From positions 74,338,001 through 74,402,000 of the forward strand of contig OX597814.1 of the NCBI GenBank assembly GCA_951406725.2: a DNA stretch of 64,000 nucleotides, written 5' to 3'. A model generated the notes under the pieces. It saw only the letters and a list, made by a program, of their open reading frames with translations, was not told where the DNA came from and made no database searches. The position numbers and the translations under genes are program-made. Of this stretch, positions 1-64,000 are shown in pieces (within the stretch, counting starts at the first letter, position 1; each line of letters opens with the position of its first letter). Source of the DNA: Octopus vulgaris (lineage: Eukaryota).

Positions 1-59
1 AGCTACTCAAAATGACCCAACTATATTAACTGCAAAATTACATGGTGGAAATACCTCTT

Positions 60-394
60 AATAATCAGACCACAGTTCATTAAAACTTTCATTCCACCTG
101 ATATCACTACCTGTTCTCATATTTGTAAGGAGTTATGTAGTCAAGCATCCCTTGCAGACAGTTTATTCCAGCATTAAAATCTAAACCAAAGTGAATGGCT
201 TTGACATTCAGGGGAGACAAGAAACTGTCAGTGTTGATAGGCTTAAGCAGGCTATCGTCGAGTCTAATCCCCAACCACAACACTTCTCTGCCACACCTGA
301 ACAATCCATACACAAGCATAAAGCATTATCCAACAACAGTACATCTCATACTGACAGGGTAACCAAAAGTGGAAGAAAATTAGTGGTCAGCTAG
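60..394 (+). mobile_element. Degraded Gypsy-type LTR retrotransposon integrase C-terminal remnant
   Basis: Peptide DIQGRQETVSVDRLKQA...TKSGRK resembles the VS(I/V)DRLKPA and TRSGR motifs at the end of Gypsy pol. The upstream part is broken by stops and frameshifts. Confidence 0.55.
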
Positions 395-3146
395 TAACAC
401 TTGCACATATTTTTAAGAAAAAAACTGCAGAACTTTTCATTGTAGCAAGGACATTTTTTCAACAGTTCTTCACTATTCAATGCACATTTCTTTTTCTTTA
501 TTGTATTTGTATTGGTCTCTCTCTTTTTATATTCTGTAATTGCTGAAGGGGTAGCAGTGATTTGAAACCAAATCCCTGGATACATAGTCAGACATCATGA
601 ACAAACCAGTTTCATGTGATTGGTCTATTAACCGACCAGCCAGCATGAAGCGATGATGTGGACAGGTTTACTTGAACATTCTAGAATTTAACTTTCAGTC
701 CAATATGGTTTCATATTTGGCAAGCAGTTTTACAAGCCCAACAACTAAGACAGATGGCACAGATAGACAACAGGAACCTTTGTCACTACAAATATAGCAC
801 AATTGTTTTCAATTATGTTAGGCAAACCACAGATTGCTGTAAATGCCAAGTAATATCTCTCTCCCAGTATGTAATTATTGCTGTTACCTGTAAAAGGCCA
901 ATGCAGTTTGTCTTTATGTGTAACAATAAAATCTTGTTAAATGTTTGCAGATGTTGTTCAGTTACTTCTACAGAAATCAAGAAACAAATTTTCATTCAAC
1001 TCAACCAATAATCACCAGACCTTCATATCATAAGGGATTTCATGATTGCAAAGAGAATTTCTTAACCACTTTAATCCAACACAGTAGGTTGAGATTGTTA
1101 GCATATAATTAAGGTTTGAAACATTAAAATATGTGGTGAGAAAAATAGCAGCTGATGCCAAATATTTCATCTAGTACAAGAGTACACCCATGACATGTTT
1201 CTATCTTGTTTTGTGAAATATAATTTTACCATATATTGTTAAATAGTTTGGAAATTGAGATGCTATCATTAAGATAAACAAGAGGACAGTATCTGCATAT
1301 TTAATACATGTAGCATGTAAAATATATGCAGTTTGTGAATAGAAAGAAATATAATAATTAAAAAAAAGGGATTGTTGCGAAGAAGGAACACAAAATATAT
1401 TTCTCATTTAGAAGTAGCAAAAAATTTATAATTATTACATTTTTAATGAATTTAATTGCATTATTTCCTCAAATTGACCATTAGTAGTCTGCAAATAATG
1501 TGCTAAAGCAATTTAGAAAACTAAGTTTGTGGGTTGTCAGAGAAACAAAACATTTCAGGCAAGGCCTTTTGAGAAAAAAAACATGAACTAGGAAACAGTA
1601 AATATTGTTTCTTTTTTTTTTTTCTTTGTCTTAAGAAAAATATATACTAAATATAATTTTGTACTTCAGAATTGCTTTTGGACATAAGAAACTGTACATC
1701 TTTAAAACCCTTTGATACATTAAAAACATACATAATGCACATAAAAATATACTACTGACAAACCATTTCAGCTTATCCTTGTATAGATTTATGGTATGCA
1801 GCCAAAGTTCTCAGTAACTGAAGACTATATTTCAATTACAAGTTTAAAGCATTTACTTGATCACATTCATCTCCGTAAATTGGTAGGTATTTCTAGCAGT
1901 GGTCAAACTAAATATATTGTCACTGTTTTAATAGGCAAATTTCTTACAGCCAAATGCCTTTCCTGAAACTAAGTTTCTACTATTTCCAAGCAAGTTAATT
2001 TTCCCCCCATAACTGGACATGTTTTTAGGGAAGATTGCATATGAACAGCACCACTTGTTAGATGGTGAGGTTTGTTTACAATTATCACAATGTCAAAATA
2101 TAACATACAAATACATATGACAAACTTCTTTCAGTTTCTGTCTACCAAATCCTCTTGGACAGTCTGAGTGCATAGTAGAAGACACTTGCCCAAGTTGCCA
2201 CACAAAACCATGTAATTGGCAAGGAAAATAGTCATGTGAGGAGTAAAAATTTTACATGAAAAGAGGTAAAAGTTGGTAATAGAAAAGACATAAGGCTGTA
2301 GAATATTGCCTTAGATCTTTGTTCCAAGAAAGTCAACATGGAAAGTGTGGATGTAAAAAGGATGATGAGATGTGAGCCAAAGTTCTCAGTAAATGAAGAC
2401 TATATAATTCAATGGCAAGTTGAAGGCATTTACTTGATCACATTCATCTCTATAAACTTTCCATTAAAATTCAGGCCCCTACTTAATAAATTTTGTAATG
2501 AAAATATTAAAAAATAGTGGTTTTTCAGTTGCCATCATTCCACTTATAAATATATATTTAACTTCTTGGTTGCTGCTTTTAGGAGATAGAGCTGTCACAT
2601 CCACTGGGCTGTCCAGTCAAAATAAGCCCTTAGTATTTAAGACAAGACTATGAAAAGAAAACTGGACAGTTCAAGTAGATTAAACTAACACCTCCAATAT
2701 TTTATTCAAAAATATATTTGCATACTTTATTTAGAGGTGTTTTATGGTGAGACGTTTTTTAATTGGTTAGTTTTATATTTTCTCAGAGAAATTGATATTT
2801 TGAGACTGGTAAATTTACTCTATTTTACAGTATATGCGTAAACATATTGTAACTGGTTATATACCAATTTTATCAATACAATAATTAAACTTAGATCACT
2901 AATAAAACAACTGACATACATTCTATATGTTCTAGATCAAACCCAGCTGCAATCTGTTTTTCAATTAACAAGAAAGATTTTGTTCACATTTTGGAAATTG
3001 AATTTAATACAAATGAAAATGAATTGCTGTGATGAGCAGGAGGCAAGAGAGAGATGTAAGAAGTCAGGCAGGAATTGAAGAGTTGGAGGACTATAAATAG
3101 AGGCAATGATTTAGAAGTCCACAATGATAAATATGGAGTTTGACGT

Positions 3147-3218
3147 CTAGGACGGGTAATACTGATTATTATATGAAGACCAATGAGGATGTGGATAGCC
3201 TCCGTAACTGGCAGCATT
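3147..3218 (-). CDS. PRPF39: PRPF39 last coding exon (NAASYGGYPHPHWSSYNNQYYPS*)
   Basis: Acceptor tatttacag, phase 0, 72 nt ending in TAG, in frame with the previous exon. Tyr/Asn-rich tail. Confidence 0.8.
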   Translation of the reverse strand, partial: NAASYGGYPHPHWSSYNNQYYPS

Positions 3219-3286
3219 CTGTAAATAAATAAGACAGAATTTCAATACAGACAAGAAAACAAACATTCCAGCAAAATTAATAATAG

Positions 3287-3500
3287 TTAAATCTTTAGCA
3301 TTTAAACCAGTCAAAATATTCAATTTTATGTTCAAACTGGCTAGATGTGGCCTCTCTCACATATTCTACAATATCATTCTAAAAATTAACAGTTACCTCA
3401 TAAAAATCTCAAAGCTACAAGATAATACATGATTAATTCATAACAATGTGAATAAATAAGCATTATATTTAATGGAATAATCTGAATGCTAAAGGGTTAA
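3287..3500. mobile_element. TTAA-flanked MITE (piggyBac-like)
   Basis: Inverted termini ttaa-atctttagcatt ... aatgctaaaggg-ttaa. Related copies at about 34549-34720 and 43972-44311. Confidence 0.65.
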
Positions 3501-4195
3501 GTTTATATCATAAAATATGAGAGGAGAGAGGAAAGTGTCTCAGCCTCTTTTAACAGTAAAAGTAATATCATCATTATCATTAAGCCTTAGATATCTTCTC
3601 TTGTCCTAGGTCCTAATAAGGCTGGTTACCATGGTATATAAGCAACTAAGATCACAACATTCCTTCTGAATGGGACACCAGTTCTCATTTACAGCTGACT
3701 GGACTGCAGCAATGTGAAATGATGGTATTCTGCTTAATACAACATACCACCCAGTCTAAGAATTGAAACCACAATCTTGCAATCATGAGTGCAAATCCTA
3801 ACCACAAAGTCACCTGTTGCCACAAAAATGTAATATGGCTGCTATTTCTTGACAAAAGAGACCAACTGATTTATTTTAGTCAAGACCTACCCTATTCATT
3901 TTAGATAGCATTAGTCATTCAACCAAGCTTAGTGCTTATGTGTGAAAGTTGCAATACTGAAATATTTTCTTTTTATTTCAAAAATTTAGGGTTATTTATA
4001 TATTTATAATAATTTCAGACAATCAAAGAACAGGAAAACTTCTGAAAAGCCAAAGGTTTTCCACTAAAGAAACTAGAGAGAAAATGGAAAAGTGTAACTT
4101 GGTTAAGAAATAGAAGTATTTTCCCCACTAATGCTAACAATAACAGACACTGGGTTAAATCAACAACAATAAAAATAGGTAATGATTTTACTTAC

Positions 4196-4382
4196 TTGAT
4201 ATGAACCCCAATGAGCATACTGAAAAGGGGTATTTTGTTGTACTACATTAGATATATCATTATTGCCGGACACGGCTGTTCCAACACTTGTTGCAGATAA
4301 TATGTCTTTTGATCCATTGGCACGGGTGCAGTTGTTATTCACTCCACCATCCAATTTAGCCTTTTTCTCCAGTGGATCTTCT
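4196..4382 (-). CDS. PRPF39: PRPF39 exon (EDPLEKKAKLDGG...QYAHWGSYQ)
   Basis: ttttcag acceptor, gtaagt donor, 187 nt, phase 2 to 0, open frame. Confidence 0.85.
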
Positions 4383-5998
4383 CTGAAAATTATTTTAAAA
4401 CAATGTAAATCAAAATATTTTTAAGATATATAATAAAAAGAAAGGATAAAAACTGAGTATTATAATGGTACGTAAATAATCTTTCAAGTAATAAATTTCA
4501 TAGGCAAAGAAAAAATGACACTTCGCATCAGTTTTTCACTATCTCTTGGCGCACAGGCCACATTCTTCCCCACCCCCAGAAACATAGACCACTTTCTGCA
4601 GGAAATTCAAAACTGTATTTCACAAATAAAACTTAATCAAATCAACATATTTTGTTGTTTTTACATCCAACACTTTCTTTTGACCACCCTATTATTACTC
4701 CACTTTTCCACTTCAACACCCTGCCGGATGCTTTTCACCACCCTAAGGCATGGGGAAGTACCACCCACTTTGGGATAGTTTCAACCATTCTAAATTTCAG
4801 GAAATTCATTTAGCCAGTCTCATCTGTATAAAGTGACTTACCAATATAGGAGCTAAATATTTTTTTTGCTATACAATGAGAGGACTATTATCTCTAACTT
4901 CAGAAGAGCTTTATTACATAATGAAAAATCAATAGTTAAAAGAGACTGTGATAGTAATGCTGACATTAGAAAAGGAATATTCCCAGTGGATGTTCAATTG
5001 AAACAACTGTCCGGTGTGCACACTGTAGAGTCAGATGTTTACAAATCATCTCACAAAAGCTTTTCATATGAATATCAAAAATTGAAAGAAAAAAAAGCAA
5101 AACAAAAAAAAATTTCAAGTCAGTTTTGTTCAATATTTTAATTTACCTGAATTTAACTATAAAGATATGGTGACATATTACACCAAATTCAATCAGAAAA
5201 TCCTTTCACTGCTACAATCACACATTTTTTTCCCCTTTCTATAGTTTTCTTCAGAGATGTTTTAATATAAATCCTCAATCTCTATATGCATAACCATTCT
5301 CCATGCACCCAAATTAAAAATTAAATAATGCATTAGAATTCATCTTTGTTGTACTATACAACAATTCTAATATATTTTAATGGAATAAGAGATAACTCAC
5401 ATTATTCATTAGTTTTAAAACAAAACTTGATTTTATATCCAATTCAATCTACCTGTAATTAGTTTTGAATCCAAATTTGCAAGCATTTCCTGGGAGGTAC
5501 TGTGTGCTCCAAACACCCACTTAATGTAAACCAGAAAACAAAAACAAATTGAAATTTTCTCAGACCATATAAATTTTGAAATACAGGAGCAGCCTGTTCT
5601 GATTAGAAATATAACAAAAGGGTAAACTCTGATCAGTTTAGGAGAAAGAACTATAACAGAATAAAACTTCTGATAGTTTTATTGTTTTACAAGCATTTCT
5701 CAATGCTAGGATGGAGTACTTGACAGCTTGCCCAGTCAGCTACTTAGTGGTTCTTTTGTGTCAGCCAAACAGGTTCTAACATTAGTACAATAGATTATAT
5801 GGGCCTTTTTCAGTTTTGTCTACCAAATCCACTCACAAAGTTTTGGTTGGTCTGAGGCTGTAGAAGACACTTGCCCAAGGTGCTTCAATGTTTAACATAT
5901 GCACCAAGCTACATCATACATTTTGTAGAGATGGAAATTAGGTGACACGAGCTTTATTTTTCTTTACAGAATGCAATTCAAAATGAAAGAATACTTAC

Positions 5999-6079
5999 CC
6001 ACATTCAACCATTTTCCGTTTCTTTTCTATGTGAGCCTCTTTCAAAACCTTTTGGTGCTCATCATAAGCATCAAGCAAC
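5999..6079 (-). CDS. PRPF39: PRPF39 exon (LLDAYDEHQKVLKEAHIEKKRKMVEC)
   Basis: ttttag acceptor, gtaagt donor, 81 nt. AYDEHQ motif and basic NLS-like run. Confidence 0.92.
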
Positions 6080-6449
6080 CTAAAAGAAAAAGGAAGTCCA
6101 CAATCAGCATTAAGTGTGTGTGTGGGCACAATTTAAAAATGTTTTTAATTGGTTTAAGTCATTAGACTACGGCCATGCTGGAGCATCACTCAGAGTTAGG
6201 TTTTCTTTTTAATCAGTCATATCAATCTCCAGCAGTTATTTCATCATTCTATATTTTAATATTTGTCAAAGTTACCATTTTTACTCAATTATAAAATAAA
6301 ATGAAAATTAAAAATCAAGGAAGTAGCCTCTATGATTAAATTATAACATAAATGTTAGCTTTTATTCATTAATGTTACACTATGGAATAAAACTGACAAA
6401 AAAAAAAAAAATTATTTTAAAACAAAATTATCATAATCAAACAACTTAC

Positions 6450-6631
6450 TTGGTAATATCTTTTCCAAAATCTTCTAAAAATTCTATTCGCCTTTGTGAA
6501 AATTTAATTTTGCTTTGTAAAGACATGTTAGTTGATAGTGTAAATTTAAAAGTGTCAAGTATTGAATCTTCATTCATTGGTTGCGTCTGATATTCAATAT
6601 CTAATAACTGAAGGTGTAATTTAGGATTTGT
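6450..6631 (-). CDS. PRPF39: PRPF39 exon (TNPKLHLQLLDIEY...FSQRRIEFLEDFGKDIT)
   Basis: ttttcag acceptor, gtaagt donor, 182 nt. FSQRRxEFLEDFG motif. Confidence 0.95.
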
Positions 6632-7424
6632 CTGAAAAAGGAAAGGAATTAAAGGCTGACAAAGCTTTAACAAAAAAAAAAAATGAAAAAGCCTTTACAT
6701 TCTTCTTTTTTCCGGAATAGCTTTCCAACAACTGTATGGGTTATGTATCTACCTCACAAGCTTTATCTTGATTTTTATCAAAAGGTTACTTTCTCAAAAT
6801 TCTTAGTCAGCTATGCCATCAAATCTGAATTTTAAGTAGACCAATTTCAACACTTAGGTCCTCTAATAATTTTTTCTTTTAGTGGCATAAGACCTGAAAT
6901 TTTTAAGAGGAGACTAGTAGATTACACTGACCCCAGTGTTCAACTGGTTCTTTATTTTATTGATCCTGAAGGGAAGAAAGGCAATTGACCTTGACAGAAT
7001 TTGGACTGGAAGGAATGCCATTCAGCATTTTTGTCCAGCATGTTAATTCTGCCAGCTTGTAATCCTAAGACCTCTAACAATAAAAACACCCTTAGAATAT
7101 GTAACAAATATTTCTATGATGGAATCATAGAAAATAAACTCATTACTTTATCACTTGGCTGCAATATAGCAGGAGCTTTGAAAAATGGGAACTGAATTAA
7201 TTTTATTTATAGTTCATGGTTAAACCTAATTTAGTCTTTAATAAAAAATAAAATCTCACAGATTTTAGTCTCATTTAACAATGAGAAAATCAATTATCTA
7301 GATATATCAGTTTATTTTGTAGAGAAATGAAGGAAACCTTTCCAAATGCAATTAGAGAGAGAGAGAAATGTGATGTTTTATTAAACAGGATAAAAGTTTT
7401 TTTTATAAATGCCTGTCTACTTAC

Positions 7425-7484
7425 CTCATCAATTTCTATTGCTTCTTTTAAAATTTCTTTGGCTTTATTTACATCATGACAAAC
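7425..7484 (-). CDS. PRPF39: PRPF39 exon (VCHDVNKAKEILKEAIEIDE)
   Basis: ttatag acceptor, gtaagt donor, 60 nt, phase 0 to 0. HAT-like helix. Too short for the ORF track. Confidence 0.9.
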
Positions 7485-7600
7485 CTATAATTGTATAAAG
7501 TAAACAATTTCAACTCGTCAATATATTAAAAAAGTGCCATACTTGTAAAATTAATTTAAATTTAATCAAAGATTGTCAAATATCTTAGAATTACAATTAC

Positions 7601-7809
7601 CTTTGACAGGAAACGTGAGTATTTTATGGCAAAAAATGAACGTATTTCTTTGGTAGCTGCTGTATCCATATATTCTTGGAACAAAGCTGCAGCAGCAGCA
7701 AAATTGTATTGATGCCGCTCTAAACTTATTCTCCGAAGTGCAACCATGGCAAGTCCAGGAATGTTTTTTTCTAGATTGTTTAATATTTTCCAAGCTTCAT
7801 CATAATTAC
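7601..7809 (-). CDS. PRPF39: PRPF39 exon (GNYDEAWKILNNLEKNIPGLAMVALRRISLERH...YSRFLSK)
   Basis: ttttgaag acceptor, gtaatt donor, 209 nt, phase 1 to 0. GLAMVxLRRxSLER motif. Confidence 0.95.
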
Positions 7810-9337
7810 CTTCAAAAACAAAATTTGTTTAAGCATTTACACACAGAGTGAAGGTTTATACTGAATTTTTCATAAATCTTAACCAGCTGCACTTTTCTAA
7901 GAAGTTGTAAACATTTAGAAGTAAAAACAAAATATGATTTTAAAACTAGATGGTGCAGTATCAAAATACTTATCATTGGTGAATTAAAACAATGATTGTG
8001 AATGTGTGTACAAAGTCCCTAAAAATGATAAATTGTCGAAGTTTGAAAACTTCAGCACATATCACTGACTAAATATACTGCATTCTATAAGTATACAAAA
8101 TCAGTCAAAGAAACTACATTATAAACTCATTAAGGGTGTATATTCTTTGCAACTTCATAAATCTAATAATACTATTCTTTTTTATTCCTTTGTGCTAGAA
8201 CCAGATTTTTATGACATTTGACAAAAAATACTTTACATAAACAGTGTCCAATAATTCAATTAATCAATTAATCAAAATTTCAATTAAATTTTCCACCTAT
8301 ACATATGAATAAACACTATGTAAGAGGCTGTAAAAATTAAGTGCAATGATTGTGGACATGCTGGGGTTCCTCTTTCAAACGCATAATTCCTTGAAAGGTA
8401 AATTGATCTTATATGATTTGAACTTAGCCAAAAGTTACTTCATCTGATACTCTACTTGAAGGATCAAATCTGCAATATATATATATATATATATATATAG
8501 ATATAATTTTTAGAAAAAAAAAACAATATACACGTCTCTTTTATAGGTTTATAGAAATATACTTTATTCTATTACTAGTTCTCGTCTTTGGATGCAGCCA
8601 TTTTGGGGCATCACCTTTAAGGCTTTTAGTTAATTATATCAATGCCAGTACCTAACACTACATAAATTACAATTAGATGGCAATTTTTAAAATGCAATAA
8701 GATATCAACCCTATATTAACAAAGACATCTTAGAAATTGTTTCATTTCTTCAATTGTATCATAATAATATTGAGGTGATACTCCATACATTTTCCTCAAA
8801 TATAATTTTGTATAAATGTACTCCTGTCATCTAATTTTGTAACTGTCATGAGAATTCAATTAATGGCATGCCTTTAATTGATGCCTTGTTTGTTTATACA
8901 AATTTGTTTCATCTTCACTGCTGCTAGCATAAAAATATGATTACCTACATCATCCACAGTAAAATTGGGACAGTTTTCTCTAAATAATTACAACATCCTG
9001 AGAGAAAAAACATTAGAAAGTAGCTGAAGTTGGTCATATAGCAAGCATCATCTTTGAAAAATATGCAAGATTTGTGAATAAACTAAATTTCAATAACATT
9101 TACATATACAAATAAATGAAGTTTTATTAGGGGTATAAGATATCTCGTGAATGAGCAAGCATTTTCTTCTTGCCCAAATCCGCTCATTATCAAGGCAAAA
9201 TGGTGTTTTAGGTGTCACAAGATATCTTGTGATCAAGCTTTGGGTGTTAAGTTGTTTGTCCAATAATACACTTGATAATTCTATTAAAAACAGAAAGTAT
9301 TCTAGTCAGGTTTATAGCAAATCAATTTTTCACTTAC

Positions 9338-9464
9338 CTTGACTTTCTTCAAAAGCAGCCCAAGTTAAATGTATTGATGGCTTTTTAGGTAAATGAATAT
9401 TACATGCTCTTTTATAAACATTGCGGGCAGCTTCAATACTATGTTGTTCTATATATCGAGCATA
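9338..9464 (-). CDS. PRPF39: PRPF39 exon ([42 protein letters not shown])
   Basis: tttttatag acceptor, gtaagt donor, 127 nt. RACxIHLPKKP...WAAFEE motif. Confidence 0.96.
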
Positions 9465-10602
9465 CTATAAAAAACGAGAACATACAATTTAATCAAGATA
9501 TTGAGCATACTATAAAATTTTCCTGTTAAGAGAAGAATATCATCAACACGATGTCATGTTAAAGATGAAATGGACATAACTAACAACAACGAAAATTTTA
9601 AGGTAATCCATACACATCACAGGACCATTTCAGTGCGAGAGAGAGAGAAGACTGTGTTGATATGGTCTTGTGATGTGCATGGATGAGGGCAGCAGCATAA
9701 TGCTGATCTCTATTTGTGGAAAAGGTAGACAGGAGATGAAGTGGCAAGGAATGATCTTCAGATGCTGAGCCTCACAGAGGAGGTAATAAAGGACTGACAT
9801 TTCTGGCAATTTTGCCAAGCTTGAGAAGACATATCAAGCTAAGTAATATTGTGGTCACCCATGCATAAACATGTTCTTTATGGCCATGCCCTCCCCGCCA
9901 ACCAAGTCACACACAATCTGACCTCTGTCAAAATTGCCTCGCCACCTATCTTTCCAGCAACGCTCATGATCATTACTCTCTGCAGGTCTCTCCACTCTCC
10001 CTTACATATCTACCATACATGCCTACCAGCCACTCCAATTTCTCTCACCATCAGTTGCTACTGTCACCTGTTCACACCATTTATTTCTCTCTCACTGTCT
10101 CTATTTCTCCTCCTCATCCTCTCTTTTCCTACTAGGGCAGCCAAATATTTCCTTTATCCCTCTATTATATTCTAATTTATCACCTGGCACAAAGCCACCT
10201 CTCTTGATTCCATTCCTTCTCTTTTGTCTCACAAGTTACTTGGCAACCTTTAAAGCTTCATCTTTACATTAAACAATTTGCAAATAAGCTCTCATTTCAA
10301 ATGCTATATGCAAATGCCTCTATAAATGCTGATTTTGTTAGGACTTATCTGTAAATACTTAAGAGAAATATTTTCAAGAACAAAATTTTCTTCTTCTATC
10401 ATAAAATATAAGGGCATAAACAGAAAGTTTAGATGTGCAGCTATTGCAAGAACTTTCATATTGGAATATGTGGAAAATGGCTATAATAGAAGTTTGATCA
10501 ACTTAAGTCAGCCTCATTAAAACATGGATTTTTTTTTTAAATGGCACCTTAAATAGAAAGAAACAAATTTATATTTTCAATGAGTAAATTTCAGAAACTT
10601 AC

Positions 10603-10767
10603 TTTCAACCAAAAATCTTCATATAATGCAGTCGCTATTAAGCATCTTTCAAAGAGAACAACAACTCTCTCATGTGTTCCAAATTCAATTTCAAAATCTA
10701 AATAATCTTTCCAGTTTTTCAACTGTGATCTTTCTAAAGGTTTAACATGGAAATAAGGCCGTTTGAT
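10603..10767 (-). CDS. PRPF39: PRPF39 exon ([28 protein letters not shown]...[18 protein letters not shown])
   Basis: ttttcag acceptor, gtaagt donor, 165 nt. [11 protein letters not shown] is the Prp39 signature. Confidence 0.98.
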
Positions 10768-11975
10768 CTGAAAATTGATATTGAAAAGTTATATTACATT
10801 TTATATAATACAGAAATTTCCAAAGCATTTCTAACAAAATTATAGAATAACCAAAGAGAAAATATGATAGTCTTTATAATAATATTAGAAGGAATGACTG
10901 AATAAAAATGTGTTATCTATTAAGAAAATCAGTTCACTTTAATTTCTATACCAAACAATATAATTTTCCTTTTGGCTTTTATCACTAGAAACATCTTAGA
11001 AAATATTTCAATATCAAGCAAAGAGCATATTTAAAAACTACAACAATTTCTTTTTAAGTATTTTAAATCTGTTATTCCAGCATACTTCAATATCCTTTTA
11101 ATAGTTGTGGATAGAAAGCAAACAATAGTATAACATTTCCATTGATTAGAGGGTCCAGTAGTTGATCAATGTGAATAAGAAGGATGCTTTAATTCAAAGC
11201 AACATATCAAATCAAATGAGAACAAAGTCATGTTCAACAGAAAAATGTTTCTTGCCTTGTAATTTAATCATGCCACCTTTAGATTGGAGACCTGATCAGA
11301 ATGCTTGAAATGGATTGGATCTGTACCCAGCAGCTCGTAGAAAGATTAAGTTTACCACCTAAGAGTAGTACTTTCAGTTTTTGTCTACCTGGTCTCATTC
11401 ACATTGCATCAAAAATTATGGTAGAAGACACTTGCCCAAGGTGTCATACATTAGGAAAAAAACTAGTAAACACAAAAGCGCAAAATTCTTAACCACATAT
11501 ATATGCCCAAACTTTTAGTAGCATACAACAAAAGTTAGTTTGTTCAATATTTCAACATTGTAATATTATCATAATATAATGCAGTAAATTGCACAGTAGT
11601 TTGTTTTTTTTTCTACAAGAAGCAATTAAATATCCAACAGCATATATTTCATTTCAGATATTAAAAGTAAGGACAAATAGGAGTAACTAAGACATTTGTT
11701 ATATCTGTAAATTAGAGTGTGATGGAGTGAACCTGTCTGTTTCAAACAATATGTTCAGAGAAGGTCAATAATAATAGCTTCAATGGAATTTTATCAATTG
11801 CATCGACCCAACTACTTTAGTATTTTATCCATCTCTTTTAAAAAAACGAAAAGGCGCAAAGTAGTCTTTCAGCCTAAGGGAAATAACTTGGACAGTTGTT
11901 AATACCTTTTTTTTTAAACATTAGTTCTTTAGTTACCCTATACTGATTGTGTGTGTATATATATATATATATATA

Positions 11976-13778
11976 TCATCATCATCATTTAACGTCTGCT
12001 TTCCATGCTAGCATGGGTTGGACGATTTGACTGAGGATTGGCGAACCAGATGGCTGCACCAGGATACAATCTGATCAGGCAGAGTTTCTACAATGCCCTT
12101 CCTAATGCCACCACTCCGAGAGTGTAGTGGGTGCTTTTATGAGCCACCAGCACTGGCAACAGCCATGCTCAAATGGTGTTTTTTACATGCCACCTGCACA
12201 GGAGCCAGTCCAGCAGCACTGGCAATGACCTTGCTCGAATGTTTTTTCACATGCCACTGGCACAGAAGCCAATCAGCTGCACTGGCAACAATCATGCTTG
12301 GATGGTGCTCTCAGCACTCCACTTGGCACGGGTGCCAGTCATCAAATTTGATTCGATTTCAGTTTCACTTGCCTCAACAGGTCTTTGCAGGAAGAGTTTA
12401 GTGTCTAATGAAGGAAAGGTATGCATAAGTGGGCTGGTTACACCCCTGGCATAGGTCTTGGGTTATGGTCTCACTTGGCTTGCCAGGTCTTCTCACGCAC
12501 TGCATATTTCCAAAGGTCTCGGTCACTAGTCATTGCCTCAGTGAGGCCTAATGCTCGATGGTTCTGCTTCACCACCTCATCCCAAGTTTTCCTGGGTCTA
12601 CCTCTTCCATGGGTTCCCTCAACCGCTAGGGTGTGGTACTTTTTCACACAGCTATTCTCATCCATTCTCACCACATGACCATACCAGCTAAGTCATCTCT
12701 CTTGCACACCAACTTTTCTCTCAAGGTATTTACACTGCCGAGTATGCACACAGACATTACACATCCATAGGATCATACTGGCTTCATTCCTTGCAAGCTT
12801 ACGCATGTCCTCAGCAGTCATGGCCCATGTTTCACTGCCATGTAGCATGGCTGGTCATACACATGCATCATACAGTCTACCTTTTACTCTGAGCAAGAGG
12901 CCCTTTGCCACCAGCAAAGGTAAGAGCTATCTGATCTTTGCCTGGGCTATTCTTATACTAGCAACTACACTTTCAGCACACCCTCCTCCATTACTGACTT
13001 GTTCACCTAGGTAACAGAAGCTATCAACCACTTCTAGTTTTTCTCCCTGGAATGTGGCAGAAGTTGTTCTCTGCACATTTTCCGTATTTATTGCTCCTGA
13101 GTATCTGCCATATACAAAAACTATCTTCCCAGTTAGCCTTCCTTTGATATTGCTGCACCTCTTATGTGTCCATAGCTTACACTGGGTACATCTTATAGAG
13201 TTTCTATCTACACCTTTTCTACAGATCGAGCAGGGCCATCTACCTGAAGGGATTTGTGGTTTGCCTGCCACCCTACTTATTAGGACTTTGGTTTTAGCTA
13301 GGTTGACTCTAAGGCCCTTCGATTCTAATCCTTGCTTCCACACCTGAAACTTTTCTTCTAGTTCTGATAGTGAGTCAATAATTAGAGTAAGGTCATCAGC
13401 ATAGAGGAGCTCCCAGGGGCATCCTGTCTTGAATTCCTCTGTTATTGCCAGGACTATGATAAATAGGAAGGGGCTGAGGACTGAACCATAGCAGACCCCT
13501 ATATCTACCCGTAATTCTTCACTGTACTCGTTGCCAACCTTCACCTTACTGACAGTGTCCCTGTACATGGCTTGCACAGCTCTCACTAACCATTCATCTA
13601 TCCCTAGTTTCCTCATTGACTACCAGATAAGCGATCTGGGGACCATGTCAAAGGCTTTCTCCATATCAACAAAAGACAGGTACAGAGGTTTATCTTTGGC
13701 TAGGTATTTCGCCTGCAGCTGTCTTACCAGAAATATAGCATCTCATCTAAACTGACTCTCTCCCTAATTAGCTGGGCT
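11976..13778 (-). mobile_element. 5'-truncated RTE-clade LINE
   Basis: RT fragment (ELLYADDL), Cys-rich segment, GRGRPRKTW C-terminus, 3' UTR repeats and (GAT)n tail. Confidence 0.93.
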
Positions 13779-13781
13779 ATG

Positions 13782-13852
<71 letters not shown>

Positions 13853-13868
13853 TTATATACACACACAC

Positions 13869-15104
13869 ACGAGGGGGGTACCCAAACCTGAATTTTGCAA
13901 TATAATTTTATTCACGCAGTTTTACATGTTTTTATCGCCTTCAAAGTATTCTCCATTTTGAAGCAATGCATTGGTCCAGATCCATTTTCCACTATTCAAA
14001 GCAGTCTTGGAACTCTTGCAAAGTGATGCCTTTTAATGCCTACCTCACTTTTTTCTTCAGCTCTTCCACATCTGCAACACGTTTACCTTAAAGAACTTTT
14101 TTCATTCGGGGAAACAGAAAAAAGTTGCAGGGAGCAAGATCGGACGAATAGGGAGGGAGGATAAGCAAGGTCATGCCGTTTTTGGCAAAAACTGTCTCAC
14201 ACCCAAGGTGGTGTGTGCAGGCGCATTGCCATGATGAAACCACCACTCTGCCACAGATTGAGAAAGTTTCATCTCACCACATCTCACAAACACTTCAGAA
14301 CTGTGAAGCAAAATGTCTGGTTAACCATTTGACCAAGAGTAAAATTGTGTGGACAATTCCTTTCACATCAATGAACAAATTAGCCTTGTATTGATATTGG
14401 ATTTTATTTATGCTTTTTGGGGCGTGGTGATATTGAATGCTTTCATTGACTTGATTGCTGCTTCATTTCCAGGTCATAGCCATAGCACCAGCTTTTATCA
14501 CCAGTGATGACCTTTGGAAAGAAATTTTGATCAACTTCCAGCTGTTCTTTCAGTTCATGACATGTATTCAGTCATGACTGCTTTAGATCTTCTGTGAGCA
14601 AGCAAGACACAAATTTTGTTGCAACTCTTCATTCGCAATTCCTCATTCAAAATTTGTTGGCAGGAGCTCCAGGATACACCAGTCATATCAATAAGTTTGT
14701 CAATTGTTCAGCGACAGTCCTCCAGGATCAGTTCACATGAATTTTCGTGATGTTTTCAATAGTTTGGGAGGTTGACGGTTGCCCTGAATGAGGTTGATCT
14801 TCAAATGACAAGTGAATATTTCTAAAGCAAGAAAACCACTCACATTTGTGTTTTGCGCATGGCTGCACCCTTGTAAGCTGTTTCAAGCATGACAACTGTT
14901 TTGGCTGCCGTTTTCCCTAGTAGAAAACAGGATTTTACAGAAGCACGCTGTTCCTTTGTTTCAACCATCGCAAAAATCAACCAATGGGAGAAGCACTGCA
15001 AAACAAAGAGACTGACACCTGAGGATCACGTCTAGAGGGCAGAAGCCTCAACAATGAGCTTGTCCCACAGAGAACATTTCTAGTTACTTTTGGGTACCCG
15101 CTCA
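13869..15104 (-). mobile_element. Degraded mariner DNA transposon
   Basis: Inverted termini gaggggg-tacccaaa / tttgggtacccgctc. The minus strand near 14100-14160 reads PPYSSDLAPCNFFLFPRMKK, matching the YSPDLAP motif. Confidence 0.8.
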
Positions 15105-15195
15105 TGCATAAATGTATATAATTAAATAATAAAAGCATTCACAACACTTGAAGTATTGTTCAACCTGCGGCTATAGTAGAAATCAGAAGACTCAC

Positions 15196-15306
15196 CCCTT
15201 CTTCGAAGGCCCACCGCTTGCTAACTTCTTCTTCGGTTTCTTTATGAACTGCTTGTCGAATTTCAATTATTTTTGCACGTAATTTATTTGCTTCCACTTC
15301 ATCTGA
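15196..15306 (-). CDS. PRPF39: PRPF39 exon (SDEVEANKLRAKIIEIR...EVSKRWAFEEG)
   Basis: tttttcag acceptor, gtgagt donor, 111 nt, phase 0 to 0. EVSKRWxFEEG motif. Confidence 0.96.
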
Positions 15307-15699
15307 CTGAAAAAAAAATTTCCAAGTACAAGAAATGAAACTTGATAGCTACAAATACATCTGAAAGGATAAACTTTATAACCTTAACTAGTTACTAATG
15401 GTCATTGACAAAAAGACTGTCCCCACAGATCCTTGACAAGGGAAAATGACTTGTTGGCATATGAAAACTTTAACAAGCCATGTGAACATCACAAAACATT
15501 TACTAATCAAAATCTTCAAAAACTACCTATATTTAAGTTAAAATTGACTTATAAAAACACTTATAATTTAATAATTCAAGAACTTGGTTTTATTCTGTAA
15601 AGTCTTAAGCATGACTAAATTCATATCTTGCACAAGGTGTGATATGGCTTAATACAATAATTGATATAATTAACCATAAAACTGTGTGATTAAAGCAAT

Positions 15700-15862
15700 A
15701 ACAGGGTCCGTATGTGGCATCCGCTTCTTCGGGGAATGATCTCCCTTTGCAGGATAGAGGACACCGTGATGGTGTCAAGCCTATCTGGTGACGTTGATGA
15801 TCGCCTGGGGCTAAATGCATCAGTAACACCCCCACCGCCCTGCCCCTAGCCACATTCAAATG
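15700..15862. repeat. GC-rich interspersed repeat, second partial copy at 46131-46215
   Basis: Shared sequence ggtgacgtYgatgatcgcctggggctaaatgcatcagtaacacccc...ccctagccacattca. Confidence 0.8.
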
Positions 15863-16475
15863 GTTAATGTCCCTTTTGTTATGGAGCAGTTACTGTCTAT
15901 ATCTCGTTTAGAGAATTATTATAATTACTTGTATGTTATGTGTAATGTAAACAATACAATAATTCTTGACAATTTTACAATTCCATTGTACTTGGATTGG
16001 GTGAGGCTTCAGAGAAATGAAGAAACAAATTGCTATATTGATGTTTTTCTAAAATAAGGTAGCCGATAGATCTAATTTATACACATAAAAAAAATCACAT
16101 TACATTATCTATTAAGAATAAAATAAGTAGATCTAACTGCAACTTCTAGGAATATGATGCATTTAATGTGCATAAGTGTTCAAGCAAAATGCACAGCTCT
16201 TTTCAGAGATTTGCTGTTAAAGCACAAATTAAATACAAGGTACTAAATTGCAGGTAAATGAAGTTTAATAAAGTCTTATTACCAGTCTATGTTGAAATTT
16301 TAGAAGATTTATCAAAACATGAAAAGAAATATATATATATATATATTAGTTTGATGCTCAGGAAAATGAAAACGACTTTTACATTTTGAGCCTACAGTCT
16401 TCAACAGAAGGAATAAGAGAAAATAAACAGAGAGAATGAAAAAAAAAACTAATAGATTTCAGCGGTCCAGCATAC

Positions 16476-16656
16476 CTTTCCACCTTCACTTTCTACACCA
16501 GGAGGTGCTTCTTCAGTCAACTGTTGATCATCAGGACCATCCTCTTCCTCAGCAGAACAATCAGATCGTTTGGCTAATACTTCTTCTCTCAGTTTAAAGA
16601 ACTCGTCTAGAGATAAGATTTCTTTGGGATGATGACTATTTATAAAGGATTTAAAA
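16476..16656 (-). CDS. PRPF39: PRPF39 exon (FKSFINSHHPKEILSLDEFFKLREE...EAPPGVESEGGK)
   Basis: tttttccag acceptor, gtatgc donor, 181 nt, phase 2 to 0. Confidence 0.95.
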
Positions 16657-17756
16657 CTGGAAAAATAAAAAGAAACAAAAAAAAGGCAAATTTTTTTTAG
16701 TATATAACCCAAATTGCATTTACTAAATATAAAATTTAATGGAAAGGGAAAGACAAAGAGATGGGATTTATATTTACTGTATTACCATCTCTCTTGTATA
16801 GGCTCCCTGTTGTCATTTTCCCTTCCTCTTATATTGTCAAAGAATCAAGTTCTAGATTTACATTCTGAACCAGACTGCTCTCCTCAAATCACCCTTGGAA
16901 TCAACTTGGCTATAGGCTCACCCCTTTCCATGTAGTGATCTCTGATATGGAAAAAAAAATAAGCAAAAGATTTTATACTATATCAAGAATAAAATTAACT
17001 CTAGTAGATCTTATGTGCAACTTCTTGAATATGATGTATTTAATGTGCATATCAATGTTTAAAGTTTTATCATCTAGCTCAGTGTGCAGGTCCTTTCAGA
17101 GATTTGTTGTCAAAACAATTAAACACACAAAGTACTGTCTAATTATTGTGAACAGTCACTTAGCTAGTGATTTTCAGTTCTATTCTATGGGTTTTAGGGT
17201 TACTATAAATGTAATGTAAATGAGGAACCTAACGCACTGATTTAGTAAAAGCAGGTGCTTTAAATTCCACTTTTCCCACCAGTGATATGATAAACTTCTA
17301 CAGTTAAAATGTCCCTAAAAACTTCTAGATTGCAGTCTAATTAATGGTAGTCAATGTTTTAACACATGATTTAAAAATTAAACAGCTTCAAACTCTAGGA
17401 TTTGATAATTATAGTAATATCAAGAAAGCAAGAAATTATTTATAATTAATGCAGAAGAAGCACTTCCATAATCTTTGAATTCTAACAGATGAGTATAATG
17501 AAAAGCCAGTTATGTGGGGATGAAACAGGAGAGATTGTTTCCTTTATAATTAAAAGCCATTCTTTATAAATAATTTATATTTTACATTAAAATATTTGGA
17601 AAATATGTTATTAGTTCTGTTTTTAAGGCTTATAAAATAGAGGTGAATTAACAGAAGCAAAGAAGGAATTGTGACATTTTAAGTTATATACACACTGACA
17701 CATACATATATAATTTACACATATGTACACACACACATACATGTATACATACATAA

Positions 17757-18910
17757 ATGAAGTTCAGGTTTGTGCCAGGACAGAATCCCACCAATGCCAT
17801 CTTCCTAGTGAGACAACTACAGAAGTTATTAGCAAAGAGCAAGCCACTATACTTAGCATTCACTGTTCTGGAGGTCTTTGACAAGGTACCATGCTCTGTA
17901 GTTTGTTGGTCACTAAAAAAAACTTAGGTGTAGATGAATGGCTTGTGATAGCTGTGCAAGCCATGCACAGAGATGCTGTCAGCAAGCAGAGAATTCAGTA
18001 AGGAATTTAGTGTGCAGGTTGGTGCTCATCAGGGCTCAGTTCTCAACCCTCTTCAGTTCATTAAAGTTCTCCAGGCCATAACAGAGGAGTTCAAGACCAG
18101 CTTCTTTGAGAACTTCTGTATGCCAATGATATAGTTCTCGTAAGTGAATCTGTTGAAGATTTAGTGGAGAAATTCCTAACATGGAAGCAAAGTCTAGATT
18201 GAGAAGCCTCAAAGTAAACCTAGTAAAGAAAAAAGTTTTAGTTAGCAAGAAAGATAGGATTAAAGTCACCTGGGAAGTAGACATGCTCAATATGCAGAAA
18301 ATGATAAATAAGAATTCAATATGGTATAAGCTATGAGTGAACAAAATATATAGTGGAATTACAAGAGAAGAAAAACTTAGAGAAAAATTATATATGTAAT
18401 AGTTGCACAGGAGTAGTTAGCCATAACAGCAGTTGTGAGAAAATACTTGGCTTGGAAGACTCTCTATAAGTAGTTGACAGCTTTTTGTTTACTATGAGAC
18501 CTCTAATTAGCTTTGAAAGTAGAGAAGCCAGAGTAAGCATGGAATTGTAGGAAGATCACAGAGTTAATCTTGCTGGCAACAAGATTCACTTTTCAAGCGA
18601 ATGGTAGATTGTGTGATGCATGCATATGAAATGTGAGGATGTGTTACAAGAGAAACATGGGTACTAAATGTAGAGGATGTATGAAAGAAATGGGACAAAT
18701 ATATGTCACTGGAACGACAGAGCAAAGATGAGGTGAGAGACGAGCTGGGTTTAAAAGGAATTGGCTGTAATGTGTAAGAGTGAAGACTGTACTAGTGTAG
18801 ACACCTGACACATATAGATGACAATAGGGTGTACAGAAGTACCAAACAATCTAAGTGGAAGGACACTGCAGAAGAGAGAATACATAGGAACAACTTCATG
18901 AATGAGATGA
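17757..18910 (+). mobile_element. Old degraded RTE LINE fragment (RT to C-terminus)
   Basis: Collinear with 40485-41750 (gtgccagg..ccac..atgc..tcttcctagtgagacaactacag). Many stops. Confidence 0.85.
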
Positions 18911-19233
18911 CAGAGAAGCATAAGTCCTAACTTATGATTCGTCGTCTAGATAAATTCTGTCCTGCCTACACAAACATAGAAAGAGGGGGGATATATATAT
19001 ATATATAAATAGAAATGATGCATACACACATTCAACAGGTGTATTTGTATGCATGTATAAAACCACACATACATAGTGGCAGAGTTGTTAGAATACCTCA
19101 TGGTATTTGCTCCAACTCTCTGCCCTCCCAGTTTAAATCCATCAAGGTCAACTTTGTGTTTCACATTTTATAGATGAAGAATTGATCCAATCCAGGTGAA
19201 TTGGCAGTACTGTTAGAGTACCAGATGAGATAC

Positions 19234-19393
19234 CTTGTGACATTTGTTTTGGTTTTTTTGCCATCTGACAGTAATGCCTGTGGAGTCACTAATGCCATCA
19301 TGCCAAACTGTATTGGCTTGTTATCTGACTTCCTCTTTGACAGCAATTGACAGTGTGGAGAAGGGAGATTTGCACACATGGGTAGCCACTAAT
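19234..19393 (-). other. Candidate 160-nt stop-containing cassette exon of PRPF39
   Basis: A pyrimidine tract of about 55 nt, then gaag|ATTAG; donor CAAG|gtatct. In-frame TAA when joined to the phase-2 upstream exon. Confidence 0.4.
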
Positions 19394-19735
19394 CTTCAAA
19401 AAGGAAAATAAGGAAGGAAGAAAAAAAGAAAAAAAAAAGAAGAAAAAAGAAACTTGGCCCGGGCTTTTGCCTTGAAGAAGATGCACTCTTGACTGAAAGC
19501 CCAGCCATTCATATACACCAGAAAAGCATAAATTTCATACATTCACATTGTGCCCAACAGCTGTTTCATGATAAACACCATCAAACTGTATTTCCCCAAA
19601 TCATCAGGAATGTAATGTGTTGATCAGAAAATCATTAATGTTTTAAAAACACTGAGACAATACAATGAGAAGTAGCAGAAGAAAATGAATAAGGAGTCCA
19701 TCGATAAATATAAAATATGTAAATACATCTGTCTC

Positions 19736-19781
<46 letters not shown>

Positions 19782-21185
19782 CACACACACACACGTAAAT
19801 GATTGCGTCTGACCCAAGTGAGCATGGGAAAGTGGACATTAACATGATATACACTCAAACTATACCTATATACATAGATAGGTATATGCATAAATAGGAA
19901 TTCAATGCAGTCCTTGGGCATACTGGTTCCTGTCATACCAATCCGTGTGCCAGCATGGAACATGGACATATGATAATGATGACACATAAAACATGCATAT
20001 ACAAACAAAATATAAAATGTACATAGATACAAAAAGAAGCAAAACTACTAATTAAGAAAAGAAAAAATATATAAACAAAATGCAATTGAAATAAATATAT
20101 TACTGCACACACTCACCAATACATGTATATAGATACAAAACACTAAATGCTATAAAAGATGAAGGTGAGCTATCCACATTTCTAGCATCAAAATATAACG
20201 GTACTCTTGGAAAAGGCTAACAAAAAAAGTGATGTTATATACATATACTAGAACTTGAAGTATACATACATATTGACACACACATAAATGTAAATACATA
20301 CATACTCATATACACATATTTATGGAACACAAAGAAAACTATACTTAAAATTCATATAACACACAAACATATAGAGAGTGTGATAAATACAATACATATG
20401 AATTTTTAAAATCAATTCAGATTCTATGTGATGTGCCATATTTAGCAAATGACAATTAAGATCAGCACCTTGAGATGGGGAAATAATTGCAAGAATCAAG
20501 ATTTCTCCAACATTGAAATGCCGTTCAAGAAAAGCGCAGGCTTATTGTCTGAAGATAAGAGGACAGTCGTGGATGTATCTTTGCCTTTGGTTACTGTATT
20601 TAGAAAAAGGATAGGTATTTAACTGTCAATAGATCATTATAATTTCATATTAGAATTAAATTATTTTAGCTGGCTTTGATGGTCTCCAGAATCTCACATA
20701 CACATAACTGGAAACTTTTACCACCACAAGAATTTGCAGATTTTAGAATAGAACATTCTAAACCATAAAGAATCTTTTTAGCCTTCAAATCGAAAATATA
20801 TTCAACAAAGGATGTAGAGTTTTTTAAGGTATCTTTAGAAAATGAATCGCAATGCTAATAATACACTCTTTTGAAATTAGAAGTGGAACCAACATAGAAT
20901 TTAGAGATTTGTGGGCTTTAACAGTACATTTATAAACATTATTACTTTTGCAGAAACCATTCTATGGACAATTAACTTTCACTCAACATTTACACAGAGT
21001 TTTATTAGAGTTTGTAAAAAAAATTGTTATCTTTGATAGAAGAAATTTTATTATTTCTAACTTTAGTTACCTTTAATTTTTTTAATGAAAATGAGTGTGT
21101 GGTGATATGTTTATTTTCATTCTATTTATTTCTACATCCCTTTTTCATCAGGTTTACTTCTGCTAGTATGCATGTACATGTATTA

Positions 21186-21251
<66 letters not shown>

Positions 21252-22147
21252 GAAAATGGAGATATAGCTTTTAATTTTCTTTTGAATGATTATAAACCAT
21301 GATTTATATATAGACCCATCATTTTATGAATATTACTATCCTTTAATGAGGCTAATTTAACATCTAATTGTGTATGTATGTATATATACGTATACACTAA
21401 CTTAAAAGCCTCTTGATATGGTGGCTTTTAAGCTGGCTCCTGCAGAGTGCTCTTCATTGGGCCTTGGGCCCAACAATGATACTTCATGCATTGAGTACCT
21501 ATTAAATTTTATTAAACTTGAACAATATTTTTCAAGCAATGAACAATTTTCATCAAAACAATAATTTGTCGAATTTGCATGACAAACATTTTTAGTCTTC
21601 CCATTCGAGGGTCAGTACAATTTTTTTCTATCTACTATCTAACCTCTTTCTCTCTCCCTCTCTTACCATTGATTGTTAACAACCCTCACCAGTACCACCA
21701 CCATAACTGCCATACACACACCAGACTTCTAATGCCACCACCATCAATACTTTTGATTTCATCGCCTTCCCCTCCATCACAACCACCACTGTTTCACTAT
21801 CATCATCACAGCTGCCTCCACGTCTATCAGAACTACAGCTCATACTATTACCGGGGTTTTCCGAAAATCTGCCCACGGGCTGTTAAATGGAAAATTCTAT
21901 TTTACAAAACTATTTTCTTCACCGTCTCTATGCCTATTATTACTCTCACCCCAGCACGAAGAAGTGTCATGGAATAGTGACGGATTGGGGGTGGGTGGGT
22001 GACAAAAACACACAGAATTTAGTTTGTACATTAATGATATTAGATATATATATATGCATGCACATATAGATATTTATACACTTTTGTATATTTAGGATTT
22101 TTTCCTTTTTCCTTCTTACTGTAGTCTGTCCTTTTTGTCTCAATGTA

Positions 22148-22973
22148 CAGGGTGCGATGGGTAGATTGTTGCCATTTTATATTTTCAATTTTGCACATGT
22201 GCAATGTTTGTTTTTGATTTTGTCAACTACACAGTATTGTAGGGTGAGTTGGGCACCACCTGTGACAAAAACAGCACCATGATGCAATTCAGTCTGCAAG
22301 AAATTTGGAAACAACATGCTGTACTGCTTGGCATTCACACCAGAAGCTCCAATATGAACAGATGGTGAATACACAGAACAACTGTTGGCTTGCCATGTTC
22401 CTAAAACATGTATTGAGAGATCACTAATGATGGTGACATAATGCCTCCATTCATCTTCCCACATGGCCTCAAACTCAATATGGAGGCCTACATCAAGTGG
22501 TTGGAGGAGGTAGTGCTGCCCTGGGTTAAGAGGGTGGGTGCTCAAAAACACTATGTCTGGCAACAGGACTCTGCACCATGCCACACAAGCAGAAGAACCC
22601 AGTCACGACTGTCAGACAATTTCTGCAACCATATCACCACCAACACCTGGCCAACTAACTCCCCAAGCCACAACCCTCTTGATTATTATGTGTGGGGTGC
22701 AGTTGAATGAGAGACCTACAAAACCCCTCGTAACACCAAAGACAAGGATTATGGCAGTATTCACCAACTTAAACAAGGAAACTGCCCAGAAGAGTTGCAG
22801 GAGATTCTGAAGTCGTCTGGAGGCCATGGTTGAAGCCAATGGCAATTTTATTGAATAAATTTACTCTATTTCAAGATATTTTTATGTAATTTTGGTAAAT
22901 ACATCTGTTAAAAAGAGATGTCAGTGGTATTTTCATTTTTGTGTAATTTAGATAATATATTCACTGCACCCTG
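22148..22973 (+). mobile_element. Internally deleted Tc1/mariner-superfamily transposon
   Basis: TA-CAGGGTGC ... GCACCCTG-TA termini. DDE remnant WQQDSAPCH...WPTNSPSHNPLDYYVWG. Confidence 0.9.
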
Positions 22974-23166
22974 TATTTAAACCAGTAACAGATTTCCGAT
23001 TAACATAACATTCCTGATGATTTAGGTGAACACACAAAATAATTTGACTTGATTTAAATTATATATTACAATTATTGTAATTATATATTTGGCAGTGTTT
23101 ATGTTATTGAAACAGCTGTTGAGCACAAATTATGAATTATATGAAAATTATGCTTTTCTGTGTATG

Positions 23167-23212
<46 letters not shown>

Positions 23213-24146
23213 CACATGCAAGTTGGTCCCAGTTGGGTTTACTGCAATGTAATGATCTATTAATAACTGAGCTCTTAATTATGGTGGATTAATTCTTTGA
23301 AGTTTATCAATTACACACACACACACACATATGCATATCTGGTGATGCTCCAATATGATTACACTCTAATGACTGAAAGCAGTAAAAGTATATACATATA
23401 TGTATAATTTTTTGGTTTATTTAGTACATGAAAGTACTGTGGCTGCCTAACAAAGAAACTCTATAATAACTGCTATTCTACTCCAATTGTAAACAAAAGC
23501 AGCAAACACTTTTCAAACTACACACTAATACTGAAATTATTATTAAAATTAAAACAAGACCTTCATAATGCATAATAGATGACAGCTGGCACCAATGACC
23601 AAGTGACCATTCAAAAACACAGCAAACAGTGACTGAACAAGAGTAAGGTTTGGAAATGTTACGTTATTTATCTTACATGTAAATTATGCACAACTACAAA
23701 TTTATGCTATGCAACTGCATATTGAGAACTAGAGTGCTATAGAAAAATAAACCCTTCCAATGTAATAGGAATGAGCCGCTAAAATAATTTAGTAAGACAA
23801 ACAGTTATGGATCCAGGTAAAATTAAGACAAGGTGCAATGACTAAATGGAAAAGTTGTTGAATTTGGAGAATGAATGGCAACATACAGAACCATTCTAGA
23901 AGCAGTAGCATAGATAACCAAGTAAGAAGATGAAGTGATAAGTGAAGAATGGAAAGGTAAAAGAATAGGCTGCACGAAGTTAAAGTATGAAGAAAATGAC
24001 AGATCTGTAAACTGATGTTGAAAGAAGGTAGTAATCCGGTGGGTTAAGAGGTGAATACTGTCAGGTCTTTGTACAAAGGAAAAGGCAATCCCCTTCCTTC
24101 CACTGTGGGTCATATAGAGTAATTAAGTTATTGGAGCATTGAATTA

Positions 24147-25208
24147 CCATATTTTCCGGTGTATAAGCTGCTATATTTTACCTGGGAAATTAAGTGTGCG
24201 GCTTATAGAAAGGTGCATCTAATGTGTGTATTTTTTATAAGTTTCAGGAGGAAAGTAATTTATGTATGGAGATCGAATGATTCCACTGATTGTTTTTTCA
24301 GAGGAAAGGTTGATTGGTGAACAACATCATCATCATCATCGTTTAGTGTCCGCTTTCCATGCTAGCATGGGTTGGACGGTTCAACTGGGGTCTGTGAAGC
24401 CAGGAGGCTGCATCAGGCCCAGTCTGATCTGGCAGTGTTTCTACGGCTGGATGCCCTTCCTAACGCCAACCACTCCGTGAATGTAGTGGGTGCTTTTTAC
24501 GTGCCACCCGCACAGGTGCCAGACGGAGCTGGCAAATGACCACAGACGGATGGTGCTTTTTACGTGCCACGAACGGATGGTGCTTTTTACGTGTCACCGG
24601 CACGGAGGCCAGTCGGGGTGGCGCTGGCAACGGCCACGATCGGATGGTTCGCTTACTTGTCACCGGCACTGGTATCACAGCCGCAATTTCCATTGATGTC
24701 GATCGACTTCGATTTTGGTTCTGCTTTCTGATATCTGATTTGATTTGGTTTGATTTTGATTTTCACTTGCCTCAATGGGTCTTCACAAGTGGAGTTTTGT
24801 GTCCCAAGAAGGAAAGGTGTGTATAAGTCGACTAGCTACATACCAGGTAGAGGCCACGTGAAAGACTACTGCTACAGTACATTGGTACCCAGAAGAAAAC
24901 AAAGCACATTTGTTTTGTTTTACCATCACATTTTGATAATGTCATTTTTAATCTAATAAAGACTTTAATATTGACAAAATGTGTTTGTTGTTGATTATAT
25001 TAAGATAAAATCATAACATCTCATAGTTGTAAAATAAGGCATTTTGAAACTACATACACATCAACAACAAAAACGCTAGCTGCGGACCTGTAGCTCTATA
25101 GGTCTTTTAAACACCGGTGCACTTCATGTGTGGATAAAACCAAAATTTCCCCCCAAATCCAGCTCTGCAGCTTAAATACCAATGTGTTTTATAGACCGGA
25201 AAATATGG
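24147..25208. mobile_element. pogo/Tigger-like non-autonomous DNA element with a nested RTE 3' end
   Basis: TIRs CCATATTTTCCGGTgTATAA / TTATAgACCGGAAAATATGG, TA on the left flank. Confidence 0.75.
24325..24859 (-). mobile_element. RTE LINE 3' UTR fragment
   Basis: (CAT)n on the plus strand, ccgctttccatgctagcatgggttggacgg terminal motif, gtgccaccggcac repeats. Confidence 0.9.
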
Positions 25209-25744
25209 AAATGTATTAGAAAGAATCTTAGATGACATGGAAAAAAATGAAGATGAAATGCAATTTGCATTTATCTGATGAAAAGGAACACTTAATATAA
25301 ATTTTTATTGTAAGACAATTCAGTCACAGGTGAAATACAAGAGAAAGAAATGGTTAAGCTTGTTGATCAAGAGAAAGTTTTTAATACCATCTATGTGCAG
25401 TGATGACATGTATATTAAGAGTCAGGAGTGGAAGTATGGTTGGTTTAGAGTGGTCAAGTATGAGAAGTATGCAAAGGATGAATTTGAAATGAAAATTTGA
25501 GTACATCAAAGGTTAGTATTAAGCCAACTTACTGTTTGTCATTGTGATGGTGCTCATTCAAAGCATAAAAAAAGGTTTATCATGAGAGTGTACAACTCTC
25601 ATGATAACCTTATATCAACAGTCGAGTGTATGAATGGATTGAAGATGAGTAGGTCAAAGAAATGTATGAAAGCAAAAGATTTGAAAGTGAATATGAGGGA
25701 AGTGGCAGTGTGCAGAAGTAAACTATTAAACATAGAATATGTAC

Positions 25745-26172
25745 TCATCATCATCATTATCATTTAACGTCCACTTTCCATGCTAGCATGGGTTGGACGG
25801 TTCAACTGGGGTCTGGGAAGCCCGAAGGCTGCACCAGGCCAGTCAGATCTGGCAGTGTTTCTACAGCTGGATGCCCTTCCTAACGCCAACCACTCCGTGA
25901 GTGTAGTGGGTGCTTTTTATGTGCCACCGACACAGGTGCCAGACGAGGCTGGCGAACGGCCATGCTCGGATGGTGTTTTTTACGTGCCACCGACACAGGT
26001 GCTAGACGAGGCTGGCGAACGGCCACGCTCGGATGGTGTTTTTTATGTGCCATGGACACAGGTGCCAGACGAGGCTGGCGAACGGCCACGCTTGGATGGT
26101 GTTTTTTTACGTGCCACCGGCACGGAGGCCAGGCGAGGCTGGCACGGCCACGATCGGATGGTGTTTGTTACG
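25745..26172 (-). mobile_element. RTE LINE 3' UTR fragment with about four 61-bp repeats
   Basis: Same terminal motif and tandem units as the other RTE tails. Confidence 0.9.
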
Positions 26173-27165
26173 TACTGGGTGGATTAAGTGAATATGTAGT
26201 CATATGAGAGGGTTTGTAACTGATGTAGCTGTTGCACTGAAATGTAAGGCATTTTGAGAGAAACTGCAAAGATAGAGTGAATGATGGCCTAGATTTTAGA
26301 ATCTGCATTCAGATGAAAATATTTGGTTATCTAGAAGACATGTTAAATGGAGATTGTGGGATATAACTCAGTGATGGTGATTAAAATGAGATGAACAAGG
26401 AACAAGTTCTATGAACTGAGTGGTGTACTAATGAGAAGGGGTGTGTCACTGAAATTGGAAGTAAAGGTGTATGTTGTAGATAGGAATAGAACCAGCAAAG
26501 GGTGTTGTGAATAGAAATGGGATAAAATAGCTGAGTCATGAGTGCAAGAAGGATGAAAGTGACTTGGTGAGAGGAATGATGAAAATGAATGTGGAAGACC
26601 AAGAAAAATATAAAGGAATGGAGAAAGAATTGAAAGCAAAGAGCAAAATAAAGACGAAGATTACAATGGGTCTGCAAGCTAAGCCCAGCATGAAAATGAT
26701 CTTAAGACACTTGCACATTTTTGTGTGTGTGTATATCCACATAAACACATGCTCACATATGTCCAACCTATGCAAACATGGAGAAAGAAAACAAAAATGA
26801 TGGTGAAATAGTGTAGTAAACAAGTGAAAAATCAAAAGTCATTAGAAGCGAGGAAATAAATAATCTGAAAACCTAGCCAATTAGAACACATACACAACAA
26901 TGCAAAGAGAGGAAGAGAGGAAAGAAAAAATGCAACAAGGAGACATTAGTAAGAAATTTGATACATAATCACTTAAACAAGAATAAGACTAACAAATCAT
27001 TATTTTTAACTAGCCAGGAAAAAGTCTACTTTTATTATCAAAATTCCTACTTTGAGAGTTTGAAGATCAAACTACTAAATGCATGTGATTATAGCGTGTG
27101 TGTGTGTGTGCGTGTGTTTGTGTAAAGACTTTTTTTTATCAAAATGCAAGAATAAATGGATTTAC

Positions 27166-27333
27166 TTGTCAAAATGATGACTGTATAGTTGGAGAGGAAT
27201 TTTCAGCAGTTCATCATATAAGCACATTACATTTTGCAAATTTTTTTGTTGTTTTTCCCAGTGAATAACTGAATCCCACAAGCGATCAGCACGGAAGTCA
27301 GTACCAGCAGCATTCAGAGCTTTTCTGTATAAT
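27166..27333 (-). CDS. PRPF39: PRPF39 exon (LYRKALNAAGTDFRADRLWDS...IPLQLYSHHFD)
   Basis: ttttcag acceptor, gtaaat donor, 168 nt. AGTDFRxDRLW and QLYSHHF motifs. Confidence 0.97.
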
Positions 27334-28017
27334 CTGAAAACAAAAGCCAAAAAGATTAACTGCAAAGAAATTTATGCACCATTGTTTTGGTTATTATAGT
27401 AAAATGTCTCCCTGCTGTTACTATCCTTTTTCATTACTCCTATCATTATCTCCTTCTCTTCACACTGGCACTTGACATTCTCCTATACCATCTCTTATTT
27501 CCTACTCTGAGTATCTATTGCAGTCAACCTTGTACAAAGGTGAAGCTTTCCTTTCATCTTGCAGGATACAAGACCTCACAAGTGCAGGTGCAATGATAAA
27601 ACATCCCTTGTAAACTCTGTAAAGTGAATGATGAACAGGCAGAGATAAAGTTGAGAGAACCTTATACTCCTGTTTTTTTTTTGTTTTGTTTTTTTTTTAA
27701 ACATGGCAACTTCTAGTGTTGGTGCCACAATAAAATGCACTCTGTATACTATTACATGACTAGTGTTAGGAAGGGTATCCAACCATACAAATTATGCCAA
27801 AGTAAAACATGAGTGAAGTATGGTCTCCAACTTGCAACTTGTTCAACCCATGCCAGTGTGGAAAGTAGATGCAAAATGATATACAGTTAAAATATTTTAG
27901 AGAATATATATCCCATTAAAAGTATTGAAGAAAAAGCAATTTTACTGAGAATTAAAAATATCAATGTTTGAAAAATCACACTGCAAAGTCATCAAACTTA
28001 AGATTAACACTACTTAC

Positions 28018-28127
28018 TCCTGAATTCTCTCAACATTTTCACACTCTCTTGATTCAGTAACAGAAGAGATGTAATGAAGCCAAAGTTCTACACTTAGAGG
28101 AATAGCCTTTACACCACGCTCAAAGAC
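28018..28127 (-). CDS. PRPF39: PRPF39 exon (VFERGVKAIPLSVELWLHYI...)
   Basis: tttttctccag acceptor, gtaagt donor, 110 nt, phase 0 to 2. AIPLSVxLW HAT motif. Confidence 0.97.
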
Positions 28128-28460
28128 CTGGAGAAAAATATGTAACAGTTACAAACCAAGATAAATCAAGCCCTGCAAACAGGACCGAATAGAGTAAAGT
28201 AGTTGTAAAATGTTGAAAAGTAAATGGGGTAAAGTCGAGCAAGCCGAACAATTGGAAGTACAACCACGTGATTACCGTCGTCAACGAAGCTCTCCTGGCG
28301 ACTGGCACAGTCAAACAGGGACAGTTGACGTTCATCTGTTGTTGACCCTGTAGTATTAGGGATTTTCTTGCTGCAAATCCATAGCCCTCCCTAGCAGTGG
28401 ACAAGTTCAAAATTGTGAAATCTCACAAAAAATCTAAATCACGATTTCAGAGACCCTCAC

Positions 28461-28491
28461 ATCTGCCAGGTCTCCAGTAGATTCATTATGT
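28461..28491 (-). other. Candidate 31-nt poison cassette exon of PRPF39
   Basis: tttttctttgcag|ACA TAA TGA ... GCAGAT|gtgagg. Good splice sites and two immediate in-frame stops after the phase-0 upstream exon. Confidence 0.55.
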
Positions 28492-30982
28492 CTGCAAAGA
28501 AAAATATTACATAATAACACAGTGAGAGCTTGATTCTAAACTAGGCACCTGGCATGAAGCAGGAAATAATCAAAGATCTGTGTGTGTGTGTATTCATGTA
28601 TTATAAATTGGGCATTCTCTAAAAAGTATTGAAGTTATGAAGTGGGTGGCAAATATCAAGTTACTTGAAACTGAGTGTGTGTAAACATGTAAAACAGCAT
28701 GTGAAAATATGTTTAAGTTATTAAGTTTAGAATAGAATGCATCAGTTCTGAGGAACTAGATAATAATACTTTTAGAAACATTGTATGCTAAAAAACGTAA
28801 AACCATTTTAAAACCAAAAGATGTTAGACTTTGAACTTTACTCTATCGATGTCAGCATTTCTAAAAACCTTAACATCTTTTTCTACTATGTTGATATATT
28901 TAGGCAGTAAAATAATAACTCAGAGCATTGGACAAAATGCCAGTGGCATTTCAAGTACAATCCTTTATGTTCTAAGTTCAAATCCCACTGAGGTCAACTT
29001 TGCTTTTTGTACTTCTGAGGTCATTAAAAAAAAATACCAACCAGTCCAGTACTAGAGCTGATTTAATATTCATATAAATGCATTCTAAATATCAATGGAA
29101 TTGTACTAGAGTTTCTATTTTAGTATTATAATCTTGCATATTATTCTAAATGGTAAAAACTTTTCTTTATTCCTATGCACCTTTTCATATATTTGGAGTG
29201 TTTAGACATGATGTGAGTTCTTGGGTGCCTTTAGCAAAGTTTACTGGATTGCAAGCATTCAAACCAGACCACCACCAGTTCACTCTCTATCCAGATTTTT
29301 CCTGCAGACATTGATCTACATGTTAGACATGGCATCAGATGTACTGATCTCAGGAGCCTGAGACTCTGCTCTCCTTTATCCTCAAACTTTTAAATATGCA
29401 TATATAAATACATTAAGTATTTCATTATACAATTATTTCTGTGTAAATTTGAAAAGAAAAAAGTCAGTAGTGATTATGCAAAATAATTCATATAACCTAC
29501 ATGATTACAACTTACTAAAATAGTATTCAGAATTATGTTTCAAGTATAAAGAGTTATTGTTGGATCTTAAAATACAAGATTATTACCTTTGACAGAGCAA
29601 TTAAAAGAATCTAAAGACCACAGACAAGTACAAATGAACAAACATGTAAGCACTATCATTTGTCATAACTAACATTTTCTGAAGAAACCTGGAAAAACAC
29701 CCTTTAAGTAACAGACTTATATCACATTCAGATGAAATCAGAAGATTTATTACATAGCTGAAAATGAGAACTTGCACTAAAGGATTTGGAAGAGGAGTAA
29801 ATATTTTCTATTGTAAATAATGTTTCAAGTTGTTTGAGGATTTTTATGTCTCTGACGTATATTTTCATGAGTCAAATTTTCTAAAAATCAAAGTTCAAGA
29901 TAGTCTAAATCAGAGATAAATGGAGAAAGAGTTTGATATTGTTAACTAGAAATTTATGTTGTCTTCAATCTTGTAAATAATAATATACAAGAGAAATTAC
30001 TTATGAATAAAAAAATATTTAATTATTATCAGAATTATGACTACCCTCTCTCATTAAAAAATTAAATAAACCAACAAAAAAGCTGTTATGCGATTGACCA
30101 ACCTGCTAATACTACCAACCAAATTTCCATCAAACTGCACCTTGCTGTTTTAAAAAATGGAAAACACATTGGACAACATAGTCCTCGATGGTGCATTGTC
30201 TGAAAATCACAAGATGAGATATACACAGCTGGAAGGTTTTTAGAGTTGACACTGAGCTAAAGAATAATAGATTTCGTTTACCAAGGGCATCCAACTACAT
30301 GACTTGCTTCAACAATTTAAAGTTTCAAAACAATACATTAATGGTTATTTTATAGACATCTTCAATAAATTATAGCTAGATTAGGTATCAAAGTTTGTTT
30401 ACTTATCCAGCATATTTAATATTCATTTCATTCAACAGGAAACCTTTTTACAACAAAGCCAAATTACTATTTTCTTTTGTACATGCACAGTATGTTTTCT
30501 TTGAACGAGTCAAAGAGGTGGTTTAGTCAATTATATTAAAAGAGCCTTTATGCAGCTACTCAACTGCCTAGAAATAGCTGTTAAGCTTCCCTTGGAGATA
30601 CATATATCAGGAAAAAAATGCTCAGGGGATATAAAAACTACCAATAAATCTTTTGTCATGTCTGGAGAGATGAAAGACAGGAGGAGAAAATTGAAGAATT
30701 TCAACTCAAATCTACAAGGTACTGAACTATATACAACAAAGCATATAATTTGCCTCCCTACTGCTAATAAATAACAGAATGTGTAAATACACAACATTAG
30801 TACTCAGGCTTTTCAGTCCCTTCTAGGCCAGGATATAAAAAAGATTTAGGTATGCTGATTATTTTTGCTGATTAAACCTTCACTACAAAATACTGAAATA
30901 GTTCAAATATGACTGTACATATAACTATGGTTATTAATACTGTTCGCTCACTTGAGGTTCAAGTTGTAGTTCATTTGATTAA

Positions 30983-32042
30983 CCCTTTCGTTACCAAACC
31001 GCCCGAAAAAAATTTTGTTTAATGTGACCAAACCGCCCAAATTTACCTATTCATATTTAAATGAGAATATCAGAGCAAATCTCTTAAGTACATTCGTGAA
31101 AATACGTATTATAAAGAGTTCAACTACAGTTTTGTACAAAAATCGAAGTGTAATTTTAATTCCGTGAATTTTGGGAGATTTTTTCCCGAAATTTGTTCCT
31201 ATTGTGTTTTCAAAATTTGTAATTCTGACAAAAAATGGATACGAATTTCATTATATCAAGCAGCGAGTCAGAATTCGAAGGATTTTCTACTGAAGACCTT
31301 CATAAATCTAACTCTATGACTGAAAAAAAAAAGCATGTGGTATTTGATAATGAACCTGATGTTTCATTTTCCAAAAGTGAAAACAGTGAATCCGAGAGCT
31401 CCGACAGCGATAAAGAAAATGAATTGGCACCTGAATGGAGTGAAAATTTTAAAACTGTTTCTTTCAGTGATTTTTCTTAAGAAACTGGACCAAGCCACAG
31501 ACTTTCCCAGAAGAGTAAAGCCTTAGACTATTTCTTTTCACTTTTTCGAATGAGCCTATTTGAAATCATTACGGCAGAAACAAACCGTTACGCTAAATGT
31601 AAACAAAAACGAAAGAAAGGATACTTCGTGGTTTCCCATAACCTTAAATGAAATTAAGACTATTTTGCCATAAATATTATTATGGGTATCAGAAAGTTAC
31701 CCAGAATAACAAATTCTATCGTAAAATTTTCTTGTATACCCAATTGAATATTAGCTAATAACCCATTTTCTATAGCGATGTTTGAACAAAATTTTAATAA
31801 TTTTATATTTTGTTGAATTTACCTGTATCTACCTGCAATTAGAGTCACTTTATGACAAAAATTATAGTATAGAATTGGTTGAGAACATTTCATTAAATTA
31901 TCTTCCAAAATTCACGTTAATATATTGATAAATAAAAAAGTTATAGTTGTTTAATGAAACCAGACTAAATTTATGATTATGTTAGAAATTAATTGAAACA
32001 CATAAGGGGTGTATTTTGGTCAGAAATATAGTAACGAAAGGG
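30983..32042 (+). mobile_element. Internally deleted piggyBac transposon
   Basis: TTAA-CCCTTTCGTTAC ... GTAACGAAAGGG-TTAA: perfect 12-bp TIR plus TTAA TSD. Acidic N-terminus (SSSESEFEGFS), then a broken FEIITAETNRYA...IIMGIRKLP transposase remnant. Confidence 0.92.
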
Positions 32043-33168
32043 TTAAGATATTCAATCAAAATTCCAATGAAATTAAATATATTTGCATAGTGCAGTATAT
32101 AGAGCATGACAAATTCAGAACACAAAGTACATATAGAGGACAAACAAGAAAGGAAATATGTTCATATGTTAATTTAATATATCCTTTCATGGGTTTCATT
32201 CATTCATGAATCATAAAATTTATACAATAATCAGTTGATTTGATGATGTAATCAGACTAATAGATTTATTCATTTATGAAACTTGTGTAAGGATATATTG
32301 AACAAACATATCTCCACTCTTGTTTTCCTAAATACACTGTACTATGAATATATATTTGTTGAAGATTAATTTAGGATTCAACACAGACACATTAAAGTTA
32401 AGTGAATGCTAACACCCATGCTAATAAAACTATAAAAAATATTTGTGAGATAGTATATTAGTCAATGTCACATTAGATGGGATATAATTGGACCAATACG
32501 TTGTATTTAATTAACTTGGATAACATGAAAATGAAAGAGCCAAATTGATTTAGTATCCTCAGCCGCTGGTCTTTTTAGCAGGCATTTGGAAACTGCAGAG
32601 CATTTCACTACATACCAAAACCTATACAGCTACGTGGTACAGAATCATTGACACTATTCCAGAGTAATTTCAGATGGGATGCCTTGATTGAATGCTCCAA
32701 GTATTGTGGATTGATCACATTTGACAAACTTATTTGCCAGATGATCGTTCAGAAATAGAGGTTGTGTCATGTAAACTGAATAGCTAACGAGTGCTATCAA
32801 ACTACTTACATATTTTTGACAAACAACAATGGAAAGTACACAAAATAGGGCTGAAAAGGATCCAAAAATATCCATAAGAGAGGCAAGAGAGACATTAATG
32901 AATGTATCCTAGTTTCAGAATAGGTACAAGGCATGTTGTAAGCAGCAACTAAAAGAGCATCCAGTCAAGGCTATACCAAAAAAACCAGCTGACTCATACC
33001 AGTATGGAAAAGTAGATGTAAAATGCTGACAAACATTTGACAGAAAAACTAGCAGACATAGAAGGAAACTGCCCATGTATTACCTAAGGAGAGTGGGTAA
33101 GAAAGGGAATGAAAGAGAATGGCTTAACTTTGCTTAAAGGAATTATGATGATACAGTACTATCTAGAG

Positions 33169-33349
33169 TAGCGGTTCTCAACTGGAGGTCCATATAAGAT
33201 TTTGTTAAAATTTATGTGCAATAATTTGGTTTACTTCTACAATACACAAAATATTTTAATTTTTTTATATACAGCGAATGGTTATGGATGTCCAGTAGAG
33301 AAAATAAGAATCAGAGGGGTTCATAGGCAAAAACAATTGAGACCCACAG
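33169..33349. mobile_element. Short degraded hAT-like MITE
   Basis: Imperfect inverted ends agcggttctcaa ... ttgagacccac. Confidence 0.4.
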
Positions 33350-36300
33350 TATTTAATTCCTAGTTGTATGGAATACTATGCTATATACTCTCACAAGATT
33401 TTGGTGCCAGAATTTACACAACTGCAACTCTACTTTTCCAGTTATTTCATCAAGCATGCATCATCTCCCTTGAAATATTTGTTTACTTTCAACTTTAGAA
33501 TGGCAAACCTTGGAAGAAGATAGTTTCATTTACAATATATATTACAATATATATTTGGTGTGAATTAATCTAGGATTGAAAATGTCAAGAGTGAAATTAG
33601 AAATATAAAAATGTTATTCAAATATTTAGTCATGAGTGGTATGTGCTAATTAAAACTTTTTTTTGGTATTTGGAAACTGCAGAACATTTCACTATGTATC
33701 AAAATTTACATTTAATATCTATACAACTACATGGTACAGAATCATGGACATTATTTTATTTTTGTCACTATAATTTAAAGTCAATAGTCTCTTAAGTCTT
33801 CCATTAAACAAATCATAAATTTAAATGTAATATTTCCATGTTTCTAATCACAAAGAGCAATTCTAGTGGAAACCTGCTCATTAACCTCAGGTTGAGAAAT
33901 TGAAACCAAATGTAAACAGATTTTTGATTAAGTTAAGTGTAAATTTAGATTAGTCAATATTTTTTTTAAATGTGAAGAAAGAAACTAAAAAGAAAGATAA
34001 CCCACCTATCAACAAAAATAGCTATAATAAAGATCTCTATACTTTGAATAGTCAAAAATTTAACCTATTAAGATAAAATAATACAATCAATTATGAAGAT
34101 CAGATTTCAGAAAAAGCTAGAAGAAATATCCCAAGATCAAATAGTATTCATTTACATTAGTGAATTTAATAAGATATATAGTGCCTGTCGATAAAATCAC
34201 CAAGATCAACACTTCCACTCAGAATTTAGAAAAAAAGAAAATCCCAATCCAGTGTAACTCGTTTGAACATTAATATTGCTAACAGTGAAAGATTACAAAA
34301 AGGATAATAATGAAACACAACAAATGAATAAATACTGGATTGAGACAATTTCATAATTGCAGGTAATAATACCTTTTGAAAATTTTTACTAATTAACAAT
34401 TGAAAAGAGATCATTACAAAAGCTACTGAATAAAACAAACTTTACTAAGAATAGAAAAACATTCTACCAACTTTTGATCTACTGAATGACAATGTTTTCT
34501 GATAAATTTTTCACTATCATTATCCCTTTCAACACCAACTCACCAGATTAACACCTTAGCATTTAAACCAGCCTTATCTGACCCTAATATTCTACCTATT
34601 TCATGTTTAAGTCAGCCAGATCAAGCTCTCAAACTTAACCTACAATGTCATTCTGCTGCATCTTTAAAATCTCAAAGCTACAAGATAAGACATGATTAAT
34701 TCAAAACAATGTAAATAAGCATAATTTGAGTGCTCTTTATAAGCAGCTGAGCTGAGCTACTAATTGTAGTAGGAGACTGGGTGCATCTTCTTTGAGAATG
34801 CGGCCATCAAACCACAAAATGGTCCATCAGTAACTTAGAGCTTAATTTTTATCTGACCCATTGAGAGGCTCTGTAATATTTAAATGTAAGTTTTTGTCTT
34901 TTATTAATTAGAAAGTTTATTTTGCAAACCTTCACATTATTGATTATTTTAAAAGGTAGAAAGTATTCTTGCTTGAAATTAGATCACAAAAGGGTTAATG
35001 GTTAAAGCATACACTAAATAATGGTGAGCCACAGCTAGACAGCTAATAGAATGTAGAAATTCAGTTTAATTTGACAAACTAGATATCTGATCAGGGATAT
35101 TCAACAACTAGAAAGTTTGTAAAAATGATAACCAAAGAAAAGTTATGTACAGAAAAGTTATGTCCACTTGGAGTGGTTGCAGCATATTAGTGTTTTAAAA
35201 ACTCCAGCCATCTTACTAAAATTTTCGTATATTTACATATCTATAAAGTTGTTGGTGTTAGGAAAGGCATCCAGCAGTAGAAAACAAGCCAAAAATGAAA
35301 TTTATGAACAAGATGTGTGCTTCTAACCTATCTGTATCAGAAACTCTGAATAAAAAACTAAATTGGATCATGACAATCCATCCAACCCATGTTAACAAGG
35401 AAAGCAGATGTATGAATATCACAGGATTACTAATTCTCTGCTATGACATTATTTATCAACCCACTTTTACCCGGTTTCTTTGAAACTAATGTTTAAAACA
35501 TACTTACAGAATAATTTTAGGCATAGCCATGTGGCTACAAAATTTGCTTTAAAACCACAGTTTTGTGTGCAATCAATGTGCAACACACTTGAGCAAGTAA
35601 CTTCTAGTCTAGCTTCAGGTTGACCGATGTCTTTTGAGTGGTATTTAATTGGCAGAAACTATGTAAAAGTACAGGTGTGTGTGTGTGTGTGTACTATCTG
35701 ATTAAAAAAGATTAATAAAATAAATATTGGGGGGAATGAGTGACTAAAATACTCATGAAGTTGTCCACATTAGTGACTAACCAGGAAAAGGGGAATTTGC
35801 TTTTTAAATTTCAAAGAGAAACCTCTGAAATAGTGGAACCATTTTAACTAAAACTTACATGGTAAATAAACAATTACTGCATAAATTCTATTTTTTTAAA
35901 ATTCCATTCCCAAGATAAAAATGGTTATGATATTACTAATGCAAAACCCTATAATGTATATTTTACAAGGGTAGCATTTGATATATACAGAAGCAATTAG
36001 TGCAATGTCCTAAAAGTTAAAACTCTGCAACAGAGTTTGACTATTTATAAAGTATACAATCTTGGTTGCAACTGTTAGGCATCAAAACAAAAAAAGCAAC
36101 CACTCAAGGCTAGTATATAAGAATGAAAAATAGAAGACTTGAATATTACATTTTTCTGTACTAAAACAGAATTATTAGAGCAACAGGATAAAGGTTAGAA
36201 CTATAAAATAAGAGGTTACTTATGCATCACCTAATTTGTAAAACTACTTAACTCTTTGAAATTGAAGGCCACTGATGTTTCTACACTGCAGATGGTAAGA

Positions 36301-36728
36301 ATTATTTTTATAAGATATAAATAAAAAAAAAGTTGTGTTATTTTTGTAAAATTATAACAAAAATTGATCTCGTTACACAAGGTAAATCTGAGGTGAAACC
36401 AGCCTTTGTTTTAGCACCCAAAAAAAAGGGGACATACCCAGTTGTTTAACGGGTTAGATATGAAGGAAAATCTATCCTCATATCATCAGTTAAATACTAT
36501 ATAAATACACTTATTTGAAATGAAGTTGTGTATATAAACACTTCAGTGGGTTAATCAATGTAAATATTGTCTAAAGACTAGTTTCTAAATAAAATAAATA
36601 TTCAAACTTAGTAATTAGAAAGCATTTTTAAAAACTAATTTTGTTATGCAATTATTTTTCAGAATTTACACATAATAGAGGACTGTTGAAATTAATTTCT
36701 CCAAATTTAAGAAAAAATTAGAACTTAC

Positions 36729-36854
36729 AGTAATTGCTTTATCCACCTCATCATTTTTCTTTAGGATATCAGCAAACTTTTTCCAGTAACCATAACAATA
36801 TGGATAATGATCAAAGAAAGCATCAAATGCTTCTTGCGCATCTTCAACATTATT
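36729..36854 (-). CDS. PRPF39: PRPF39 exon (NNVEDAQEAFDAFFDHYPYCYGYWKKFADI...), the most 5' exon found
   Basis: tcacag acceptor, gtaagt donor, 126 nt. YPYCYGYWKK signature. Confidence 0.97.
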
Positions 36855-37384
36855 CTGTGATAAAAGAACAAAGTTATTTTAGTTTCAATAGTTAATGAAA
36901 TATAAAAATTTTCAATCAAATATATTTAAGATTTAAATGGACAATACATGGAACCTGTATTGCTTTGTTGACACTAAAGAAAAAGTCTAAAGCACACTTA
37001 TAATAATGGATAATGTTGCAACTGGTTATTGTTAGTAGAAAGGATAGATCCTAAAATGAACACTAACTGTTTTCCATTGTAGCTGAAAACATTTTCAACG
37101 AGATAAAATTTAGATTAGTCAATTTATCACCCAGGTTTGCTAATTCTGTTTGTAAAAATGAATTTTTAAAAAATTGATTTGAAAAGTAATTCCTTATTGG
37201 GAAAACCTAGCTTGAAAAATGAATTATTACTAGAGTAAATTTCTATTTTTAAAACAATAGAGAGTAATCGTAAATGGCAGAAAGTCTAGTGTTAGGCCTA
37301 ACTGCTTCATAGTATGGTGTTATGACCATGTATTCTAAATTCATCCCTCAGATTCAAAAAGATTAATATAAATTTCTGATCTGG

Positions 37385-37745
37385 CACTGGCATGGCTGTG
37401 ATAAGAAGCTTACTTCCTTCCCAACCATGATTCAGGGTTCAGCTGAATTGCGTGGCATCATGGCAAGTGTGTTCTGCAATAGTCTCAGGCCAACCAAAGC
37501 CTTGTGAGTGGATTTGGTAGATAGAAACTGAAAGAAACCCATCATATGTGTGTGTGCACCCCACTACTGTTTGAGAACTGGTGTTGGGTGTTTACATCCC
37601 CATAACTTAGCAGTTTGTAAGAGACCAATAAAATTGGTACTAGACTTAAAAAAATAAGATCTGAAGTTGATTTGTTCTACTAAAACACTTCAAGGTGGTG
37701 TCACATCATGGCGACAGGCAAATGATTGAAACAAGTAAAAGATAG
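37385..37745 (+). mobile_element. tRNA-derived SINE of the octopus type; fragments also at about 2120-2215, 5803-5890 and 11370-11495 (minus) and 35520-35690 (plus)
   Basis: The core ccaaagccttgtgagtggatttggtagaNNgaaactgaaagaa recurs across the window. Internal (TG)n and gaaacaagtaaaagat tail. Confidence 0.75.
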
Positions 37746-37989
37746 AAGATCTTTGCCCCTTTAGTTTAATATTATATTATTATTTGATATCGTACTACAT
37801 ACATTCGCCGCTAACGCTTAAATGTTTGAATCTATTCACTAACTGCTTGTTTTTTCTTTCATGAGCTAACAGTTGATATTGTTCCTCACAAAATATAATC
37901 TTTTAATTTTTTAGCCCCCCATGTATGAAGTTAATTTGTTCGTTACTCTATGTTACTTTCTTCAAACCCCGATTGCTTAATTCTTCTCA

Positions 37990-40900
37990 TTACTGTCCCA
38001 ATCATGGTGCGCCCACCCGCTCCCACCAATACCGGATAACACTGTTTACACCATCTACACTGGATATCCCTTCTCCCACCACCATTACGTGTGTCTATTC
38101 CTTCAACCCCTCCTCCTCAATATGCTATTTCACTATGTATTACCCCTGCCCCTCTCCCCTAAGCTCATCAACCGTCCCACTTAACCAGTTATCTTACATT
38201 TCCTTCTGCTTTGAAATCTGTCACTGCCTCAACCGGCTATCTCCTTCCAGTCCCCACCCTCACTCGTGATATCCTACGTTTTATATCCTACATTTCATTC
38301 TGTCTAGAACCTGCCACCAACCCTACCTGTCATCGTTTCTCCTTACCCCACCCTCCCCACTGGTGCTCCCCTATATTACTTGCACTCTCTCCCCCCCCAC
38401 TTTCTCTCTATCTCTCTGCTGGAACCCTTCCCCGCCACAATGCAACCAAAATTTTTTTCAGCTGGAACCCCCACCCCACCCCAACACTAGAATATCCATG
38501 TTTCTGCTACGCTGCTTAAACTATGTTACTCAATGACCATAATGCTTGCTTAGAATGCTACTAACACCTAGAATATCAGTATTTCTGCCACAGAGCTTAC
38601 ATCTACGTCATCATGACCTTAATGCTTATGCTTACAACGCTGCTAACACCAGCTCTTGCCTACGGCAGGGGCCACAACCTTAACATGCCTAAATGCTTGA
38701 ATGTTGTCAGGTCGGAAGAGAGATCAGATGAAAAATGCCCTCTTCTTTTCAGGCGCTGAATTGCACCCCTCCCCTCCACATTACCTTCCCAGTTTTCAGA
38801 GTTGGCACTGTCAATGTTGGTACACTGAAAGATAGGTCTAGTGAGATTGTAGAGATGCTTGAGAGAAGACGGGTTGATGTATGCTGCATACAAGAGGTAA
38901 GATGGAGAGGTGCTTCAGCTAGGGTCCTCACAGGCAAGGCACATAGGTATAAAGTCTTCTGGCAAGGTAACATGGATGGTGTAGGGGGTGTAGGCATTCT
39001 CCTTGCGGAGAAATGGGTGGATAAGGTCATAGAGGTTGTCAGGGTTTGCGATAGAGTGCTTAAGCTCAGGTTAGTCCTACAGAGTGGCACAGCTACAATT
39101 ATCTCCGCCTATGCTCCACATGCGGGGCCACCAAATGATCAGAAGGACCACTTTTATGATACCCTTCTCCAGGCTACCTCAAAGACGAGTGGCAAGGACC
39201 TCATCTTTGTGGGTGGAGATTTTAATGGGCATGTTGGGCGGGAATCAGGTATCTTCACTGGGGTATACGGTGGCCATGGTATTGGCATCAGAAATGATGA
39301 AGGAACTAGACTACTGGAATTCTGTGATGCATGTAACCTTTTAATTTGCAACTTCAGGAAGCCTGACTGCCACCTAATAACCTATCAGTCAGGAGACTCC
39401 ACTAGCCAAATAGACTTCATCCTCACCAGACAGCGGGATGCAGGGTTGCTCTTACATACAAAGACCCTCCCGGGTGAAGAATGTACCCCTCAGCATTAGT
39501 GACTTAAAGCTTGAGGCCAGAAGGATTCCAAGAAACAGACCAATCCAGAAAAGAAGGATTTGGAAGCTAAAGAACCCTTCACATGGTCAGAGATTTAGGG
39601 ACATCTTCATCAAGAAATTTGATGAGAGGGAGGAAGAGCTACAGACGTTGGACATACAAGGTAGCAGGAAATTCCTACGGGACAGCTTGCTGAGTGCCAC
39701 AGACCAAGTCTGTGGATGGTGCAAAGTCCCTTCCAGACCTAGAGTTACGTGGTGGTGGAATAGTGCAGTAGACAAAGCCATTAGTGCAAAGAAACAGGCC
39801 TGGAAAGCCTGGAGGGATGGGGGTAGCAGGGAACTGTACCAGGTAGCCAAAAGGGAGGCTGGGCAGCAGGTATACATAACCAAAGATGTAGCAGAAAAGA
39901 AGAAGTTTGCCAATGTCCAGCAACGTGAGGACCAAAGAACTGAGGCATTTCGGATTGCTAGACAGTGCGTGAGAGAAAATAGTGATGTTACAGGAGAGAA
40001 ATGTGACCGCATGGATGATGGGGCACTCGCTTTTAATGACGGTGAAAAGAAAGAGGCTTGGAGAAGCCATTATGAAAGACTGCTGAATGTGGAGAATGAA
40101 TGGGAGGAGGAGAGCCTGCCAAATGTTGACCCAGTAGAGGGACCAGCTATCCGAATAGACAGCTCCCTTGTAGTTAAGGCAATTAAGGGTATGAAACCAG
40201 GTAAAGCCCCCGGCCCATCAGGAATCACTGCTGAAATGCTTAAAACAGCTGGTTATGTGGGCTATGGCCTAGTCACCTGCATTGTAAACCAGGTAGTTCA
40301 TAATGGAGTCATACCCAATGACTGGCGTAGCAGCACCATAGTCAACTGCTACAAGGGTAAGGGTGATGCTCTAGATAGAAACAACTACAGGGGTATTAAA
40401 CTGTTGGATCAGGTGATGAAGGTCTCAGAGAGGGTCATAACCCATCTCATTAGGGAGAGAATTTGCTTAGATGAGATGCAGCTCAGTTTTGTGCCAGGTA
40501 GAAGCACCACTGATGCTATATTCCTGGTCCGACAACTGCAGGAGAAGTACCTAGCTAAAGATAAACCCCTCTACATAGCTTTTGTGGAATTGGAGAAAGC
40601 CAGGGTCCCCCGATCCCTTATCTGGTGGTCGATGCGGAAACTGGAGATTGACAAATGGCTAATAAGGGCTGCACAGGCCCTATACAGAGAGGCCGTCAGC
40701 AAGGTTAGATTTGGCAACGAATATAGAGAAGAATTCCGGGTAGAAGTAGGTGTACACCAAGGCTCAGCCCTCAGTCCCCTTTTATTCATCATAGTCCTCC
40801 AGGCAATAACAGAGGAATTCAAAACAGGTTGCCTCTGGGAGTTCCTCTATGCTGATGACCTGGCTCTCATAGCAGAATCACTACCGGAACTAGAAAAGAA

Positions 40901-42300
40901 ATTTCGGGTGTGGAAGCAAGGGTTAGAATCAAAGGGCCTTAGAGTAAATGTAGCAAAGACCAAAGTTATAGTAAGCAGAAAGGCGAACTCAGCACACACA
41001 CCCTCAGGCAGGTAGCCCTGCTCGATCTGTAGGAAAGGTGTAGGTAGAAACTCCATAAGATGTACCCAGTGTAAGCTATGGATGCATAAGAGGTGCAGCA
41101 ACATCAAAGGGAAATTAACTGATAAGATAGCTTTCATGTGTGGCAGATGCACAGGGACAATAGACACCACAGATACTCAGAAAACAGATTCCATCACACT
41201 CCTTCGGGAGAAACTAGAAGTAGTTGATAGTTTCCGCTACCTGGGTGACCAAGTTAGTAGTGGAGGTGGATGCTCAGAGAGTGTCACCACTAGAATACGA
41301 ATAGCCTGGGCAAAGTTTAGAAAGCTCCTACCCCTACTGGCAACAAAGGGTCTCTCGCTCAGTGTGAGAGGTAGATTGTATGATGCATGTGTGCAAACTG
41401 CCATACTTCACGGTAGTGAAACATGGGCTGTGACTGCAGAGGACATGCGTAGACTTGAAAGGAATGAAGCTAGCATGATCCGCTGGATATGTAATGTCAG
41501 TGTGAGTGCACGACAGAGGGTAAGCACCCTGAGAGAAATGCTGGGCATAAGAAAGCATCAGATGTGGTGTGCAAGAGCAACACTTGCGATGGTATGGTCA
41601 TGTACTGCGGATGGATGAGGAGAGATGTGTGAAGAAGTGCCGCTCCCAAACAGTTGAAGGTATCAGGGGAGAGGTAGACCTAGGAAGACATGGGATGAGG
41701 TAGTCAGGCATGACCTCAGAGCGTTGGGCCTCACAGAGGCAATGACAAAGGACCGTGATCTCTGGAGATATGCTGTGACTGCAAAGACCCGGGCTGCTTC
41801 TTGCACCAGCCCCGCATAGCCCATTCAAAGTACCTCGGATACCAGAACATCCCGCTGTGCTTGAGGAGACCTATTGAGTCAAGTACATGAACATCGAAAT
41901 AAATATCAATGGAAATAGGAGTTGCGATACCTGTGCCGGTGGCACATAAAAAGCACCATCCGAACGTGGCCGATGCCAGCGCCGCCTCGACTGGCTTGTG
42001 CCGGTGGCACATAAAAGGCACCATCCGAACGTGGCCGATGCCAGTGCCGCCTCGACTGGCTTCTGTGCCGGTGGCACATAAAAAGCACCAACCGATCGTG
42101 GACGATGCCAGACTCCCCTGGCACGTAAAAAGCACCCACTACACTCACTCGTGGAGTTGTTGGCATTAGGAAGGGCATCCAGCTGTAGAAACACTGCCAG
42201 ATCAGACTGGAGCCTGGTGCAGCCCCTAGCTTCCCAGACCCTGGTCGAACCGTCCAACCCGTGCTAGCACAGAAAACAGACGTTAAATGATGAAGATGAA
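37990..42300 (+). mobile_element. Near full-length RTE-clade LINE (APE endonuclease plus RT, disrupted)
   Basis: APE motifs GTVNVGTL, CIQEVRW, GGDFNGHVG, SQIDFIL (38735-39499). RT motifs NYRGIKLL, GVHQGSALSPLLF, LYADDL (39438-41015). Frameshifts and a stop, C-rich 5' UTR, repeat-bearing 3' UTR, GAT tail. Confidence 0.96.
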
Positions 42301-43367
42301 CTGATAAACACTAAGCGCATTCTCTAGAAATTATATAAAATTTCACATTTTAAGACTGATTCACCTTTTCTGAATTGACTGCAAAGAAAGTAAGTAGCAA
42401 TGTATAATATCATTTTAGAGCAAACATGGAAAGTGTCAATTTTTTTATTTATTTATTGCTATACCCACTAGGAATTTAAAACCTTGACGGTAATGAGTGG
42501 GGGAACAGAATAAGATAAATATAGTTTGTATAACAATTAAATAAACAAAACTGTGACATTTCTATCAAACTATTTGACATCTTGCTTTGTAAAAAGTTAG
42601 ATTAATATGAAGAGTTAATTCCTATTGCATAGGATCTTAAGGTGACAATTTTTATATTTATTAAAATTAACATGTAAACAATAGTTCAAAAAAACAAAAT
42701 AAAATGTTAAATTTAGATGCCATACAGTAAATATTGACTACTACTTTATAGCGAAATAAAAGGAGAATGTATTATTTTTACATGAAGAAGGAAATAGCTA
42801 CAAAATCTAAACGTATTAAATTTTACAAAACAGTAATTGTCATTTGAAAAATGTTTCCTTTCAGGAAAATATTTTTTCTATAGCTTATCGTTTTTAATAT
42901 CATGTGATGCTTTATATTTCTATACAAAATGCAACGGAAGTTGGTGAATAATTGAACAGTTTCTATTACAGGAAATAAAGTAAGCTATGTGCTTTTATCA
43001 CATGTAAAGTAAGCACGATGCTTTTACCACATGCAACGCATAAGAAGATTTACATAAAAATAATAAAATTTATTCCATGAATGAAGAATTCAGTTAAGAA
43101 AATAGCAAGATAGGGGTTAAAGCTGAAAATATTGAGTGGAAACTTTCCAAAAATTAAATCTGTTACTCTATTAAAATATCCAAATGTAAAAACATTTGGA
43201 GTTCAAAATAACTTTCAAAGTTATGAGCTAAAAATGATTAATGAACTCTTAAAAGAAACTGAATGGAAGAGGACAATTTCAATTGAACATGAAAGCTCCA
43301 TATAAATAATTTGAATAACTACTCATGAGTAAACTGCATTTGAAATTCAAATAAAATTACATGTGGT

Positions 43368-43401
<34 letters not shown>

Positions 43402-43420
43402 TATATATAGATACATACAT

Positions 43421-43953
43421 ATCATCATCATCATCATCATCATCGTTTAGCGTCCGCTTTCCATGCTAGCATGGGTTGGACGGTTCAACTGGGGTCTGGG
43501 AAGCCAGGAGGCTGCGCCAGGCCCAGTCTGATCTGGCAGTGTTTCTACAGCTGGATGCCCTTCCTAATGCCAACCACTCCGTGAGTGTAGTGGGTGCTTT
43601 TTATGTGCCACCTGCACAGGTGCCAGAGGAGGCTGGCAAATGGCTATGATCGGACGGTGCTTTTTACGTGCCACCGGCACGGAGGCCAGTTTGGGCGGCG
43701 CTGGCAACGGCCATGTTCGGACAGTTCTCTTATGTGCCACCAGCACTGGTATCTCAGCTACAATTTCCATTGATGTCGAAAGATTTCGATTTCGATTTTA
43801 ATTTTCACTTGCCTTAACAGGTCTTCACAAGTAGGGTTTGTGTCACAAGAAGGAACGGTATGCATAAGTGGGCTGGCTACGTCCCAGGTAGAGGCCATGA
43901 GTCATGGTCTCACTTGTCCTGCCGGGTCTTCCCACGCACAGCATACTTCCAAA
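43421..43953 (-). mobile_element. RTE LINE 3' fragment
   Basis: (CAT)n tail, terminal motif and 3' UTR. Confidence 0.9.
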
Positions 43954-43971
43954 ACATTGGAAATATGAACA

Positions 43972-44311
43972 TTAACCATTTAGCTTTCAGATTACTCAGT
44001 TAAATACGTGTTCTTATTCAAATTGTTTTGAATTATCATCATTACCATCGTCGTTTAGCGTCCGCTTTTCATGCTGGCATGGGTTGGACGGTTCAACTGG
44101 GGTCTGGGAAGCCAGAAGACTGCACCAGGCTCAATCTGATCTGGCAATGTTTCTACGGCTGGATGCCCTTCCTAACGCCAACCACTCCATGAGTGTAGTG
44201 GGTGCTTTTTCATTGTAGGATAGGTGTGAAAGGCTAGATATGGCCAATATGAATGTAAAACGTGTAGAATATTTGAACCAGATGTGGCTAGTTCAAATGC
44301 TAAAGCGTTAA
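43972..44311. mobile_element. TTAA MITE interrupted by an RTE tail (about 44036-44210, minus)
   Basis: ttaaccatttagc ... gctaaagcgttaa, the reverse orientation of the 3287-3500 element. Confidence 0.7.
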
Positions 44312-45224
44312 AAGTGTGGTGATGATCCATGAAGTAACAGGTGTATATAAGAAGCTCTCAATTTTTTTTTAAATGTCAGGTGAATTAATGTATTGAAATT
44401 CATTGATTTCATAAAAAAACGAATGGCATGAAACATTGAGTGTAGGTTTGTTTGTTCAGTGCTGATCGAGGGAACAACACTAATGGCTGTGTCCACCTCA
44501 CCTGGCTGGCTGTTACAGTGATCATGTCAGACAGCAAACTCAATATAACATGATCTGACATGCATACATTGCACCTCACACAACCAGATACTGCACTTAC
44601 AAAATGGATTTTGGTAAAAATCACATGATACTGCTAATGGTAACTTACCTGGGGAGACTGATTTAACAAGGGGTACCACTCTCTTGGATAAGTGCTCTCG
44701 TAGTTGAGACTGCTTTAAAGGAGAAATGGCTGTCACTTGTGGAGTCTCTGCTTCTGGCTGTGTCTTGTTTTCAAGGAGAGTATCAGCCAAGCTGGATAGC
44801 TTGTTTTCACCAAGTTTGTAAATACATACAAACATACATATATACATACCTACATATATATGCATTCGCATTATTTCCTTCTGGGGCTGGCCGACTCAGA
44901 GCAAATCTCAGAATTAAACAGCCGAAATTTGAAATGATGAATCGGTTTCTGACTGAAGAATGAAGGCTTTGAATGACCCATCTGTTTTTTGTTCGTCCCT
45001 TCGTGTATTTCACGTTATTTATATATGTAAAGTTTGATTATATACATACATACATACACACATATATATACATACATATATACACACACATATATATACA
45101 CACATATATACACACACATATATATACACACATATATGATTTGATTTTGATTTTTCCAGTTTCAGCTAATGAGCTGTGGCCATGCTGGGGCACCGCCATT
45201 ATATATATATATATATATATATAT

Positions 45225-46122
45225 TGGATGAAGATAGGTGTGTGAAAAAGTGCCACACCCTGGCAGTTGAGGGGACCTGTGGAAGAGGTAGACCCAGGAA
45301 AACCTGGGTCGAGGTGGTGAAGCACGACCTTCGAACTCTAGGTCTCACCAAGGAAATGACCAGAGACCGAGACCTATGGAAGTATGCTGTGCGTGAGAAG
45401 ACCCGGCAAGACCAGTGAGAACAGTCAAAATCAAATCATATATCAGAAAGCAGGGGTTAAGTGACCCATCCGTTCGTGTCCGCTGTCAGACTCATCTGGC
45501 ACCCGTGCCGGTGATACGTAAAAAGCACCATTCGCTCGTGGCCGTTTGCCAGCTCTGCCTGGCCCCGTGTTGGTGGCACGTAAAAGCACCATCCGTTCGT
45601 GTTCGTTGCCAGCCTCGCCTGGCCCCGTGCCGGTGACACGTAAAAGCACCGTCCGTTCGTGGCCGTTTGCCAGCTCTGTCTGGCCCCGTGTCGGTGGCAC
45701 GTAAAAGCACCATCCGTTCGTGTCCGTTGCCAGCCTCGGCTGGCCCCCGTGCCGGTGACACGTAAAAGCACCGTCCATTCGTGGCCGTTTGCCAGCTCTG
45801 TCTGGCCCCGTGTCGGTGGCACGTAAAAGCACCATCCGTTCGTGTCCGTTGCCAGCATCGCCTGGCCCCGTGCCGGTGACACGTAAAAGCACCATCCGTT
45901 CGTGGCCGTTCGCCAGCTCTGTCTGGCACCTGTGCAGGTGGCACGTAAAAAACACCCACTACACTCGCGGAGTGGTTGGCGTTAGGAAGGGCATCCAGCC
46001 GTAGAAACACTGCCAGATCTGACTGGGCCTGATGAAGCCTTCCAGCTTCACAGACCCCAGTTGACCCATCCAACCCATGCTAGCATGGAAAGCGGACGCT
46101 AAACGATGATGATGATGATGAT
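45225..46122 (+). mobile_element. RTE LINE 3' fragment with an expanded 59-bp tandem array
   Basis: GRGRPRKTW C-terminus, about eight alternating repeat units at 45465-45950, (GAT)n tail. Confidence 0.92.
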
Positions 46123-46228
46123 ATATATATGGTGACGTCGATGATCGCCTGGGGCTAAATGCATCAGTAACACCCCTACCACCCCGCCCTGTCCCTAGCC
46201 ACATTCAGATGGCTGATCCCCCTTATGT

Positions 46229-47022
<794 letters not shown>

Positions 47023-47026
<4 letters not shown>

Positions 47027-48191
47027 TTCATTCATTCATCTAACAGATAAGTTGAATGCTTATTTATTATTTCACTTCCCCATCAATCATACATGCTTTC
47101 TTATCTATCTAACTATTTTTAACTAATTTCTATAGCTATCTAATTATTTTAACTAATTTATCCATTACCCATCTCGCCTCTCGTGTATTCGCGCCTTCTT
47201 CCTCCGGACAATCTTTATTTAAAAAAAAAAAACGCAGCCCCAAACTTCTGCTCTTTCCTGCTCTTTCATTCATTCTTTCATCTAACAGATAAGTTGAATG
47301 CTTAATTATTATTTCACTTCCCATCAATCATACATGCTTTCTTATCTATCTAACTATTTTTAACTAATTTCTATATCAATCTAATTATTTTAACTAATTT
47401 ATCCATTACCCATCTCGCCTCTCGTGTATTCATCAACCATCGTGTATTCGCGCCTTCTTCCTCCGGACAATCTTTATTTAAAAAAAAAAAAAACGCAGCC
47501 CCAAACTTCTGCTCTTTCATTCATTCATTCATCTAACAGATAAGTTGAATGCTTATTTATTATTTCACTTCCCCATCAATCATACATGCTTTCTTATCTA
47601 TCTAACTATTTAAAACTAATTTCTATATCTATCTAATTATTTTAACTAATTTATCCATTACCCATCTCGCCTCTCGTGTATTCATCAACCATCGTGTATT
47701 CGCGGTGCACCCGCCTGCCCACCCCCACCACCAATACTGGATATCTCTATATTTTTGCTCCATCCATACCGGATGTCGCTTCTCCCACCACCATAATAGG
47801 TGTCTACTCTTCGAACCCCCCTCTTCAATACGCTATTTCACCATGCATTACCCCTCTCTTGATATCCTACGTCCTACTTGCCTAGAACCTGTCATCATTT
47901 CTCTGAACCACCCCTCCCCACTGGTGCTCCCCTATATTTCTGCACCCCCCACATAAAAAAAGCACCATCCGAACGTGGCCGATGCCAGACCCCTCTGGCA
48001 CCTGTGCAGGTGGCACGTAAAAAACACCCACTACACTCGCGGAGTGGTTGGCGTTAGGAAGGGCATCCAGCTGTAGAAACTCTGCCAGACTAGACTGGAG
48101 CCTGGGGCAGTCCCTTGCTCCCCAGACCCCGGTCGAAACCGTCCAACCCGTGCTAGCGCGGAAAACGGACGTTAAACGATGATGATGATGA

Positions 48192-48195
<4 letters not shown>
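47023..48195 (+). mobile_element. Non-autonomous RTE derivative: about 2.7 tandem 250-bp monomers, an RTE 5' UTR piece and an RTE 3' end
   Basis: 47705-47950 is homologous to 38006-38400 and is joined directly to the 3' terminal motif and (GAT)n tail. No ORF. Confidence 0.8.
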
Positions 48196-49682
<1,487 letters not shown>

Positions 49683-49730
49683 AGTGAATTGAAGAAATGG
49701 AGTTGAACGAAGATTGAACAGAAATCCTTT

Positions 49731-49824
49731 TATTGCATTCTACACGTGTTTCGAAAGCCACAATTTACCAAATTCCGATTGAATAAGGAGACCATATTGT
49801 GTCTTTCTCTTCGGGAAGAAATAG
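49731..49824 (-). ncRNA. Minimal type-I hammerhead ribozyme motif with a U4C core change
   Basis: uuc-CCGAAGA-gaaagacacaau...auuguggcuuuc-GAAA-cacgug-UA-gaa. Confidence 0.65.
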
Positions 49825-51595
49825 GAATTCCATTGGCAAAACAAAAACAGAACAGAGGCGCAGCAAAACAAATCGAACGAGGAGGCTCCTAAGAGCCCAT
49901 GGCCAAACTGTTTATCAATGTATGTTGAAATCGGGTGGTGGGTGCGTTGAAGATATATACAGGTCAGGCAGCGGTCAATCCGGTGGGTGAGAGCACGGGG
50001 TGCGTAGATATACTTTGTGACCAAGACTAAGGTTCTGACTATTTTAAGAATATTAGGTGTATTATATGGGGCGAGACAAAATCTACTTAGAAACATGTGT
50101 GTGTGAACTGTTCTATATGTGCGCGGCCGTAAGTTGGTAAAAAGCGCTACACAATGGTCACTGCTGAAAAATCCGTCAGGCGGCAGAAAATATTTTATGT
50201 GTTCGTGTGTTAGTCTAATCATGCTTTGTCAAAAAAAACCTCACGTCGTCAAGACAAAACACCATTCGCCTAATGGGAGTAATTCCCCTTGCAAGGGTTA
50301 ATCATATCTCTCTTAAAAAGCTTTTTCAAAAACTTATTTCCAAGGACTATTTTCAGATAAGTAGGGTATCATTTATAAGCAAGATAAGTATAACGCCGCC
50401 AATGGGGGCATCGAAAAGCCGACTGTAAAAGTCCGTTTACCATCCGGTCTCTGGCGAACAATATATGGAAAAGCTCAGAGACACAAAGGTTGCACTTCCT
50501 TCTGCCCCTATCAAATGGGAGGGCCACCGACAAAATTGACCATTCCAGCCTGTAGCTTGAGTTCGTATTCTTCAATCGCCATATTAGCTTGCTAAGTCCC
50601 GTGGCATGGTATTTATTCACGTCGCGAAAAGTTGCGTAATGGTTTGAGATTCGTAAGGCCAATTTTGACGATGAGGCCCCGACATATGAGTAGACATCTG
50701 AGTCCGCGTAAACCTTGCATTGGTAAACGGCATTTCTGATCTTGGAGTTCCCCGACATGAACCTTATTCTATTAGGATTAGTTTCTGAAATTAGAACTGC
50801 GTTACTGTTACTATATTGATTGTGAGAACTGCAGCCGCTTACTACTTTATTTTCCACTAAGTCACTATTAACTAACGGAATAAGCCCTGATTCTTCACTA
50901 TCACTCAGAGTGCTGTAATTGCTAGTGCCCGTGGTACTGCTATTGCCAGAAACGATGCTGGAGTTGCTATTGGGACTCTCTACCCTAATGAGCCGAGTTG
51001 CGCTCATCTCACTACTGCCATTGTTATCGTTAATGACATCACCCTTATTTATATCTATACGCCTAGTATATAATCCCTGGTTGGAGCTGAGATTATCAGT
51101 CACTGTACTGGCTCTCATATCATTATTACTACTATTATTATTCATACTGAGCGTTAAACCGGGAGAGGACGAAGCTGTGCCTCCGGACAAAGGTGATAGG
51201 GTCTTAATAAGCAGCCTATTATTATGGGAGGCGATTATCTGGGCGAGGTTTTAGTGTTGGAGAAAGCTATCCTAACTTTATGCGAGTTAACCGTGGAGTA
51301 ATATTTGGAATTTCTGGGGAAGTTATTGGCGATGGCTTGTCGAAACAGGAGGGGGAGGTTAGTTCTAATCTGCTTACCAAAGGGAATTACAAACCATATA
51401 TGCTTATTCCTATTTATGTGATGGGTCGGGAAGCCAGCTCTCGCATTAGGGTGGGTGATTCTCAGATGAATAACGGGTTTTGGGTTAGTGTGAACTCCCC
51501 CGGACCGATAATTATCCTTGTTCGCTAAATTAAATGCGGAAGTGCCTGCCCCAGCACCCGCCGCGCTCCCGTCACTACTTAAATTATTTATGTTA

Positions 51596-54500
51596 GTTAG
51601 TTAGTTAGTTAGTTAGTTAATTTGGCTCAAAAGCAAATAGCAAGGCCATGTAGGGGGACATGGAGTTAAGTACAGGGTGGTGTTCATGTAAAGAGTTCAG
51701 GCCACTTGAGGTCCAGGGAGGCTTTGAACAAAGCGGTCGTCGGCATCTTCACCATCTCGTCTGGCAGCTTGTTCCACAGATCCGCAACCCGGACGGAGAA
51801 AGCTCCTCTCCTTCGATAGAGATGAAATCGTCGCAGGTAGAGCTTTTCGGAATGACCCCGCAGCCGACGCTCCGGAGCAGGAGTGAAGAACAGCTCTTTC
51901 GAGAGGTTACACTTCCCACTTATGATGTTGTGGGCGAGAATGAGATCACCACGGCGGCGGCGTTTTTCAAGAGAACAAAGGTCGAGCGTCCTCAGCCTTT
52001 CTTCGTAGGACAAATTTTTGAGACCATGAACCATGCGGGTAGCCAGCCTCTGGACTCTTTCGAGGTGCTGTATGTCTTTGAGGAGATAAGGAGAAGAGGC
52101 TTGAATCCCATACTCCAATATGGGTCTCACCAGCGTGACATAGAGTGGCAGGAATATGGCTGCTGTGAGCATTCCGAATGACCGTCGAATCAAAAACAGA
52201 ATTCCGCACGCTTTGTTGGCAGCATGGACGCACTGGGCCGAAGGCGAAAAGGAGGAATCCACCAAGATACCCAGGTCCTTTACCTGATCGGTCCTCTCCA
52301 GCAGCAGACGACCCGGCTCGAAATCAAGTTGATTTGCAGGAGTAGAGCCGACAGGCAGATGACAGCACTTCGACACGTTCAGACACAGGTCCCAATCGTT
52401 AGACCACTTCCAAATTTGGTGGAGGCATCAACGAAGATCCTCTATACTACCGCGAGGAGCGACCAGTTTGATATCGTCGGCAAATAGAAGGGTGTGTTGC
52501 GTGAGGTCGTCGGGCAAGTCATTTATGAAGACTAAGAACAACAAGGGCCCAAGCACTGAACCTTGAGGCACGCCACTGCTCGCACTGGAGACGTCGGACC
52601 GCGAACCATTAACTTGAACTTGGAAGGAGCGATCTGAGAGGAAGGCACCAACCCATCGTACAATATCCGAATGGAAACTATATGCTTGAAGCTTGACAAG
52701 TAGTAGGCGGTGGTTTACCGAGTCAAAAGCTTTGGCAAAGTCCAATAAAACGATGTCAACAGCATCACTATCATCGAGGATGCGCGTCACCAATTCTTCC
52801 ATTACTAGTAAGTTGGTCAAGCATGATCTCTTCGGCACGAAGCCGTGTTGGGAATCAGTGATCGAGGCTGTGTTTAGGAGGTGGAGCATCATACTTTTCT
52901 TAAGGATGGTTTCGAACATCTTGCTGATTATTGATGTAAGGGAAACCGGTCGGTAGTTAAGCGGGTCTTCGCGGCTCCCTTTCTTGAAAATTGGGCAGAT
53001 TATCGCTGTTCTCCAGTCTGCAGGTATAACACCCGTCGCCAATGACATATTGAATAGTCGTGTTAAGGGCTCGCAGATGACCGGAGCCAACGCTTTGATA
53101 ACCCGTGGGTGTATGCCGTCAGGGCCGTGACCCTTGTTGACATCGAGGCCTTGAATAACACGTTTGACTTGGTCCCGCGTGATGATCAATCGAAGCATTG
53201 GAGGTACCGATCTATCAAATGGAGGGGGTTCACGACCATCATCTTGTTTGAAAATAGTTGAAAAAGCCTCGGCAAATAATTGACTCTGTTGATAAGGGTC
53301 CTCAATCGATACGCCTGTTGAGTCTACCAACGTTGCAATCTGGTTGTTCAAGCGGGAATTCCGCTGGACATGGGCAAAGAAGGTTTTTGGACTGCTACTG
53401 GCATTTGCCGCGATTTTGTATTCATAACTGAAGCGTTCTTTCTTTTCAATTTTCACGGCTCGGTCTCGTTGAGTTTTGTACACCTCAAAAGCTGCAGTCG
53501 AATCCAGATTTTTGAATTCAGCCCAAGCAATATCTCTGAGTCGACGTTCTCGTTTAACCTTCTTCGTCACCCAGGGCTTGTGTTTCTTCCTCTTGGGAAG
53601 TCCAACGGGAACTGCCTGGTCAGTCAAACAGATTACATATGCTTTGAGGGATGACCATAGTTCGTCAACTGAGGACAACGTCATCAGGGAACGCCAGTCC
53701 AGAAGCGCGGAAGCCTCGGTTAGGATTTCAAGATTAATTGCTGAGAAGACTCTACGTGGCAGCGAAGTAATCGTGGGCGTGGAAAAAGTTGTGTGCATGA
53801 CGAACTTCAGGACCGCATGATCACTCTTGGCAAGAGGGGCGCACACAGATACGTCTGACACTGATCTTGGATAGCGGGAGAATACCAGATCTAGCATAGA
53901 TGGCTGCTGCCCAGACCGATGCCTTGTCGGATATTCAACATGTTGCGATAGAAAACAATCTTCAGCCACGTCAAGAAGGGCCTGGCCGAACCGGGAAGAT
54001 GTTGTACAAATTGATGCGGGCCAATCGATCGTGGGAGCGTTGAAGTCGCCTAGTACCAAGCAGTCATGCGAAGCTGAAACGAATCTTATCGCTTCGAGTA
54101 GATGAGCATCGTCCTGGGGGTCGGCTAGAGGCGGCCTGTAGACAGCCAACACGGGCAGGCAAAACTCAGATAGGCTCAGCTTGCAATAGACGGCATCGAA
54201 TTTGGTTGTAGGTTGAGCATTTGTGGGTAGAATACCGCAGGACGGTTTGTGCTCAGACTTAACATACACAGCAACACCTCCACCTCGCCTTTTTCCTCTG
54301 TCACATCTGAAAAGGACGTAGCCCTGCAGGTGGATCTCTGAGTCCTTTACTGCTGGAGTCAGCCAAGTCTCGGTGATAGCTATCACATCAGGGGAGTCGC
54401 GTAGGGCCAGTGTAAATAGTTCACTGAACTTTGGGAATAAGGAGCACGAGTTGGTGTAGACGATGCTGAGCTGTGAAGTCTGAGGGGCGGGAGTTGGGGA

Positions 54501-55352
54501 ACAAGCAGAATAAAGGGCATCAGAGATAGCATCGTTGACGGGGGTATCAACTTCACTTCGATTTGCCCTCACATCACTTTCCCTGTCAGCACTACAGCAT
54601 GGGACCAGAGGTAGGACTTGATTATCTGTCCATCTTGGATTCGTAAACCCTTCTCTCCCATTTGTTTCCTCATCTTTAGCTCGGATATCAGGTTCCTCCT
54701 TAGTGAGTATTCCTCGCGAAAACCCATATTGGGGTCCTCCCAGGCATGCGTCTGAGCTCTGTTCAGAAAGACTGAAGCCTCCCGATCAGAAGAAAAGATT
54801 ACCCTTATTGGGCGTGGTCTAGAATCTGCGGTTAGGTTCGCTTGGAATCTTCCTAGCCGAGCGACATTTTCGTTCACAGAGAACAATTTTCCAACCAGGA
54901 AACAAAATTAATGTCATCTTTTAGGCGGTTTATGCCTGTATCACAGGTGGATTCAGCCTTGCCATATATTATTGCCGATCTTGAGTGGGCAAAAAGTTCT
55001 CTACTATGAGCTGCGGTATTCGATTCTTCATTGGAGGATTTCGAAAGGGTGGTTTCATAGCCATCGGACTTATGTCGGCCTGTGGGGTCGATCGGAATGG
55101 ATTTAGTGGTCATAATTTTCCCGCCTGGTTTGGAACTGCACTGCCTCTTCTTCGGTTTGGGGGAGCACCACTCCCCAGATGAACCCACATCGAGATCGTT
55201 CAGAATTGGTTGAGCAATGGCATTAATGGGAAGGACAAGTGAAGGAGAATCCAAACAGATTTTATCGTGATCAGGTTTCATAGCCAAATCTGCCCCTCTG
55301 GAGTTTTGACTACGTTTCTTCTTTTGGGGAGAACAACGGTCTTCAGGTGGGT
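51596..55352 (-). mobile_element. CR1-group LINE (ORF1 remnant plus APE-RT ORF2) with (TAAC)n tail and 9-bp TSD
   Basis: ORF2 spans 52428-54572 plus the frameshifted 51684-52376 (ITETWL, GDFNAP, SDH, NYRPVSLTS, GVPQGSVLGP, FADD, LEKRRRRGDL, WNKLP). ORF1 pieces at 54569-55287. TTTATGTTA is duplicated at 51587-51595 and 55353-55361. Confidence 0.95.
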
Positions 55353-56010
55353 TTTATGTTATTATAGACGGCCCTATCCTGATGACCGAATGATGGCATC
55401 GGAAGGGCCGGATCAATATAAATTACCTTCTGCCTATAACCGGCCTTGGATAGTACGGCGTTATAAAATTCCGCTTTCTGCATAAAAATATCGGCACTAG
55501 CGGACAAGTTAGACAATCTTAGAGAGATGTTTTTAACCAAATTGTCTGTTACGGTTTTGGCATGATTGGAGAAGACACTGACATACTTCAAATTAGTGGA
55601 AGGCTTATGGTAAGGGCAGTATGAATCGCTATTAAGGTTAAGTGTAACGTCTAGGAAATTAGCCTTGGTGAGTTCATTATCAAAAACTATATTCATGCCC
55701 ATTCTATTAAAAAACCTAGCTAACCTACTCTTAGTTTTCTGCACTATTCTGTTTGTGGTGTTTTGCAGGTAAAACAGACAATCGTCAGGATACAGGCCGC
55801 CCGCGATCCCTGGGAATTGGTCGGACAATTCGTAGAGAATATAGATTCCAACCAAATCGGCTATCTGCGCACTATCCGAACTACCCATCTAGGTATCTGA
55901 GGTGAACATTTCTCCTGGGTGACTTCCTGAACTTAATCTTCCTAACGATGTCCCACAAGTCGTCCTCAAACTTCTTCAGTCTTGGGTTAGGTGGCGGCGT
56001 ATCCATTGTT

Positions 56011-56016
<6 letters not shown>

Positions 56017-56041
<25 letters not shown>

Positions 56042-56052
56042 CATATACATAC

Positions 56053-56089
<37 letters not shown>

Positions 56090-58425
56090 CATATACATAC
56101 GTATATATATATATATATATACATATACATACGTATATATATATATATATACATATACATACGTATATATATATATATATATATATACATACGTATATAT
56201 ATATATATACATATACATACGTATATATATATATATACATATACATACGTATATATATATATATATATACATATACATACGTATATATATATATATACAT
56301 ATACATACGTATATATATATATATACATATACATACGTATATATATATATATATACATATACATACGTATATATATATATATATATACATATACATACGT
56401 ATATATATATATATACATATACATACGTATATATATATATATATACATATACATACGTATATATATATATATATATACATATACATACGTATATATATAT
56501 ATATATATATACATATACATACGTATATATATATATATATATATACATATACATACGTATATATATATATATATATACATATACATACGTATATATATAT
56601 ATATATACATATACATACGTATATATATATATATATACATATACATACGTATATATATATATATATATACATATACATACGTATATATATATATATATAT
56701 ACATATACATACGTATATATATATATATATATACATATACATACGTATATATATATATATATATATATATATACGTATATATATATATATATACATATAC
56801 ATACGTATATATATATATATACATATACATACGTATATATATATATATATATATACATACGTATATATATATATATATATATATACATACGTATATATAT
56901 ATATATATACATATACATACGTATATATATATATATATATATACATATACATACGTATATATATATATATACATATATATATACATACGTATATATATAT
57001 ATACATATATATATACATATACATACGTATATATATATATATATATATATATACATACGTATATATATATATATACATATATATATACATATACATACGT
57101 ATATATATATATATACATATATATACATATACATACGTATATATATATATATACATATACATACGTATATATATATATATACATATACATACGTATATAT
57201 ATATATATATATATATACATATACGTATATATATATATATATACATACGTATATATATATACACATACGTATATATATATAGACATACATATATATATAT
57301 ACACACACGTATATATATATATACACATATACATACGTATATATATATACACACACGTATATATATATATACACATATACATACGTATATATATATATAT
57401 ATACATATACATACGTATATATATATATATACATATACATACGTATATATATATATATATACATATACATACGTATATATATATATATACATATACATAC
57501 GTATATATATATATATATATACATATACATACGTATATATATATATATATATACATACGTATATATATATATATATACATATACATACGTATATATATAT
57601 ATATATACATATACATACGTATATATATATACACATATACATATACATACGTATATATATATACACACGTATATATATATATATATATATACGTATATAT
57701 ATATATATACGTATACATACGTATATATATATATACGTATACATATACATACGTATATATATATACGTATACATATACATACGTATATATATATATACGT
57801 ATACATATACATACGTATATATATATATATACGTATACATATACATACATATACATACGTATACATATACATACGTATACATATACATACGTATACATAT
57901 ACATACGTATATATATATATATATACGTATACATATACATACGTATATATATATATATATATATATATACGTATACATATATATACGTATATATATATAC
58001 GTATACATATACATATATATACGAATACATATACATACGTATACATATACATACGTATACATATACATACGTATACATATACATACGTATACATATACAT
58101 ACGTATACATATACATACGTATACATATACATACGTATATATATATACATATATATATATATACGTATACATATACGTATATATACGTATATATATATAT
58201 ATATATATACATATACGTATACATATATATACGTATATATATATATACGTATACATATACGTATACATATATATACGAATATATATATATACGTATACAT
58301 ATACATATATATACGTATATATATATACATATATATACGTATATATATATATATACACATATATACGTATATATATATACATATATATATACGTATATAT
58401 ATATACGTATATATATACATATACG

Positions 58426-58457
<32 letters not shown>

Positions 58458-58903
58458 CGTATATATATATACGTATATATATACATATATATATACGTAT
58501 ATATATATACGTATATATATACATATACGTATATATATACATATACATATATATATACGTATATATATATACATATGTATATATATACATATATATATAC
58601 GTATATATATATACATATATATATATACGTATATATATATACATATATATATATGTATATATATATACATATATACATACGTATATATATATACATATAT
58701 ACATACGTATATATATATACATATATATATACGTATATATATATACATATATATATACGTATATATATACATATATATATACGTATATATATACATATAT
58801 ATATACGTATATATATACATATATATATACGTATATATATACATATATATATACGTATATATATACATATATATACGTATATATATATACATATATATAC
58901 ATA
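56017..58903. repeat. 2.9-kb compound microsatellite with (TA)n-CATATACATACG higher-order units
   Basis: Seen directly. Confidence 0.98.
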
Positions 58904-59065
58904 TAATGTGAAATAGAAAGATGAATAATCTTGTAGTAGATTAATCAAAAGTTTAACCGATACCTTAGTAGCAAAAATCACAGCAGTAAAACAGCACGGT
59001 TGGAGGTACAACCATATGGTGTTGCAACCGTGCGTTGGTGCGGATAATTGAAATTAGAACATTAT

Positions 59066-59322
59066 TGGTGAATTGAAGAAATGGAGCTGAACGCAGATTG
59101 AACAGAAATCGTTTTATTTCATTCTACACGTGTTTCGAAAGGCACAAATTACCAAAATCCGATGGAATAATGGGACCATATTGTGTCTTTCTCTTCAGGA
59201 AGAAAATAGGAAATCCGTTGGAAAAACAAAAACAGAACAGAGGCGGAGCAAAAACAAATCGAACTATGCTCCTAAGAGCCCATGGCGAAACTGTTTATCA
59301 GTGTATGTTGAGAACCGGTGGC
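59066..59322 (-). mobile_element. Second Penelope pseudo-LTR copy, a diverged direct repeat of 49680-49938
   Basis: gtgaattgaagaaatggag.tgaacg.agattgaacagaaatc ... aaactgtttatca.tgtatgttga is shared by both copies. Confidence 0.88.
59115..59208 (-). ncRNA. Minimal type-I hammerhead ribozyme with a canonical core
   Basis: Stem I uauuuucuuc/gaaugaaaua; CUGAAGA; stem II gaaagacacaa/uugugccuuuc; GAAA; palindromic stem III ACACGUGU; GUA cleavage triplet. Confidence 0.8.
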
Positions 59323-59354
59323 TGAAGAATTCAACGGGTCAAGCATCGGTCAAT

Positions 59355-59383
59355 CATATATATATATATATACATATATATAC

Positions 59384-59422
<39 letters not shown>

Positions 59423-59963
59423 TATACGTATATATATATACATATATATACGTATATATATATATACATATATATACGTATATATATATATATACGTATA
59501 TATATATATACATATATATACGTATATATATATATATACATATATATACGTATATATATATATATATATATACGTATATCGTATATATATATATATATAC
59601 TATATATATATATACATATATATACGTATATATATATATACATATATATACGTATATATATATATACATATATATACGTATATATATATATATACATATA
59701 TATACGTATATATATATATACATATATATACGTATATACATATATATACATATATATACGTATATACATATATATACATATATATATGTATATACATATA
59801 TATACGTATATATATATATACATATATATACGTATATATATATATACATATATATACGTATATATATATATACATATATATACGTATATATATATATATA
59901 TATATATACGTATATATATATATATACATATATATACGTATATATATATATACATATATATAC

Positions 59964-60033
<70 letters not shown>
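59355..60033. repeat. (TA)n array with CA and CG interruptions; a smaller array lies at 60247-60400
   Basis: Seen directly. Confidence 0.97.
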
Positions 60034-60083
60034 GAAAAAACAAGTCAAAAATAGAAAATGCTAAGATAATTTTATAGTGAATC

Positions 60084-60127
60084 TTTCAGTACCGGTTCCG
60101 GTCATTTTGAGACCTTTTCAACTGTAA
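60084..60127 (-). ncRNA. Degenerate minimal hammerhead motif (U3-A8 core, A13G)
   Basis: uuacag-UUGAAAA-gguc ucaaaau gacc-GGAA-ccgg-UA-cugaaa. Confidence 0.55.
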
Positions 60128-60400
60128 CGATTAAATAATTAAATTTAGAAAAATTAGAAGAAAAATTTTTTTAAAGGAATATTTCTATAGTAGTGTTCAG
60201 ATATAAGTGGCATTCTGCCTTTCTCTGACTCCCTTGTTTGCACTTGTATATATACATATATATATACATATATATACGTATATATACATATATATACGTA
60301 TATATATATACATATATATACGTATATATATATATACATATATATACGTATATATATATATACATATATATATACGTATATATATATATACATATATATA

Positions 60401-61305
60401 CTGCAGTTCCTCTTTCAGAGCTTCCTTGCAGCTGGCAAACTTCCAAGAAAACTGAAGGAAGGTGAAATATGCCCTATTCATAAAGGAGGTAGCAGAGCGG
60501 AGGCCAAGAACTACAGACCTATCTCTCTGACCTCACACATCAGCAAGGTCATGGAACGAATAGTCAGAAGGAAACTGATCACCTTCCTTGAAGAAAATGA
60601 CTTGCTGCCTGACACCCAACATGGTTTCCGACCAGGAAGAAGCTGCTTAACTCAGCTCCTACAACACTATGACTGGGTGCTGAAACGACTGCTCAACCAC
60701 TCAAATGTGGAAGTGATATATCTCGACTTTGCAAAGGCCTTTGATAAAGTCTGCGTGATCTTAGCATAGTTGGAAAACTGGGAGAATGGCTTCATGACTT
60801 TCTGAAAGATAGAAGTCAGGTGGTAGTAGCCAATGGGGCCACTTCCATTAACATGCAAATAGTGAGCGGTGTTCCGCAGGGCACTGTTTTGGGACCACTA
60901 CTGTTCATAATGGCCCTCTCAGACATGCCCTCAGCCATGCAGAGAGCCACGATCACAAGTTATGCAGATGATACAAAAGTTTCACAGGCAATACAGAACC
61001 CTGAGGACACTAAACGTCTGCAATGTGAGCTGGACAAAATATACAAGTGGGCTGAAAAGAATAGCATGCAGTTCAATGCTGAAAAGTTTCAAGCTTTATG
61101 CTATCAGCATGCAAAACTAAATGCAATACCCAGTGAATACACTGGACCCGGAGAAATTGCAATCCCAGAGGCACAATCAGTGCGTGACCTGGGTATTTAC
61201 ATGAGTGATGACGCAACCTTTCGTGTACATGTTGCTAAATTGGCAATGAAATGTAAACGACTGGCCGGATGGATTCTTAGAACCTTTAGAACAAGAAACC
61301 ATGAT
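60401..61305 (+). mobile_element. LINE reverse-transcriptase fragment (CR1-group, a different family from 51596-55352)
   Basis: [58 protein letters not shown]. Frameshifted. Confidence 0.92.
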
Positions 61306-61449
61306 GGTTCTCAATGTGCTCACTAAAGGGTATCATTCTGTATTCTGGGAATGCAATCTGTTGTCGATGCAGTGTGCATCTACGTCTGAGTGATAGTCCC
61401 GTGGACCCCACGTAGTCTTGGTGGCAGCCCGAGCATTTTATGACATGTT

Positions 61450-61910
61450 TTCAGAGGCACAAGTAAAATTAGTGAGCACATTGAGAGATGCGCAAAGCAA
61501 CTACTACCACAATTTTTAATCTTTCCATTTTACCAATGTGCTATCGGAACACCAACATAAATTAGACTAAACAAGGAAACATTCTTCATTGAAAAATACA
61601 AGCCCAAACTTAACCGTTCTAACATACTTTTACAGAGAAATTCACTCCAAAAGAAAGAAAAAAAATTTTAAGCGATTATCTCCCTTACACCGGAAGAAAT
61701 CACTTATTACTTCCCCTTATCTAGAACTCTTAACGTAAACATAACGACGTAAGAAATTTGAAAAGCTGAACGCGAAACCGGTCATTTCTTCTAAACTATG
61801 TCATTGTAAGAAAAAAATTTATAACATTCTTCAGACATATTGACTCAAATATATATTTTTTAACCTTTTAAAACAAGCCTTCTGTAGTTTTTTCACTTTT
61901 TACTATTTTC
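61450..61910 (+). mobile_element. Penelope-like 3' end (GIY-YIG C-terminus plus pseudo-LTR) of another family
   Basis: Reads SKISEHIERC...FPFYQC...RLNKETFFIEKYKPKLNRS*, followed by a hammerhead motif. Confidence 0.8.
61751..61790 (+). ncRNA. Minimal type-I hammerhead ribozyme with a U3-A8 core
   Basis: aagaaau-UUGAAAA-gc ugaac gc-GAAA-ccgg-UC-auuucuu. Perfect 7-bp stem I, GUC triplet, palindromic ACCGGU stem III. Confidence 0.78.
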
Positions 61911-61913
61911 TAT

Positions 61914-62126
61914 ATCATCATCATCATCGTTTAACGTCCGTTTTCCGCGCTAGCACAGGTTGGACGGTTTCGACCGGGGTCTGGGGAGCTAGGGACTGCC
62001 CCAGGCTCCAGTCTAGTCTGGCAGTGTTTCTACAGCTGGATGCCCTTCCTAACGCCAACCACTCCGCGAGTGTAGTGGGTGTTTTTTACGTGCCACCTGC
62101 ACAGGTGCCAGAGGGGTCTGGCATCG

Positions 62127-62129
<3 letters not shown>
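61914..62129 (-). mobile_element. RTE LINE 3' terminal fragment
   Basis: Near-identical reverse complement of about 47978-48190. Confidence 0.9.
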
Positions 62130-62165
<36 letters not shown>

Positions 62166-62167
<2 letters not shown>

Positions 62168-64000
62168 CCAAGGGAGAAGCAGAAAAGAAGTCTGCCTATG
62201 TTCATCAACATAGGGACCAAGGACTTGAAGTGTTTGGGATTGCAAGGCAGTGTGTGAGAGAAAATTGTGATGTCATAGGAGAAAATGTGTCTGCATAGAC
62301 GATGGTGTACTTTCATTTAATGATTCCACAAAGAAAGAGGCTTGGGAATGCCATTATGAAAGACTGAACATGAAGAATGAATGGGAGGAGGAGAGTCTGC
62401 CAAATGTTGTCCCAGCTGAGGAACCAGATATCTGAACCAACAGTACCTTGGTAGATAAAGCATTTAAGGATATGAAGACAGGAGAAGCCCCTGGCCCATC
62501 AGGAATCACTGCTGAGATGCTTAAAATATCTGGCAGTGTGGATTATAGTCCAGTTACCCATATTGTAAGTCAGGTGGTTCAGGAAGGAACCATACCCAAT
62601 GACTGGTGTAGCAGCACCATAATCAGTAAATAAAAAGTAAAGGTGATGCCTTAGAAATAATTACAGAGGTATCGAATTGTTGGATCAGGTGATGCAAGTT
62701 ACAAAGTGGGTCATAACCCAACTAATTAGGGAGAGAGTTAGTCTAGATGAGATGCAGCTTAGTTTTGTGCTAGGGAGAAGCACCACTGATGCTATATTTC
62801 TGTGAAGGCAGCTGCAGCAGAAATACATAGCCAAAGACATACATTTGTACTTGGCTTTTGTTGACTTGGAGAATGCCTTTGACAAGGTCTGCCAATCCCT
62901 TATCTGGTGGTCAATCCAGAAACTAGGGATGGATGAGTAGTTGGTGAGAGCTGTACAAGCATGTACAGGGACACTACCAATAAGGTGACAATTGGCAATG
63001 AGTACAGCAAAGAATTTAGGGTACAAGTAGGGGTTCACCAAGGATCAGTCCTCAGTCTCCTTTTGTTCATCATAATCCTTTAAGCAATAACAGAGGAATT
63101 TAAGACAGGTTGCAAATGACCTTGTTCTTATAGCTGAAACACTACTAGAACTAGAGAAGTTCCAGGTATGGAAGTAAGGTCTAGAATCAAAGGGCTTTAG
63201 AGTTAACCTAGTAAAAACTAAAGTCTTAGAAGTAGGAAGGCAGACAAATCAAATCCCTTCAAGTAGATGGCCCTGCTCAATCTGTAGATAAGGTGTAGGT
63301 AGAAACTCCATAATTAAGATGAACCTGGTGTAAGCATTGGATACATGAGGTGCAGTAATATCAGAGGAAGGTTAACAGGGAAAATATCTTTTGTGAGTGG
63401 AAGATGCACAGGTACAATAAACACTGAAAATGTACAGAAAATAGACTCCATCAACTGCCAGTGGGGTAAGCTAGAGATAGTAGATAGTTTCTGTTTCTAG
63501 GTGACCATGTTAGTAGTGGAGGTGGATGCTCCAAGAGTGTAGCTGTGAGAATAAGAATAGGCTGGGCAAAGTTCAGAGCTCCTACCTCTGCTGGCAACAA
63601 ATGCCTCTCCCTCAGAGTGAAAGGCAGATTGTATTATACCCGTGTGCAAACAGCTATGCTACATGGCCGTGGAGCATGGGCTATGACAGCCATGGTCATT
63701 CATAGGCTTAAAAGAAATGAAGCCAGTATGCTTCGCTGGATGTGCAATGTCAGTGTAAGCATCTTGAGAGAAAAGTTGAGCATAAGAAGCATCAGATGCG
63801 GTGTGCAAGACAAACGACTGTGCTGGTATGGTCATGTGATGCATACAGACGAGGACAGGTGTGTAAAGTGTTGATCTCTGTGAAGAGACCTTGTGGTAGA
63901 GGTAGACCCAGGAAGGCATGAGACAAGGTGGTGAAGTATGATCTTCTAACTTTGGGCCTCTCAGAGGCAATGACTAGTGACTGAGACCTTTGGTGATATA
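62166..64000 (+). mobile_element. Degraded RTE LINE (RT to C-terminus), running off the window
   Basis: Collinear with 39845-41770 (KAPGPSGITAEMLK-like segment, GRGRPRK). Many stops. Confidence 0.93.

Follow-up and report, generated by a model that had tools for sequence, protein, structure and literature searches.

Does a splicing-factor gene of a mollusc carry, inside one of its introns, an exon that spoils its own message, and if so, how old is this arrangement? The question is raised by a CpG-rich stretch lying just upstream of an exon whose translation contains VFERG, in the 64,000 nucleotides of Octopus vulgaris DNA analysed here (contig OX597814.1; hereafter the window, to which all positions refer unless otherwise indicated). 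The original prediction, made from the letters alone, took this stretch (hereafter the module) for an ancient poison-exon device of the gene PRPF39, composed of a mini-exon (a), a second possible exon (b) and an alternative acceptor (c). A check of the minus-strand sequence found the letters, coordinates, lengths and stops of all three as described (Table 1). The host gene is indeed PRPF39, on the minus strand: the flanking exons have matches in mouse PRPF39, PRPF39 of Octopus species comes closest among proteins, and the genome search returned one locus only for this splicing factor.

Table 1. Exons, intron and candidate splicing features around the module in octopus PRPF39.
Feature	Positions	Strand	Length and remarks
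PRPF39 coding exon, human exon 3 equivalent (upstream flank)	36729..36854	-	126 nt; mouse PRPF39 6g70 aa 114-149, E 2.4e-12
PRPF39 intron, human intron 3 equivalent	28128..36728	-	8,601 nt; splice joint skips 8601 nt
Candidate mini-exon (a)	28461..28491	-	31 nt; starts ACA TAA TGA, stop at codon 2; sequence only
Cassette exon (b)	28276..28390	-	115 nt; between CTGCTAG and GTAATC; putative 5' boundary at 28390
Possible alternative acceptor (c)	28128..28172	-	45-nt extension; TAA at codon 8; chance-level
VFERG coding exon, human exon 4 equivalent	28018..28127	-	110 nt

Contig joints connect the exon at 36729 to 28127 across the whole intron in all four sequencing runs examined (4/4). The available part of the PMC13408128 supplement gives a primer for human exon 8 that encodes IKRPYFHVK; this peptide is the start of the window exon at 10767-10603, hence matched to human exon 8, and by counting exons back from there, the module's intron is therefore human intron 3. 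The upstream exon has the same length in octopus and human (human length from the PMC9827562 supplement, as far as available). The next exon in the 5' direction lies beyond the window, about 31 kb away, at G000:C1:74406273-74406392.

Among the three candidates, exon (b) is the one with evidence from outside the window. Its donor, ACG/GTAATC (the slash marks the exon end), sits 148 nt before the next acceptor, and at least 28335-28276 is exonic in protein models: the N-terminal 20 aa of two isoform X2 proteins, P0006 (O. sinensis XP_029635355.1 and O. vulgaris CAI9715355.1) and P0009 (O. bimaculoides XP_014790339.1), are identical, correspond to this DNA and continue into VFERG. Both are predictions, of a kind for which RNA-seq is the usual basis, and the O. 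vulgaris entry may have been transferred from O. sinensis. In P0008, a third Octopus model, the protein does not begin before the next exon, a start compatible with (a), (c) and intron retention alike. Independent of the Octopus models is P0014, a protein called from a Logan contig, which groups with cephalopods (98/98) outside Octopus and Argonauta (100/99) and whose source we infer to be a squid or cuttlefish. Its last 21 residues before VFERG fit exon (b) with six minimal substitutions and one 11-nt gap, ending exactly at the donor, for a mapping cost of 26.1, against a minimum of 36 (mean 41.5) in 41 control intron windows and a minimum of 35 in 60 shuffles. In octopus, the matching DNA passes from one reading frame into another and, in one of the two, through a stop codon; the constraint is therefore on the RNA sequence and not on the peptide. 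Two of the six minimal differences could be A-to-G, with cephalopod RNA editing as a possible cause. Given the independent transcript-derived support for its donor, exon (b) does go beyond chance, and its splicing to the VFERG exon via the 28276 donor is indirectly shown by these models and this contig-derived protein, for the donor side only.

A pattern made of the acceptor and the VFERG exon retrieved 46 metagenome loci, of which 28 have both exons with the intron, two have them joined and 16 come without the upstream exon; their taxon labels are based on resemblance. From 24 annelid-like loci, 19 were used (one was too short, and four near-duplicates were excluded), and all but one (18/19) contain a cassette of 109-138 nt with near-invariant splice sites, all three phases being represented; 14 of these 18 cassettes stop at codon 6, two have a later stop and two cause a frameshift. 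Pairwise identity among 14 annelid-like loci is 0.76 in the last 300-50 nt versus 0.57 upstream (lower in 91/91 pairs), and 0.55 at the 3' end of the next intron (lower than the module in 36/36 pairs). Nucleotide conservation above the flanking intron, without conservation of the frame, is found in the annelid-like loci and, by peptide mapping with the 11-nt gap against octopus intron windows, in cephalopods.

Elsewhere in the collection, termite-like and hymenopteran-like loci are identical at 0.96-1.0 throughout, too alike to show a peak, and global identity in the insect-like, crustacean-like and L020/L025/L043 groups is at background level; for L020, L025 and L043, the atlas gave only generic TPR clusters. 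Two crustacean-like loci, L023 and L036, have a conserved block 270-150 nt before the acceptor (z 10.9), resembling a short cassette ending CAG/GTA. Three insect-like lineages (L013, L014 and L032) show a candidate donor TAAG/GTGA 205-169 nt before the acceptor, with TAA at the exon end, and the otherwise divergent L020 and L043 have in common a 20-nt acceptor-like motif about 480-460 nt before the acceptor, upstream of an ACG/GTAAT donor. Three mollusc-like proteins, P0139 (Mya arenaria X2), P0017 and P0018, begin with M-VFERG or have a short tail after exon 3 unlike the intron start, hinting at alternative exons in intron 3 of bivalves and gastropods.

On the vertebrate side, two cassettes are present in locus L028: one of 69 nt with a stop, and one of 163 nt whose end lies 127 nt before exon 4. 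Tails derived from intron 3 occur in pig, seal, goat, sparrow and wombat proteins as well as in a turtle-cluster protein, and four of these map to L028 at 87-100% identity; a tail made of VR and a stop, present in 16 vertebrate proteins, was not counted, being ambiguous between the 69-nt cassette and intron read-through. For human, the accessible part of the PMC9827562 supplement has an rMATS row for a 163-nt exon at chr14:45096595-45096758, included at 0.57-0.60 versus 0.32-0.39 in one data set, and the same source gives a regulated retention of intron 3 at 0.60-0.80 versus 0.38-0.46. The ultraconserved element uc.376 (45096547-45096836; PMC12660711 supplement, available part) covers this exon, so that the ultraconserved sequence named in the original prediction for the equivalent mammalian intron does exist, in human PRPF39 intron 3. 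The other statement on mammals, that mammalian PRPF39 has NMD-coupled exons, is right about the existence of a poison exon but the one studied is in another intron: lying between exons 8 and 9 in human and mouse, it contains a stop, is sensitive to NMD and depends on TRNAU1AP and PRPF39 (PMC13408128, in the part available). A PRPF39 poison exon is also described in PMC11389820 and PMC6582350, the accessible parts of which give no exon number, and in the literature found, as far as its text is accessible, the self-regulation shown for PRPF39 concerns intron 8 only. The octopus module is not this published exon, the equivalent of exon 8 (10767-10603) lying five introns downstream, and the octopus equivalent of intron 8 (10602 to ~9465) is without a comparable motif pair. 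Our literature search, with most subscription papers and several supplements outside its scope, found no account of an invertebrate PRPF39 poison exon, nor of the NMD, regulation or function of the human intron-3 exon.

The human cassette under uc.376 and the octopus module are alike in gene and intron, in a break of the frame, which for octopus is predicted with the proposed acceptor, and in a weak donor of the G/GTAAT type, at a distance from the exon-4 acceptor of 127-128 nt in vertebrates and 148 nt in octopus. Both probably also have a smaller stop cassette further upstream (69 nt in L028; 31 nt for the octopus candidate). They are unlike in exon length (163 versus 115 nt), in intron length (about 650 nt versus 8.6 kb) and in their sequences, which cannot be aligned. 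For orthology with the uc.376 cassette, we find the same intron and a similar donor position, and we do not find detectable sequence homology.

The same division applies across lineages: intron and donor position recur, and the sequence does not align between phyla. Octopus and the vertebrate intron of L028 give no BLASTN match and a local alignment z of -0.8, and no in-position match between phyla is significant; the one clear alignment in 91 cross-lineage comparisons is that of two crustacean-like loci. This is a point in favour of poison cassettes having arisen independently in intron 3 of cephalopods, annelids, arthropods and vertebrates, to the same function by convergence, and in SR genes, unproductive events are documented to turn over (PMC4379411, available part). 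Against such convergence stand the shared intron and the similar, weak type of the donor: in the 14 lineages listed, position -1 is G, position +4 or +5 is mismatched to U1, and the distance to the acceptor is 115-215 nt (L035 is without such a donor). These cross-phylum donors were picked by score or by eye. The best donor score has a mean of 6.4 in 15 introns versus 4.4 in 54 upstream windows (p 0.0025) and exceeds 300/300 shuffle means, with a window chosen after looking at the data and an approximate scoring matrix; taken by themselves, the donors of octopus and vertebrates score no better than shuffles. Also against it is the recurrence of ACGGTA, the octopus donor hexamer, 100-240 nt before the acceptor in 4/14 other loci versus 0/56 upstream control windows (p 0.001, or about 0.03 when three loci that may be related are treated as one, three of the four being unplaced taxonomically); in 34 kb of octopus PRPF39, this hexamer occurs once on the minus strand.

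We regard independent origins as unlikely, while giving them real weight for want of an alignment between phyla. Most likely, the cassette under uc.376 in vertebrate intron 3 and the octopus cassette are one ancestral switch whose sequence has diverged. A broader reading would make PRPF39 intron 3 a pan-bilaterian, possibly opisthokont-wide, sensor of weak 5' splice sites, in which a poison cassette predating the protostome/deuterostome split, with uc.376 as its vertebrate form, would let PRPF39 and the U1 snRNP read their own activity; we put this forward tentatively, as a possibility a little short of even. If true, the intron-3 sensor would be a second loop, older than the published intron-8 circuit.

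What would inclusion of exon (b) do to the message? All six non-canonical forms computed stop early: the stop comes 41 codons after exon 3 when exon (b) is included via 28390, at codon 2 with (a), with (a) and (b) together, or with a 216-nt exon from (a) to (b), at codon 8 with (c), and at codon 21 when the intron is retained. Eleven coding exons follow the VFERG exon. Three in-frame, stop-free acceptors with weak pyrimidine tracts (28386, 28347 and 28335) would avoid the stop. In the mechanism that we propose, the 28276 donor would be spliced to the VFERG exon, the step for which the database models and P0014 provide indirect evidence; splicing from exon 3 into exon (b) would use the acceptor at 28390 or 28491; translation would then stop 41 or 2 codons after exon 3, with the 11 coding exons downstream, and the message would presumably go to NMD. 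Human PRPF39 promotes weak 5' splice sites in a GC-rich context (PMC9808567, in the part available); the octopus donor is weak and its surroundings are GC-rich (49% GC in the 150 nt around the 28276 donor versus 32% upstream), and therefore higher PRPF39 would favour inclusion, leaving less productive message. By competing with the normal path, the 28276 donor would probably also slow the removal of the intron. NMD and self-regulation of octopus PRPF39 via exon (b) are proposed here by analogy with the human/mouse intron-8 exon, which is likewise a stop-containing alternative exon of PRPF39 and whose NMD sensitivity and self-regulation supply the mechanism, albeit from another intron. Taken together, we think it quite likely that PRPF39 intron 3 contains, in exon (b), a conserved cassette subject to alternative splicing, with a predicted premature stop, likely NMD and probably the role of a feedback brake.

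The weak internal donor could also act mainly as a decoy that keeps the intron unspliced (detained or retained), with exon inclusion as a minor by-product, a reading compatible with the feedback cassette just described. The retained intron also gives a stop, and human intron 3 is retained at 0.38-0.80 in a regulated way (PMC9827562, available part). Among 24 sequencing runs, 20 contain the module stretch, none of these being recorded as RNA and 14 being RNA by guess only, and joints were examined in four runs chosen for containing the module. An unbroken contig leads from the VFERG acceptor through the whole module into the intron in 4/4 of them, an argument for retention that is weakened by the choice of the runs, which are only guessed RNA and may contain DNA or pre-mRNA. 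Contig depth, which is not a measure of RNA level and cannot rank parts in runs selected for the module, is higher in the module than in the next intron in three runs. None of the 15 joints listed (15 of 20, in four runs) uses 28491, 28461, 28390, 28276 or 28172, both canonical junctions being present; one has to keep in mind that contigs drop rare forms. Spliced use of the donor, on the other hand, is recorded in cephalopods and humans, which speaks against a mere decoy. The evidence suggests intron retention as a second unproductive outcome, the octopus data being a weak hint; as the main role of the module, we consider it rather improbable.

Exon (b) might instead be an alternative first exon, or a re-initiation site, giving a 570-aa N-terminally truncated PRPF39 (the X2 isoform), with the CpGs marking an internal promoter. 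Indeed, the X2 ATG of the Octopus models lies in exon (b), octopus and P0014 alike have an ATG and an open frame leading in phase into VFERG, which fits a truncated protein, the Mya arenaria X2 starts with M-VFERG, and the CpG observed/expected ratio of the module is 0.82. These points are countered by the peptide, which is not conserved, the 11-nt gap shifting both frame and start codon between octopus and P0014; by the annelid-like cassettes, which keep their acceptors, with conserved lengths in all phases; and by the human exon, a skipped cassette with an upstream junction. We thus hold a first exon or re-initiation site to be distinctly improbable.

The two other candidates fared differently from exon (b). 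The mini-exon (a) is preceded by TTTTTCTTTGCAG and followed by GTGAGG, and its acceptor could also serve the 216-nt exon ending at 28276; acceptor and donor pairs like it number six in 31,755 nt of PRPF39 introns (about one per 5 kb). A bivalve-like locus, L022, has an acceptor resembling that of (a) 335 nt before the acceptor, a weak match (E 0.5). Exon (a) is suggestive as a plausible poison mini-exon. An upstream AG similar to (c) exists at 5/11 acceptors examined, some acceptor coordinates being a few bases off, and (c) was dropped as a special feature, being at chance level. The poison-exon module first proposed therefore survives through exon (b), which had been ranked second and is the conserved unit; (a) keeps the status of a candidate and (c) is unremarkable.

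In composition, the module does stand out from its intron. The cluster of about ten CpGs was confirmed (10, at 28186-28442): 10 per 266 nt versus a mean of 1.6 in 30 other windows of the same intron, none of which is as high (0/30) or as GC-rich (0/30), while with 383-nt windows, 1/21, starting at 30826, equals the module's CpG count. The description as free of repeat similarity also holds, with one match in the 2.8-Gb genome, a copy count that is a lower bound at the sensitivity of that search; this single match in its own genome speaks against a transposon remnant or multicopy repeat. Rfam covariance models gave no matches at E up to 5 in positions 27300-37000, and none in four other loci; the RNA fold is without signal (z -1.0 to -0.3), a 7-bp inverted pair in exon (b) not going beyond shuffles. 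An intronic snoRNA or another Rfam RNA was ruled against by these zero matches and the unremarkable fold. A neutral intron in which splice-like motifs arose by chance and splicing is noisy, or a remnant of a transposon, would agree with the frequency of motifs like (a) and (c) and with the missing fold signal but not with the single copy, the nucleotide-level match to a non-octopod cephalopod far beyond controls, or the conservation of the same place in annelid-like loci and amniotes, which makes it very improbable and, for (b), largely refuted.

The octopus module is a real, conserved and probably ancient unproductive-splicing element. To our knowledge, few alternative splicing events are common to protostomes and vertebrates, and most ultraconserved elements are without a known function; the octopus module supplies uc.376 with a positional equivalent in an invertebrate and with a function that can be tested. 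It also draws attention to a regulatory exon of human PRPF39 that has apparently escaped study, separate from the intron-8 exon. What would have survived deep time without the sequence is the intron, the distance of the donor, its weakness and the broken frame. This type of mechanism is already known, which limits the surprise: SRSF5/B52 has kept its unproductive splicing in animals and fungi (Lareau and Brenner 2015, PMC4379411, in the part available). There too, a poison cassette and intron retention occur in one orthologous intron of a splicing factor over very long times, position being better kept than sequence. The two cases differ in the protein, an SR protein versus a U1 snRNP-associated HAT protein, and in that NMD was shown for SRSF5, whereas it is predicted for octopus PRPF39.

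A few minor features of the locus were also recorded. The constitutive donors of exons 3 and 4 (36729 and 28018) are GTAAGT without G at -1; the cassette donor, with G at -1 and poor +5/+6 positions, is of the opposite type to these competing constitutive donors. Multicopy repeats, recognised by very high contig depth and loose ends, lie in intron 3 at about 28960-29007, 30980-32046, 33200-33260 and 34580-35300, and the repeat near 31000-31600 is CpG-rich. The following long intron contains tandem units of 63 nt and 27 nt, at 25909-26173 and 24546-24597, inside two copies of a GC-rich interspersed repeat.
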